The position numbers and the translations under genes were made by a program. A stretch of 59,386 bases of DNA, the filler included. It is 8 parts of 8 records of this genome, joined end to end, with 100 filler letters (N's around TTAATTAATTAA, not from the genome) between each part and the next. Parts side by side here need not be neighbours in the genome. Positions count along the whole stretch, not along the records: positions 41,426 to 48,418 come from SRR31156797_31928; 7 more parts are not named here. One strand, written 5' to 3'. Below the pieces are notes generated by a model. That model was not told the origin of the DNA and did not search any database. It worked only from the letters and a program-made list of their open reading frames with translations. This document shows, piece after piece, positions 1-59,386 of the stretch (the first letter of the stretch is position 1; every line of letters begins with the position of its first letter).

Positions 1-425
1 ATGATGACCTTGGAGTCATTCACATACACGCCGTTTTCTCCGGATGAGATCATAAACTCCTGTTCGTTAAGGGTTCCTGCTTTATCGAGTGTGACGGCCT
101 GCTCGGCCATGACCTTTCCCGATACGACATGGTACAGGAGGATATTCTTAAGAGCGGGTATGTCCTCGAGCAAGGCCTCTACTGTTCCCTCGGGCAGCTT
201 GGCAAAGGCATCGTCTGTAGGAGCGAAAACGGTAAAGGGTCCCTCTCCCATCAGAGCCTCATCCAGTCCGGAGGCCTGGAGTGCGGCAACAAGGGTTTCA
301 AATCTCCCGTCTTCCGCCGCAATGCTTACGATGTCGGGTGAGGGAGCCATGGCTTTGTCGGTAGTCGTACAGGAAATCAGGAAAAACGCCATAGCCAGCG
401 ATACAAGAACTAAAATCTTTTTCAT
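1..425 (-). CDS. Fasciclin (FAS1) domain lipoprotein, 3' end runs off the window
   Basis: Not in the ORF track. Manual translation MKKILVLVSLAMAFFLISCTTT...DIVSIAAEDGRFETLVAALQASGL...GPFTVFAPTDDAFAKLP...LKNILLYHVVSG shows FAS1 motifs (TVFAPTD, LLYHVV) and a lipobox-like LISC. GAGGAG RBS at 434-439 on the minus strand. Confidence 0.9.
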   Translation of the reverse strand, partial: MKKILVLVSLAMAFFLISCTTTDKAMAPSPDIVSIAAEDGRFETLVAALQASGLDEALMGEGPFTVFAPTDDAFAKLPEGTVEALLEDIPALKNILLYHVVSGKVMAEQAVTLDKAGTLNEQEFMISSGENGVYVNDSKVI

Positions 426-458
426 AACTGATACTCCTCAAATAATAGCATTCCACTA

Positions 459-501
459 TTGTTTATAATTCATGTATAACATATGTATAAGTTTAAGTCA
501 A
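459..501 (-). promoter_or_regulatory. Putative CarH/LitR operator: three 11-bp-phased direct repeats beside a TTGACT -35 box
   Basis: Minus-strand hexamers TATAAA/TATACA/TATACA at 462-467, 473-478 and 484-489 (period 11). TTGACT at 496-501 (minus). Confidence 0.65.
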
Positions 502-575
502 ATTAATCTATACATTTTTAAAATTTTACTTATCTTTTCTTGACTTATTAGGGTTTATATAGGATTTGTATAAAT

Positions 576-1463
576 ATGAAGGGTAAATATTCTATCAAAG
601 CCGCCTCTGCTCTCAGCGGGTTAAGCCCTTTGACAATCAGAACCTGGGAGAACAGATATGGTATAGTCAGCCCGGAACGAAGCAAGGGGAACCATCGACT
701 TTACAGCGACAAAGATATTGAAAGACTCAGGCTTCTGTCGGGAGCGGTAGACAGGGGATTCAGGATCGGGAATGTGGCGTCCCTGGACGATGATGAGATC
801 TGCGAGCTCCTCAATAAGAAAGAAGAAGAAAGGAACGACTCTCCTCTGGAAAACTGTCTCCGCATGGTACAGGAGCTGAAAACCGATGCTTTGGAGGATC
901 TGTTTGAGCGTGAGGCCCTGAAAGACGGGGTTGTCCATACGATGGACGAACTGATCCTCCCCCTTATGGTCCGCCTGGGGGATCTGTGGCACCGGGGAGA
1001 GATTCCCGTTTACAAGGAGCACCTGGCCACGGAAACGGTCAGGCGCTTTCTGGCCGGCCGCCTGACAGCAATGCAGAGAGACGAGGGGACTCCCCTTGCC
1101 GTGGCGGCCGTCCCGGCGGGGCAGTTCCATGACCTGGGAGCCCTGGCTTCGGCGGTCTGCGCAGAGGAAGCGGGATTCCGTGTGCTCTATACGGGGGCCG
1201 ACTCTCCGGCGGAGGGCCTCGTCCGTATCCTGGAAGAGAGCGGCGCCGCCGCCCTCATCCTGAGCGTCGTTTTCCCCGCTCACCCTTCCAAGGTACGCAA
1301 TGCCCTGGAAATGATTCGAAGATGCAAACCGGAAGGGGTCCGGCTTTTTCTGGGAGGAAGCTCCGCCTCCGCCTATGCCCTGCCCGATGAACTCCCTCCC
1401 CGATCGGATCTGAAAGCCCTGAAAGAGGAACTGGATAGGCACTTAAGGGCAATCAGAACCTGA
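576..1463 (+). CDS. MerR-family regulator with cobalamin-binding domain (CarH/LitR-like)
   Basis: N-terminal MerR HTH (IRTWENRYG..P.RS.GNHRLYS), then W-x9-EH (GDLWHRGEIPVYKEH) and the B12 motif QFHDLG...YTG. Confidence 0.85.
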   Translation: MKGKYSIKAASALSGLSPLTIRTWENRYGIVSPERSKGNHRLYSDKDIERLRLLSGAVDRGFRIGNVASLDDDEICELLNKKEEERNDSPLENCLRMVQELKTDALEDLFEREALKDGVVHTMDELILPLMVRLGDLWHRGEIPVYKEHLATETVRRFLAGRLTAMQRDEGTPLAVAAVPAGQFHDLGALASAVCAEEAGFRVLYTGADSPAEGLVRILEESGAAALILSVVFPAHPSKVRNALEMIRRCKPEGVRLFLGGSSASAYALPDELPPRSDLKALKEELDRHLRAIRT

Positions 1464-1518
1464 TAACATGATGGAAAAGGAATATTTCATTTTCTGCCGT
1501 AACAGACTCCAGAGCGTT

Positions 1519-1674
1519 CTATCGCCTCATAAACCAGTGCAGACCGGCAATGACTCTTCCATAGCGTTCCCTATATTTTTCATCCAACCCCTTTCTGGGA
1601 ACAAGATTGGGGCTGCCTTTTCTTATAAAGGCCTCATACAGATTCCGATCCTCAGACTTCTTATCACAGCACAT
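1519..1674 (-). CDS. Small hypothetical protein (51 aa), divergent from the MocR regulator
   Basis: ATG at 1674 preceded by AAGGAG. MCCDKKSEDRNLYEAFIRKG... Confidence 0.45.
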   Translation of the reverse strand: MCCDKKSEDRNLYEAFIRKGSPNLVPRKGLDEKYRERYGRVIAGLHWFMRR

Positions 1675-1766
1675 GGACAAACTCCTTGTTTCAGGGAATA
1701 ACTGTGTTATACTCATATAAAAGGTACTTTCACAGATCCATTTTTTGTAATTTCAAGAGGGCCATT

Positions 1767-3188
1767 TTGCTTTCTCTCCGTCTCCTGAAAAACAATAGCG
1801 AGTCTCTCCACCGGCAGATATGCCGTCAAATCCGCTCCTGGATTCTGGAAGGCTCCCTTCCCTCGGGGACTGGGCTCCCTTCCACCAGAGAGCTCTCATC
1901 TGAATACGGGATATCCCGGAATGTTTTTCTCAACGCCTATGAACAGCTTGAAGCCGAGGGCTACCTTGAGGGCAGCACGGGAAGGGGCACCTTCGTATCC
2001 GACAACATCATACCCCTGACAGAAAACAGGGATACCGGGGATCGGCGTCTCCGCCAGGGATCGAAGGCCTCGGAAGAATCTGAAACGATCCGCTTCGATT
2101 TTTCCATTGGGATGCCGGACCTGGAGGCCTTTCCGACGGCATCCTGGGGCCGCTGCCTCAGAAAGGCCGCCGTCGAGGCCGGGAGAGATCAACTGGGATA
2201 CGGAAATACGGGAGGAAGCGAAGAGCTGAGAAAAGCCCTGTCCCGTCATCTACTGACAGAAAGAGGCATCCATCTCTATCCGGAGCAGCTCTTTATCTGC
2301 TCCGGCTCGTTCCAGGCCCTCCTGCTGGCCGCATGCGCATCCGGAGAACTCAGTTGCCGCAGAGACGTGATCATAGAGAATCCCTCCTACCGCCTGCTGG
2401 CCGAAGGGTTCCTGAAATGCGGCATGAATCCGCGAACGGGAGAGTGCGATGAAAAGGGACTGATCCTTACGAGTCTGCGTCCGGACGGGGAAACGGCTCT
2501 GGTCAGTACGACCCCCGCCCATCTCTTTCCCTCGGGCGGGGTATTTCCCATAGACCGGAGACTGGAACTCTGCCGCATGGCCGAAGAAAGGGATTTCTAC
2601 ATCCTGGAGAATGAGTTCGAAGGGGATATAAGACTGAAGGGCAGTCCCATACCGTCCCTGTTCTCCCTTAGCAAAGATCGCATATTCCGCGCCGCCGGCT
2701 TCAGCCAGATCCTCTATCCCGCAGAGCGGATCGGCTACCTGGCCGTCCCCGAATCCCTGATAGAAGATGTGGAAGCTCTGTATGCCCGGATGGGATTCGG
2801 CGTCTCCCTGTCCGTACAGAACGCGCTGGCCCTGATGATAGACGATGGACTCCTTTCCAGGCACTACAGGAAGATGAAACGCCGTTATCTGGAAAAACAG
2901 TCGATCCTGCTGGATGCGCTGATCGGGAATTTCGGAGATAATGCCAGCTGGAGAGGCCAGGATACGGGAACCTATGTAACAGTGGCGTTCAGAGGTATCG
3001 TATTCGACGATAGCCTCACCCTCAAACTGAGGGAAAGGGGTATCATGGCCGACTATGAGTACCGTCACATTCATCCTCCCCTGGACAGGTCCGGGGCCCC
3101 CGGGATGCTGCTGGGATTCGGAAACCTCAGCGGCAGTGAAATCACGGAAGGAATAGCACTGCTGAAGGAGCTGCTCTATGAACAATAA
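1767..3188 (+). CDS. MocR/GabR-family regulator (GntR wHTH + PLP-dependent aminotransferase-like domain)
   Basis: LPSTRELS...ISRN...AYEQLEAEGYLEG..GRGTFV followed by an AAT-like domain. Start placed at TTG 1767 after GAGG; the ORF track uses 1686. Confidence 0.9.
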   Translation: MLSLRLLKNNSESLHRQICRQIRSWILEGSLPSGTGLPSTRELSSEYGISRNVFLNAYEQLEAEGYLEGSTGRGTFVSDNIIPLTENRDTGDRRLRQGSKASEESETIRFDFSIGMPDLEAFPTASWGRCLRKAAVEAGRDQLGYGNTGGSEELRKALSRHLLTERGIHLYPEQLFICSGSFQALLLAACASGELSCRRDVIIENPSYRLLAEGFLKCGMNPRTGECDEKGLILTSLRPDGETALVSTTPAHLFPSGGVFPIDRRLELCRMAEERDFYILENEFEGDIRLKGSPIPSLFSLSKDRIFRAAGFSQILYPAERIGYLAVPESLIEDVEALYARMGFGVSLSVQNALALMIDDGLLSRHYRKMKRRYLEKQSILLDALIGNFGDNASWRGQDTGTYVTVAFRGIVFDDSLTLKLRERGIMADYEYRHIHPPLDRSGAPGMLLGFGNLSGSEITEGIALLKELLYEQ

Positions 3189-3690
3189 AATCAATCCTGT
3201 CATCGTCAACGACAAGATGCAGACAGGATACCGTTACATTCTCACCGAACCGGAAGGCCTTAACTTTCACCCCGATTTCCATCCCGAGCTGTCTCCGGCG
3301 CAGATGCTCGCCCTGGGAGTCTTCGGAGGGCGGTACCTCTGCGACTGCCGTGATGAGTACCCGGCGTCCTGGTATGAGAACGCCCGCCTCTGTCCGGACG
3401 GCCCCCGGGAGGAGTACAATTTTTTCGGAGTCCTGGCCTCCCAGAGCCTCGCCGAGTGGCGCCGGAAGGGATGGATCTGCGAGGAGGATCCAAGGGGATG
3501 GTTTCAATGGTACTGCCGCTACTACAGGGGACGCCGTATCGACGATGACGAGAGGCAGATCAAGCGCTGGCGAATGATAAGGCGCCATATCGGCCAGATC
3601 AGGAAGAACTGCTCCCCCGGAGACCTCTCCTGCCGCCCCAGGCAGAGACAGGCCCTGCTCCATTGGGCCTACGACAGCCGTAAGATCTGA
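3178..3690 (+). CDS. Conserved hypothetical protein (PRGWFQWYCRYY...RQIKRW...RQRQALLHWAYD type)
   Basis: AAGGAG RBS, overlaps the MocR stop, distinctive aromatic/Arg-rich motifs. No function assigned. Confidence 0.75.
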   Translation: MNNKINPVIVNDKMQTGYRYILTEPEGLNFHPDFHPELSPAQMLALGVFGGRYLCDCRDEYPASWYENARLCPDGPREEYNFFGVLASQSLAEWRRKGWICEEDPRGWFQWYCRYYRGRRIDDDERQIKRWRMIRRHIGQIRKNCSPGDLSCRPRQRQALLHWAYDSRKI

Positions 3691-3739
3691 AAAACCGCCC
3701 CTTCTCAGGCACAGGCCCTTGAACAGTTCATAACCTTTA

Positions 3740-3770
3740 TGTTAACCTACCGACAATCCAATGGTTAACA
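3740..3770. promoter_or_regulatory. BirA operator TGTTAACC-N15-GGTTAACA overlapping the birA start codon
   Basis: Perfect 8-bp inverted repeat (3740-3747 / 3763-3770) matching the TGTtAAC-N14-16-GTTaACA BirA consensus. Confidence 0.85.
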
Positions 3771-4555
3771 GATCAACAAAAGAGAACATACTAATCCAGC
3801 TCAAGTCGGCGGATCAGCGCCTCTCGGGGGAGGAACTCAGCCGCCGGATCGGTGTCAGCCGGGTGGCGGTCTGGAAACAGATACAATCCCTGATGGAAGA
3901 GGGCTACCCCATAGACTCCAGTTCCCGGGGCTACAGGCTTCAGCCGGGAGGGGACCTGCTTTCGAGTCTTGAATTCGGTAAGGAAGAGGGAATCCTCTTC
4001 TACAGGGAGCTGGAATCCACTATGGACGAGGCGGTCAGGCAGATCCGGCAGCCGGCCCTCGCGTCCAATACCTTCGTCATCCTGGCGGATCACCAGTCTG
4101 CCGGAGTCGGCCGCGACAGGGAGAACTGGAACTCTCCGACTGGGGGAATCTACCTGACCTTCGTTATCCGGCGAACCATGAAAGCGGAGGAGCTGGGCGC
4201 CCTGAAGAGGAGGGGCATCCTGACGGTCCTGCGCGTCCTCAGCTCCCTGACCGACCGCCGTCTCTCCTACAGGCCATCAGGGGATATCCTTCTGGAAGGG
4301 GCCAAGACCGGAGGCCTGCTGGAGGAGTATCAGGTACGGGGAGACGATCTGCTCTGGTACGCTTTGGGGCTGGGACTCCACCTGAACGATCTGCCGCCCG
4401 ATGATTCGGCCATGACCTCTCTGCGCAGCAGGACGGGGGTCAACGCAGGACGGACGGAAACGGTGCGGAAGCTGAAGGAGAGCTGGGAAGAACTCCTTCG
4501 GAAGCCCATCGGGGAAATAGACAGGGAACTGACCGAATTCAAAGTAGAAGGATAG
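3761..4555 (+). CDS. birA: Group II BirA-like biotin repressor/ligase (HTH + BPL catalytic domain)
   Basis: LSGEELSRRIGVSRVAVWKQIQSL HTH; STMDEA, QSAGVGR...W.SP.GGIYLT and KTGGLL motifs; adjacent to bioY. Confidence 0.85.
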   Translation: MVNRSTKENILIQLKSADQRLSGEELSRRIGVSRVAVWKQIQSLMEEGYPIDSSSRGYRLQPGGDLLSSLEFGKEEGILFYRELESTMDEAVRQIRQPALASNTFVILADHQSAGVGRDRENWNSPTGGIYLTFVIRRTMKAEELGALKRRGILTVLRVLSSLTDRRLSYRPSGDILLEGAKTGGLLEEYQVRGDDLLWYALGLGLHLNDLPPDDSAMTSLRSRTGVNAGRTETVRKLKESWEELLRKPIGEIDRELTEFKVEG

Positions 4556-4689
4556 GCCCTTGGGGCCCTATCCGGGAAAATCACCGAGGCTCCTGCGGAG
4601 CCCTGGCAGGACATAAGGCCATTGGGCCCTGCATGAGAGAACCGCGAAGGCTCCGGTGGAACCTTCGCAGGACAATAGAGGAGTATATT

Positions 4690-5253
4690 TTGAACAGAAC
4701 AAAGATAAGAAGAACCGTACTGAGCGCCGTGTTTACGGCCCTGATCGCCGCAAGCGCCTTTTTCACCATCCCCGTGGGCCCCGTCCCCATCGTGTTGACC
4801 ACCATGTTTATCGTCCTGAGCGGCATGCTCGGCGGAGCCCGTATCGGATTTTCCGCCGTCGCCGTCTACCTGATCCTGGGAGCCGTCGGTCTGCCCGTAT
4901 TGGCCGGAGGAGCGGCGGGACTGGCCAAGTTCGCCGGTCCCACGGGAGGATTCCTGTTCGGTTATATTCTGGGAGCCCTGGGGGGAGGACTGTTCTATCG
5001 CCCCAAGGAGGATGATTCCGTGCCACTGGGCATTGCCAGGGCCGCCGGCGCCGCCCTTCTCGCGGGGGCGGTAATCTACCTGCCCGGACTCCCCTGGCTG
5101 AAGTACAGCCTCTCCCTGGACTGGCCCAAAACCCTGCAGGCCGGGCTGATCCCCTTTCTCCCGGGATACCTTATCAAATCCGCCGCGGCCGCCGCCCTGG
5201 CGTACAGCCTCAAAGACCGCTTCGCCTCCTTCCTCGCAGAGGAGGAAGAGTAG
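4690..5253 (+). CDS. bioY: Biotin ECF transporter S component
   Basis: GPVPIVLTT...YLILGAVGLPVLAGG..G...GPTGGFLFGY. Start TTG 4690 after GAGGAG. Confidence 0.92.
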   Translation: MNRTKIRRTVLSAVFTALIAASAFFTIPVGPVPIVLTTMFIVLSGMLGGARIGFSAVAVYLILGAVGLPVLAGGAAGLAKFAGPTGGFLFGYILGALGGGLFYRPKEDDSVPLGIARAAGAALLAGAVIYLPGLPWLKYSLSLDWPKTLQAGLIPFLPGYLIKSAAAAALAYSLKDRFASFLAEEEE

Positions 5254-5254
5254 T

Positions 5255-5998
5255 TTGCTCGAAGTCAGGGAGCTGAGCCGCAGCTACGGAGAGAGGAAGG
5301 TCCTCGACCGGGTAAGCCTGCGCTTCCGGGCCGGAACATTCACCATCATCGCCGGCCCGAACGGCTCCGGCAAGACCCAGCTGATGCGCCATCTGAACGG
5401 CCTCCTCAAACCCCAGAACGGCTCCGTCCTGCTGGAGGGAGAGGATATACGGAAAGACCTTTCCGCCGCCAGACGGCGGGTGGGCCTTGTCTTTCAGAAC
5501 GCCGACAGCCAGATGGTGGGGCAGACCGTTCAATCGGACATTGCCTTCGGTCCGGAAAACCTCAAATGGTCCCGCCCGGAAATCAGCGACGCCGTCCGGG
5601 CCGTTCTGGACGAGCTGTCTCTCCATGAACTGAAGGACCGCAGGCCCCATACCCTGTCGGGAGGGGAAAAACGGCGCTGCGTCCTGGCCTCCGTACTTGT
5701 GATGAAGCCGGACATCATAGTCCTGGACGAACCGTTTACGGGACTGGATCATGAGGGGGTCGGTGATGTGCTCGCGGATATAACCCGGCTCCACGGCCTG
5801 GGAAAGACCATCATCCTTATCACCCACGATCTGGAGAAGGCCCTGGCCCATGCGGACAGGCTCATCCTGATGAAGGGCGGCCAGGTCATGGCCGACGGGT
5901 CGCCGGCAGAGCTGATAGGCAGGGTGGAGGAATTCGGAATCCGCAGGCCCTGGGGAGAGGACCGAAAGGTGGAGAGCATGACATGGCTGGCTCTCTGA
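5255..5998 (+). CDS. ECF transporter ATPase (BioM/EcfA-like)
   Basis: Walker A GPNGSGKT, LSGGEKRR signature, LDEP, ITHD. Confidence 0.9.
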   Translation: MLEVRELSRSYGERKVLDRVSLRFRAGTFTIIAGPNGSGKTQLMRHLNGLLKPQNGSVLLEGEDIRKDLSAARRRVGLVFQNADSQMVGQTVQSDIAFGPENLKWSRPEISDAVRAVLDELSLHELKDRRPHTLSGGEKRRCVLASVLVMKPDIIVLDEPFTGLDHEGVGDVLADITRLHGLGKTIILITHDLEKALAHADRLILMKGGQVMADGSPAELIGRVEEFGIRRPWGEDRKVESMTWLAL

Positions 5999-6768
5999 TC
6001 TTCCGCTACCGCCCCGGCCTGAGCCTTCTGCATCGTACGGACACCAGGGTGAAGCTGGTCGCCATGATAGCCCTCTCGCTGGCGATGGTCAGGATCAGCC
6101 CCTACAAGCTGATCCTCATCACGCCCCTTTTGCTGACGGGGCTCATGATGCTCCGGGACAGGACGACAGGGCGGACTCTCTCCCCCGTCCTTCTGATCAT
6201 GCCCCTGATCATATTCCTGGGAAACTTCCTCTCGCTCCGCTACTCGGTCGGTACGGCCACGTTGACGGCCATGGTTACGGCCTGCCTGAGAATGGGAGCG
6301 TTTATCAGCATCCTGATCCTGGCACAGCTGTTTATAGCGTCCACCGATCCCCTGGGCATAAGCCCCGCCCTCTATGTTTTTTTCAAGCATATCCCCCTGA
6401 TCCCCGCCAGGGATCTGAGCACCCGCATGGGCCTGTCCCTGAGCCTGATCCCCCTTATCCTGGATGAGATGAATGAGATCAGAGACGCCATGGTGTCCCG
6501 ATGCGGATGGAATCCCCGCCGCCCCTTGAGAAACCTCTTTCATATGGGACTCCCCCTTTTGGAGGGCATCCTCCAAAAGGCCGAATCCCTGTCGGATGCG
6601 ATGGAAGCACGCTGCTACACAGAGGACGCCACCGATCCCGAGATTCAGGGGGGACGCTTCGTCCTGATCCCCCTTCTCTTCCTTGTGATCCTGCTGATTC
6701 TCCTCTTCCTGCCGCAGTTTCTACCTATAGAGGCGCTCTTTTTTCCTTGCATATACAGGTTTTATTGA
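5983..6768 (+). CDS. ECF transporter T component (BioN/EcfT-like)
   Basis: LHRTDTRVKL N-terminus and the two Arg motifs AMVSRC and AMEARC. Confidence 0.88.
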   Translation: MAGSLIFRYRPGLSLLHRTDTRVKLVAMIALSLAMVRISPYKLILITPLLLTGLMMLRDRTTGRTLSPVLLIMPLIIFLGNFLSLRYSVGTATLTAMVTACLRMGAFISILILAQLFIASTDPLGISPALYVFFKHIPLIPARDLSTRMGLSLSLIPLILDEMNEIRDAMVSRCGWNPRRPLRNLFHMGLPLLEGILQKAESLSDAMEARCYTEDATDPEIQGGRFVLIPLLFLVILLILLFLPQFLPIEALFFPCIYRFY

Positions 6769-6821
6769 ATTTCCAGCGGCATCCCCTTGTCTGACATCCT
6801 ACGAAAATGTAAGATTGTTCC

Positions 6822-8387
6822 ATGTCTGAAACAATGAACACAAAACACTATCGTAGAAAAATCAAAGAGTTGACCCTCCTTTTCGAGATCAGTCAGATAC
6901 TTGACCAGGATATGGATCTCAAGGAAGTCATCACTCCTCTTCTGGAGCCCCTGGCGGAGAACATCGGCATGGAAAGGGGGACCATCACCCTCCTGAACCG
7001 CAAGACCGGCGAGATATCCATCGAGGCCGCCTACGGTCTCTCCAGCGAGGAACAGGTGAAGGGCCGTTACAAACTGGGAGAGGGCGTCACCGGTAAGGTC
7101 GTCCAGACGGGACAGCCCATGATCATCCCCAATATAGACGATGATCCCTCCTTCCTCGACCGTACGGGAGCCCGCAAGGGCGGAGGCAAGAGGAAAACCG
7201 CCTTTATCTGCGTTCCCATCAAGAGCGGCAATCAGGTTATCGGTTCCTTCAGTGTGGACCGGGTCTATCAGGATTCCTCCCTGGATCTTGAGGATGACGT
7301 GCGTCTCCTGACCATCGTCAGCAGTATGATCGCCCGGGCCGTTAAGCTGAGACAGCATTCGGAAGAGGAAAAGCAGAAGCTGCTGGATGAGAACACCCGT
7401 CTCCAGAGAGAGCTGAAGGACCGCTTTCAGCCGGACAATATGATCGGAAGCTCACCGGCCATGCAGGAAGTCTTCGACCTGATAGCCCAGGTGTCCAAGA
7501 GCGAAGCGACCGTTCTGATCCGCGGGGAAAGCGGCACGGGAAAGGAGCTCGTGGCCCATGCCATCCACTACAACAGCCTGAGGGCCAACAAACCCTTCAT
7601 CAAGGTCAACTGCGCCGCCCTGCCGGAAAGCGTCATAGAATCAGAGCTGTTCGGCCACGAAAAGGGGGCGTTTACAGGGGCCCTGGCCACCCGCAAGGGA
7701 CGCTTCGAAATGGCCGACGGCGGTACGATCTTCCTGGATGAGATAGGTGAGCTCTCAGCCATGACCCAGGTCAAACTGCTCAGAGTTCTTCAGGAACGGG
7801 AGATAGAGAGGGTCGGAGGCTCCCAGACCATCAAGGTGAACGTTAGGGTGATCGCCGCCACCAACCGGGATCTGGAAAAGGAGATCGAAACGGGGATCTT
7901 CCGGGAAGACCTCTACTACCGCCTCAACGTCTTCCCCATCCACATCCCTCCCATGAGGGAAAGAAAAACCGACGTCATGCTCCTGGCCGACTTCTTTACG
8001 GAAAAGTACAGTAGGAAGAACAGAAAGACCGTCAAAAGGATCTCCAGCTCCGCCATAGACCTGGTCATGAGCTACCATTGGCCGGGCAATGTACGGGAGC
8101 TGGAAAACTGTATAGAGAGGGCCGTCCTTCTCAGCACGGATCAGGTCATCCATGCCTACCACCTCCCTCCCAGCCTTCAGTCCGCGGAATCCTCTGACAC
8201 GGGGATTCACACGACCCTGCAGCAGTCTGTGGAGAATCTGGAGAAGGAGCTGATCAAAGAGGCCCTGAAATCCAACAGGGGCAACATGGCCAAGGCCGCC
8301 AGAAAGCTGGGAATCACAGAGAGGATCATGGGACTGAGGGTAAAAAAGTATGACATCAGCTACAGAAAATATCGTACAAATATGTAG
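6822..8387 (+). CDS. NifA-like sigma54-dependent activator (GAF-AAA+-HTH)
   Basis: GAF domain (GEGVTGKV), [32 protein letters not shown]-terminal Fis-type HTH. Confidence 0.9.
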
Positions 8388-8442
8388 CACAGGAGCCTTA
8401 TTACTACATAATTGTACTTATTTGTAATTATTCCCTTTCGGT

Positions 8443-8478
8443 AAAAAATACAGGGCTTCCAGGTCCTGTATTTTTTTT
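8443..8478 (+). terminator. Intrinsic terminator after the NifA-like gene
   Basis: AAAAAATACAGG-loop-CCTGTATTTTTTTT. Confidence 0.75.
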
Positions 8479-8540
8479 GATATTTTATTTCCTTTCTCAT
8501 AAGCTATTTACTCATCATCATCAATCTCACTTCTCCGTTT

Positions 8541-8556
8541 TGGCACAGCTCCTGCA
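8541..8556 (+). promoter_or_regulatory. Sigma54 (-24/-12) promoter of the amt gene
   Basis: TGGCACAGCTCCTGCA, exact GG-N10-GC spacing. Confidence 0.8.
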
Positions 8557-8597
8557 ATAGAGTAGGCAGAACACAAAACAGGAGAGGTATTCCTAGT

Positions 8598-8758
8598 ATG
8601 AAAAAGAACAAGAAGATCCTGATCTTCACAATCCTGGCCCTTTTATTAAGCGTCAGCGTCCATGCGGACGAGCTTACAGACACTCTGGATCTGTACTCAG
8701 CGGCCTTCGACGCCATCTGGCTGCTCCTCTGCGGAGGACTGGTTTTCTTTATGCAGGC
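8598..8758 (+). CDS. amtB: Ammonium transporter, 5' fragment
   Basis: Signal-like N-terminus then DAIWLLLCGGLVFFMQA(G), the typical Amt first helix. Truncated by the contig end. Confidence 0.75.
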
Positions 8759-8858
8759 NNNNNNNNNNNNNNNNNNNNNNNNNNNNNNNNNNNNNNNNNN
8801 NNTTAATTAATTAANNNNNNNNNNNNNNNNNNNNNNNNNNNNNNNNNNNNNNNNNNNN
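8759..8858. other. Artificial contig spacer 1
   Basis: 44 N + TTAATTAATTAA + 44 N. Confidence 0.98.
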
Positions 8859-9289
8859 AGTCGGGAGGTGGTTTTCAATATTTAGATCTAATTATTATGG
8901 TTATTCCATGCCCAAAGGTATGAAACCTCCTCCCCTCTCCTACTCCTCCTTTGTAAGGAGGAGAGCAGGTTACAGCTTGCAAATTACTCTTAATGATAAT
9001 GTCAATTTCTTCTTCAACCCCAAAGAGTTATAGATTTTTACCATTTTCTTCCGGATATAATCCATCTATTCGTCGGTAATTCTTTCGAAATCGTCGATGA
9101 TTTTTTCATTTTGCAGGATTTATTACATAATTCGTTGTGATTTTAATCGGTTTTATATCGTTAAAATTCAGTGAATTGTTATAGTTGACAGGTGTCTGGT
9201 TCATATGATTAATTGTACATTCTTTCTCACACAGGAAAACACTTAATTCAGGAGAGCAACACCTGCATATTAAACCAAAAATTAAGCTC

Positions 9290-9766
9290 ATGCAAAAAAT
9301 CTTAAAACTGATGCTGTTGGGAGGCTTTCTTACATTGGGGCTTGTAGGAAAAGCACAGTCTTTCAGTATTCTTACCACAGGAGAAACATCCAAATCTTAC
9401 AGCTTGGATGATGTTGAAAAAGTAGTGTTTACAAATGATAATTTTAAGGTATATACCTCTAGTCGCGATGAGGATTCCTACAGTATTTATGTTATTGAAA
9501 AAATGATGTTTGGAGGAACTGCTACCAGTGTGGATGAAGCTACATCGGAAGACCCAATTAAGTTATACCCCAATCCCGTTAGCGATGTGCTTACCATTGA
9601 GTACGACGCAAATGTTGCATATGCCACCATTACCGATATGATGGGAGTTGTCATTAAAAACATCAGTCTTAATCCTGCTAAAACGACCATTAATGTGAGT
9701 TCCTTACAACCGGGAGTTTATCTCCTTAGCCTGGAAAAGCAAGTGGTTAAATTTATTAAGCAGTAA
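9290..9766 (+). CDS. Small secreted protein with T9SS type A C-terminal sorting domain
   Basis: Signal peptide; IKLYPNPVSDVLTI...INVSSLQPGVYLL...KFIKQ. Confidence 0.85.
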   Translation: MQKILKLMLLGGFLTLGLVGKAQSFSILTTGETSKSYSLDDVEKVVFTNDNFKVYTSSRDEDSYSIYVIEKMMFGGTATSVDEATSEDPIKLYPNPVSDVLTIEYDANVAYATITDMMGVVIKNISLNPAKTTINVSSLQPGVYLLSLEKQVVKFIKQ

Positions 9767-9778
9767 AAGTAGAGATAT

Positions 9779-12040
9779 ATGAAGAAGACGATTACTATAT
9801 TTTTTATGGCCATGATGCTGATGCCGGCCATAGCGCAACAATACATCAATATTTATAAGAATTCAGTCATCAATACTTACCAACTATACGAAGATGATAG
9901 TTTGTATTTTAACGATGCGCGCAGCATGCTTTATTTTAGCAATAACGGCTTGGTTAACGAGTTTGTTGTGGATAATGTAGATAGTGTTACTGTAACTGTG
10001 AATACCGATAATAACATTTATATCGATTTTCAGGAAGATGGTGTTAAAATTACCAATCCATTGTTAAGTAGCGGGGTTTCCATTACGAGCACAGGAAATC
10101 ATGTTACCATCAATTCCGTTTATGAAGTGAAGGATATCAATTATATCTGTTCGGGTACGGCAAGCGATGGATCTATCACCATGTATTCACCCAAGCGCTT
10201 TAACCTATTGCTCAATAATCTGGATTTAACCAATCCTTCAGGAGCAGCCATCAATATTCAATCCGATAAAAAGGCCACCATTCATGCTGTCAGTGGAACG
10301 TCTAATGTACTAACAGATGGAGCTACTTACGTGATTGCCGATGCTGAAATGGATATGAAAGCGGCTTTGTTTAGCGAGAGCAAGCTTAAGTTTATTGGTA
10401 CCGGAACACTTACGGTTAATGGATTAGGCGATGATAAACATGCGATTGCTTCAGATGATGAAGTGTTGCTTGAATCCGGAAATATTATTGTGACTTCGGC
10501 TAGTAAAGATGGCGTTCATGCTAAAGATGGATTTTATATGCAAGGAGGAGCTCTGACAATTACAGCAAGTGCCGATGGTATTGATGCTGATGAAGGTATT
10601 GTTGAAATTTTAAATGGTTCTATTACGGTTAATGATTTGTCTGATGACCAAAGTGCCATCAAGTGTGATAGTACTTTTACAGTTTCAGGAGGAACCATTG
10701 TGTTGGATGTGGCAGGAGATCAGTCTAAAGGATTTAAGAGTAAGCAAGGTATGTTTTTATTAGGAGGTAGCATAAGTGGAACAGCTTCTGGTGATGTAGT
10801 GCTGGAAGCCTCCGGTTCTGGTTATGATGCATCTTATTGTACCTTTATTAAAGCCGATAGTAGTATTGTAATAGATGGAGCCAGTATTGATATTGTCACT
10901 ACAGGAACGGCAGCAAGAGGTTTATCCGGTGATGTGGATATAAATATGGAAAGTGGTGAATTGACTGTTGTTTCCAGCGGTAATGGAGGTGCCTATACCA
11001 ATGCAGACGGAGAAGCAGATGCCTATCATGGCGCTTGTATTAAAGTGGATGGTAATTTAAATATTTATGGAGGAACAGTAGCCTTATCCAATTCAGGTAG
11101 CGGAGGAAAAGGAATTTCGAGCGATAACGATATTGTCATAGGCGATGGAGCTACAGAGCCTGTTGTAAGCGTAACGACAACTGGTAGTAAAATAACCGTT
11201 TCATCAACCGCAAGTTTTGGAGGTCCGGGAGGAGGTCCGGGAGGATTTGGTGGTGAAGATGATGATTACGATGAGTCAAAAGCCATTAAAGCAGATGTAG
11301 CCTTTGTAATGAATAGCGGTGAGCTAAATGTGAATTCTGCTGATGATGGAATCAAGGCATTGGAATCTATTACTTTTGAAAATGGAGTGGTGAATATTAC
11401 TAATGCCATTGAAGGAGTTGAAGCACCTAATATTACTTGCAACGATGGGGAAGTGAATATTAATTGTTCCGATGATGGTTTTAATGCAACTTACGGTTCT
11501 GGAGGTGAAGAGAGTGATGGTAGCCTGTTGGCCATTAATGGAGGACAAATATATATTAGTGCTTCCGGAGGTGATGCCTTGGATAGCAATGGCGAAATTG
11601 AGGTTAATGGAGGGACAACTATTGTACATGGTCCTCCGTCATCACCAGAAGTAGGGCTGGATGTAAACGGAACAGCTTTAGTTTCAAATGGTCTTATTGT
11701 GATATCAGGAATTAACTCCAATATGTCTGAAGGATTTAGTACTTCATCGAGCCAGTATTCTTTAATTCTTAAGTCAAACTCTACGCTAAGTGCCAATAGT
11801 ATTATTCATATTCAGGATGCTTCGGGTAATGATATTTGCAGCTTTGCCCCGGAAAGAAATTACAGTCACATTGTATTTTCATCACCTGAGTTAAGTTCCG
11901 GATCGACCTATTATATTTATACTGGTGGATCTTATTCCGGAACCAATACCAATGGTTTGTATACCGATGGTACTTATTCCGCAGGAACGCAAAAAACATC
12001 TTTTACTATTTCAAGTAAAGTAACAACAGTGAGCTTTTAA
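9779..12040 (+). CDS. Cthe_2159/DUF4353-like beta-helix carbohydrate-binding protein
   Basis: Repeated DGIDAD, DDGIKA, GDALDSNG and I.GG turns; Gly-rich GGPGG linker; SSPEL..G..Y C-terminal region. Confidence 0.8.
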   Translation: MKKTITIFFMAMMLMPAIAQQYINIYKNSVINTYQLYEDDSLYFNDARSMLYFSNNGLVNEFVVDNVDSVTVTVNTDNNIYIDFQEDGVKITNPLLSSGVSITSTGNHVTINSVYEVKDINYICSGTASDGSITMYSPKRFNLLLNNLDLTNPSGAAINIQSDKKATIHAVSGTSNVLTDGATYVIADAEMDMKAALFSESKLKFIGTGTLTVNGLGDDKHAIASDDEVLLESGNIIVTSASKDGVHAKDGFYMQGGALTITASADGIDADEGIVEILNGSITVNDLSDDQSAIKCDSTFTVSGGTIVLDVAGDQSKGFKSKQGMFLLGGSISGTASGDVVLEASGSGYDASYCTFIKADSSIVIDGASIDIVTTGTAARGLSGDVDINMESGELTVVSSGNGGAYTNADGEADAYHGACIKVDGNLNIYGGTVALSNSGSGGKGISSDNDIVIGDGATEPVVSVTTTGSKITVSSTASFGGPGGGPGGFGGEDDDYDESKAIKADVAFVMNSGELNVNSADDGIKALESITFENGVVNITNAIEGVEAPNITCNDGEVNINCSDDGFNATYGSGGEESDGSLLAINGGQIYISASGGDALDSNGEIEVNGGTTIVHGPPSSPEVGLDVNGTALVSNGLIVISGINSNMSEGFSTSSSQYSLILKSNSTLSANSIIHIQDASGNDICSFAPERNYSHIVFSSPELSSGSTYYIYTGGSYSGTNTNGLYTDGTYSAGTQKTSFTISSKVTTVSF

Positions 12041-12063
12041 GGTTAGGTTTTGTTAAATAAATC

Positions 12064-12096
12064 AGGCCCGGTGGAGTATTTTTCATCGGGCTTTTT
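12064..12096 (+). terminator. Intrinsic terminator
   Basis: AGGCCCGGTGGA-loop-TTCATCGGGCTTTTT. Confidence 0.7.
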
Positions 12097-12324
12097 ATAT
12101 TGGTATATCATGAGGGTGTTCAAAGTTCAACTCCTCCAGAGTTGCTTTGTAGAGTAATTTTTAGATTTATAGGGATATCCTTTTCGGGAATAATAAAACC
12201 TCTGTGTCTTTGTGTCCCAGTGTTATTTTTAGTTGATTTCATCTTACATCATCCTAAAAAGGTATTTGTAAAGCATATTTACACATAGTAACAATCTCAA
12301 AAAAAAGATTTAGTTTTGCCGTCG

Positions 12325-12663
12325 ATGAATAAAAGACAACTTCATAACGTTCAGTCTGTAAAGCTTTATTTTAAACAATGGAAAAATAAAAGCTTTGCTG
12401 CATTTTGCTCTATGGGCAAGGTGGTGCATATTGGATGTTTGTCTGTTTCTGTTGCGCAATGGATAGGTAAGCTGATTGAATTGGTGGATGAAATTAGTCA
12501 GTTATGTCAGGATCGAGAAGCTGAAGATGACGAGGCCTGTATACAGGAGCTGGATTTATTGCAGGTATTGCCTGTTGAAGTTACTGCAGATGTAATTTGT
12601 GGGAGAAGTATAGATAATAAATTAAAATATGAACTGCCGTTAATTGGATGTATTTCCGATTAA
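12325..12663 (+). CDS. Hypothetical 112-aa ORF ahead of bioB (candidate leader peptide)
   Basis: ATG 12325 just after a Bacteroidota -7 box TAGTTTTG (12311-12318). Contains YFKQWKNKSFAAFCSMGKVVHIGCL. Confidence 0.65.
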   Translation: MNKRQLHNVQSVKLYFKQWKNKSFAAFCSMGKVVHIGCLSVSVAQWIGKLIELVDEISQLCQDREAEDDEACIQELDLLQVLPVEVTADVICGRSIDNKLKYELPLIGCISD

Positions 12664-12674
12664 CGGCTTTTTTT
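12636..12674 (+). terminator. Intrinsic terminator between the leader ORF and bioB
   Basis: GCCGTTAATTGGA-TGTATT-TCCGATTAACGGC (13 bp with one G-U) followed by T7. The leader stop codon lies in the 3' arm. Confidence 0.8.
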
Positions 12675-12680
12675 GTCCTT

Positions 12681-13661
12681 ATGGTAAACGATTTAAAACA
12701 ACGCGTATTAGCAGGTGGAACCATCACCGAGAAAGAAGCTTTATGGCTTTTACACGAAGCCGATAAAGAGGAGTTATATCAGGCGGCTAACGAAATTCGT
12801 CTTCGTTTTAAAGGAAACGAAATGGAAATGTGTAGCATAATGAATGCCAAGTCGGGTAAATGTACCCAGGACTGTAAATGGTGTTCGCAATCGATGTTTC
12901 ACAAAACCAATGTAGAGGAATATGAGTTGGTGGATTTGAAACAGGCTGAAAAGCAAGCCAAAGAAAATGCTGAAAAAGGAGTAAACAAATTCTCATTGGT
13001 AACCAGTGGAAGATCCATCTCGAATAAAAACCTTGATCAGCTGTGCGGTGTGTATAAAAATATTCAGAAAACAACGCCAATCCACTTATGCGCTTCCATG
13101 GGATTATTAAATCTGGATCAGCTGGAAAAGCTAAAGGAAGCCGGTGTGGAGCATTACCACTGTAACATTGAAACAGCTCCTTCTTTCTTCCCTAAAGTGG
13201 TGACCTCGCATACCATGGAAGAAAAAATCAGAACCATTCGTTTTGCACAGCAATTAGGTATGGGAGTTTGTTCTGGAGGTATTATCGGTATGGGAGAAAC
13301 ACCGGAGCAACGAGTGGAAATGGCATTTACATTAAAGGAGCTGGATATTGAATCTATTCCAATTAATATTTTAATGTCTGTAGAAGGTGCAGCTTTAAAG
13401 GTAGAAGAACCTATTTCGGATGAGGAGATTTTAACCACATTTGCCTTGTTCCGTTTTATTAATCCAACGGCCAATATCCGTTTAGCCGGAGGTAGAAGCC
13501 TGATTGCACACATCCAGGATAAAGCGTTGGCTGCCGGAGTAAGTGCTGCATTGGTGGGTGATTACCTGACTACCATTGGAACTAATATTAACCAGGATAA
13601 GGAAATTTTCCAGAATGCTGGTTTTACCCTCTCTCAGAATAAGTGTAAACAGCACGTATAA
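12681..13661 (+). CDS. bioB: Biotin synthase
   Basis: NAKSGKCTQDCKWCSQS radical SAM motif, YHCNIET, CSGGIIGMGE, SIPIN, RLAGGR, GDYLTT. Start placed at ATG 12681. Confidence 0.95.
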   Translation: MVNDLKQRVLAGGTITEKEALWLLHEADKEELYQAANEIRLRFKGNEMEMCSIMNAKSGKCTQDCKWCSQSMFHKTNVEEYELVDLKQAEKQAKENAEKGVNKFSLVTSGRSISNKNLDQLCGVYKNIQKTTPIHLCASMGLLNLDQLEKLKEAGVEHYHCNIETAPSFFPKVVTSHTMEEKIRTIRFAQQLGMGVCSGGIIGMGETPEQRVEMAFTLKELDIESIPINILMSVEGAALKVEEPISDEEILTTFALFRFINPTANIRLAGGRSLIAHIQDKALAAGVSAALVGDYLTTIGTNINQDKEIFQNAGFTLSQNKCKQHV

Positions 13662-13749
13662 TGGGCATAAAGAAGTTATAGACGAAGCTATAATAGGGAT
13701 ATTTAAGTCTTTATACTTTCGTCTTAATACTTTATACTAAACGGACAAA

Positions 13750-15039
13750 ATGAACAAACAACAACTTCAATTCGATAAAGAACATATTTGGCATCCCTAC
13801 ACTTCTACCACCAATCCATTACCCGTGTATCCGGTGGAGAAAGTGGAAGGTTGTACCATTCATCTTTCATCCGGTGAAAAACTGGTGGATGGTATGTCTT
13901 CGTGGTGGGCAGCTGTGCACGGCTACAATCATCCAGTGCTGAATAAAGCTGTGGAGGATCAGCTTAAGAAAATGTCGCATATCATGTTTGGTGGTATTAC
14001 GCACGAACCTGCCATTAAACTGGCCAAAAAGCTGTTAGAGATAACGCCGGAAGCATTACAAAAGGTTTTCTTTTGTGATTCAGGTTCTGTATCTGTGGAG
14101 GTGGCTTTAAAGATGGCCTTGCAATACTGGTACAGCAAAAACAAACCTCATAAAGGAAAGTTTGCTACTATCCGAAATGGTTATCATGGTGATACCTGGC
14201 ATGCCATGTCGGTATGCGATCCGGAAACCGGGATGCACCATATCTTTAATGGTCGTTTGCCCATCCATTATTTTGCTGATCAACCTGCCTGTCGATTTGA
14301 AGACGCTTTTAAAGAGGAAGATATTCAATCTTTAAAAGGCATTGTGGAGGATAAGCATGAAGAACTGGCGGCTATCATCCTTGAACCTGTTGTGCAGGGA
14401 GCCGGAGGTATGTGGTTTTATTCTCCCGATTATTTAAAGGCGGTAAGGGAGCTGTGCGATCAGTATGATATATTACTTATTGCCGATGAAATTGCCACTG
14501 GCTTTGGTCGTACCGGGGAGTTGTTTGCCTGCAATCATGCTTCGGTTACACCGGATATTATGTGTTTGGGTAAAGCCATCACCGGAGGATATATGAGTTT
14601 TGCAGCGACTTTGGCAACCAGCAATGTGGCAGATACCATTAGTAACGGAACGCCGGGTGTTTTTATGCACGGCCCCACTTTTATGGGTAATCCGCTGGCT
14701 TGTGCCGTGGCTAATACAAGTATCGAATTATTATTATCTGATGACTGGCAGGCTAAAGTAAAACATATAGAACAAAAGCTGAATGAAGGTTTGTCTAATT
14801 GCAAATCTCTAAATATTGTAAACGATGTACGATGTTTGGGTGCTATAGGCGTGGTGGAGTTGAAGGAGTCAGTTGATATGGGTGTGATTCAAAAAGCATT
14901 TGTAGAAAAAGGCGTTTGGGTGCGTCCTTTTGGCAAAATGGTTTACCTGATGCCTCCTTTTGTCATCTCCGATGAAGAGTTGGAAAAACTATGTACTGCT
15001 TTGTTTGAGGTAGTGAATGAAAATATGGAGGCGAAATGA
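13750..15039 (+). CDS. bioA: DAPA aminotransferase
   Basis: [49 protein letters not shown]. Confidence 0.95.
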
Positions 15040-16208
15040 TGGAAGCATATCAAAACGAAATCATTCAGTTGGAGAATATGGGGCAGAACAGAAGCCTGAA
15101 AGCCATCGAAAATGGTGAAAATGGTTCTTGTGAGTACCAAAGCAGACAGATGCTCAATTTATCATCCAACGATTACTTGGGTTTAGCAACTGACACCAAG
15201 CTGAAAGATGATTTTTTGCAGCAGCTTCAGCAAAATCTGCATTGGTTGGCATTGGGAAGTGGGTCTTCCAGGTTGCTGACTGGTAATACTTCTTTGTACG
15301 ATGAAACGGAAGTGGCTTTAAAAGAATGGTATCAGGCAGAAGCTGCTTTGTTTTTTAATAGTGGTTATCATGCCAACTCCGGAATTTTACCAGCTTTGGC
15401 TCAAAAAGGAGATCTTATTTTATCTGATAAATTATGTCATGCTAGTCTAATTGATGGCATTCGTTTGAGTGCTGCCGATCAGGTTAGATACCGTCATGCT
15501 GAATATACACATTTGGAATCCATTCTTGAGAAGCGCAGACATTTATATCAACGTGTTTTTATTGTTTCTGAATCGGTTTTTAGCATGGACGGAGATGCAA
15601 TTGACCTGCATCGTTTGGTTGCTATTAAAGAAAAGTATGATGCCATTTTGTATATAGATGAGGCACACGCAGTTGGTGCTTTAGGTGAGAATGGACTTGG
15701 TTTATGCGAAGTACAAGGTGTGGTTAATAAGATAGATATCATTCTAGGAACCATGGGTAAAGCGATGGCTTCCGTCGGCGCGTATGCTATCCTTAGTGAT
15801 ACGCTAAAAAAAGTATTGATCAACAAAGCACGAACCTTGATTTTTACTACTGCATTGCCTTCTGTTAATATGGCCTGGTCCAAATTTATTATTGAACGCA
15901 TGGTTGCATTTAAACCGCACCGTCAAAAGTTGCAGCAATTAACGGATCATTGTAATATCAAAGTTAAAGAACTCGGGTTTGAACCATCCAATGGATATAT
16001 TATTCCGTTTATCGTTGGCGAAAACAAAGTAGCAGTTGCTTTAGCAGAACATCTTCAAAGTAAGGGTTTCTTAATATTCCCTATTCGACCGCCAACAGTT
16101 CCCAAGGGCACGGCACGTTTAAGAATGTCGTTGACTGCCAATTTAAATCCTGAAGATATAGATAATGCGATGGAAGAAATTAAAATCTTTATGACAGATC
16201 TATTGTAA
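15036..16208 (+). CDS. bioF: 8-amino-7-oxononanoate synthase
   Basis: [43 protein letters not shown]. Confidence 0.93.
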
Positions 16209-16213
16209 TTAGT

Positions 16214-16888
16214 ATGAAGCAAACCTGGATTCAAAATAACAACAGCAAACTAATCGTATTTTTTAATGGATGGGGGTGTGAAGTGCATCGATTCACCCAT
16301 TTAGTAACGCAATTCTATGATATATTATTTTTAAATGATTACCGGGATTTGACTCTATCTAAAGAAGTGTTGGATGAGGTAAAATCATATGAAGAGATTA
16401 ATGTGATAGCCTGGTCGTATGGTGTTTGGGTTGGATCAAAAGTATGTGCAGCATACGAATTGCCAGTTAATTATGCAGTAGCCGTAAATGGAACATGTAT
16501 GCCAATGCATGATAAGTATGGCATTTCAGAAGAGATTACCATAGGAACACTGGAAAATTTATCTGAAAGAAACTTGATGAAATTTCAACGCAGAATGGTA
16601 GGAGGCAGTGGAGGCTGGAAACGTTTTGAAGCAGAAAAGTCTCATAGAGAGCTGGCAGAGAAAAAAGAAGAATTAGCAGCACTGATACAACAATTCGAAA
16701 CGAACCAGGAAGTGCCTGAGTTTTATAATAAGGCCATTGTGGGTAAAAACGATTTAATATTTGCAGCGCAGAATCAAAAGACCTTTTGGCAAGGAAAGGT
16801 TGAAGTAGTAGAAATAGAAGCGCCTCATTTTTGTTTCTGGAATTACAATACATGGGAAGATATTTTAAAGGAGGATGAGCATGATTGA
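16214..16888 (+). CDS. bioG: Pimeloyl-ACP methyl ester esterase, BioG/DUF452 family
   Basis: VFFNGWG, DYRDL, AWSYGV nucleophile elbow, AVNGT, APH; sits between bioF and bioC. Confidence 0.85.
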   Translation: MKQTWIQNNNSKLIVFFNGWGCEVHRFTHLVTQFYDILFLNDYRDLTLSKEVLDEVKSYEEINVIAWSYGVWVGSKVCAAYELPVNYAVAVNGTCMPMHDKYGISEEITIGTLENLSERNLMKFQRRMVGGSGGWKRFEAEKSHRELAEKKEELAALIQQFETNQEVPEFYNKAIVGKNDLIFAAQNQKTFWQGKVEVVEIEAPHFCFWNYNTWEDILKEDEHD

Positions 16889-17660
16889 AACCGTAGCAGT
16901 GAAGCAGGAGCACAATAAAAGTTTATTGCAAAAGAGATTTAGCTGTGCTTGTAAAACGTATGACACGCATGCTGTTGTACAAAAAAACATGGCTGACATT
17001 ACCGTTGATTTAGCTAGCAAGCACGTCTCTAAGCATCAAAAAAAGATGATGGAGATAGGCTGCGGTACGGGTTTGCTAACAGGCAGGGTCATGCAGGAAT
17101 TTCAGTGCTCTCACTACTGGGCTAATGATTTGGTTGGAGAGGTTGAAGGCGTGATTAGTGCTAAGATAAAAGAAGATACTTTGTTTTCATTTCAGCAGGG
17201 AGATGCAGAAAAGATCGAATTTCCTTTAGCTCAGGATGTGATTTGGTCAGGAGCAACTATTCAGTGGATAAAGAATCTGGATGTGTTTTTTGCTCGTCTG
17301 GCAGCATCGCTCAAGCAAAATGCTTATGCAGCACTTTCTTCCTTTGATGTTTGTAATTTTAAAGAAGTAAAAGCAATTACCGGCAAAGGAATTGACTACA
17401 AGGGAATGGATGAAGTATTGGATGTGGCCTCTTCATATTTCAATGTATTGGACAAAAAGAACTGGCAACAAGTATTGTATTTCGATTCACCCAAATCCGT
17501 TTTGAAACATATGCGTTTTACGGGTGTAAATGCTGTTTCTCCTACAAAATGGGGCAAGGCCGATTTGGAGCAGTTTAATCATTCCTACGAATTGTTTAAG
17601 ATGCCTGAAGGCTACCCTTTAACATATCATCCTTTTGTCCTTATCTTACAAAAAAAATAA
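16881..17660 (+). CDS. bioC: Malonyl-ACP O-methyltransferase
   Basis: YDTHAVVQ, EIGCGTG, GDAE, TGVNA, LTYHP. Confidence 0.9.
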   Translation: MIETVAVKQEHNKSLLQKRFSCACKTYDTHAVVQKNMADITVDLASKHVSKHQKKMMEIGCGTGLLTGRVMQEFQCSHYWANDLVGEVEGVISAKIKEDTLFSFQQGDAEKIEFPLAQDVIWSGATIQWIKNLDVFFARLAASLKQNAYAALSSFDVCNFKEVKAITGKGIDYKGMDEVLDVASSYFNVLDKKNWQQVLYFDSPKSVLKHMRFTGVNAVSPTKWGKADLEQFNHSYELFKMPEGYPLTYHPFVLILQKK

Positions 17661-17669
17661 AGAACCAAT

Positions 17670-18350
17670 ATGTCAACCTATTTTATATCGTCTATTGATA
17701 CAGATGCCGGAAAAACGATCATAACCGGATTGCTGGCAAGGCATCTAAAGCAACAAGGTCGTGATGTAATCTCAATGAAAATGGCTCAGACAGGCTGTTT
17801 GGAATACTCAGAAGATATTGAAAAGCATCGTCAGATAATGGGAATGAAGTTGCTGGAAATAGATAAAAAGCAGGAGACTTGTCCCTACCTATTTAAATTT
17901 CCTGCTTCGCCTCATTTAGCTGCCGATATGGAGTGTGTTCGAATTGATGAAGATAGAGTTTATCAGGCTGTACAAAATATGGAGATGCAGTTTAAAGATG
18001 TGTTGGTTGAAGGAGTGGGCGGTTTAATGGTTCCTCTAAATGATGAAGTAATGGTGGTTGATTTTGTACAACAACATCAATTACCTGTTATATTGGTAAC
18101 ATCAGGAAGATTAGGTTCTATCAATCACACTTTACTTTCGTTAGAAGTGATGAAAAACAGAGGAATTGATATATATGGTGTGATCTATAATTATTATCCG
18201 GTGACCGCCACTGAAATAACAGCAGATTCAGCTAAGGTGATTAAAACTCATCTGAAAAAGTACTATCCAAATGCACTTTGGGGTGAAGTTCCGGTTATTA
18301 ATGAAGGAGAAGAATTGCCTGAGCTGGAGTTGGGGAGTGATTGGTTTTAA
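17670..18350 (+). CDS. bioD: Dethiobiotin synthase
   Basis: IDTDAGKT, KMAQTG, ASPHLAA, VEGVGGLMVP, LGSINHTLL. Confidence 0.93.
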   Translation: MSTYFISSIDTDAGKTIITGLLARHLKQQGRDVISMKMAQTGCLEYSEDIEKHRQIMGMKLLEIDKKQETCPYLFKFPASPHLAADMECVRIDEDRVYQAVQNMEMQFKDVLVEGVGGLMVPLNDEVMVVDFVQQHQLPVILVTSGRLGSINHTLLSLEVMKNRGIDIYGVIYNYYPVTATEITADSAKVIKTHLKKYYPNALWGEVPVINEGEELPELELGSDWF

Positions 18351-18353
18351 ACA

Positions 18354-18393
18354 AAAACACCAGCTGGTTTAATTGCCAACTGGTGTGTTATTT
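18354..18393. terminator. Probable bidirectional terminator between convergent bioD and mltD
   Basis: AACACCAGCTGG-loop-CCAACTGGTGTGTT hairpin with A- and T-rich flanks. Confidence 0.55.
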
Positions 18394-19950
18394 TTAGCTT
18401 TTGGGTTTAATCTTTAATTTCTGACCTGGATTAATTTTAGATGAACTGGTTAATCCATTGAGTCGCATAATATCGGCATTGGATATTCCCGGGTATTTTT
18501 TAGCGATAGACCAAAGGTTGTCTCCGCTTCTAACCGTGTAATATTCGTAATTTGCATCCAGCGTTTTGGGAGTAGATTTAGAGCTAGCTGTAGTAGTTTT
18601 TACGGTACTTCCATTTGCCTTTTGTTTTTCGGCATAACTCATGGAATTTATTTTACTGTAATAATCCACTTTGTTTTTCGGTACATAAATCACCAATTTT
18701 TGTCCAACACGAATGATATTTCGTCTGATATTATTCCAGTAACGTAAGTCGGAGGTATACACATCATACCAATCTGCAATTAAACCAACAGCATCACCCG
18801 ATTTAACGGTATAAAAAACTTTAGCCTTGTTTTTTGGAGCAGCCGGAGTGCTGTAATGATTGGAAGGATTTACAACCAAACGATCTGAAGCAAAATATTT
18901 CTCGCGTTTATATTTAAAAATGGAATCCTCTAAAGAAATAAATTGTTCTGTGGCATCAAATGGTAATTTCAGACAGTATTTTTTCTTTTGTGCAGGAACA
19001 ACGTCTCTGCGATATTGTGGATTCAGCGCTCTAAGTGTCTCTGTAGAAATACCTGTAACTGCTGACACTTGATTAAAATGCAATAAATCCGAAACCATAA
19101 TCGTATCAGTAGCCTGAACGATATCGGCAGGTTGTGGCTCAATTAAATGTTCCTTGTAATAATTCATGGTATAAGCTGCAGCTATAAATGCAGGAACATA
19201 GCCACGAGTTTCTTTAGGTAATCGATAATAGATTTTCCAGAAATCACGTTTACCTCCGGAGCGATAAATGGCTTTATTTACATTTCCCGGGCCACAGTTA
19301 TATGCAGCAATTACTAGGTACCAATCTTTGTATTTTTTATATAAATCTTTCAGGTATTTAACGGCTGCTTGAGTAGATTTTACCGGATCTCTTCTTTCGT
19401 CGATATAGGAATTCACATTTAATCCGTACATCTTTCCGGTTCCATACATAAACTGCCATAAACCAGATGCACCGGCTCTTGAAAATGCTTTAGGATTTAA
19501 AGCTGATTCGATGATGGGAAGAAATTTTAATTCTATTGGAAGTTCTTCTTTATCCAACTCTTGTTCAAATAGCGGGAAGTAATACTCAGAAAGTCCAAGC
19601 ATTACGCCAACCTGATCTCTTCTTTTTTGTGTGTATAATTCAATATAAGCTTTCACTTTTGAATTAAAAGGAAACTCCATTGGAGATTCAATAGCTTGTA
19701 ATCGCTCTATATATACAGAATCTGCTATTACTCTTGGAAAATCAATTGGAGCTGTAACAGTTGGGTTTGCCAGACTATCCAGGTTTTCGGTAAAAAAACC
19801 ACTTTCAACATTGCCATCCAGTTTTACTGAATCTTGTTGTATGGAGTCAGCTTGGATGGTTAACGTGTCAGATAAAACAGTATTTTGTTGGGCTTGTATT
19901 GAATAACAGGATGTAGCAAGTGCTATTCCTAATATTACTTTCTTAAACAT
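18394..19950 (-). CDS. mltD: MltD-like lytic transglycosylase with two LysM domains
   Basis: IIESALNP, GASGLWQFM, AAYNCGPG, ETRGYVP; LysM YTVKSGD and YTVRSGDNLW. Confidence 0.88.
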   Translation of the reverse strand: MFKKVILGIALATSCYSIQAQQNTVLSDTLTIQADSIQQDSVKLDGNVESGFFTENLDSLANPTVTAPIDFPRVIADSVYIERLQAIESPMEFPFNSKVKAYIELYTQKRRDQVGVMLGLSEYYFPLFEQELDKEELPIELKFLPIIESALNPKAFSRAGASGLWQFMYGTGKMYGLNVNSYIDERRDPVKSTQAAVKYLKDLYKKYKDWYLVIAAYNCGPGNVNKAIYRSGGKRDFWKIYYRLPKETRGYVPAFIAAAYTMNYYKEHLIEPQPADIVQATDTIMVSDLLHFNQVSAVTGISTETLRALNPQYRRDVVPAQKKKYCLKLPFDATEQFISLEDSIFKYKREKYFASDRLVVNPSNHYSTPAAPKNKAKVFYTVKSGDAVGLIADWYDVYTSDLRYWNNIRRNIIRVGQKLVIYVPKNKVDYYSKINSMSYAEKQKANGSTVKTTTASSKSTPKTLDANYEYYTVRSGDNLWSIAKKYPGISNADIMRLNGLTSSSKINPGQKLKIKPKS

Positions 19951-19977
19951 TTTGGTTTGTTTTTAATGTTGTGTTTC

Positions 19978-20685
19978 TTAAAATACAAATCGCACCTGCA
20001 TTCCCAGGCTATTAAAACCTCCATACATAGGTTGAATGGATGGCTCCAGGTGCATGCTCAGGTCATTGCTTACGTCAAAGGTTTTAAAGTGAGCATCAAC
20101 ACTGGCATCAACCAGGTTTATAACATATGCTAATGCTAAACCAACGTAGCTCATGTCTCTGTATTTTTTGTAATACTTCTTTTTGCTCTCTAGTGCGCTT
20201 TCGTACCAATCGGCATAGGATGCATCAATACTCAAACGGTATTCATGGTCTTCGCGAGACATTCCCCGTGGTCTTACATTTTTATTTAAATAACTCGTAT
20301 TGCCGGGATCTTGAAGAAGATAATCTCGGTATGCTCTTCTGTATTTATTGTAGTTCTGAGTATTGAAATTTAATCCATATATCACACCACCTATTCCTCC
20401 ATATAGCAAAGGAATCTTCCAGTACTTTTTGTTATAAGCCTGACCTAATCCCGGTAAAATAGCCGAGTAAAAGGTAGCTTTATGAGGGGAGTGAGGTTTC
20501 ACTACCACAGGTTCTGCAATTATGGTATCTGCTGAAATAATATTTACCTCACCGCGCTGTGCCAATATTTGATGAGAATAGCTGGATGCTGCAATAATTA
20601 AAGCAATCAGGAATTTGATCCTATATTTATTCACCGATAAAAAATTCAAATAAGTACTTTTTTTAATTGGTGCTGCTAACAGCAA
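19978..20685 (-). CDS. DUF5683-like protein (start uncertain)
   Basis: HSPHKATFYSAILPGLGQAYNKKYWKIP...NLVDASVDAH; usual Bacteroidota position next to parB. Confidence 0.75.
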   Translation of the reverse strand: MLLAAPIKKSTYLNFLSVNKYRIKFLIALIIAASSYSHQILAQRGEVNIISADTIIAEPVVVKPHSPHKATFYSAILPGLGQAYNKKYWKIPLLYGGIGGVIYGLNFNTQNYNKYRRAYRDYLLQDPGNTSYLNKNVRPRGMSREDHEYRLSIDASYADWYESALESKKKYYKKYRDMSYVGLALAYVINLVDASVDAHFKTFDVSNDLSMHLEPSIQPMYGGFNSLGMQVRFVF

Positions 20686-20688
20686 AAA

Positions 20689-21228
20689 CTATTCCTTACT
20701 ATTGATCTTATCCATAATGGCAATAATTCTTTCTAAATCTTCATCCGATTTAAAAGGAATTACAATTTTACCATTGCCTTTTTCATTTCTTGTGAATTGA
20801 ACTTTTGCATCAAAAACGGAAGACATCTGGTTACTCAATTGTTTGTACTCCTCAGGAAGATCCGTTTTTTCTTTTTTAGGCTCTTTTTCTTCCTTCGGTT
20901 TATTCATATCACGAACGATTTCCTCTACTTTTCTAACCGAGTAATCATTGGCCACAATTTCTTCGTAAATATCAATTTGAGTTTCTGCGTCATCAATATT
21001 AATGATGGCACGTGCATGTCCCATGCTTAATTTTTTATCGCGCAATCCCAATTGAATTTCTCCGGGAAGTTTTAATAAACGAAGGTAGTTGGTTACGGTA
21101 GCTCGCTTTTTACCTACACGCTCCGACATGCTTTCCTGTGTAAGATTACATTCGTCTATTAATCTTTGATAACTGATGGCAATTTCAATCGGATCTAAAT
21201 CTTCACGCTGAATATTCTCAACCAAAGC
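20689..21228 (-). CDS. parB: ParB/Spo0J partition protein, 5' truncated
   Basis: ALVENIQREDLDPIEIA, TQE...VGKKRATVTNYLRLL, SMGHARA. Confidence 0.92.
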   Translation of the reverse strand, partial: ALVENIQREDLDPIEIAISYQRLIDECNLTQESMSERVGKKRATVTNYLRLLKLPGEIQLGLRDKKLSMGHARAIINIDDAETQIDIYEEIVANDYSVRKVEEIVRDMNKPKEEKEPKKEKTDLPEEYKQLSNQMSSVFDAKVQFTRNEKGNGKIVIPFKSDEDLERIIAIMDKINSKE

Positions 21229-21328
21229 NNNNNNNNNNNNNNNNNNNNNNNNNNNNNNNNNNNNNNNNNNNNTTAATTAATTAANNNNNNNNNNNNNNNN
21301 NNNNNNNNNNNNNNNNNNNNNNNNNNNN
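21229..21328. other. Artificial contig spacer 2
   Basis: N44-TTAATTAATTAA-N44. Confidence 0.98.
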
Positions 21329-21329
21329 C

Positions 21330-21539
21330 CAGGCCCTGGAGCAGGGAAAGCCCGAAAACATCGTGGACAAGATCGTAGACGGACAGATTCAGAAATTCTA
21401 CAAGGATTCCTGTCTCATGAGCCAGCCCTACATCAGAGAGCCCAAAAAATCGATCGCAGAGATTACCACTGAGGCAATTGCCAAGATCGGTGAGAATATC
21501 CAGATCAAGAGATTTGCACGTTTTCAGATAGGAGAGTAA
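21330..21539 (+). CDS. tsf: Elongation factor Ts, C-terminal fragment
   Basis: Manual translation QALEQGKPENIVDKIVDGQIQKFY...IAKIGENIQIKRFARFQIGE*. Confidence 0.92.
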   Translation, partial: QALEQGKPENIVDKIVDGQIQKFYKDSCLMSQPYIREPKKSIAEITTEAIAKIGENIQIKRFARFQIGE

Positions 21540-21542
21540 ACT

Positions 21543-22265
21543 TTGGAGAGGAAACCTGAATTTGACAGGATTCTGATCAAGCTTTCCGGAGAAGCCCTGA
21601 TGGGAGATCAGGGCTTCGGTATCAAACCGGAGATGATCAGTTACGTTGCCGGAGAGGTAGCAGAAGTACACAGAATGGGAGTCCAGGTTTCCATGGTTGT
21701 CGGAGGCGGCAACATCTTCAGGGGCGTCGCTGGAAGCTCTGCAGGAATGGACAGGGCTTCCGCCGATAACATGGGAATGCTGGCTACCGTCATCAACAGT
21801 CTTGCGCTCTCAGACGCTCTCGAAAAACATGGGGTGCCAACCCGGGTTCAGTCGGCAATCGAAATGAACCGGATTGCGGAACCATTTATCCGCAGGAAGG
21901 CAGAACGCCATCTGGAAAAGGGCCGTGCCGTCATTTTTGCGGCCGGAACCGGCAACCCCTACTTCACCACCGATACGGCTGCTGTGCTCCGGGCCCAGGA
22001 GATCCAGGCCCAGATCCTGTTCAAGGCAACCCAGGTGGACGGTGTCTATGACAAGGATCCCGCCATCCACGATGATGCGGTCTTTATCAAGGAACTGTCC
22101 TACATGGAGGTGCTGGAAAAACAGCTCCACGTAATGGATCTGACCGCCATCTCCCTTGCCATGGACAATGATCTGCCCCTTCAGGTCTTTGATCTCCACA
22201 CTAAGGGAAACATCGCAAAGGCCGTTACCGGAAACGATGTTGGAACCCGGATCTACAACAATTGA
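21543..22265 (+). CDS. pyrH: UMP kinase
   Basis: [29 protein letters not shown]. Confidence 0.96.
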
Positions 22266-22323
22266 TTGTTGGTGAAACACTCTTCTCCACTTGTTAAAAT
22301 TTAAATAATAGGGGTGATGCATT

Positions 22324-22881
22324 ATGATAAAAGAGGTATGCCAGGAGGCCCGCGACAGGATGACCAAGTCTGTCCAGGCCCTTGAAAAAGAGATGACCCG
22401 GGTTCGTACCGGCCGGGCAACCATGACCATGCTCGACGGCGTTAAGGTGGACTATTACGGAACCTTGACCCCATTGAACCAGATGGCCTCCGTTGCCATT
22501 CCCGAGAGCCGGTTGATCACGGTTCAGCCTTGGGATGTCAGCGCCATCAAAGAGGTTGAAAAGGGGATTCTCAAGGCAAACCTGGGTCTTACCCCTTCAA
22601 GTGACGGAAAGATCATCCGGATCTCCATTCCTCCCCTTACCGAGGAACGGAGAAAGGAGATCGCCAAAACCGTTCACAGCACTTGTGAAGATTTCAAGAT
22701 AGCCGTTCGAAACATCCGTCGGGACAGCAACGATACCCTTAAGTCCCTTCAAAAGGACGGGGATATTTCCGAGGATGAGAACTTCAAGGCTCAGAAGCAG
22801 ATCCAGGAGATCACGGACGAGTTTGTAAAAAAGATCGACGGTGTTTTTGGCGCCAAAGAGAAGGAAATCCTTGAAATCTGA
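22324..22881 (+). CDS. frr: Ribosome recycling factor
   Basis: RTGRA, VDYYG, PPLTEERRKE, VRNIRRD. Confidence 0.96.
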   Translation: MIKEVCQEARDRMTKSVQALEKEMTRVRTGRATMTMLDGVKVDYYGTLTPLNQMASVAIPESRLITVQPWDVSAIKEVEKGILKANLGLTPSSDGKIIRISIPPLTEERRKEIAKTVHSTCEDFKIAVRNIRRDSNDTLKSLQKDGDISEDENFKAQKQIQEITDEFVKKIDGVFGAKEKEILEI

Positions 22882-23638
22882 TCCGGCCGAATCATACGGC
22901 ATTGATTTAGAAAAACTCCCCCGGCACGTTGCCGTCATCATGGACGGCAACGGCAGGTGGGCAAAAAAGCGGCTTATGAACCGGGTCAACGGGCATAGGC
23001 AGGGATCTGAAACGGTCCGCACCATTGTCACCGCCTGTCGGGAACTGGGAATAGAGGTCCTGACCCTCTACGCCTTTTCAACCGAAAACTGGTCTCGCCC
23101 TGCCGCAGAGGTGACTGCCCTCATGGGGCTTCTCAAACGATTCCTGCGCTCCGAACAGGATGACCTGAACCGCAAGGGAATCCGCCTCAACATCATCGGC
23201 CAGAAGCACCGGTTACCCGCCGATGTGCAGGCAGAGATCGATGGCGCCACCTCCAAGACCCGCAACAACACCGGCATGATCCTGAACCTCGCCTTGAGTT
23301 ACGGGGGGCGGGAGGAGATTACCATGGCGGCGAAAGGGCTTGCAGAGGATCTCGCCTCTGGAAAAATCCTTGCCGACGATATTACGGAAATAGCCTTGGC
23401 CGACCGGCTCTATACCGGTGGTATGCCGGATCCCGATATTGTCATCCGAACCAGCGGGGAGATGCGCTTGAGCAATTTTCTGCTGTGGCAGGCAGCCTAC
23501 GCTGAAATTTTTATCACTGATACCTTGTGGCCCGATTTTTCCAAACAGGAATTTCTCGATATTGTCAGGGAATATCAGACCCGGGACCGCAGGTACGGAA
23601 AGGTTGTATGCACCTCAAACGATGGCTCACAGCAATAG
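22871..23638 (+). CDS. uppS: Undecaprenyl diphosphate synthase
   Basis: HVAVIMDGNGRWA, YAFSTENWSR, RTSGEMRLSNFLLWQ. Start TTG 22871. Confidence 0.95.
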   Translation: MKSDPAESYGIDLEKLPRHVAVIMDGNGRWAKKRLMNRVNGHRQGSETVRTIVTACRELGIEVLTLYAFSTENWSRPAAEVTALMGLLKRFLRSEQDDLNRKGIRLNIIGQKHRLPADVQAEIDGATSKTRNNTGMILNLALSYGGREEITMAAKGLAEDLASGKILADDITEIALADRLYTGGMPDPDIVIRTSGEMRLSNFLLWQAAYAEIFITDTLWPDFSKQEFLDIVREYQTRDRRYGKVVCTSNDGSQQ

Positions 23639-24411
23639 TTCTTGTTCCCCTCCTATTTTTCATCCTGTTAAAAGGAACCCCGGTCGCCTTCTCGATCCTG
23701 GTGGCCCTGGTTACCCTTCTCGGCCTGAAAGAGTATTTCTCCATCATCGGCGCAGTTGGCGCTAAAATCCCGCTTTCAGTTTCGATTCCAGCCTATGGCA
23801 TGGGGCTGGCCGTCATTTGGGCCGCCCATACCGCAGGCGCCGGAGGCGCCCTTGCAATGGTTGCCTTCAACCTTGTTCTGCTCGCCCTGGTGGTGATTTT
23901 TCAATTTTCTCCGGATTCGTCGATTCTTGATTCCGTGGGAAAAGAGATCCAGGGGATCGTCTATCTTCCCATGTTCCTGTCATTCCTCGTCCTGATCCGG
24001 AATTCGGACCAGGGAGCGGTCTGGGTCATCTGGACGTTTCTCATTATCGCTGCAAGCGACACGGGCGCCTACTATTGCGGCACCCATTTCGGCAAGCGCC
24101 CCCTGGCCCCCAGGGTAAGCCCCAAGAAGACGATTGAGGGATCTGCCGCCGGGATCGCTTCCGCCCTTGTCATCGGGCTTTGCTTCAGCCAGCTCTTTGT
24201 CACGGGTGTCTCTCCCCTCCAGGCGATATTGTTTTCAATCATCGCAGCCGCTGCCGGGCAGGTGGGGGACCTCTTTGAATCGGCATTGAAACGCAGGGGC
24301 AAGATCAAGGATTCCGGATCAATTCTACCCGGTCACGGCGGAATCCTGGACCGGATCGACGGTCTCATATTCGCCCTGCCCATCGCCTTTGCGTTCAAGA
24401 CCCTATTGTGA
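23608..24411 (+). CDS. cdsA: Phosphatidate cytidylyltransferase
   Basis: SDTGAY, SPKKTIEG, GDLFESALKR..KIKDSG.ILPGHGGILDRID. Confidence 0.95.
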   Translation: MHLKRWLTAIVLVPLLFFILLKGTPVAFSILVALVTLLGLKEYFSIIGAVGAKIPLSVSIPAYGMGLAVIWAAHTAGAGGALAMVAFNLVLLALVVIFQFSPDSSILDSVGKEIQGIVYLPMFLSFLVLIRNSDQGAVWVIWTFLIIAASDTGAYYCGTHFGKRPLAPRVSPKKTIEGSAAGIASALVIGLCFSQLFVTGVSPLQAILFSIIAAAAGQVGDLFESALKRRGKIKDSGSILPGHGGILDRIDGLIFALPIAFAFKTLL

Positions 24412-24424
24412 TTATTGACAGATT

Positions 24425-25573
24425 ATGAAAAGACTATCCATCCTAGGTTCCACCGGTTCCATCGGAACCAGCGCCCTTGATGTCGTTGCCATGCACCCGG
24501 ACCGGTTTGATGTGAGGGTGCTTGCCGCGGCAACCAATGTGGATCTCCTTGCCCGCCAGATCGAGCTCTTTAAACCCGAAACCGTGGTGGTGATCGATGA
24601 GCACCATGCCAAAAAACTGAGGGAGCGGGTTACCGGAAACCATATCCCCGAGATCGTGTTTGGTGATCAGGGGTACGCCCATGCCGCAAGCCACGACAAT
24701 GTCGATATGGTGTTGCTGGCCATGGTGGGCGCCGCCGGCCTCATGCCGGCCATTGCCGCCATCGAGGCGCAAAAAGAGGTCGCCCTTGCCAACAAGGAGA
24801 CCCTTGTGATGGCGGGGGAGCTCGTCATGGGCCTGGCAAGGGAAAAGGGCGTGACCATCCTTCCGGTGGACAGCGAACATTCCGCCATATTCCAGTGCCT
24901 TGCCGGAAACCGGGACCGGGACGCCAAAAAGATTTTTCTCACAGCCTCGGGCGGTCCGTTTCGCAACACACCGGCCGAACGGTTTCCTTTGATCCGGCCC
25001 GAGGACGCCCTGAGTCACCCCACCTGGAACATGGGGTGCAAGATTTCCATCGATTCCGCCACCCTCATGAACAAGGGGCTGGAGATCATCGAGGCGGTTC
25101 ACCTTTTTGACATGCCGGTGGACCGGGTGGAGGTGCTGGTGCACCCCCAGAGCATCGTGCACTCAATGGTCGGATACAATGACGGGTCTGTCATGGCCCA
25201 GATGGGTGTGCCGGACATGAAGACCGCCATCTCGTTGGCCTTTTCCTGGCCGGAACGCCTCGACCTCGGCCTGGATTTCCCTGATTTCACTTCCCTGAAG
25301 GGGCTCATGTTCGAGGCCCCGGATACAGAACGATTCCCCTCCATCGGATTTGCCGTTGAGGCGTGCACCCGGAAGGGCACCCTGCCTGCTGTCATGAACG
25401 CGGCCAACGAGGTTGCGGTTGATGCATTTCTTGGTTCAAAAATCGATTTTCCCGGGATTTTCAGGATTGTCGAGACCACCATGACCAGACACAACAGGGT
25501 TGACTCTCCCACGCTTTCCGATATTATTGAAGCAGACCGTTGGGCCAGGCATACGGCCGAAGCCCTAATTTAG
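24425..25573 (+). CDS. dxr: 1-deoxy-D-xylulose 5-phosphate reductoisomerase
   Basis: LGSTGSIG, LANKETLV, PVDSEHSA, TASGGPF, NAANE. Confidence 0.96.
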   Translation: MKRLSILGSTGSIGTSALDVVAMHPDRFDVRVLAAATNVDLLARQIELFKPETVVVIDEHHAKKLRERVTGNHIPEIVFGDQGYAHAASHDNVDMVLLAMVGAAGLMPAIAAIEAQKEVALANKETLVMAGELVMGLAREKGVTILPVDSEHSAIFQCLAGNRDRDAKKIFLTASGGPFRNTPAERFPLIRPEDALSHPTWNMGCKISIDSATLMNKGLEIIEAVHLFDMPVDRVEVLVHPQSIVHSMVGYNDGSVMAQMGVPDMKTAISLAFSWPERLDLGLDFPDFTSLKGLMFEAPDTERFPSIGFAVEACTRKGTLPAVMNAANEVAVDAFLGSKIDFPGIFRIVETTMTRHNRVDSPTLSDIIEADRWARHTAEALI

Positions 25574-25586
25574 CAAGGAAGGTATT

Positions 25587-26657
25587 ATGGGTCATTCATT
25601 GGTTGCATTTGTGGTTGTTCTTGGTGTTCTGATTTTTTTCCACGAGTTGGGCCATTTCCTGGTGGCGCGGCTGTTCGGTGTCGGGGTAGAAACATTTTCC
25701 CTGGGATTCGGACCCAAGGTTTACAAAAAAAAGATCGGAATGACCGATTACTGCCTTTCCATGGTTCCCCTGGGCGGATACGTGAAGATGGTGGGTGAGG
25801 ATCCGGATGCCAGGATTGCCGACAAGGATCTCTCCCTTTCGTTCACCCACAAGAAGCTCTACCAGAAGAGCCTTATCGTTGCTGCTGGTCCGGTGTTCAA
25901 CTTCCTGCTTGCCATTCTGATCTTCTACGTCCTGTTTCAGGTATCCGGCAGCTATTATGTCAAAGCCGTGGTGGGAACGGTGGCTGATGATTCTCCGGCG
26001 CTTTCCGCCGGTATCAAGCCCGGGGACCAGATTGTGGGCATTGACGGAAACGAGGTCCGTTCCTGGGACGACATGGTTGCCCTCATTGGCGAGGCCAAGG
26101 GGACTTCCCTTGAGATCCTTATCAAAAGGGGTGATCAGCACCTGAGTTTCAACGTTGTTCCGGCAAAATCGACCACCACCAATATCTTTGGGGAAACCAT
26201 TGAAAAGCCCATGATCGGTATTTCCGCTTCGGGGGATACTGTACATGAACGCCTCAACCCAATCCAGGCCATGGGAACAGCTTTGGTGCGGACCTGGGAT
26301 ATCATCCGGCTTACGGTTCTCTCCGTGGTGAAGATCTTCAGTGGCTCGGTTTCTCCCAAAACCCTGGGCGGACCCATCATGATCGCCCAGATTGCAGGGC
26401 AGCAGGCACAGGCCGGCATTGCCAACCTGGCCTTTTTCATTGCCATGCTGAGTATCAACCTTGGCATCATCAATCTTTTCCCCGTGCCGGTGCTTGACGG
26501 CGGCCACCTCTTCTTCTTCGGCGTCGAGGCACTCACCGGAAAACCCGCAAGCGAGGGACTTCGGGAAAAAGCCAACCAGTTCGGTATCGTGCTTCTCCTG
26601 GCCCTCATGGTATTCGTTTTTTATAATGATATACTAAGACTTTTTAATGGTGGATAA
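25587..26657 (+). CDS. rseP: RIP metalloprotease RseP
   Basis: HELGH, PDZ domain, NLFPVPVLDGG. Confidence 0.93.
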   Translation: MGHSLVAFVVVLGVLIFFHELGHFLVARLFGVGVETFSLGFGPKVYKKKIGMTDYCLSMVPLGGYVKMVGEDPDARIADKDLSLSFTHKKLYQKSLIVAAGPVFNFLLAILIFYVLFQVSGSYYVKAVVGTVADDSPALSAGIKPGDQIVGIDGNEVRSWDDMVALIGEAKGTSLEILIKRGDQHLSFNVVPAKSTTTNIFGETIEKPMIGISASGDTVHERLNPIQAMGTALVRTWDIIRLTVLSVVKIFSGSVSPKTLGGPIMIAQIAGQQAQAGIANLAFFIAMLSINLGIINLFPVPVLDGGHLFFFGVEALTGKPASEGLREKANQFGIVLLLALMVFVFYNDILRLFNGG

Positions 26658-26696
26658 TTTAATAATGATATACTAAGACTTTCAATGGTGGATAAT
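26623..26696 (+). repeat. Near-perfect ~35-nt direct duplication of the rseP 3' end
   Basis: ATAATGATATACTAAGACTTTTTAATGGTGGATAAT (26623-26658) versus ATAATGATATACTAAGACTTTCAATGGTGGATAAT (26662-26696). Confidence 0.9.
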
Positions 26697-28055
26697 ATGA
26701 TCTCCTGTATCGAGATTGCTTTAAAGCCCGAACTTTTTGATGCGGAAGCCGCAAGTCTGAAAAAAAAGGCCTTTAATTATTTCAATGTCGACGTTTTGGA
26801 TGTCAGAACCATCAACCTTGTTACCCTGGATGCAAATTTCACCCAGGATCAGCTTAGAACCATAAAGGATGAAATCCTTACCAACCCCGTGACCCAGGTC
26901 TCCTCCCTCACTCCCCTGGATTTTGAATTTGACTGGTGCATCTGGATCGGCCTCCGGCCCGGGGTCCGGGACAATCCGGCCAGCACGGCCGTGGAGGCCG
27001 TGGAAGATCTGCTGAAGCGCAAGTTTTTGCCGGAAGAGGGGGTGTACACCTCGAAACGGTACACCATCAAGGGAGACGGCCTCACCCGGGAACAGATGGA
27101 GACCCTGGCCAGGGAACTTCTGTCCAACCATATCATTCAACAGTGGAAGGTGTTTTCCGCCGACCAGTGGGATCCGGAGACCGGCGCCGGCACAAAGCCC
27201 GCCAAGGTGCTGCTGGACCACGAGCCCGAGTTCGCCGTGGTGAGCATCGGCTCGGACCGGGAACTCCAGGAGATCAGCGACCAGCGGAACCTGGCCCTCA
27301 ATCCCAGGGACATCCCGGTGATCCGGGAGTATTTCCTGGATCCCCAAGTGCGCAAGTCAAGGGAGAAAGCCGGTCTTGCCGAGCCCACGGATGTGGAGCT
27401 CGAGTATATCTCCCAGGCGCGGAGCGACCACTGCAACCACAACACCTTCCAGGGGGTGTTCACCTACCTTGACAGCGAAACCGGCGAAACCTGCATTGAA
27501 GCCAACCTCTTCAAGACCTACATCAAAGATCCCACCCTCGAGCTCAAGGACCGGAAACCCTGGGTGGTGTCGGTGCTCTGGGACAATGCCGGTGTGGGCC
27601 GCTTTGACGAAACAAACAATTACGTAATCACGGGCGAGACCCATAATTCTCCCTCCAACATGGAGGCATACGGCGGGGCCATCACCGGTATCGTCGGCGT
27701 CTACCGGGATCCCATGGGCACGGGCCTGGGGTCGAGGCTCATCATGGGAAGCTATGGATACTGCGTCGGGGAGATCGACTATGACGGCCCCCTGACACCG
27801 CCCCTTCATCCCAGGCGGCTCCTGGACGGGGTTGTGGAAGGGGTCAAGGACGGCGGCAACAAGAGCGGCGTGCCCACCACCTTCGGCCAGACCCTGTTCA
27901 ACAGCGGCTACATGGGAAAGAGCCTGGTGTTTGTCACGGCCCTGGGCATCATGCCGGCAAAAGTACAGGATCAGCCCAGCCATGAAAAGGCCACCCATCC
28001 CGGGGATCTCATTGTCATGAGCGGGGGCAGGGTCGGCAAGGACGGCATCCACGGG
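26697..28055 (+). CDS. purL: FGAM synthase PurL with PurS-like N-terminal region, 3' truncated
   Basis: QARSDHCNH, ETHNSPS..EAYGGAITG, GGNKSGVPT, GGRVGKDGIHG. Confidence 0.9.
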
Positions 28056-28155
28056 NNNNNNNNNNNNNNNNNNNNNNNNNNNNNNNNNNNNNNNNNNNNT
28101 TAATTAATTAANNNNNNNNNNNNNNNNNNNNNNNNNNNNNNNNNNNNNNNNNNNN
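28056..28155. other. Artificial contig spacer 3
   Basis: N44-TTAATTAATTAA-N44. Confidence 0.98.
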
Positions 28156-28426
28156 ATTTGCCCATCCAGAATCCATCCACACAGACCTTGCGCTGCGGGC
28201 CTTCATGTTCCAAGTGCCCTTTCTCCGATTTAGGTGATCCCATCATGAAGCAGCCTGCCTGAATCCAGACAAACTCCATGCCGGTGAATGGTTCTATCCA
28301 TTCCCTGCCAGCTATCGCAGCAAAAGCCATCCATTGCGCATCAAGTTCATTTTCATAGGCATGGGCCTGCATGGTTATAGATAGTGCGCCCCAGAGGACA
28401 GTTATGGTCAGTATGAATTGTTTCAT
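28156..28426 (-). CDS. Formylglycine-generating enzyme (SUMF1/FGE-sulfatase) family protein, 3' truncated
   Basis: Signal peptide; TGMEFVWIQAGCFMMGS...EGPQRKVCVDGFWMGK. Confidence 0.8.
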
Positions 28427-28491
28427 TCTTCACCTGCCTGATGGTTTGTATAAAAGTATACTTGATGAGGGCTGTTTTAGGAAGGATGATC

Positions 28492-28532
28492 AAAGAAAAA
28501 GCCGCCAGTTTCGAACTGACGGCTTATTCTTT
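28492..28532 (-). terminator. Terminator downstream of glf
   Basis: AAGCCGCCAGTT-TCG-AACTGACGGCTT hairpin with an A-tract on its left. Confidence 0.65.
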
Positions 28533-28551
28533 GTGATATGTGGGTAGCGGT

Positions 28552-29679
28552 TTAGCTTAGTTCCCGGTCGCAAAATTCCAATGCGGCCAGCACGGCTTTG
28601 TCCATGTCGTAGTATTTATACTGTCCCAGCCTGCCGAGGAAGTGCACATTTTCCAGCTTATCAGCTTTGATTTTGTATAGTTCGTGCCGCTTGCGGTCTT
28701 CATCTGTATTGACCGGGTAGTATGGCTCTTCTCCCTGTTTCCATTTTGTGGAAAATTCGCGTGCTGTGACGGTTTTGCCGCTTTCATTTCCCCTTTCCGG
28801 GTGCAGGTGTTGGTATTCGTGGATACGGGTATAGGGCACGTCAATATCCGCGTAATTCATGACCGATGTGCCCTGATAATCTTTTACCTCTTCAATCCGG
28901 TATTCAAAACGCAGGGAACGCCAGGTCAGTTCACCGTGGCAGTAGTCAAAATATTTGTCTACCGGTCCGGTATAATAGATCTTGCAGTTGTTGGGGACTA
29001 TCCGTTTCAGGTCGAAGAAATCTGCGTTGAGTTTGGTTTCAATCCGTTCATGGTCCAGCATGCGTTCGAATAATTTTGTATAGCCGTCCCAAGGAATGCC
29101 CTGATAGCGGTCAGTAAAGTAATCGCATTCATAGGTATGCCGGAAGGGCAACCGGGTAATAATTGATGCATCCAGTTCTTTGGGGTCGCACTCCCATTGC
29201 TTCAGGGTGTATCCCTTGACGAAAGCCTCATACAATTCACGGCCAACCAGGCTGATTGCTTTTTCTTCAAGGTTTTGCGGATCAGTGATGTTTTCTTCAG
29301 CACTTTTGCTCTGGATAAAGTCTTCCACTTCATGCGGTTTCAAGCTGATGCCGAAGAACGAATTGATGGTCTGTAAGTTGACCGGCATATGAAAGGTACG
29401 GCCCTGATAGGTGGTCACTACCTTATGTCTGTAACCGTTGAATTCTGTAAATCGATTTAAAAAATCCCAGACCCGTCGTTCTTTGGTATGGAAAATATGG
29501 GTGCCGTAGCTGTGGAATTCAATGCCCGTTTCGTCATTGATCCGGCTGTGGCAGTTGCCGCCGATGTGGTCGCGCTTATCAATGACCAGAGCTTTCTCGC
29601 CTAAGTTATCGGCAATGTGTCTCGCAACAGTACAACCGGTAATCCCGGCACCAACTATAAGATGTTTGAAATTTTCCAT
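28552..29679 (-). CDS. glf: UDP-galactopyranose mutase
   Basis: VGAGITG, HIGGNC, HSYGTHIFHT, YTRIHEY, EPYYP, GRLGQYKYYDMD. Confidence 0.95.
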   Translation of the reverse strand: MENFKHLIVGAGITGCTVARHIADNLGEKALVIDKRDHIGGNCHSRINDETGIEFHSYGTHIFHTKERRVWDFLNRFTEFNGYRHKVVTTYQGRTFHMPVNLQTINSFFGISLKPHEVEDFIQSKSAEENITDPQNLEEKAISLVGRELYEAFVKGYTLKQWECDPKELDASIITRLPFRHTYECDYFTDRYQGIPWDGYTKLFERMLDHERIETKLNADFFDLKRIVPNNCKIYYTGPVDKYFDYCHGELTWRSLRFEYRIEEVKDYQGTSVMNYADIDVPYTRIHEYQHLHPERGNESGKTVTAREFSTKWKQGEEPYYPVNTDEDRKRHELYKIKADKLENVHFLGRLGQYKYYDMDKAVLAALEFCDRELS

Positions 29680-29702
29680 TCTAAGTCTCCGGCAAAAGAT
29701 TA

Positions 29703-29736
29703 AAGCCCGTAATATCTTTTAAGATACTACGGGCTT
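29703..29736 (-). terminator. Hairpin/terminator downstream of hflC
   Basis: AAGCCCGTAATATCTT...AAGATACTACGGGCTT. Confidence 0.55.
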
Positions 29737-29765
29737 ATTCTTTAGGTGTCGAGCTTGCTAAGCAA

Positions 29766-30626
29766 CTACTTCATGTACTTCAAGAACGGGTTGTCCTGTG
29801 AGAGGATCAGCTTAGTTTTTCCAGCCCTGAATCCTTTTTCGTAGGCTTCGAGAGATTTCTGGAATTCATAGAAGCGCGGGTCTTTGCCGAAGCTTTCGGC
29901 GTAGGTTTTGGTTGCGATTGCATCACCTTCACCTCGCAGGATGTCGGCCTTGAGGTTCGCTTCAGCAAATAGGATGGTCCTTTCCTTGTCGGCCTGAGCA
30001 GTGATGCGGGCCGCTGCTTCACTACCCTGTGAGCGGTACTGCTTGGCCATACGTTCGCGTTCAGCCCGCATACGTCCGTAAATAGCACGGGCGTTTTCAG
30101 GCGGAAGGTCGGTACGTTTGATGCGAACATCAAGAACTTCAATACCGTAAGGCTTGAGCAGACTGTTTGAGGTATGGCTAACCTCTTCCATGATGGAAGT
30201 ACGGTCGCTGGAGATGATCTCGATCAGCGTGTAACGACCAAGGGCGACGCGTAGTTCTGCGTAGATAATATCATCCAACCGGGCCTGAGCACGGGGGATG
30301 GAACGTACGGTGCGGTAAAACAACAAGGGGTCGGCAATGCGCCACTTGGAGTAGTTATCCACAACCATGTTTTTCTTGTCTTTGGTCAGGATTTCAGCCG
30401 GACGGGCGTCATATTCCAGAAGGCGTGAATCAAAGTAGATTACGTTCTGGACAAAAGGCAGCTTGAAATGCAGCCCCGGTCCCATGGGTCCGGATTTGGG
30501 CTTACCGAGCTGGAGCACAATGGCCTTCTCGGTCTGCTTAACAATATATGCACTCTGTGCAATCCCCAGTACGGCAACAATAATCAGAATTGCCAGGGGA
30601 GCGGAACTTTTTTTGAGTAAACTCAT
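29766..30626 (-). CDS. hflC: FtsH modulator HflC
   Basis: SPFH domain, PGLHFKLPF, DVRIKRTDLP, RMRAERER, FYEFQKSLEAY. Confidence 0.93.
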   Translation of the reverse strand: MSLLKKSSAPLAILIIVAVLGIAQSAYIVKQTEKAIVLQLGKPKSGPMGPGLHFKLPFVQNVIYFDSRLLEYDARPAEILTKDKKNMVVDNYSKWRIADPLLFYRTVRSIPRAQARLDDIIYAELRVALGRYTLIEIISSDRTSIMEEVSHTSNSLLKPYGIEVLDVRIKRTDLPPENARAIYGRMRAERERMAKQYRSQGSEAAARITAQADKERTILFAEANLKADILRGEGDAIATKTYAESFGKDPRFYEFQKSLEAYEKGFRAGKTKLILSQDNPFLKYMK

Positions 30627-30637
30627 ATTCTTATCCC

Positions 30638-31711
30638 CTATTTTTTACCGGTTTGAATGGGAAGAGCCTTTCCGTCCAGAGAAAGGAAAGGAAGTGTCTT
30701 TTGGGCCGCATCATCGGAAAGAATCACTTTCTCTATGCTCGGATAGGAAAGGATGTTTTGCATGGTTTCAAGGTACATACGTTTAACCGTGATGTCCTTG
30801 GCCTTTCGGTATTCCTTGTACACAGCCATGAAACGCTTGGCCTGCCCTTCTGCAAGGCGGATTTTGGATTCCTTGTAGGCTTCCGCTTTGTTAACCATGA
30901 CCGCTGCTTGACCTCTTGCCTTGGGCAGAATGTCGTTGCGGTAGGCTTCCGCTTCGTTGATGTAACGGCTTTTGTCCTCACGGGCGGATGCTACGTCCTT
31001 AAAGGCGTCCACAACCTCGTTCGGCGGATGCACGTTCTGCAGTTGCACTGCCAGCACATTTACACCGAGTTTGTAGCGGTCCACAATGGTCTGCAACAAG
31101 TCTCGGGTTTCAGTCTGAATCTGAAGCTTACCGGTGGTCAGGGCCAGTTCGATCTTGGTTTTACCTATGATCTCACGCATGGCCGCCTCAGCAGCATCCT
31201 GAATGGTTTTAGGCTGGTTGCTGACTTCGAAAAGATAGTTCACCGGATCTTTGATCTGGTATTGCACGATGAACTGAACATCAACAATGTTCTCGTCACC
31301 GGTCAGCATGAGGGATTCCTCCGGCACGTTGCGCGACTGACCTTGGGTAAAGGAGCGCGAAGAACCATAGGAACGGAAACCCACTTCCACACGTCTAATC
31401 TGCGTGACTTTAGGCTTCATGACCGATTCAATGGGAATCGGAAGGTGGTAATGCGGTCCGGGTGTCGTGGTATCCACGTACTTACCGAATCTGGTTACCA
31501 CACCGACTTCATCCGGTTCTACAATGTATACTCCGGAAAGAAACCAGAGCAGGATGATGCCGATGATAATAAATTTTCCGCCCGGCAAGCCGGTTCCGCG
31601 GAGTTTTTTGATAGTGGAGTTGATATCGTCCACATTCGGCGGTTTCGGTGCTCCTCCTCCGCCTTTGTTCCTCTGCCGTTGTTCGGATAATTTGTCCCAG
31701 TCCCAGTTCAT
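30638..31711 (-). CDS. hflK: FtsH modulator HflK
   Basis: MNWDW start, MLTGDENIV, AFKDVASARED, RMYLETM. Confidence 0.93.
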   Translation of the reverse strand: MNWDWDKLSEQRQRNKGGGGAPKPPNVDDINSTIKKLRGTGLPGGKFIIIGIILLWFLSGVYIVEPDEVGVVTRFGKYVDTTTPGPHYHLPIPIESVMKPKVTQIRRVEVGFRSYGSSRSFTQGQSRNVPEESLMLTGDENIVDVQFIVQYQIKDPVNYLFEVSNQPKTIQDAAEAAMREIIGKTKIELALTTGKLQIQTETRDLLQTIVDRYKLGVNVLAVQLQNVHPPNEVVDAFKDVASAREDKSRYINEAEAYRNDILPKARGQAAVMVNKAEAYKESKIRLAEGQAKRFMAVYKEYRKAKDITVKRMYLETMQNILSYPSIEKVILSDDAAQKTLPFLSLDGKALPIQTGKK

Positions 31712-32002
31712 GTAAATTTGATAGGTGAGATAGACCGACATATCAAGGAAAATCGGATATGAGGGCCGATATGTTAATGAAATAATAACTTTCGCACGAA
31801 CGTGAAGTCTCAGCGAGCGGGGAGAGTTATCAAGGTTTCCAGTGACGCATTAATAAATATACACAGATTATATCAATTTCCCCTAAAGATAAAACCCTAA
31901 AAGCAGAAAGCTTAAAATTATTTACTTTTACTGTTAAATTTTGACACACGTTAAATTAGCTTTTATCTGCTGGTTAGATCAAATGAACCTTGGCGGAGAT
32001 AT

Positions 32003-33373
32003 ATGATGAAGGAAATCAGGAAAGAAATATTTAGGGCCTACGATATTCGCGGAGTTGTGGGTCAGGATTTTGATGAGGAATGGGTTGAACGTCTGGGGCG
32101 GGCCTGTGGAACATGGTTCCGTTCTAAGGGATGGGATCGAGCCGTGTTGGGGCATGACTGCCGTCACAGTTCTCCGGCTTACCAGCAAGCCGTTGGACGG
32201 GGGTTGAATGCTGCAGGTGTGGATGTGCTTTCTCTCAATCTTATTCCTACTCCGGCATTATATTTTGCCGCAAAGAAACTGAACTACAAAGCCGGGGTGA
32301 TGATCACCGCCAGCCACAATCCTCCGGAATTCAACGGTTTCAAGGTTTGGGGTGGAGAGACCACAATCCACACTGACGAGATTCAGGAAATCTACAACAT
32401 AATGGAATCCGGCAATTTCGCTGAAGGCAGCGGTATGCTTTCTTATCACAATATAGTTCCTTATTATATTGAAAACCTGCTTTCGGACATCAAGCTCGAG
32501 CGTCCGGTCAAGGTGGTGCTGGATGGTGGTAACGGTGCCGGGGGGCATATCGCTCTTGAATTGCTTCGTCAGGCCGGGGCTGAAGTCATCCCACAATACT
32601 GCGAACCGGACGGGGATTTCCCCAACCATCATCCGGACCCGGTGGTTGCCGAATACATGGGGGATCTGTTCAAGGCCGTGGTCGAGCACGGGGCAGAAGT
32701 AGGCATCGGTCTTGACGGTGATGCTGACCGCATCGGTGCTGTGGATGAACAGGGCAGCCTTATTCCCGGAGATCGGCTTGTGGCTCTTTATGCCCGTGAA
32801 ATGCTGGATCGCAAGCCCGGTGAAACCGTGGTGGCGGACGTTAAATGCAGTCATTTACTTTTTGATGATATTGCCGAGCATGGCGGTAAGCCGCTCATGG
32901 CCCGTACCGGTCATTCGGTCATGAAGGCCAAGATGATTGAGACAGGGGCCGGACTCGGCGGCGAGATGAGCGGGCATATTTTCTTTTCTGACCGTTTCTA
33001 TGGTTTTGATGATGGTTTATATTCAGCCCTGCGTTTGCTGGAGATTCTTTCCCGCTCTAATGACCCTATTTCTGGCATGTGGGATGGGTGGCCGCAGACA
33101 TTCTTTACCCCGGAGCTGCGTGTTGAATATCCTGAAGAGATTAAATTTCAGTTGGTTGAAAGGGCGGCAGAGGAGCTAGCCAAGGACTACGAAGTCATTG
33201 ATATCGACGGGGTGCGTGTTGTCTTTGAGGGCGGTTGGGCTCTTGTGCGGGCTTCCAATACTCAGGCGGCTCTGACGATGCGTTTTGAAGCTTCTTCTCG
33301 AGAACAGCTTGCGAAGGTAAAGGCTAGTGTTGAAAACCTGCTTGAATGCTTGGCTGCGGAGCTTTGCGCATAG
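32003..33373 (+). CDS. Phosphomannomutase/phosphoglucomutase
   Basis: IFRAYDIRG, ITASHNP, DGDADR, GEMSGH, RASNT. Confidence 0.93.
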   Translation: MMKEIRKEIFRAYDIRGVVGQDFDEEWVERLGRACGTWFRSKGWDRAVLGHDCRHSSPAYQQAVGRGLNAAGVDVLSLNLIPTPALYFAAKKLNYKAGVMITASHNPPEFNGFKVWGGETTIHTDEIQEIYNIMESGNFAEGSGMLSYHNIVPYYIENLLSDIKLERPVKVVLDGGNGAGGHIALELLRQAGAEVIPQYCEPDGDFPNHHPDPVVAEYMGDLFKAVVEHGAEVGIGLDGDADRIGAVDEQGSLIPGDRLVALYAREMLDRKPGETVVADVKCSHLLFDDIAEHGGKPLMARTGHSVMKAKMIETGAGLGGEMSGHIFFSDRFYGFDDGLYSALRLLEILSRSNDPISGMWDGWPQTFFTPELRVEYPEEIKFQLVERAAEELAKDYEVIDIDGVRVVFEGGWALVRASNTQAALTMRFEASSREQLAKVKASVENLLECLAAELCA

Positions 33374-33473
33374 CAACCATTTTTACATGAAAGCAAATAC
33401 TTGATACCATCAGTACTTGAAGGTAAATCTTCTACCCTGATTTAAATACATCAAGCTTAACAAGGTATGATTT

Positions 33474-34043
33474 ATGGCATTGATTTTAAAGCCCCACGGA
33501 AAGACCGGTAAAGAAAGATTCTTCAGAATGATCGGGATGACTATAATCTTCGGCCTGGTAGTGTACGCTTTCTGGATGAACAACCAGTCCACGCTGGAAA
33601 AGATACAAGCTCGTAATGCCCTTTGGGATCAGACTAAGGTTTTGGATAAGTCGGAGCGGGATTTCATTCAAGGGTTCATCAGAAGCATGCGTTCAGAATT
33701 CGGAGTAAAGGTCCGTGTTCAGATTATTCTCGACCCGGTTACTGAGCAGGAAGTAGATCCCAAAGAATTGCTGATCGTGATCTCCCCACCTACTCAGGAT
33801 GTAGGTATGCATTTTCCAGGTCTTGTACGTCATGCCTTGGGCAAAGAATTTATATCCGAGCTTGAAAATAAACATTTTGAAAACCATTATTCTGATGAGG
33901 AGTGGCCTGCATCGCTCATGACCTGCCTATCCATGATCTGGGAGCGGCTGGTCAATGTTGAGTCCGACCAGTCCGTCCCTGAAGTACATACGGATGAAAA
34001 CGATAGCTTGCCTGATCCTGAATCATCAGCCCATGAGGAATAA
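33474..34043 (+). CDS. Membrane-anchored hypothetical protein (possibly TPM-like)
   Basis: Single N-terminal TM helix followed by a soluble domain; in line with rnhA. Confidence 0.6.
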   Translation: MALILKPHGKTGKERFFRMIGMTIIFGLVVYAFWMNNQSTLEKIQARNALWDQTKVLDKSERDFIQGFIRSMRSEFGVKVRVQIILDPVTEQEVDPKELLIVISPPTQDVGMHFPGLVRHALGKEFISELENKHFENHYSDEEWPASLMTCLSMIWERLVNVESDQSVPEVHTDENDSLPDPESSAHEE

Positions 34044-34051
34044 AGTAATTA

Positions 34052-34516
34052 ATGTCTAAGAAGAAACTTACCATTTATACGGACGGTTCCTGCCTCGGAA
34101 ATCCCGGCAAGGGCGGTTACGGTGCCGTTCTTCTGTTCAACGAGCACCGCAAGGAACTTTCTCAGGGGTACAAGAAGACTACCAACAACCGCATGGAAAT
34201 GCGTGCGGTAATCGCGGCCCTGACGGAGCTCAAGGAACCTTGCGAAGTAGTTCTGTACACCGATTCCCAGTACGTGAAGAATGCCTTTACCAAGAAGTGG
34301 ATCGATAATTGGCAGAAAAACGGTTGGAAAACCGCAGCCAAGAAGCCGGTTAAGAACAAGGACCTTTGGTTGCAGTTCATTCCCTTGCTGGAGAAGCATG
34401 ACGTGACTTTCCGCTGGGTTAAAGGTCATTCCGGTGACCCGGAAAATGAACGCTGTGACGATTTGGCCCGTACGGCAGCATCGTCAATTGATTTGATTGT
34501 AGACGAAGGTGCTTAA
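34052..34516 (+). CDS. rnhA: Ribonuclease HI
   Basis: [46 protein letters not shown]. Confidence 0.96.
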
Positions 34517-34553
34517 AATTTTGATGCGCTTCCCGCTTTTGATATTTTGATTT

Positions 34554-34593
34554 CGCCTCTGGCGGCCAAAGGAAATAATCCCCTTTGGAATCC
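34554..34593. repeat. Short intergenic palindromic element (REP-like)
   Basis: GCCTCTGGCGGC-CAAAGG-loop-CCTTTGG-AATCCC resembles intergenic repeats I recall from Desulfovibrionaceae. Only one copy is present here. Confidence 0.4.
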
Positions 34594-34633
34594 CTAATAA
34601 TTTAAAAAGGGTTGGAAGATTAATCTTCCAACC

Positions 34634-34733
34634 NNNNNNNNNNNNNNNNNNNNNNNNNNNNNNNNNNNNNNNNNNNNTTAATTAATTAANNNNNNNNNNN
34701 NNNNNNNNNNNNNNNNNNNNNNNNNNNNNNNNN
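34634..34733. other. Artificial contig spacer 4
   Basis: N44-TTAATTAATTAA-N44. Confidence 0.98.
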
Positions 34734-35026
34734 TAGTCTGGTGGATGATACGGATGAGATATCTTCAAAATAAATTGCCACCAAATGCTCAATTAATTTG
34801 CGACATCTGGAATGCTGTTGAAGGGAATAAAGACACGAAAATTTAATGGATCATAACCTTTTCAATTACTATTTAAAGAGTCTCTGAGCAGTTGAGAGGG
34901 TAGCTAATTTGCTGGCCATGAAGAGCTCATTTTTTGAAGTTAAATGCAGCCACTGCAAGCATCAAATTGATGCTATCACCAATAGTGCAATAGAGGACAT
35001 GTAATGGCCACTTTACATGTTAAAAA

Positions 35027-36106
35027 GTGTACGAATTCATTCAATCTAAATATTTTCAAGGGTTGATTGAAGGGTTCTCGTCAGGGGTTGCTATCATCAA
35101 CTCCGCCGGAATCATTTATATTTTCAATGAAGCTGCCGCTTCAATTATCGGCACTCCTAAAGAACGCGCTCTTAAGCGCCCATGGTCTGAGGTTTTCTCT
35201 GGGATTCAAAACCAAAAACAACTCAAGACGCTGATCGAGCAGACTATCAGTGTTACCCACTTCAGCTCAACTCTTGATACCCGTTTGACCGGCCTCGATG
35301 GACGGTTGAAATTTCCGACTATTTCCGCCTCAAAACTAATCTATTTTGACAAACTATTTGGTATCGTCCTGGAGATAAACGATGTGTCCTACATTTATGA
35401 AATGCATGCCCATGAAGAGGAGATATTGCTGGAAAGATCGGAAGCGTTGCAGAAGATGTCTATGGCGGTAGCCCATCAGTTCCGCAACCCATTGTCTGTT
35501 GTTGGCGGTCTGGTGAGCCGATTACAGAAAAAGGGAGCACACCAATCACAGCTTGAAGAATATTTCCAGACTATCAGAGGCGGAATCAGCAGGATGGAGG
35601 CCATTGTCGAGGCCACCTATCAGTATAATCAACTCAGCATTGATCGGCTCCAGCCGGTACAACTTCATCTATTCATCCGACAGATTCATGAACAGGTAGT
35701 TGAGCTGTTGGCTGAGAGGAATGCCCTTCTTGACTGGAAAATTGGCCTGGATGAGGTGACGGTGCCGGTTGATCCACGACTCTTTGAACAGGCGGTTCGG
35801 GAAATATTGCTTAATGCTGCGGAGCCCTGCGATTCATCAGGGGCCCAGATAACAATAAGAGGAAGCAGAGAGGCATCTTTTTATCGTATCACAATAATGG
35901 ATAATGGAATATCCATCGGTGAGAAAGAATTTCCGTTCATCTTCGATCCGTTTTATACAACCAATCCACAGAAAACCGGGATGGGGCTTTGTATGGTGAA
36001 ACGTATCATAGAACTGCATGCTGGTCAGGTGGCTATAAAAAACAATGCTGAGCAGGGAGTTTCCGTTCACCTCCAACTTCCCCTGAAGTCTGCTTTAGAA
36101 GAGTAA
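35027..36106 (+). CDS. PAS-domain sensor histidine kinase
   Basis: PAS (NEAAASIIG), H-box VAHQFRNPL, N-box EILLNA, DNG, FDPFYTT, GMGL. Confidence 0.88.
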   Translation: MYEFIQSKYFQGLIEGFSSGVAIINSAGIIYIFNEAAASIIGTPKERALKRPWSEVFSGIQNQKQLKTLIEQTISVTHFSSTLDTRLTGLDGRLKFPTISASKLIYFDKLFGIVLEINDVSYIYEMHAHEEEILLERSEALQKMSMAVAHQFRNPLSVVGGLVSRLQKKGAHQSQLEEYFQTIRGGISRMEAIVEATYQYNQLSIDRLQPVQLHLFIRQIHEQVVELLAERNALLDWKIGLDEVTVPVDPRLFEQAVREILLNAAEPCDSSGAQITIRGSREASFYRITIMDNGISIGEKEFPFIFDPFYTTNPQKTGMGLCMVKRIIELHAGQVAIKNNAEQGVSVHLQLPLKSALEE

Positions 36107-36354
36107 GGGGAGATAACTACTCAATAAGCTTGCCTGCACCTTTTGAAAAATATTACAAAATTATCCCGCATTGAGCTTTGATAAAAACAAGTAGTGCAAT
36201 GATAAAGCACCTTCCAATATCTGATCGATCATTTTTTCACACAAGTTTTACACCATCCTTAAAAAAGGCGTATAAATAGTAGATTTATCCGGTTTAGGAT
36301 AGCGATCACTCTCGGACGCTATCAATAAATTCAGTTTTGCAAGAGGTTGTTCAT

Positions 36355-38319
36355 ATGACCACTGATTCCTTTGCCAATCATTTAACAGGCCCTAAATATC
36401 TGACTGATCGTGCACGCTGGAGTAAAGAGCAAATTGAGGCACTGATCACCGAATTAGATCATATGAGAACAGAGATGCTTCAGCTTGAAACTGCTTTTGA
36501 CCATCTCCTACAGGAACTCCCACAGGAGAGAAGGGCTGGTGCCCGTAACCTCCTACACTATATTGCCTTACGCAACAAGGACATCCGAACCCTACAGATG
36601 GAGCTTGTCCGTCGGGGGTTGTCTTCACTTGGACGCTGTGAGTCCCACGTTATTGCAAGTATTGATGCGGTACTCTCCATATTGCAGAATGTAAGTGGTA
36701 AGGCTGTTGAATTGTTATCCGAGGAAGCAAAACCAGCAACATTCACTGGGGGACGGGTGTTGATTGAAAAGAGTATCAGAGAACTTTTAGGCGCACGTCC
36801 TAATTATTCCGGGCCTGCGGTTATGGTGACCATGCCTTCAACAGCAGCGACTGATTACTCCTTTGTCCGCGACGTCTTGGAAGCTGGGATGGGGGTCATG
36901 CGGATCAATTGTGCCCATGACGATGAAGCAACATGGCTCGCCATCATTAACAACCTTAGAAAAGCCGAACAGGAGTTAGGCTATGGTTGCCGAATTGCAA
37001 TGGATTTAAGCGGTCCAAAAATCCGTACTGGACCGATTGAACCTGGAGAACAAGTACTGCATTGGCGGCCTAGAAGGGATGCCTTTGGTCGTGTTACCTC
37101 GGCTGCACGAATATGGATATCCACCATTCCACAGAAATCAACAGACGAAAATAACCCAGCTCCATATGTACTCGTCGATGTGGTACTGCCTGCCGATCCT
37201 TCCTGGCGGGTAATCGAAGAGGGTGATCAACTGCATTTCATAGATGCTGCCGGTCGCAAACGAAAATTACGCATTACCCAGAAAACTGATCAAGGGCTCT
37301 GGGCGGAAGCAAAACAGTCGACCTATGTTACCCCGGACACGGTTATGTCTCGTCAGAAGAGAGGCCAAAAACTGGCGGACACCAGTGTTGAATTCACCAT
37401 TGGTGATATTCTTTCCTTTCCCCGCTCCCTCGTTCTCCGCAAGGGTGACCGGCTAACCGTCACAAGCAGTGATATTTTAGGTCGACCAGCAAGATACGAT
37501 GAGCAAGGGCGATTGCTAAACAACCCCAGTATAGGCTGCACGCTTCCAGAAATTTTCCGTGATGTACGCAAAGGGCACCGAATTCTGTTTGATGATGGGA
37601 AGATTGCGGGAACTGTCCTCGAAGGCGATAACAGCCACCTAGTGGTTGAGATAACAAGGGCCAGGGACAGGGGAACTCGACTACGCTCAGACAAGGGAAT
37701 TAATCTGCCTGATACAGATCTGCAGCTTCCTGCTTTAACAGAAAAAGACATCAAGGATTTAAAATTCGTCACGCAACATGCAGACATCCTCAACTATTCC
37801 TTTGTCCGACGTAGCGACGACCTTGAACATCTGGAACGTGAGCTGCAACATCTTGGCAAAACGGATTTGGGTATTGTGCTCAAAATTGAGAACCGGCAGG
37901 CATTTGAGAACCTCCCGGTTTTACTTATAATGGCTCTTCGTAGTCGCGCCTCAGGTGTAATGATAGCCAGGGGGGATCTAGCTGTAGAGTGCGGCTGGGA
38001 GCGACTGGCAGAGTTGCAGGAAGAAATTTTATGGATGTGCGAAGCTGCTCATATGCCCGTTATTTGGGCGACCCAGGTTCTTGAAGGACTCGCAAAGAAG
38101 GGATTGCCCTCTAGAGCAGAAATTACGGATGCTGCCATGGGGGCACGAGCCGAGTGTGTTATGCTTAATAAGGGACCCAATATTGTCGACACGGTTCGTA
38201 CGTTACGGGATATTCTGGCAAGAATGCAAGAGCATCAAGTGAAAAAACGTCCCATGTTCCGACGGCTTGAAATGGTAGAAAGCCTTCTTAGTATGCGGGA
38301 TACGGTAAAAAGCTTGTAG
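36355..38319 (+). CDS. pyk: Atypical long pyruvate kinase (N-terminal extension, expanded B domain)
   Basis: RINCAHD, MDLSGPKIRT, LKIEN, MIARGDLAVE, WATQVLE, RAEITD, ECVMLNKG. Confidence 0.85.
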   Translation: MTTDSFANHLTGPKYLTDRARWSKEQIEALITELDHMRTEMLQLETAFDHLLQELPQERRAGARNLLHYIALRNKDIRTLQMELVRRGLSSLGRCESHVIASIDAVLSILQNVSGKAVELLSEEAKPATFTGGRVLIEKSIRELLGARPNYSGPAVMVTMPSTAATDYSFVRDVLEAGMGVMRINCAHDDEATWLAIINNLRKAEQELGYGCRIAMDLSGPKIRTGPIEPGEQVLHWRPRRDAFGRVTSAARIWISTIPQKSTDENNPAPYVLVDVVLPADPSWRVIEEGDQLHFIDAAGRKRKLRITQKTDQGLWAEAKQSTYVTPDTVMSRQKRGQKLADTSVEFTIGDILSFPRSLVLRKGDRLTVTSSDILGRPARYDEQGRLLNNPSIGCTLPEIFRDVRKGHRILFDDGKIAGTVLEGDNSHLVVEITRARDRGTRLRSDKGINLPDTDLQLPALTEKDIKDLKFVTQHADILNYSFVRRSDDLEHLERELQHLGKTDLGIVLKIENRQAFENLPVLLIMALRSRASGVMIARGDLAVECGWERLAELQEEILWMCEAAHMPVIWATQVLEGLAKKGLPSRAEITDAAMGARAECVMLNKGPNIVDTVRTLRDILARMQEHQVKKRPMFRRLEMVESLLSMRDTVKSL

Positions 38320-38816
38320 CTGTATAATGCTGTATCATGGTCGTCAGGATCAGCTTATTTTCCAGAATCAATAGTCAAGAATACCAAAAGTTAACCGAGA
38401 TTGTAAGGGCCTGACTTTGTTAACTTTTTCATGTTTGCCCTCTTGCTAAATACTAATTTCCCAAACTTAGCTGTCTTCTAACTCAATGAAATTTCATTGG
38501 TAAAGTCATTTATAGTACACCTTGATAACCTTTACAACTTACCCTTGTCGGTCAAGTAAAATAAGCAACAGGCAGATACTACCAGTATAGCAATTCGTGC
38601 ATGCAACGAGCTTGGTTACTCACAAGAGAGGTCGTAACTACGGGCAAAAGATGCATAGAATAACAACATCTTGTGCAGGACATCTTCTCTTTCCCCTCTC
38701 CCTTTTCTAATCCTTTCTAAATGGTACAAAAATAATTCTATGTTCTTTTGCCTGAATGGCCCCTGAAGGTTTGCATTCGTTTTGCTTTATCTATTGAAAG
38801 AGGAAAGGAGCAGCTC

Positions 38817-40226
38817 ATGTTTTTCTTAAAAAGACAGGAAGTCCCTGTTAAAGGGTACCTGTTTATCGCCTTGTTGGTGTGTACCAATCTCCTGCTCTGG
38901 CTCATTTGCTTAAACAGCAGTTCATTTTTTTTTATAAGCCAAAAACAACTCTATGGTGAAATCCTCGGGTCAACGGGATTAACGCTGCTCTTCAGCGTTG
39001 TTTTACTTGCCTCCCGGCTGAAACCTCTTGAGCAATTCTTTGACGGCCTTGACCGCATGTATGTGGTCCACAGGCACCTGGCCATAGCAACAATTGCCAC
39101 TGTATACCTTCATTCCCGGGTCATAAGTGATTTATCTGGTATAAAAGAGGGAGTGGCAGGGAGCCTTGGCGGCACCTCCCTTGATCTGATGCTGTACCTG
39201 TCCATCTGGGCCCTTTTTCCAAGGATTTGTCGCTGGCTCACCCCTATCGCTGGGTACCTTCCAACCAAATTCCCTGCTGCCGGGCAGAAAACAACCTCGC
39301 TTGTTTCTTCAGGTAGGGCACCCTTTAGTTTTTTCCTCAGTACATGGGACTTCCTGAAAACTCGGTACCGAATATGGCAACTCGGGCATAAAATAATGTG
39401 GATCGCCTTTTTGTTGGCAACCACCCATGTACTTCTAGTGGAGAGCTATGCCAGAAGGCAACCATTGCTCCTTTCATTTTATGTAGCCATCACAGCAGTT
39501 GGAGCGCTTGTTTTTGGACTGAAATACTTTGGCAATACGTTGACCAAAAAAAAGGTTATCTATTCGGTTAATCAGATTCTTCGCCCCAGTAGTGACATTA
39601 TGATGCTTACCATGGCGCCTACAAGTGCTGGAATCAGCTATCATTCGGGCCAATTCGCCTTTCTTCACTTCCCCTTGATTAAAGGGCTTAATGATCCCCA
39701 CCCGTTCACCTTAACCTCTAACCCAACAGATTCCACAATCAGTATGACCATTAAAACTGGAGGGGATTTTACCAGGCAACTCAAATCAGGTCTTTCCGTT
39801 GGGTCAAAGGCCGTTATTGAGGGTGGATATGGCTGTTTTGATTTTACTAAAGAAAAAAGAAATCAGGTTTGGATTGCCGGTGGAATAGGTATAACGCCTT
39901 TTATAAGCTGGTTGAACTCCCTTGATCAATTAAGTGTAAATAAGGTTGATCTCTTCTACTCAATGAAAAGCAGTAGTGAGTACTTGTACGCTGAAACCCT
40001 TGAAAAATGGACCTATCCCCAATCCCCTGTAACGATTCATCTCGTCGATACCAGTGTAGAACAACGATTGTCAGTCTCAACGATCTTCGGCAAATGTGAG
40101 GCACCACATGAGAGAGCATTCTTCCTCTGTGGTCCTGAGCAAATGGTTGGTTCTTTATATAAGCAACTCCGGCAAACAGGTATTCCGGAGAAAAGAATTC
40201 ACTACGAGTTTTTCCAGTTCAGGTAA
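38817..40226 (+). CDS. Ferric reductase-like transmembrane protein with FAD/NAD-binding domain
   Basis: GLDRMYVVHRHL, HPFTLTS, EGGYG, IAGGIGITPF, FLCGP, IHYEFFQFR. Confidence 0.85.
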   Translation: MFFLKRQEVPVKGYLFIALLVCTNLLLWLICLNSSSFFFISQKQLYGEILGSTGLTLLFSVVLLASRLKPLEQFFDGLDRMYVVHRHLAIATIATVYLHSRVISDLSGIKEGVAGSLGGTSLDLMLYLSIWALFPRICRWLTPIAGYLPTKFPAAGQKTTSLVSSGRAPFSFFLSTWDFLKTRYRIWQLGHKIMWIAFLLATTHVLLVESYARRQPLLLSFYVAITAVGALVFGLKYFGNTLTKKKVIYSVNQILRPSSDIMMLTMAPTSAGISYHSGQFAFLHFPLIKGLNDPHPFTLTSNPTDSTISMTIKTGGDFTRQLKSGLSVGSKAVIEGGYGCFDFTKEKRNQVWIAGGIGITPFISWLNSLDQLSVNKVDLFYSMKSSSEYLYAETLEKWTYPQSPVTIHLVDTSVEQRLSVSTIFGKCEAPHERAFFLCGPEQMVGSLYKQLRQTGIPEKRIHYEFFQFR

Positions 40227-40245
40227 CCTCCTATTGCATCCTATC

Positions 40246-40745
40246 TCACTGAATGCAATCAATTGCCAAAAAGTAACCAGCCTGACCATGCGCTATTTCT
40301 TCTTTGATAAAAAAAAACGGTCTCCTAATACGCAGGTCGCCTCGTCGATTACCGCCAAGCGATATATAGAGATAATCTCGCAACCAGGAAGACAAAGAAA
40401 TATGCCAGCGCTGCCAGAGATCAGAAAAACCAATTGCACCATAAGGAAAGCGAAAATTGTCGGGAAGGACAAAAACAAAGGTCATTGCAACTCCGATAGC
40501 ACACAGTGAATACCCGGAAAAATCAAAAAACACCTGACCTGCGAAGCCGAATACACCACTCCAGGCATCCATGCTTCCAGCGTCTTCCGGATTGGTAAAG
40601 ACGGTATCGCTAATCGGAGCCAACACGGTGTCGGCAAGGATCACCTTTTCAAAAAGCCCGATCACTAGTAATGACAATCCTCGACCCATTTGATAGGGAG
40701 TCGCTCTCTTTGGCTCCAGACACTGCGGCAGGAAATCAGTGGGAT
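40246..40745 (-). pseudogene. Internal fragment of an AlgI/DltB-type MBOAT O-acyltransferase
   Basis: GLFEKVILAD...QVFFDFSGYS...NFRFPY....SDLWQRWHISLSSWLRDYLYISLGGNRRG. The N-terminus and the C-terminal catalytic His region are missing. Confidence 0.75.
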
Positions 40746-41005
40746 GGCGGGCAATCTGTAATAAAGAAACTGGAAGAATTAAATGCGTCTGAAGATATTG
40801 TTGTCATGTATACCGATCAGAAAAAAGGGCTTAATTCCTAAAGTAAAAGCACTAAGTCATAATGAATGTTGTACTTCCAGGCATATACGACTCAGCAGGA
40901 ATTCTAAATTGGGAATTGCTATTAAGCGGCCTCAAAGTTGAACATCACTTTTCAGTACCCGCACACCCTCTTGACATCCGTTTTTTTTAAAGCTAGTCTT
41001 TAAAA

Positions 41006-41325
41006 ATGATGGATAAAAAGCGATTTCTTGCCCAGAAAATTGTAACCTTTTTGGAAATGTTTCCAGCCGTAGCTGTTATTGGACCTAGGCAATGCGGAAA
41101 ATCCACATTGGTTAAAGCTGTATGCCCGGACTGGAAATATTATGACCTTGAAAGGCCTGATGATTACCAGCTTATTACCAGTGATCCTTTAGGTTTTTTT
41201 TCAAGACACCGAGAAAACCTCATTATCGATGAGGCACAACAATACCCTGATCTGTTTGGGGTATTGCGTGGAATTATAGATCAGGACAGAAACGACTGCG
41301 GCCGTTTTCTGCTCACTGGATCAAG
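41006..41325 (+). CDS. AAA_14/DUF4143-type ATP-binding protein, 3' truncated
   Basis: GPRQCGKSTL, IIDEAQ, FLLTGS. Confidence 0.85.
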
Positions 41326-41425
41326 NNNNNNNNNNNNNNNNNNNNNNNNNNNNNNNNNNNNNNNNNNNNTTAATTAATTAANNNNNNNNNNNNNNNNNNN
41401 NNNNNNNNNNNNNNNNNNNNNNNNN
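41326..41425. other. Artificial contig spacer 5
   Basis: N44-TTAATTAATTAA-N44. Confidence 0.98.
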
Positions 41426-41465
41426 CAACGGAATAATCCTTATTGTGAATTGCTTAGATTGTATG
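41426..41465 (-). ncRNA. tracrRNA, 5' part (truncated by the contig end)
   Basis: Minus strand reads CATACAATCTAAGCAATTCACAATAAGGATTATTCCGTTG. It shares ATACAATC with the repeat at 48411-48418, resembles Bacteroidota II-C tracrRNAs, and has a TACATTTG -7 box at 41469-41476. Confidence 0.8.
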
Positions 41466-41623
41466 AGGCAAATGTACATATTTTTGACGTGTAAGAAAAA
41501 ATAATTAAAAAAATCCTGTTAATCCCGGGCGAACTCCTGATTACCCAAAGCCACTAAGCTTTTTTACCGCAGAGGTAACGGAGAAGCCGCAGAGGTAGCG
41601 GATCAAAACGTAAATCAAAAACT

Positions 41624-44600
41624 ATGAAAAAAATTTTAGGATTGGATTTAGGAACCAACAGTATTGGTTGGGCATTGATTGATCAAAATTTTGATAAAAA
41701 GAAGGGAGGATTAATGGGCTTGGAAGTAGGATTATTCCGATGAGTCAGGATATTCTAGGTAAATTTGACTCAGGGGTTTCTATTTCTCAAACTGCAGAAC
41801 GAACTGGATATAGAGGTGTCCGTCGTTTATACCAAAAAGATGCTCTGCGCCGCGAACGCTTGCACCGTGTTTTGAATATTCTTGGGTTTTTGCCAGCACA
41901 TTACGCCGAAAGTATTGATTTTGAAAAACGGCTTGGGCAATTCAAAGATGGAAATGAAGTAAAACTCAACTATCGAAAAAATGGCACTTTAAAGCATGAA
42001 TTTATCTTTTTTGATAGCTTTAAAGAAATGGCTGCTGAGTTTGCAGCTAACAATCAAGAAACAAAAATTCCATACGACTGGACTATTTATTTTTTACGCA
42101 AAAAAGCTTTGACGGAAAAAATAAGTGAAGAGGAGTTGGCCTGGATTATTCTAAATTTTAATCAAAAACGAGGCTATTATCAATTAAGGGGAGAAGATGA
42201 TGATGAAAACATAAAAACCTCAAGAACCCGAAAATATTTCGATACACAAAAAATTAAATCCATTACTGATACAAATGAAAAGTATAAAAAATTAAAGGTG
42301 CTAATAGTCGAACTTGAAAATGGAAATAAAGGAAAAATGTTTAAAAAGGAAATTCCAAATTGGATTGGAGTTGAAAAAGATTTTATCGCAACTGTAGATA
42401 TTGATAAAGATGGTAACGATAAATATGATGATGGATTGTTAAGCCAAAAATTCTCAATTCCTACCACTGAACAATGGGAAACTGAATGGAACCTTGTAAA
42501 ATTAAAAACTCAGAATGATATTGAGATTTTTAATGAACGAAATCATACAGTAGGAATTGCAAGTTACATATTCGGCAAATTACTTGAAAACCCCTCCCAA
42601 AAAATCAGGGGAAAACTAGTGCGCACAATTGAACGCAAGTTTTACAAAGAAGAATTAAAACAAATCCTTGAAACACAAGCCCTGTTTCATCCCAAATTAA
42701 AAGATAAAAAATATTACCAGGCCTGTGTTGAAGAATTGTATCCACGAAACGAAGCACACCAAAAAAGCATCAAAGACAAGGGATTTACCTATTTATTTAT
42801 CGATGATATTATTTTTTATCAGCGCCCTTTAAAAAGCAAAAAATCGAGCATTGCCAATTGTCAATATGAATTTCGGACTTACAAAAAGCTATCAGAAATC
42901 AAGGAGAATGGAGTCGTTAAAGAAAAAGAAATAACAGTTAACGAACCCTTGAAGGCCATCCCAAAATCACATCCGCTTTTTCAAGAATTCAGATTGTGGC
43001 AGTTCCTGAAAAATCTAAAAATTTACCAAAAGAATGCAATTGTTGAAAATAAACCTGTATTTGATTTAGATGTAACGAACCGACTTTTACCTGACGAGAA
43101 TGCGGGGGTAGAATTGTTCGATTTTTTAAACGCCAGAAAGGATATCGAGCAAAAACAACTCATCGACTTCTTTGTAAAAAGGAAGGTTATATCACGGCAT
43201 GAGAAAGATAATTACCGATGGAATTACGTGGAAGATAAGAAATACCCCTGCAACGATACCAAAGCACAGTTTGTATCGCGCATGAAAAAAGTAAACGGAA
43301 TGGCAGATTGTGATTTGTTTTTACACGAAAAAACAAAATTGGGTAAAAAGAGCGACTCAATTAAGATGTCGCGGGAGCAACAATTGTGGCACATCATTTA
43401 TTCCATTCACGATAAAAAAGAGTTTGAAAAAGCATTGGAAGCATTTGCTAAGAAACACAATATAGACAAAGAGTCGTTTATTGAAAACTTTAAGAAATTC
43501 CCGCCTTTTAAAAGTGAATATGGTGCCTATTCCGAGAAAGCCATAAAAAAGTTGTTACCCCTAATGCGTTTAGGGAAATATTGGAACGAAGATATAATTC
43601 CCGCTGAAAGCATTGCCCGGTCAGAAATGATTATGGAGCGTTTGTCCAGCATTGGATTTGACAAAAATAAAATTGATGATAAAGTTGCCGATGATGATAT
43701 TCCTAAACAAATCCTAAAAAGTTTCTGCGACTTTCAGGGGCAAAATCCTTGTCGTGGACTAAACACCTATCAGGCTTGTTATTTAGTTTATAACCGACAT
43801 TCCGAAGTAGGCAGTATCAGCTATTGGAAACACCCATCAGATATTGCGAATTATTTGGATGAATTTAAACAGCACAGTTTGCGCAACCCGATTGTTGAAC
43901 AAGTGGTTACCGAAACCTTGCGCGTGGTAAAGGATATTTGGGAACATTTTGGAAATAGCGAGGAACACTTATTTGATGAGATTCACCTTGAATTGGGACG
44001 GGAAATGAAAAATCCGGCAGACAAACGGAAAAAAATGTCGGAGCAGATTACCGAAAATGAAAACACCAATCAAAGAATACGGGAGATTTTACAGGAATTA
44101 GTAAATGACAAAGACGTGCAAGGTGATATTCGGCCATTTTCTCCAAGCCACCAGGAAATCCTTAAAATATATGAGGAAGGAGTTTATCAAAACCCACAAA
44201 CCCGATATTCGGATTTGAGTGTTGATGATGTTGAGAAAATTAGAAAAACTGCATCACCCTCACGCAACGATATTTTACGGTATAAACTTTGGCTTGAACA
44301 AGGCTATGTTTCACCATATACAGGACAGACTATTCCACTGTCACGGCTCTTTACAAGCGATTATCAGATTGAACACATCATACCACAATCACGCTATTTT
44401 GACGATTCGCTCAGTAACAAAATCATTTGCGAAAGCGAAATCAATCAATTGAAGGATAATCAAACCGCATACACTTTTTTGAAAAATGAGCGCGGACGCA
44501 TAGTTGAACTGGCAAAGGGCAAAACAGTCAAGCTTTTCTCTTTGGAAGATTACGAAACGCATTGCAACGATTATTTCGAAAAAAACCGAACCAAACTGCA

Positions 44601-46347
44601 AAAATTATTGAGCGAAGAAATCCCTGAAAGTTTTATCAATAGGCAAATGAACGACAGTCGCTACATAAGCAAACTTGTGAAAGGCTTGCTAAGTAACTTG
44701 GTTCGCGAGGAAAATGAGCTTGAAGCCACCTCCAAAAACCTCGTTCCGGTTTCAGGTGCCATAACTTCAAATTTAAAAAAAGACTGGGGTTTGCATGATA
44801 AGTGGAATGAAATTGTTACACCACGTTTTAAACGCCTAAACCAAATAAGCAATTCCAACGATTTTGGCTTTTGGGACAAAAGTATTAATGCTTTCAGAAT
44901 TACCGTACCAGAGCCCTTAATAAAAGGATTCAACGCAAAACGCATTGATCACCGCCATCACGCACTGGATGCTTTGGTTATTGCCTGCACTACCAAAGAC
45001 CACATCAATTACATAACCTCTTTAAACACAAAACGCAACAATTATGCTTTGGTGTCGAAATTAAGGAGGGTTGAAACCATCGAAATGCTTAATAAAAAAA
45101 CCGGCGAAATAAAAACCAGAGATGTCGCTCGAAATTTCCATCTTCCCTGGCCTGGCTTTCCGGTTGAAGCACACGAATGGCTGGGCAAAACTGTTGTGAG
45201 TTTTAAACAAAACCAACGGATAATTAATAAAACCAACAACAAATTCTGGCATTGGGAAAAGAAAGATGGTATATTAAAAAAGGTATTGGTTCCACAAACC
45301 AAAGGTGATAATTGGGCAATAAGGAAACCTTTGCATAAAGAAACAGTTATCGGCAGTGTGAGTGTTAAGATAAAAAAAACAGTTTCATTTAACAATGGCG
45401 TAAAAGACTGGCAAAATGTGGTTGATAAGGAACTTAAAAAACGAATCAAATCACTGTATGGTTTGGGTGAAAACGAAAAATCAATCCTTAAATACTTCAA
45501 AGAAAATCCATATCAAGTAAATGGTAAGCCTGTTTCTAAGGTTGAAGTTTTTGCATTTACCGAAGGTGCTACTGCCACCCGAGTAGCTTTAACCGAAAAA
45601 TTTACAGCAAAGCAACTGGCCAATGTAACCGATTCTGGAATCCGCACAATTTTAGAAAGACACCTGGAAAACTATCTTGATGAAAAAGGCAATGAACGTT
45701 TCGATTTGGCTTTTAATCCTGAAGGTATAGACGAACTGAATAAAAACATTGAGGATTTAAATAAAGGGAAAAAACACAAGCCAATTTATAAAGTGCGCAT
45801 TTACGAAGAAGGAAAGAAGTTCAACGTTGGGGCAAAAGGAAACAAGAAGAGCAAATTTGTTGAAGCGGCAAAAGGAACCAACTTGTTTTTTGCTGTCTAT
45901 TGGAACGAAGGAAAGCAAAAGCGCGAATTTGAAACGATACCATTAAATGAAGTTATCGAATTTCAAAAATGGCGGGCAACAATTCCAAAAGATGAACAAA
46001 AAGTAACCCCGCTTATCCCTGTGAACTATGAAAAGGGAAATTTCCTTTTTTCGCTTTCACCCAACGATTTGGTGTATGTGCCAACAGAAGACGAAATGGA
46101 AAATCCTAACTCTTTGAGCTTTGAAAATTTATCAGCAGAAGAGGCCGCAAGAGTTTATAAGATGGTGAGTAGTTCATTAAGTCAATGTTTTTTCATACCT
46201 AACCAGGTTGCAACTTCAATTTATAATAAAGTAGAATTTTCTGTACTAAATAAAATGGAGAAATCTACAGATGATGAAATGATTAAAGATAAATGCTGGA
46301 AACTCAAAGTTGACCGCTTAGGAAATATTACAAAAGTAATTCGGTAA
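41624..46347 (+). CDS. cas9: Type II-C Cas9 with a -1 frameshift near codon 25
   Basis: RuvC-I MKKILGLDLGTNSIGWA at 41624 is out of frame with the 41740 ORF. That ORF carries the bridge helix (AERTGYRGVRRL), RuvC-II IHLELGRE, HNH IEHIIPQS...NK and RuvC-III HRHHALDA. Confidence 0.93.
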
Positions 46348-46353
46348 CTCACT

Positions 46354-46386
46354 ACCGACGGCGTCGCTTGAAGCGACACCGTCGGT
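46354..46386 (+). repeat. REP-like 33-nt hairpin, copy 1 (intergenic)
   Basis: ACCGACGGCGTCGCTTGAAGCGACACCGTCGGT; palindrome with one C.A mismatch at stem position 9. Confidence 0.9.
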
Positions 46387-46591
46387 GAAAAGCAAAACCA
46401 TGAATTTTGAAAAAGGACATCTTTTCCACATCTACAACCAGGGAAATAACCGGCAAAAGGTTTTCTTTAACCGGGAGAATTACCTTTATTTTTTAAGGAA
46501 GATAAAAACCTATGTTTTGCCATATGCTGATATCCTGGCGTGGTGCCTGATGCCTAATCACTTTCATTTAATGGTGAAGGTAAACAAAGTA

Positions 46592-46624
46592 AGCGTCGGC
46601 GTCGCTTCGAGCGACACCGACGCT
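46592..46624 (+). repeat. REP-like 33-nt hairpin, copy 2 (in frame inside the transposase)
   Basis: AGCGTCGGCGTCGCTTCGAGCGACACCGACGCT; same C.A mismatch; encodes SVGVASSDTDA. Confidence 0.9.
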
Positions 46625-46990
46625 GAGAAAATGCGCACCTTCAACGATTCCATTGGAATCATGCTACGTTCATACACCAATGCCATCAACAAAAAAACAG
46701 GCAGAACCGGAAAACTCTTTCGTGAAAAAACCAAAGCGGAATGTATAACTTGTCACGATGGAATAACTCCATCCTTCCATAACACCAATTCCGGTACTAT
46801 AATAAGCATCACCCATCCCGAAGAACAATATCCTGAACTTTGCTTTCACTACATCCATCAAAATCCGGTGAAAGCAAAACTGGTGAAAAATCAAACAGAT
46901 TGGGAGTTTTCATCGGCCCAGGACTATGCCGGGATTAGAAACGGAAAACTAATCAACCGTGATGTTACCAGCGAGTATATTGTTAATCTG

Positions 46991-47023
46991 AGCGTTGGTG
47001 TCGCTTTAAGCGACGCCGACGCT
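46991..47023 (-). repeat. REP-like 33-nt hairpin, copy 3 (inverted, in the transposase 3' end)
   Basis: Reverse complement AGCGTCGGCGTCGCTTAAAGCGACACCAACGCT; the + strand encodes SVGVALSDADA. Confidence 0.9.
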
Positions 47024-47043
47024 GGAAAACATAAAACCTTATT

Positions 47044-47943
47044 ATGATCAAAAGAACCCTCTATTTTGGCAATCCCTGCTACTTAAAAAAAAAGCAGGAT
47101 CAGCTTCAGGTGGATTATCCTGATGAAGACCTTGATTCTAAATCTGTTCCCATCGAAGACATTGGAATTGTTGTTCTTGACAATCCACGTGTTACAATTA
47201 CTCAGGCTTTGCTAACTGCCATTTCTGAAAACAATGCGGTAATCATTAACTGCAATTCCCATCACATGCCGTTTGCTTTGATGCTTCCAATAGCAGCACA
47301 TAGCACTTACACCGAAAAACTCCGTTTCCAGCTTGATTCTTCAGTACCGCTGCGAAAAAACCTGTGGCAACAAACCGTTGTAGCAAAAATCAACAATCAG
47401 GCCGCATTGTTGGCACATTGGGGCATCGATGTGCAAAACATGAAATATTGGGCGAAACAGGTTAAAAGCGGAGATCCCGAAAACATGGAAGCGCGTGCTG
47501 CAGCTTTTTATTGGGGTAAGTATCTCGAAGGATTTAAACGGCATCGCTATGGTACCCCTCCCAATAATCTGCTCAATTACGGTTATGCCATACTTCGGGC
47601 TGTTGTGGCACGATCGCTGGTTGCCAGCGGTATGTTGCCGGCATTGGGAATTCACCACCGCAACAAGTATAATCCATTTTGTTTGGCCGATGATATTATG
47701 GAACCCTTCCGTCCGTGGGTTGATCGTCTGGTGATGGAGATTTGTGAGGAACAGGAAAACATTGAAGAATTAACACCTGAACTCAAACGTGCTTTGCTAT
47801 CTATTCCGGTTTTGGATATTTATATCGACAAACAGAAGAGCCCTTTAATGGTGGGCGTACAACGAACTACTGCCTCGCTGATGCAATGTTTTGAAGGGAC
47901 TACGAGAAAAATAATTTATTCTGAGTTTGTTGATCAATCGTAA
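47044..47943 (+). CDS. cas1: Type II CRISPR-associated Cas1
   Basis: [54 protein letters not shown]. Confidence 0.95.
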
Positions 47944-48281
47944 TGAAACTTGAAGCATTAAACCAATACCGGATCATGTGGGTATTTGTATTTTATGACC
48001 TCCCGACCGAAACCAAAAAAGACCGGCGGAATTTTACCCTGTTCAGAAAACGATTGCAACAGGACGGCTTTTCCATGCTACAGTATTCCATCTATGTGAG
48101 GCACTGCAACAGCCGCGAAAACGCCGAAGTACATCAACGAAGGGTAAAAAGCTTTCTCCCACCCAAAGGAGAGATTATCATGTTTACCTTAACCGATAAA
48201 CAGTTCGGCATGATGGAGTTCTTCAGGTCGGCGCAAGAGAGCAAAAAGCCTGACACACCCCAGCAACTGGAATTATTCTGA
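47943..48281 (+). CDS. cas2: Cas2
   Basis: [40 protein letters not shown]. Confidence 0.95.
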
Positions 48282-48389
48282 AAACAAAAAACCGGACCCC
48301 TTTTCAGGAATCCGGTAATTTCCTATCTGATTTTTCAATCGAAATATTGACCCTAAATCACTGATTTCATGCTGTTTGTTATGCGGTAT

Positions 48390-48418
48390 GCTGAAATCAA
48401 TATTTCAAAGATACAATC
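48390..48418 (-). CRISPR. First (partial) CRISPR repeat; the array is cut by the contig end
   Basis: GCTGAAATCAATATTTCAAAGATACAATC lies ~110 nt after cas2 and its end matches the tracrRNA anti-repeat. Only one partial repeat is visible, with no spacers. Confidence 0.6.
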
Positions 48419-48518
48419 NNNNNNNNNNNNNNNNNNNNNNNNNNNNNNNNNNNNNNNNNNNNTTAATTAATTAANNNNNNNNNNNNNNNNNNNNNNNNNN
48501 NNNNNNNNNNNNNNNNNN
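48419..48518. other. Artificial contig spacer 6
   Basis: N44-TTAATTAATTAA-N44. Confidence 0.98.
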
Positions 48519-48635
48519 GACACCCTGCTTGTTTCCATGTTCAACAAAAACATTTCACTTGGAATTGTGAGACTGAAAGTCGCTGAGACCATCAAGGAAA
48601 TTATTCAGGTGCTGGCCGACCCGGATATCCCATGA
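48519..48635 (+). CDS. MglB-like roadblock/LC7 protein, C-terminal fragment
   Basis: Manual translation DTLLVSMFNKNISLGIVRLKVAETIKEIIQVL shows the roadblock SLG.VRL motif; directly upstream of mglA. Confidence 0.75.
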   Translation, partial: DTLLVSMFNKNISLGIVRLKVAETIKEIIQVLADPDIP

Positions 48636-48703
48636 GATATTGAGCCAGGGAATCAGCCAGGGCAGAACCGGTTTACCAAACCCGGAACCTTAAGGGGGAA
48701 AAT

Positions 48704-49309
48704 TTGGCGCTCATCAATGTAAAGACCAAGGAAGTGCAGATCAAAATTGTCTACTATGGTCCGGGAAGGGGGGGGAAAACAACAAACCTTGAGTATATCA
48801 ACCGGACCTACCGGGAGCAGATCAAGACCGAAATGGTCAGTCTTAAAACCCAGGACGACCGAACCCTCTTTTTTGATTTTCTGCCCTTTGACGTGGGGCA
48901 GATAAAGGGATTTGATGTGGCCATCCAATTGTACACCGTTCCCGGCCAGGTAAAATACAATGCCACCCGCAGGCTGGTGCTGAGGGGGGTAGACGGTATT
49001 GTTTTTGTGGCCGATGTTCAGCAATCCCAGCGAAAAAAAAATATCGAGTCCTTAAATCAACTCTATGAAAATCTGGAAACCTATAAGCTTGATCTGTTTA
49101 ACATCCCACTGGTGATGCAATACAATAAAATTGATTTAAAAAAAACCGATATTCCCATCCTCTCCTCAGAAAACCTGCAAAAGGACCTGAACAGCCGTTT
49201 AAAAGTTCCTGCATTTGAGGCAAGCGCTTTATACGGGGGGAACGTGATTCCCACTTTGAAAAAGATCATAGCCATTACACTGGCATCCATCCAGGAGCAT
49301 CTATTCTAA
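48704..49309 (+). CDS. mglA: MglA-family small GTPase
   Basis: KIVYYGPGRGGKTTNL, DRTLFFDFLP, LYTVPGQV.Y..TR.LVL.GVDG, QYNKID. Confidence 0.9.
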   Translation: MALINVKTKEVQIKIVYYGPGRGGKTTNLEYINRTYREQIKTEMVSLKTQDDRTLFFDFLPFDVGQIKGFDVAIQLYTVPGQVKYNATRRLVLRGVDGIVFVADVQQSQRKKNIESLNQLYENLETYKLDLFNIPLVMQYNKIDLKKTDIPILSSENLQKDLNSRLKVPAFEASALYGGNVIPTLKKIIAITLASIQEHLF

Positions 49310-49319
49310 GGAGGTTGTT

Positions 49320-50933
49320 TTGAATTCTCTTGCGAACATCAAACAGATCATTGGGTCCATGGAATCCGGCGTAACGGTTGATGATGTAAAGGATTTTCAA
49401 AGACAGGTCGCGGACCTTGAAACCCAGGTCCGGGGCAATGCCCCCGCCGCCTCTTTTGGGAAAATGCTGCACGCCGTTGGCAAATACCTGGCATCTGAAA
49501 TAAATAACGCCCATAAAGATACCTTGCCGCTCCTCCGTACGTTGGTGGAACTCCTGGACAGTCTCGTTCGGCTTCCCCCGGAGAGCCACGGCAAAGCCGA
49601 TGAAATACTGGCCCGGGGAATTCAAGCCTTTAAACGTTTCAAGGTCGGGATATCTGAAGCTCCCCGGGTTTCCGAAAAGGAAATAGAGGCGCTTAAGGCA
49701 GTGATCCTTTCCATCGATTGGGAAATATCAGACATCACCCTGAAAAGTTTCAATGCTGTGATTAAACCGCTGGCTTCAAAAATGAAGTCCCGTAAAATTC
49801 ATGATTCATTTTTGAAAATCATGCATAGTCTTGTGGGATATGTCGCCCGGTATAAGGCCGATGCCCATAAGGACTCCATCGCGCTTTTGCATTCTGTTTT
49901 TCAAAGTTATGAACGTATGGTCCGGGATCCGGATTTGACGGCTGCGGATCAAAAACAGATGCTTGAAGCCGATATCCGTGCGTTTCAAGAATTTAAGCGT
50001 GAAATAGCCCGACCCGCAAGGACCAAGCCTGTTCAGGATCCGGTGGATGAAGAGGTGGCACCGGCCCTGTCGCATCTTAAAGCCGAACCCTCAACCGGGC
50101 ATTCGGTTCCCCTGAGCAGACTTCCGGAAGAGGACATCTCATTTCCCGCATCCCACAGGGCCGATGATGACATCCCCCCGGCCCTGGCGGACAAGGAAAA
50201 GGAAGTATCTGATTCGAGGGATATGCTGGATGACCTTTTCATGGCCAAAGAGTCTCCTGCGGATAAGCTCCTGGATGCCATCCACATGGCTGAAATTCAC
50301 GGACCCGACCAGGAATATGGCATGGAGATGCCCGGGGCGGCGGAAGATAAGGATCAGAAAGAAGGGGTTCATCATTTTACTCCCCAGCGAATGGACAAGG
50401 AGCCCATACCGGAAATAGAAAGCAGGCTGGATGCATTTTTCAACCTGGATGTTTCGGAAAAGGAAATAAAAGCGTCTGCCTCAGATACGGACCAAAGCAC
50501 GGAAAATGACCGGCTCGCCCATGGGGCGGAGAGTGACTTGCCTGATGACCAGGAAGCCATTGTGCCTTTCCAATATGAAGATGAATCCTTTGAGCAAGAG
50601 GACGAAAACCAGGCGTCACGTCTCCTGGAAAGGTTAAGGGTTTGCCTGAAAAAACCGGGCGGGTTAGCAGAGGAAACGGTTTTCACGGCTTTTACTGACG
50701 ATGTGTCACTTTTAAAAGCGGAATGGCGGGAGGACCCGGATAAGATCTCCCTCCTGGAACTGCTGGACTCCCTTGCCCGGTACAGCCATGCCCCGGAAAA
50801 GGGAGACCGGCCGGAACCCCGGTCGGATCCTGAAATCCAAATGGAGGCAGTGCCGGAAGAGGGGGCTGAGGATTCGGCAGAACCGAAGGCCGGAGGGGTG
50901 TGGGCAAAAATAAAATCACTGTTCCGTAACTGA
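49320..50933 (+). CDS. Hypothetical protein: duplicated helical N-terminal domain plus long acidic linker
   Basis: GGAGG RBS; two ~118-aa repeats each containing AHKD; D/E/P-rich middle; amphipathic C-terminus GVWAKIKSLFRN. Confidence 0.8.
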   Translation: MNSLANIKQIIGSMESGVTVDDVKDFQRQVADLETQVRGNAPAASFGKMLHAVGKYLASEINNAHKDTLPLLRTLVELLDSLVRLPPESHGKADEILARGIQAFKRFKVGISEAPRVSEKEIEALKAVILSIDWEISDITLKSFNAVIKPLASKMKSRKIHDSFLKIMHSLVGYVARYKADAHKDSIALLHSVFQSYERMVRDPDLTAADQKQMLEADIRAFQEFKREIARPARTKPVQDPVDEEVAPALSHLKAEPSTGHSVPLSRLPEEDISFPASHRADDDIPPALADKEKEVSDSRDMLDDLFMAKESPADKLLDAIHMAEIHGPDQEYGMEMPGAAEDKDQKEGVHHFTPQRMDKEPIPEIESRLDAFFNLDVSEKEIKASASDTDQSTENDRLAHGAESDLPDDQEAIVPFQYEDESFEQEDENQASRLLERLRVCLKKPGGLAEETVFTAFTDDVSLLKAEWREDPDKISLLELLDSLARYSHAPEKGDRPEPRSDPEIQMEAVPEEGAEDSAEPKAGGVWAKIKSLFRN

Positions 50934-50934
50934 T

Positions 50935-51399
50935 ATGATTTTCTTTTGTGAAGACTGCGGGGAAAAAAACGATCTGGACGGGTCGGCCTTTTCAAATGGG
51001 AAAGCCGTCTTTCAATGCCGTGCATGCGGTTATCGTAATGCCTATTCTTTTTGTCCCCGGGAAAAGGAAATCCACCGGGAAAAAGGCAGGATACTGAAAT
51101 CAATCTGTTCTTTTTCCGAAGTTATCGGTGTTTTCTTATACGATACGGAAAACGGGGTCAGGGAGACCCGAATGCCGGACATTTTAACCCGGGGAGATAT
51201 TGAGACCCTTGGCAGGGCGTTTTTCCGCAGCTATACCCGCGGCCAATCCGTCTATCCGGATATCCAGGGCATGTGCATCCGGATTGCGGATAAGTATTTC
51301 ATGGTTCACAGGATGCCGGACCGCCTGTTGGCTGTAATTGTCACCAGGACGCCTACCCTGCCGGATGCTGTTCATAAATTCATCCTCGACCTTGCATAA
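50935..51399 (+). CDS. Zn-ribbon (CxxC...CxxC) plus roadblock-like domain protein
   Basis: FFCEDCGEK...FQCRACGYRN, then VIGVFLYD..G.V. Confidence 0.7.
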   Translation: MIFFCEDCGEKNDLDGSAFSNGKAVFQCRACGYRNAYSFCPREKEIHREKGRILKSICSFSEVIGVFLYDTENGVRETRMPDILTRGDIETLGRAFFRSYTRGQSVYPDIQGMCIRIADKYFMVHRMPDRLLAVIVTRTPTLPDAVHKFILDLA

Positions 51400-51402
51400 A
51401 AA

Positions 51403-51747
51403 ATGGATAAATCGGTGGCGTTAATGGATTGGTTTTCAGATATTGGCCGGATCAAGGGCGTTGATCAGTACGTTCTGGTGGATAACAGGGGAAATATCAT
51501 GATTCATGATATGACAGAATTCGAAAACGTCGCTGAAGTGGTATGGTCCTGTGGCCGGAGCCTGTCGGTCCTGGGAAAGGAAAAATTTAAATATGCCGCT
51601 TTTTTACGAAAAAACAAAAAAGATTTTTTAATTTTTCCTGTTGGCAAGTACTATCTTGGAGTGGTAGAAAGAAAGGGCTTCGTGACCGCTGAAGTGGCAG
51701 ACGCCGTTATGGATTTTCTGAATACCCGTTTTGATGAAATAGGTTAA
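51403..51747 (+). CDS. Roadblock/LC7-like protein
   Basis: IGRIKGVDQYVLVDNRGNIM pattern; 114 aa. Confidence 0.65.
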   Translation: MDKSVALMDWFSDIGRIKGVDQYVLVDNRGNIMIHDMTEFENVAEVVWSCGRSLSVLGKEKFKYAAFLRKNKKDFLIFPVGKYYLGVVERKGFVTAEVADAVMDFLNTRFDEIG

Positions 51748-51759
51748 AATGGAGGATCA

Positions 51760-52035
51760 ATGACCGCACAAACGATCATATCGGTTTTCACTCTGGTAAT
51801 CTATTTAATTATTATTTTTGTCTTTAACAAGGGCCGGGTCAAGTACGCCGGTGGAAAAGTCGGGAAGGTGATTAATTTGATCCTGGTCACGGTCTGCCTT
51901 TTGTTTATCGCCGATTATGTCGCGATTCTTAATCCGTTTGTGGACGAAGAGGTGTTGGATATTATTCGTGCCCTTTTCCGAACAGCGGCCCTTTCCTTCC
52001 TGGCCTACGGCGGGGGGAAGCTATCCGATTCATAG
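51760..52035 (+). CDS. Small 3-TM membrane protein
   Basis: GGAGG RBS; three hydrophobic segments. Confidence 0.7.
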   Translation: MTAQTIISVFTLVIYLIIIFVFNKGRVKYAGGKVGKVINLILVTVCLLFIADYVAILNPFVDEEVLDIIRALFRTAALSFLAYGGGKLSDS

Positions 52036-52046
52036 ACTTGGGAGGA

Positions 52047-53276
52047 TCAGGAGAAAAGGGAAAAGATCCCCTTGGGGGGCTTGCCCTGGCCTTTGCCTGC
52101 ATTGAACTGTGAACGGATACCGTCCATGGCGGTTTTCATGTCAATGACGATTTTATCCTTTTCTTTTGATTCGGTTTGGTACGTCTGAACATATCCCAAA
52201 ACTTTTTCAATATCATTCAGGGTTTTCATCAGTGGGCGGGAACCGATAATCTTGCCGACCCTTATCAACACCTGCTCACAATATTCGATAAAGCCTGAGA
52301 TGAGCAATTCTTTCTGGTTTTTAAGGTCGTCCATGGACTTTAAGACGGACTCAAGGGCCTGGAGATTCTCGTTCTTTGTATTATCCGGATGATAATCTTC
52401 AAATATTTTCTTGATCGGGGTGCCAAGTTCGGATTTGCTTTCCTGGAAAAGCGAGTGGGCTCTTTCCCCCAACTCTTCGGTAACGTTTTTTTTAATGGTC
52501 TGGAGTATGTCGTTGAAAACCGTGAGAATGGCGGATAACCCGTTGCCGGTTTCCCCGTTATTGAGTTGGATTTCGTCTTTTTCCTCGATCAGTCCCGATG
52601 ATATCACAGAGAAAAAAATCTTATAAACGGCAAATTCATCGTAGCCGCTTTCCGTGATCACCTGCCGCACGGACCGGGCGCCGTCAATCAGGGAAAGCAC
52701 ACGCCATTCATTGGCATTGAGTTTGATTTCTTCTTTGGTTTGAACCTTGCCTGACATTTTAAATACCAGTTTGTCACTGGGTATCACTTTTTTCAGGACG
52801 GATAATTCGTCGATTCTCCGTGAGGCTTCAAGGATCAGCTTCATGGGATTGAGCTGGGTAACAATCATATTTTTCAGGTTCAACCGGGCATCCTTATACT
52901 CAAATCTTCCTTTTTCCCAGAAAAGAAGGTCATACAGGATGGTCTCCACCTGTTTGGTATTATATTTTTTCAGGATATCCAGGGAAATATACCCTTTTTC
53001 AACCAGGATTTTACCCAGATGGAGTTTCTCTTCTTTGGCAAAGGCAAGGCATTTTTGAAGCTGCTGGGCAGAGATTATGCCATCGGAGCGCAGTAAAAAA
53101 CCAAGTCTTGCCTGTTTAAGAGAAGCAGAGGCATAGATAATGGTTCCATGGTCAAAAAAAACCCGGCTTTCAACATTCTCCCGGGTAACGGTCAGGATGC
53201 CGGTTTTCTGGTCATTACATAACAGTTGAAGAATACTGGCAAGTGTTAACCCTTCAAAATCGCCCTGTAGATTCAT
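52047..53276 (-). CDS. DUF4388 (PatA-N-like) domain protein
   Basis: MNLQGDFEGLTLASILQLLC..QKTGIL...G.IIYA...RLG.LL...LFWEKGRFEY, ILEASRRIDE, VLSLIDG.RSV. Confidence 0.85.
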   Translation of the reverse strand: MNLQGDFEGLTLASILQLLCNDQKTGILTVTRENVESRVFFDHGTIIYASASLKQARLGFLLRSDGIISAQQLQKCLAFAKEEKLHLGKILVEKGYISLDILKKYNTKQVETILYDLLFWEKGRFEYKDARLNLKNMIVTQLNPMKLILEASRRIDELSVLKKVIPSDKLVFKMSGKVQTKEEIKLNANEWRVLSLIDGARSVRQVITESGYDEFAVYKIFFSVISSGLIEEKDEIQLNNGETGNGLSAILTVFNDILQTIKKNVTEELGERAHSLFQESKSELGTPIKKIFEDYHPDNTKNENLQALESVLKSMDDLKNQKELLISGFIEYCEQVLIRVGKIIGSRPLMKTLNDIEKVLGYVQTYQTESKEKDKIVIDMKTAMDGIRSQFNAGKGQGKPPKGIFSLFS

Positions 53277-53568
53277 GGTACCCTTCCCTCTAACATGGTT
53301 ACCTGGATTTAAACCTCCATAGATACATACTATGGCACAATATTTCCGGCAATACAATCGTCAAAAAACAGGGTAGGAACAGCCATGATCAAACCTGTGT
53401 TCTATTAAATCCTTTGGTTGAAGGTCTTTTCCGGGATCGCTCTCCATGAATCCATACGTAGGACAAAAAATCCAGATAGAACCGGAGTCCTTTTATATAT
53501 CCCCCCGCGTATTCGGAGGGATCTTATTTGTCTGTATTACCGATTTGTAATTTATTGAATAGAATCGG

Positions 53569-53668
53569 NNNNNNNNNNNNNNNNNNNNNNNNNNNNNNNN
53601 NNNNNNNNNNNNTTAATTAATTAANNNNNNNNNNNNNNNNNNNNNNNNNNNNNNNNNNNNNNNNNNNN
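53569..53668. other. Artificial contig spacer 7
   Basis: N44-TTAATTAATTAA-N44. Confidence 0.98.
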
Positions 53669-53670
53669 AC

Positions 53671-54141
53671 CTTAAGCATCTGCTTTCGAATGTCTTTTTT
53701 GGTGGAATTGCCGTCTTTTCTCTTGCAACGCTCACCGGAACTGGTTACTCGTGGCTGATGTTTCTTCTTTCCGGATTTTTTGGAAATGTTCTTAACGCCT
53801 ATTTTTATGGACGTGCACATAATTCAATTGGAGCATCAACTGCAGTTTTCGGAGTTGTGGGTGTGCTTGCAGGATTACAGTTTTTCAGTCGTTTCCGTGA
53901 AAAGAAAACCTATGCATGGGTTCCATTTGCAGCGGCTTTAGGACTTTTGGCAATGCTTGGAAGCAGTGAAAAAAGTGACATCATGGCCCATCTTTTCGGA
54001 TTTGTATCAGGAATTCCGCTGGGGATATTTACCGGTCTGATCTTTAGCAAGGTAAAGATACCAGGAAAGTTCAGTCAGTTCTTAATATTTTTAGGAACTT
54101 GTGCCGGATTTGTTCTTTGTTGGATGAAAGCTGTTTTATGA
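53671..54141 (+). CDS. Rhomboid intramembrane serine protease, 5' truncated
   Basis: HLLSN upstream of the ORF-track start, GAS (SIGASTAVFG), AHLFGF. Confidence 0.88.
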   Translation, partial: LKHLLSNVFFGGIAVFSLATLTGTGYSWLMFLLSGFFGNVLNAYFYGRAHNSIGASTAVFGVVGVLAGLQFFSRFREKKTYAWVPFAAALGLLAMLGSSEKSDIMAHLFGFVSGIPLGIFTGLIFSKVKIPGKFSQFLIFLGTCAGFVLCWMKAVL

Positions 54142-54144
54142 AGA

Positions 54145-55347
54145 TCAGTAATCTTTGATCGCCTGAGCAAGTCTCTTGATACCTTCTTCGATCATGTCGC
54201 CATCACAGAAAGAGAAATTCATTCTCAGAGTGTTTCTTCCGCTTCCGTCACAATGGAAAACATGTCCCATAACAAAGGCTACGTTCTTGTCAATTGCCTT
54301 GAGGAAAAGTTTTTCATTATCCATACCTTCAGGAAGAAATACGAAGAGGAAAAGTCCACCTTCAGGATCTGTCCATGTAACACCTTCAGGAAGGTATTTT
54401 TCAAAGCAGTCCATCATTATTTTTTTCTTATGACGATAAAGTTTTATAGTTTTTTCAAGGTTCGTTTCAAAATAACCTTTTTCCATATATCTCGCTGCAA
54501 TTCTTTGAACAAATGGAGGAGCGCAAAGGTCAACAGACTGTTTGGTAGTCACAAACTTATCAACTATTTTAGGATCTGCAATGATCCATCCCAATCTGAA
54601 CCCGGGAACAAAGATCTTTGAGAAAGTTCCAAGTGTTATAGTTGTACCTTTTTCATCAAGCTGATAAATTGTTGGCTGAGCAACACCTTCAAAACGAAGC
54701 TCTCTGTAAGGACTGTCTTCAACGATGAGAATTTCATATTTATGTGCAATAGCGATAATTTCTTTTCTTCTTGACTCAGGCATTGTTATGCCGGCAGGGT
54801 TCTGGAAGTCAGGAATAACATAGATGAATTTTGGTTTTTCACCTTTTGCTTTAAGCTCTCCGAGGGTTTTATCAAGCTCAATCGCGCTCATTCCTTTTTC
54901 ATCATGATTTACACCGACAAGATCAGCGCCGTAAACGTTAAAAGCCTGAAGTCCGCCAAGATAACTTGGAAGTCCGACAATTACTTTGTCTCCATCATTG
55001 ACAAAAATTCTGCCGAGAAAATCAAGAGCCTGCTGAGAAGAAGTTGTTATGACAAGATTTTCTGTTGTGATATCAAGACCCATTGTCTGGTATCTTTTTG
55101 TAAGTTGCTCTCTTAAAAGATCGTCACCTTCAGTTGTTCCGTACTGAAGTGCAAGACTCGCCTCGTTTTCAAGAACTTCTTTTGTGATCTCTTGAAGTTC
55201 TTTTACTGGAAATGTGCATGGAGCCGGCAATCCGCCTGCAAAGGAAATTAGTCCAGGTTTCTTAGTAAGTTTAAGCAGTTCTCTGATCTCAGATTTCTTC
55301 ATTCTTTTGGTTAAATTTGAAAAATTGTTTTCAAGATCCTTGTACAT
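54145..55347 (-). CDS. Class I/II PLP-dependent aminotransferase (LysN/ARO8-like)
   Basis: ISFAGGLP, LQYG.TEG, FQNPAG, EDSPY, GTFSKIFVPGFRLGW, PEGGLF. Confidence 0.92.
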   Translation of the reverse strand: MYKDLENNFSNLTKRMKKSEIRELLKLTKKPGLISFAGGLPAPCTFPVKELQEITKEVLENEASLALQYGTTEGDDLLREQLTKRYQTMGLDITTENLVITTSSQQALDFLGRIFVNDGDKVIVGLPSYLGGLQAFNVYGADLVGVNHDEKGMSAIELDKTLGELKAKGEKPKFIYVIPDFQNPAGITMPESRRKEIIAIAHKYEILIVEDSPYRELRFEGVAQPTIYQLDEKGTTITLGTFSKIFVPGFRLGWIIADPKIVDKFVTTKQSVDLCAPPFVQRIAARYMEKGYFETNLEKTIKLYRHKKKIMMDCFEKYLPEGVTWTDPEGGLFLFVFLPEGMDNEKLFLKAIDKNVAFVMGHVFHCDGSGRNTLRMNFSFCDGDMIEEGIKRLAQAIKDY

Positions 55348-55489
55348 TGCTGACCTCCAAAAAGTAGTAAAAAACTGTGTTATTAAAACTTACTAATAAT
55401 AGGAAATCAAGGAAACATTTTTAAATTTTATGATAAATTCCATGCCTATGATAAACTAAATAGCAGAATTCAAATTCCCGGAGGGTCTT

Positions 55490-56194
55490 ATGAGTGGAAA
55501 ATTTTCAGTAAAGCCTGTGAAAAATTACAAGGCTGGTTATCCCAAGAAAGGTTTTTTTAGAAAATCATTTGTTGCTGCAGTTCCGATAAAGTTTTTCTCA
55601 TTTCTTATCATAGGCCTACTGTTTTTTATAACGGTTCCAGGCTGTGAAGAAAAGGAAGAGCTTTCCGGAGTTATGGTGCCTGACCACGACATGGAAACAA
55701 CTGATAGTGATACGCCCGAAAAAAGTGATAGTGATTCAGTGGAAAAGAGCGATCTTGACCAGATAGATGGAGGAGCAGTCCCCGAATGCTTTGATAGCGA
55801 GGACTGTGAGGAAGGATTTGTCTGTGATGTTTCAACAAACACCTGTGTTGAAGAAATGCTTGGAGATCCAATGCCCGAATGTACTACAAATGAAGATTGC
55901 GATGAAGGGTATTACTGCGATCTTGATTCATATACCTGTGTTATGGAGCTTGCCGGAGAACCTGTTGGTGAATGCTATGGAGATGAAGACTGTGAAGAAG
56001 GTTTTTACTGTGATCTTTTAACATATACCTGCGAGGAAGAAATGCTTGGAGATCCGGTTCCGGATCAGGAAGTCAACGATGAATCTGACACAGATATAGT
56101 TCCTGACGATGTGGTTCCGGATGAAGAAACTCCGGATGAAGAAACTCCTGATGAAGAACTTGGAGGAATTGCACCCCCTGAACTGAAAAGCTAG
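55490..56194 (+). CDS. Acidic Cys-rich putative lipoprotein with three 31-aa repeats; candidate rSAM substrate
   Basis: GGAGG RBS; basic N-terminal extension, hydrophobic stretch ending VPGC; three C-x5-C-x5-C-x6-C repeats; six [LIM]xGxxx[P/G] motifs. Confidence 0.8.
   Translation: MSGKFSVKPVKNYKAGYPKKGFFRKSFVAAVPIKFFSFLIIGLLFFITVPGCEEKEELSGVMVPDHDMETTDSDTPEKSDSDSVEKSDLDQIDGGAVPECFDSEDCEEGFVCDVSTNTCVEEMLGDPMPECTTNEDCDEGYYCDLDSYTCVMELAGEPVGECYGDEDCEEGFYCDLLTYTCEEEMLGDPVPDQEVNDESDTDIVPDDVVPDEETPDEETPDEELGGIAPPELKS
55763..56062 (+). repeat. 93-bp-period coding repeats (about 3 units)
   Basis: Cys at aa 100, 131 and 162; GAAGAAATGCTTGGAGATCC recurs in the DNA. Confidence 0.85.
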
Positions 56195-56202
56195 GTCTAT
56201 TT

Positions 56203-57291
56203 ATGGATATGATCCTTTTTCTTACCAGAGACTGCACTCTGGAATGTCCTTACTGTTATGTCGAACATAAATCTAACTCAGCAATGTCAAAAGAGACGGC
56301 ATTAAAAGCTGTTGATCTTTTTATCAAAGAAAACAATGAAAAGGCAAAGCTCAGTTTTTTTGGTGGCGAAACTCTTTTACAGTTTGATCTAGTTAAGGAA
56401 CTTACTAAATACGCAGATGAAAAATCGAAGCAAAAAGGGATAGATATTAACTTCTCAATTGCTACCAATGGAACACTTGTTGATGAGCAAGTGCTTGAGT
56501 TTTTTGAGAAATATAGCTTTAGAGTTGAGCTTTCAATAGATGGGAACGAAAAGGCACACAATTTGAACCGTCCTATGAGAAATGGTGGAAATTCATATCA
56601 GGCTGTTGTCAAGAATTTGCCTGAGTTACAAAGGCGTGCGGGCCACGTTGCCGTCACAGGTGTTATTACCCCGGAGACTGCTCCGTTCATTGCCCAAAAT
56701 TCAATGCATGTAGTTGATGAGCTCGGTGTGAAAAGCTATATCATGGTTGCAGACTACACTGCTCCATGGAAAGAAGAGCACCTTTCAACTGCTCTTGATC
56801 AGCTTCTTATTCTTGAAGATTGGTATATTGAAAAAAGCAGAAAGGGTGAAGCTTTTTATTATTCTCTTTTTGATGTTCATATAGCAGCACATATTCGTGG
56901 TGGATTCAAGCCGGGAGATCTTTGTGATGTCGGCAGAAAGATCTGTGCGGTAGGAGAGGATGGAAGGATCTTTCCATGTGTTAGATTCGCGGGGAAACCT
57001 TTAAAAGCAAAAAACTATGTCCTGGGTCATGTGGATACCGGTCTTAACTGGAAAAAATGTAGCGATATTTCTGCCGAGAACCTAAAGCCCAGAACTCAGT
57101 GCTCTGATTGTAACCTTGATGGAAGATGCATTACGTACTGCCCATGTCTAAACTGGGATACTACAGGATCATTATCGCAAGTCCCCGGAATTCTCTGTGC
57201 CTTTGAAAGCATGGTGATCCCGATCGCAGACAGGATCGCAAGGACTCTTTTTAAAGAAAAGAATCGATCATTCATGAAAAAGCATTATTGA
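56203..57291 (+). CDS. Radical SAM/SPASM-domain protein
   Basis: CTLECPYC, FFGGETLL, ATNGTL, SIDG; SPASM CDVG...GRIFPC...CSDC.....C...CPC...LC. Confidence 0.92.
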   Translation: MDMILFLTRDCTLECPYCYVEHKSNSAMSKETALKAVDLFIKENNEKAKLSFFGGETLLQFDLVKELTKYADEKSKQKGIDINFSIATNGTLVDEQVLEFFEKYSFRVELSIDGNEKAHNLNRPMRNGGNSYQAVVKNLPELQRRAGHVAVTGVITPETAPFIAQNSMHVVDELGVKSYIMVADYTAPWKEEHLSTALDQLLILEDWYIEKSRKGEAFYYSLFDVHIAAHIRGGFKPGDLCDVGRKICAVGEDGRIFPCVRFAGKPLKAKNYVLGHVDTGLNWKKCSDISAENLKPRTQCSDCNLDGRCITYCPCLNWDTTGSLSQVPGILCAFESMVIPIADRIARTLFKEKNRSFMKKHY

Positions 57292-57358
57292 CCCCACAAG
57301 TTTGACTTGAACTTATCAATCCAGTAAAATTCGGCACGTTCAATTATCGGGGTGGATC

Positions 57359-59386
57359 ATGAAACTATTTTTATCCGTATTTTTCTTTAGTACATTTTTA
57401 TTGTTAACCGGTTGCGACAGCAAAACAACTGTTCCGGAGCTTGGAGAACACTCAGTGGACTTTAAAGTCTTTATGGAAAAGAGAGAATCCGGATTTACGA
57501 ATCTTAAAGATTCAAGACTTGGACTTATTCCTTCTCCGATAGATAATAGGCATCTTTTAAAACAGTTCATTTCTGCATCAAATAAACTGTCAGTTAAGAA
57601 CGCAACAGATCCTGCATACGATCTTAGGACTCACGGAAGAGTAACATCCGTTAGGGATCAGGGAGATTGCGGATCTTGCTGGAGTTTCTCTGCAATGTCT
57701 TCGCTTGAGTCATCCTTTTTGCCTGGAGAGACGAATGATTTTTCAGAAAACAATCTCAAAAATCTGCATGGGTTTGAGTGGGGGGAATGTGATGGGGGCA
57801 ATTCAGATATGGCAGCTGCATATTTTATGCGGTGGAGTGGTCCAGGAAACGAAATTGATGATCCATACGGAGAATATGATGATACCTCACCGGCACTTTC
57901 TCCAGTAAAACATATCACTGATTATTATAGTGTTTCAAGCGGTTCTATATCTTCGATTAAAGAAGCCGTCGTGGAGTTTGGTGCTGTTGATGCGGGGATG
58001 TACTATAATGATACCCATATGGATTTTGCTGCTAATTCCTATTATTATTCAGGGTCTTTGGATATTAACCATGGGATTTCAATTGTGGGCTGGGATGATA
58101 ATTACAGTAAGGCTAATTTTAATACTTCTCCAACAAATGATGGGGCTTGGATAATAAAGAACAGTTGGGGGACAGGTTGGGGTGATAGCGGATACTTTTA
58201 TATCTCTTACGAAGATTCAAAGATCAATACCAACTGTCATGCATTTAAAGCAACTGATGTTGAATATGAAAATCTTTATTCTCATGATCCTTTTGGAAGA
58301 ACGGGTTGGGGTGGTTACGGAAGCGAGACTGCTTGGATGTCTAATCTTTTTACTGCAGGAAGTGATGAGACATTAAAAGCTGTCAGTTTCTACGCAAATT
58401 CTCACTCTACAGCTTTTGAGATCAGGATCTATTCAGGTGTTACGACAAATCCCACATCAGGAGCAACTTTAGAAACCACTCAGACCGGTACAGCTGAAAT
58501 TTCGGGTTATAACTCAGTGGTTCTTGACAGCCCTGTAGATCTCAGTGCGGGAACGAAATTTTCTGTAGTAATTAAAGTTACGACTCCTGAGAACACTTAT
58601 CCTGTTCCGCTTGAAATGCCTGTTGGGGGATATGCGAGCGCAACAGCGTCAAGCGGAGAGAGTTTTATGGCTGCTGATTCCGGTGGAAATCCTGGAGCAT
58701 GGTTGAATATATATGACGATTATGTTGCAAACACAAATGTTAATATCAAAGCATACTCAATCGCACAGGTAGTGCCGATAGATCTTGTTATCAATGAGAT
58801 AGATTACGATCAGAACTCTACAGATGATGCTGAATTTATTGAGATTTATAATAAAGGTGGTTCTTCTGTAAATCTTTCCGGGATGTCTCTTGTTCTGGTT
58901 AGCGGTGCAGATAATTTAGATTATTTGACGATCAGCCTTCCTGATGTCGACTTGGCTGCCGGGGATTACTATGTGGTTTGTGGCGATTCTGCAAATGTTG
59001 CAAATTGCGATCTGGATACTTCTCCGGATACAAATCTTATTCAAAATGGTTCTCCTGATGCAGTAGCTTTATTTAACGGGGTTGATCTTATTGATACCGT
59101 TTCTTATGAAGGAGACACAGCTGGTTATACAGAGACAGCTGGTGCCGGGACAGATGATCCCAACCTTATTTCGTCTGGAATTTCAAGATATCCCAACGGC
59201 GTAGATACAAATGATAATAGTTCTGATTTTTCTGTACGATGTATAACTCCTGGAGAAACTAACAGTGCAAATACCGGAAGTTGTGCATGCGGAAACGGGA
59301 TTGTAGATGTAGGTGAGGATTGTGAGCCGGGTGATGGTGTTTGTTGCTCAGCAAGTTGCAAATATGAAGCAGTCGATGTTGTTTGC
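57359..59386 (+). CDS. Lipoprotein C1A (papain-like) peptidase with lectin-like, lamin-tail and Cys-rich modules; 3' end runs off the window
   Basis: Not in the ORF track because no stop is reached. LLLTGC lipobox, RDQGDCGSCWSF, INHGISIVGWDD, WIIKNSWG, LVINEIDYDQ..D.AEFIEIYN, CGNGIVDVGEDCE. Confidence 0.88.
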   Translation, partial: MKLFLSVFFFSTFLLLTGCDSKTTVPELGEHSVDFKVFMEKRESGFTNLKDSRLGLIPSPIDNRHLLKQFISASNKLSVKNATDPAYDLRTHGRVTSVRDQGDCGSCWSFSAMSSLESSFLPGETNDFSENNLKNLHGFEWGECDGGNSDMAAAYFMRWSGPGNEIDDPYGEYDDTSPALSPVKHITDYYSVSSGSISSIKEAVVEFGAVDAGMYYNDTHMDFAANSYYYSGSLDINHGISIVGWDDNYSKANFNTSPTNDGAWIIKNSWGTGWGDSGYFYISYEDSKINTNCHAFKATDVEYENLYSHDPFGRTGWGGYGSETAWMSNLFTAGSDETLKAVSFYANSHSTAFEIRIYSGVTTNPTSGATLETTQTGTAEISGYNSVVLDSPVDLSAGTKFSVVIKVTTPENTYPVPLEMPVGGYASATASSGESFMAADSGGNPGAWLNIYDDYVANTNVNIKAYSIAQVVPIDLVINEIDYDQNSTDDAEFIEIYNKGGSSVNLSGMSLVLVSGADNLDYLTISLPDVDLAAGDYYVVCGDSANVANCDLDTSPDTNLIQNGSPDAVALFNGVDLIDTVSYEGDTAGYTETAGAGTDDPNLISSGISRYPNGVDTNDNSSDFSVRCITPGETNSANTGSCACGNGIVDVGEDCEPGDGVCCSASCKYEAVDVVC

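Follow-up and report, generated by a model that had tools for sequence, protein, structure and literature searches.

A RAYT-type HUH nuclease gene with its own hairpins recurs between cas9 and cas1 in type II-C CRISPR-cas operons

Organization of the locus

The window, by which we mean the whole stretch of 59,386 bases that was analysed, carries on one of its contigs a type II-C CRISPR-cas operon in which an additional gene lies between cas9 and cas1. This gene encodes a Y1 HUH protein and is accompanied by three hairpins. The features are the following:

41624..46347, plus strand: cas9 (type II-C), with RuvC_III, HNH_4 and bridge helix; TIGR01865, 356.6 bits
46354..46386, plus strand: hairpin 1, REP-like, past the cas9 stop and ahead of the RAYT start, with a C.A mismatch; -16.4 kcal/mol, z -7.15
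46400..47047, plus strand: RAYT/TnpA_REP-type Y1 HUH gene, 215 aa, with H54, H56 and Y151 present; assigned from profiles, 4ER8, Foldseek and motifs
46592..46624, plus strand: hairpin 2, REP-like, in frame in the RAYT ORF just past the HUH strand; encodes part of VSVGVASSDTDAE
46991..47023, plus strand: hairpin 3, REP-like, of opposite polarity (T.G); the 3' end of the RAYT ORF reads through it
47044..47943, plus strand: cas1 (type II); TIGR03639, 291.6 bits
47943..48281, plus strand: cas2, from profile searches
48390..48418, no strand assigned: probable start of the first CRISPR repeat (tentative), a partial copy truncated by the contig end

The RAYT unit leaves both cas9 and cas1 unbroken. 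The main cas9 ORF covers 41740-46347 and the RuvC-I start (ATG 41624) stands in another frame; the change of frame, placed between about 41700 and 41740, could be genuine or could stem from misassembly at a run of A. At the other end of the operon, the last 14 bases of the probable repeat are part of the 46-nt repeat of the array of a related locus (L035), and TATCTTTG is found on the minus strand within 48390..48418. On the cas contig, Rfam returned no family at E<=0.1 and named no tracrRNA, and a tnpB-like ORF is absent.

The start chosen for RAYT, ATG 46400, agrees with the starts of its homologues, an alternative GTG being present upstream at 46385. Its stop TGA and the cas1 ATG share the bases ATGA (47044-47047), just as a first, sequence-only reading of this DNA had described. 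The translational coupling that this reading had drawn from it is not supported as a feature of the system: such an overlap occurs in 1 of 30 linked loci, the others having gaps of 2-272 nt, and it arises here because the ORF continues through hairpin 3, 19 residues beyond the usual end of homologues.

We also looked at contigs of four DNA runs. Those of the probable source run are interrupted at hairpin 2; in other samples, parts of cas9, RAYT and cas1 are covered by relatives of 85-95% likeness; and a clean cas9-cas1 junction without RAYT was not seen among the contigs of these four runs.

Identity of the HUH protein

The intact Y1 HUH gene announced in the cas9-cas1 gap is confirmed. The 215-aa protein contains the motifs NHFH (residues 53-56), YIHQNP (151-156) and WEFSS (168-172). 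In the alignment of homologues, of which a search with the window RAYT yielded more than 4,123, the histidines H54 and H56 and the tyrosine Y151 are invariant; among the operon-linked copies, the HUH histidines are kept in 30 of 30 and the catalytic tyrosine in 29 of 30. Profile scores stay under their cut-offs (Pfam Y1_Tnp, PF01797, 19.7 bits for a cut-off of 23; NCBIfam REP_Tyr_transpos, 49.9 bits for a cut-off of 80), and a divergent protein occupying the same slot in another locus (L111) passes the PF01797 cut-off with 31.1 bits.

The sole PDB sequence match is 4ER8, TnpA_REP (E=0.0059), over a region that spans the HUH and Y motifs, and both motifs of the window protein align to those of 4ER8. 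An AF2 model of moderate quality (pLDDT 66, pTM 0.69) led to the same protein: the top Foldseek match is 4er8_A (E=1.9e-5), followed by the TnpA of IS608, ISDra2 and IS200, and all ten matches at E<=0.001 are Y1 transposases. Set against the motif table of PMC6006769, YIHQNP fits the class 2 type YIxxNP. The window gene is a REP-associated tyrosine transposase (RAYT/TnpA_REP), and the proposal that it is of RAYT type with imperfect hairpins of its own holds on profile matches, 4ER8 and Foldseek alike. Its low copy number is also that of a RAYT: one close copy was found in each of G001, G002, G003 and G005, and the paralogues of G356 share about 66% identity with the family members they match best.

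Cognate hairpins

Three 33-nt palindromes had been announced around and within the gene, and they were found at 46354-46386, 46592-46624 and 46991-47023. Their core, GTCGCTTNRAGCGAC, occurs at 3 places only in the 59,386 bases, all of them at the RAYT gene, for a chance expectation of 0.01, and none of 100 shuffles reached this count. Folded as ssDNA, each forms a 15-bp stem with a 3-nt loop (-15.6 to -16.8 kcal/mol); the z-scores range from -4.9 to -7.2 and none of 200 shuffles folded equally well. Folding also bears out that the outer stems of copies 1 and 2 are unlike while their pairing is kept. The C.A mismatch claimed for all three copies is present in hairpins 1 and 2, 9 bp from the foot and 7 from the loop. 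Hairpin 3, which is inverted as had been said, shows the opposite polarity, with a T.G at the place of the mismatch (that is, the C.A read from the other strand) and a second T.G besides. When 126 hairpins were scanned, the position 7 from the loop was C.A 23 times and T.G 17 times; this stem mismatch is a family-wide hot spot.

The hairpins belong to the RAYT gene. In a clade of 43 genes, a hairpin (at least 12 of 15 pairs) lies at +170 to +300 of the ORF in 30 genes and elsewhere in the first 560 nt in only 2, and any hairpin at all is found in 15 of 860 codon-shuffled control ORFs. We preferred this position-based control over the counting of pairs in 111 hairpins, because picking by a palindrome finder makes such counts circular. 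In the same clade, 20 genes have an upstream hairpin and 29 a downstream one. The in-gene copies are in phase 0 in 36 of 42 cases, and the stem sequences vary from locus to locus.

Exact-core copies number 2 in G001, 5 in G002, 4 in G005, 9 in G356, 3 in G406 and 3 in G409, mostly at the gene, and a many-copy, genome-wide dispersal of REPs was not seen in these six Bacteroidales genomes. One genome with a more distant family member (G408) has 173 dispersed hairpin copies, for 1 in the control. The hairpins have also spread within the cas loci: they stand in frame inside cas1 (L004, L005), between cas1 and cas2 (L013, L024), upstream of cas9 (L055, L008) and after cas2 (L005, L008). Such palindromes were absent from all 17 sites without RAYT in the set of 40 closest cas1 loci, and a separate comparison of junctions gave a split remnant in L088. 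By eye, the hairpin shows no likeness to the probable CRISPR repeat. The hairpin-coded inserts in RAYT and Cas1 should not be annotated as errors.

Distribution among CRISPR-cas operons

Our genome sample comprised 401 genomes of one order, 141 of them with a type II cas1. RAYT lies between cas9 and cas1 in at least 36 of these 141 genomes (33 from cross-reading the cas1 and RAYT searches, plus G158, G352 and G404), and the order cas9-RAYT-cas1 was found in 16 of 78 related loci. The HUH gene of the cas9-cas1 gap is a recurrent one, and the premise that canonical II-C loci are devoid of it is not borne out by these counts in the sampled order. Among the 40 closest cas1 loci, 17 have RAYT in the slot and 17 are empty; conversely, 30 of the 56 closest RAYT matches reside in II-C loci. 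The recurrence at this slot is far beyond chance.

The occupants of the slot span distinct RAYT subfamilies, being 24-36% identical to family members. A RAYT is also present in four type I operons, in three of which (L036, L149, L150) it lies just upstream of cas4-cas1. Elsewhere, copies precede cas9, separate cas1 from cas2, follow the array, or lie between cas6 and cas8; about half of the close homologues are in unrelated contexts, next to housekeeping genes. Every linked copy found is on the cas strand, with the tight spacing of an operon member. The insertion junctions of the linked loci show no target motif in common. Some linked copies are broken or remnants (L020, L055, G162 and an extra copy in L148), and in G053 the RAYT matches in two pieces, its locus (L098) containing a run of N.

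Evolution of RAYT relative to Cas1 and Cas2

The divergence of RAYT does not track that of Cas1, which denotes exchange and not co-inheritance. In Mantel tests on raw identities, hairpin-coded columns included, the correlation between RAYT and Cas1 was r=-0.05 (n=30; 1161 of 2000 permutations as high) and that between RAYT and Cas2 r=0.04, against r=0.79 in the Cas1 versus Cas2 control (0 of 2000 permutations as high). Loci at 54-65% Cas1 identity to the window have RAYTs just 26-34% identical to the window RAYT. Copies linked to cas genes and copies that are not are intermixed in the RAYT tree, with 12 changes, at least 4 of which are forced by starred branches. Of the two possibilities left by the sequence-only reading, a REPtron-like element that landed in the operon and a nuclease integrated with the adaptation module, the first fits better because RAYT and Cas1/Cas2 do not co-diverge.

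Origin and possible roles of the unit

We consider it somewhat probable that a self-contained unit of RAYT and hairpins settles repeatedly in cas operons, where it is carried along as a passenger and co-transcribed. Gene and hairpins would together form a REPtron, i.e., a Y1 HUH ssDNA nuclease/transferase with private cognate REP hairpins, housed where the effector gene cas9 meets the adaptation genes cas1-cas2. RAYT lies on the operon strand, has no obvious promoter motif to itself, and is probably transcribed with the operon. TAnnTTTG, the promoter motif of Bacteroidetes, is absent from the plus strand between the cas9 stop and the cas1 start; it has 31 matches in the window for 42.8 expected, and because it is not enriched there, its absence before RAYT and cas1 is weak evidence. 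To judge from solved relatives, the enzyme would bind the imperfect hairpin on one strand when DNA is single-stranded, and would cut and rejoin beside it by means of the HUH-bound metal and Tyr151. Over evolutionary time, units may enter, leave and replace one another at the slot, and may seed further hairpin copies at nearby junctions of their own locus. The enrichment in cas operons would then result from biased insertion or biased retention and not from a stable association with Cas1-Cas2.

Several observations count against a mobile passenger. Identical multi-copy RAYTs were not seen, and recent transposition thus has no direct trace. The constant strand, the tight spacing and the conserved catalytic motifs of the linked copies weigh in the same direction, as do the sharing of the habit by independent subfamilies and four type I operons, and the fact that a quarter or more of II-C loci are occupied at a single junction, which needs a strong bias.

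Part of this evidence speaks for another explanation, which we regard as possible but unlikely: RAYT would be a genuine adaptation accessory, an ssDNA nuclease that assists Cas1-Cas2 and for which members of several subfamilies can be enlisted interchangeably. Its task might be to produce or trim prespacers in single-stranded form, or it might work at the leader or the array. Such a role agrees with the place of RAYT, which immediately precedes the adaptation genes in type II loci and in three of the four type I operons, with its invariable strand and tight spacing, and with catalytic residues kept in 29-30 of 30 copies. Moreover, type II-A and II-B loci have a fourth gene (csn2 or cas4) that type II-C loci are not known to have. 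In its broadest form, which we hold to be equally doubtful, RAYT-type hairpin nucleases would serve the CRISPR adaptation modules of Bacteroidota as an interchangeable accessory that has not yet been given a name, recruited repeatedly to the place immediately before cas1 in type II loci or before cas4-cas1 in type I loci and acting on ssDNA in spacer uptake, or setting the expression of the adaptation genes via the hairpins. However, RAYT does not co-diverge with Cas1 or Cas2, is missing from 17 of the 40 closest loci, is broken in some linked copies, adjoins housekeeping genes in about half of its close homologues and varies in position within cas loci; its evident substrate is its own hairpin.

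It is rather improbable that the hairpins themselves are what is kept, for an effect on the RNA or DNA of the operon (attenuator, processing site, mRNA stabiliser) that would uncouple cas9 from cas1-cas2 expression, RAYT merely maintaining them. They are sited at gene junctions of the locus, cas9 and cas1 overlap by ATGA in 5 of the 17 empty loci, and no plus-strand TAnnTTTG separates the two genes here; REPs of enterobacteria are credited with such roles in the part of the literature consulted (PMC3733652). Yet hairpins also stand in frame inside RAYT and cas1, where such a role is not obvious, those of the window are not followed by T-runs, and many loci manage without any.

A one-off chance insertion, without any bias for CRISPR loci, is highly improbable. 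The sequence-only reading had named empty sites in close relatives and homologues in many unrelated contexts as its marks, and both are found; it is nevertheless contradicted by the recurrence, since a gap only a few hundred bases long holds a RAYT in at least 36 of 141 genomes, which measure 2-8 Mb and show one to seven RAYT matches each, and by the involvement of several RAYT subfamilies and two CRISPR types. Finally, a relic of an IS200/IS605-type transposon ancestral to cas9 (tnpA next to iscB) is scarcely credible: Y1 transposases accompany IscB and TnpB in such elements, according to the portion of PMC6452270 consulted, and the fold also matches the TnpA of IS608 and ISDra2, but the gene is of the RAYT and not the IS200 class (its Y motif ends in NP and 4ER8 is its best match), has a patchy distribution in the closest cas1 loci, is decoupled from Cas1, and occurs in type I operons, where there is no cas9.

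RAYTs are the textbook case of "domesticated transposases", with no established benefit for the cell. A RAYT lineage with about half of its members in CRISPR-cas operons (30 of the 56 closest matches), mostly at the boundary between effector and adaptation genes, offers a testable link for both fields. The outcome could be a new accessory activity in spacer uptake or, alternatively, a clear case of a mobile element using defence loci as harbour and vehicle. For annotation, RAYT-bearing loci are complete II-C systems, not disrupted ones.

Relation to described systems

A hairpin inside the gene is already on record in subclass 2.4 of TnpA_REP (Quentin et al. 2018, PMC6006769), which corresponds to RAYT group 4 of Bertels et al. 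As far as the text and motif table of this paper go, the window RAYT resembles that subclass as a class 2 Y1 HUH protein of about 200 aa from Bacteroidetes, with an NHFH that fits its HuH motif NH[IFV]H, a low copy number, REPs flanking the gene and a hairpin within it. It differs in its Y motif, YIHQNP being the pattern of subclass 2.6 (YIH[QN]NP) and not that of 2.4 (YIxNNP) in the published table, and in having FR where the table gives WQ; its SS tail motif is listed there for subclasses 2.1, 2.2 and 2.6. The words CRISPR and cas1 have 0 occurrences in the text of PMC6006769. A literature search over openly readable main texts, among them passages of PMC10309648, PMC6006769, bioRxiv 10.1101/270033, PMC3737331, PMC8266576 and PMC6452270, found no published report of a RAYT in a cas operon.

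With the TnpA of IS200/IS605 elements (IS608, ISDra2), the unit shares the fold, hairpins near both of its ends and, presumably, an ssDNA mechanism. Unlike them, it has a Y motif of another class (the IS type ends in Q), no identical multi-copy elements and no tnpB or iscB partner gene.

The E. coli TnpA_REP (4ER8) is the best solved match in sequence and fold, with the HUH and Tyr motifs, and like the REP-BIME system it has imperfect hairpin partners beside the gene, although identity is only about 18%. E. coli REPs are extragenic and number hundreds of copies, against 2 to 9 exact-core copies, mostly at the gene, in the six Bacteroidales genomes. To our knowledge, the E. coli TnpA_REP gene is not within a cas operon.

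As for the host locus, it resembles the Bacteroidetes II-C subcluster with long repeats in what was consulted of Chylinski et al. 2013 (PMC3737331), a text in which the word "transposase" does not occur. The likeness lies in the order cas9-cas1-cas2 without csn2 or cas4, and in the 46-nt repeat of the related locus L035. It departs from the II-C loci described there by the extra RAYT gene and its hairpins between cas9 and cas1.

The cas Locus and Its RAYT Gene

The window is a scaffold in which contigs are joined by N/TTAATTAATTAA linkers (e.g., 41327-41426 and 48419-48528), the cas contig being 41427-48418. Because these N runs and linkers join separate contigs, genes left of 41427 or right of 48528 are not established neighbors of the cas locus. 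An AAA_14 ATPase ORF (41006-41377) extends into a linker. The cas contig carries the following features, with the RAYT gene on the same strand as the cas operon:

41740-46347, cas9 main ORF (RuvC_III, HNH_4, bridge helix; TIGR01865, 356.6 bits)
46400-47047, RAYT ORF, 215 aa, with Y1 HUH motifs
47044-47943, cas1 (TIGR03639, 291.6 bits)
47943-48281, cas2
48390-48418, apparent start of the first CRISPR repeat, at the end of the contig

The RuvC-I start of cas9 (MKKILGLDLGTNSIGWAL..., ATG at 41624) is out of frame with the main ORF starting at 41740 (41624-41745); the frame changes by one base close to an A-run around 41700, which reflects either a genuine frameshift in cas9 or an assembly error. 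A locus related to the window's contains about 30 CRISPR repeats of 46 nt each with a period of 76 (L035:12113-14431). Both these repeats and the apparent one at the end of the cas contig include CAAAGATA (= TATCTTTG on the opposite strand), which fits the repeat-borne promoters of II-C arrays described in PMC10309648. On the plus strand of the cas contig, the promoter motif TAnnTTTG occurs at 41479 and 41760 only, and no copy specific to the RAYT gene was found, which is weak evidence.

The sequence-only reading had placed an HUH gene with palindromes in the cas9-cas1 gap. This was borne out for the ORF, for its motifs (NHFH, residues 53-56; YIHQNP, 151-156; WEFSS, 168-172) and for the three 33-nt palindromes, at 46354, 46592 (inside the ORF) and 46991. 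The protein scores below the curated cut-offs of Pfam Y1_Tnp (19.7 vs. 23) and NCBIfam REP_Tyr_transpos (49.9 vs. 80). It has more than 4,123 matching proteins, of which the top 120 show 60-76% identity, and the source-given names among them are all Bacteroidales or Bacteroidota MAGs. A profile (A1) of 21 of these homologues has a single match among solved structures, 4ER8 (E = 0.0059), with an alignment spanning both HUH strand and Tyr helix; this structure shows the REP-associated tyrosine transposase of E. coli in complex with a REP hairpin. The AlphaFold2 model of the window protein (pLDDT 66, pTM 0.69) also has 4er8_A as its best structural match (E = 1.9e-5), followed by IS608, ISDra2 and IS200 TnpA. 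Thus, judging from this sequence match and the predicted fold, the gene encodes a RAYT/TnpA_REP-type Y1 HUH enzyme. Among RAYT copies linked to CRISPR-cas loci, H54 and H56 are kept in 30/30 and Y151 in 29/30. Linked copies are frameshifted in two isolate genomes (L020 and L055), a remnant in G162 retains residues 1-69 only, a second copy in L148 is decayed, and that of G053 (L098), a locus with an internal run of N, matched in two pieces.

Recurrence at the cas9-cas1 Junction

We surveyed the best 78 related loci, one genome per species, and found the order cas9-RAYT-cas1(-cas2), or cas9-RAYT followed by the contig end, in 16 of them; in one more, L036, the RAYT belongs to a type I operon. 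In an even sample of 401 genomes from the order containing the complete genome G001, 141 have a type II cas1 (E<=1e-20) and 151 a RAYT match (E<=1e-10). Placement was read from the best 150 RAYT places (157 weaker ones lie outside) by comparing the cas1 and RAYT place lists by eye, so the counts are minima. In at least 25 genomes a close-family RAYT immediately precedes cas1 in the same orientation, and a divergent one lies between cas9 and cas1 in at least 8 more (in G183, a small gene separates it from cas1); locus fetching added G158, G352 and G404. HUH genes, which the sequence-only reading had suggested seeking in other II-C loci, were thus found between cas9 and cas1 in at least 36 of the 141 genomes with a type II cas1. 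The 56 closest RAYT hits (E<=1e-60) comprise 27 upstream of cas1, 3 elsewhere in II-C loci and 24 which, when examined, showed no CRISPR locus, this tally leaving L126 and G356:C25 unplaced. One genome, G265, has two II-C loci with a RAYT upstream of cas1 in both, one of which holds two tandem RAYT genes (G265:C1:1209907-1212199).

Among the 40 fetched cas1 loci closest to the window's, the cas9-cas1 gap holds a close-family RAYT in 12 and a divergent one in 5, the latter with 24-36% identity to the best-matching family member (that of L111 scores 31.1 bits, above the Pfam Y1_Tnp cut-off). The gap is empty (<=152 nt) in 17, with an ATGA overlap of the cas9 stop and cas1 start in 5 of these, and the remaining 6 have either unexplained gaps or another ORF (HNH-like or ATPase). 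In L095 this cargo is an ORF of 202 aa that weakly matches HNH (1424-2032 in original strand coordinates), and in L096 an ATPase of 391 aa (ATPase_2/AAA_14; L096:765-1940). In these 40 loci, the palindromes are restricted to those holding a RAYT, apart from a split remnant: the empty site of L088 (152 nt from cas9 stop to cas1 start) has two half-hairpins of CACGGGGTGA type about 60 nt apart, perhaps left behind by a RAYT unit that has been lost.

The overlap behind the proposed translational coupling to cas1 is present in the window, where the RAYT stop and cas1 start share ATGA and, at this one locus, the RAYT frame continues through the third hairpin as far as the cas1 ATGA; it is not a family feature, the genes overlapping in only 1/30 linked loci, with a gap of 2 nt in L024 and of 11-272 nt in the rest.

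Other Positions and CRISPR Types

In other II-C loci, a RAYT is found upstream of cas9 (L130, plus the degenerate extra copy in L148), between cas1 and cas2 (L145), after cas2 or the array (L026, L147), or adjoining cas9 with cas1-cas2 inverted (L146). RAYTs are also present in type I operons. Besides L036, cross-reading the listed RAYT places with the 40 of the same 401 genomes that encode a Cas1 resembling the one in L036, followed by fetching, gave at least three:

RAYT genes in type I operons
L036, 3737-4402: between cas7 and cas4-cas1
L149, 3758-4384: effector genes, RAYT, cas4, cas1, cas2; RAYT and cas4 ORFs overlap by 4 nt
L150, 3492-4112: cas3, unnamed ORF, DUF6261, RAYT, UPF0158, cas4, 23S_rRNA_IVP-family gene, cas1, cas2
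L151, 2568-3236: cas6, unnamed ORF, RAYT, effector genes, cas4-cas1-cas2

Three of these RAYTs precede cas4-cas1, and the fourth stands between cas6 and the gene for the large subunit. DUF6261 genes (L121:1774-2436, II-C; L150:2693-3430, type I) and 23S_rRNA_IVP-family genes (L147:8056-8316, II-C; L150:5261-5635, type I) stand beside RAYTs in both types; hence, the effector/adaptation junction gathers a recurring set of small genes. A RAYT adjoins the dihydrouridine synthase gene dus in L053, L059, L063, L068 and L030 (Chitinophagaceae and one Flavobacteriaceae MAG), which suggests stable vertical inheritance in those lineages.

Hairpins within and around the RAYT Gene

As single strands, the window hairpins each fold into a 15-bp stem with a 3-nt loop (-15.6 to -16.8 kcal/mol; 0/200 shuffles fold as well), and their core is absent elsewhere in the 59 kb (chance expectation 0.01). 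The C.A mismatch, its T.G equivalent in the inverted third copy and the swapped yet paired outer stems all match the sequence-only reading. In A1, the region that directly follows the HUH strand differs in length among the proteins and resembles palindromes translated in different frames. At the DNA level, 30 of 43 genes in the clade that includes the window's have a hairpin (>=12/15 pairs) starting between +170 and +300 of the ORF, and only 2 of 43 have one elsewhere within the first 560 nt, vs. any hairpin in 15/860 codon-shuffled control ORFs; 4/36 more distant RAYT genes have one in the +170 to +300 interval. The start is in phase 0 for 36/42 in-gene copies. Stem sequences vary widely among loci, while position and the 15+3+15 layout are constant, and among 126 hairpins position 7, counted from the loop, is by far the most frequent site of a mismatch (C.A in 23 cases, T.G in 17).

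Genome-wide counts, made in relatives, gave few exact-core copies in six Bacteroidales genomes, mostly at the RAYT gene itself: 2 in G001 (5.5 Mb), both at the gene, 5 in G002, 4 in G005, 9 in G356, 3 in G406 and 3 in G409, all lower bounds as the patterns allowed zero mismatches. The hairpins of this clade are largely private to the RAYT unit. On the other hand, the Saprospiraceae genome of L038 (G408), with a more distant family member, contains 173 copies of the GTGACT-loop-AGTCAC core vs. 1 for the control, so the family can behave as a classical many-copy REP/RAYT system. Cognate hairpins also lie upstream of cas9 (L055, L008), between cas1 and cas2 (L013, L024), after cas2 (L005, L008) and, as 33-nt copies, in frame within cas1 (L004:2557-2589, L005:11027-11059). 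The Cas1 proteins of L001, L004, L005 and L008 have an 11-13-residue insert at one common place, and that of L004 resembles the peptide encoded by in-RAYT hairpins. This spread fits an enzyme acting mostly close to its own gene.

Evolution Relative to the cas Genes

In a quick-method tree of 79 RAYT sequences (the broken L020 and L055 left out), all 15 linked RAYTs belong to a single starred clade with 43 members, where linked and unlinked copies interleave with 12 state changes, at least 4 of them forced by starred branches. Pairwise identities were compared for 30 linked loci, leaving out L020, L055, L098 (two pieces, run of N) and L111. RAYT divergence does not agree with that of Cas1 (Mantel r = -0.05; 1161/2000 permutations as high) and the value for Cas2 is 0.04 (581/2000), vs. 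0.79 between Cas1 and Cas2 (0/2000). With close-family RAYTs only (n = 26), the values are 0.13 for Cas1 (233/2000) and 0.19 for Cas2 (15/2000). In L082, L090, L092 and L114, Cas1 is 54-65% identical to the window's and the RAYT only 26-34%. From these sequence comparisons, the cas9-cas1 slot is refilled or exchanged, its occupant not being inherited as part of the module.

Interpretation and Comparison with Known Systems

The best-supported account is a REPtron with the cas operon as its harbor. By analogy with 4ER8 and IS608-type relatives, the enzyme would bind its own hairpin strand-specifically and would cleave and rejoin ssDNA through a Tyr-linked step. The bias toward cas operons could reflect targeted insertion, better retention or co-transfer with defense loci. 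This range of causes leaves room for a role of the RAYT as an accessory of CRISPR adaptation, which we hold to be rather unlikely. In Quentin et al. (2018, PMC6006769), an in-gene REP is described for TnpA_REP subclass 2.4 (= RAYT group 4; Cyanobacteria and Bacteroidetes), with which the window protein shares this hairpin and the NH[IFV]H motif, whereas its Y motif and SS tail better fit subclass 2.6. That paper never mentions CRISPR, and in the preprint by Shmakov et al. on genes linked to CRISPR (bioRxiv 10.1101/270033) a transposase appears only once, as COG5421. We found no description of RAYT residence in CRISPR-cas operons in the open-access literature searched. In conclusion, the RAYT class, REPs and the in-gene REP are already known, and what is apparently new is that RAYTs of different subfamilies live in CRISPR-cas operons of at least two types, mostly at the effector/adaptation boundary.
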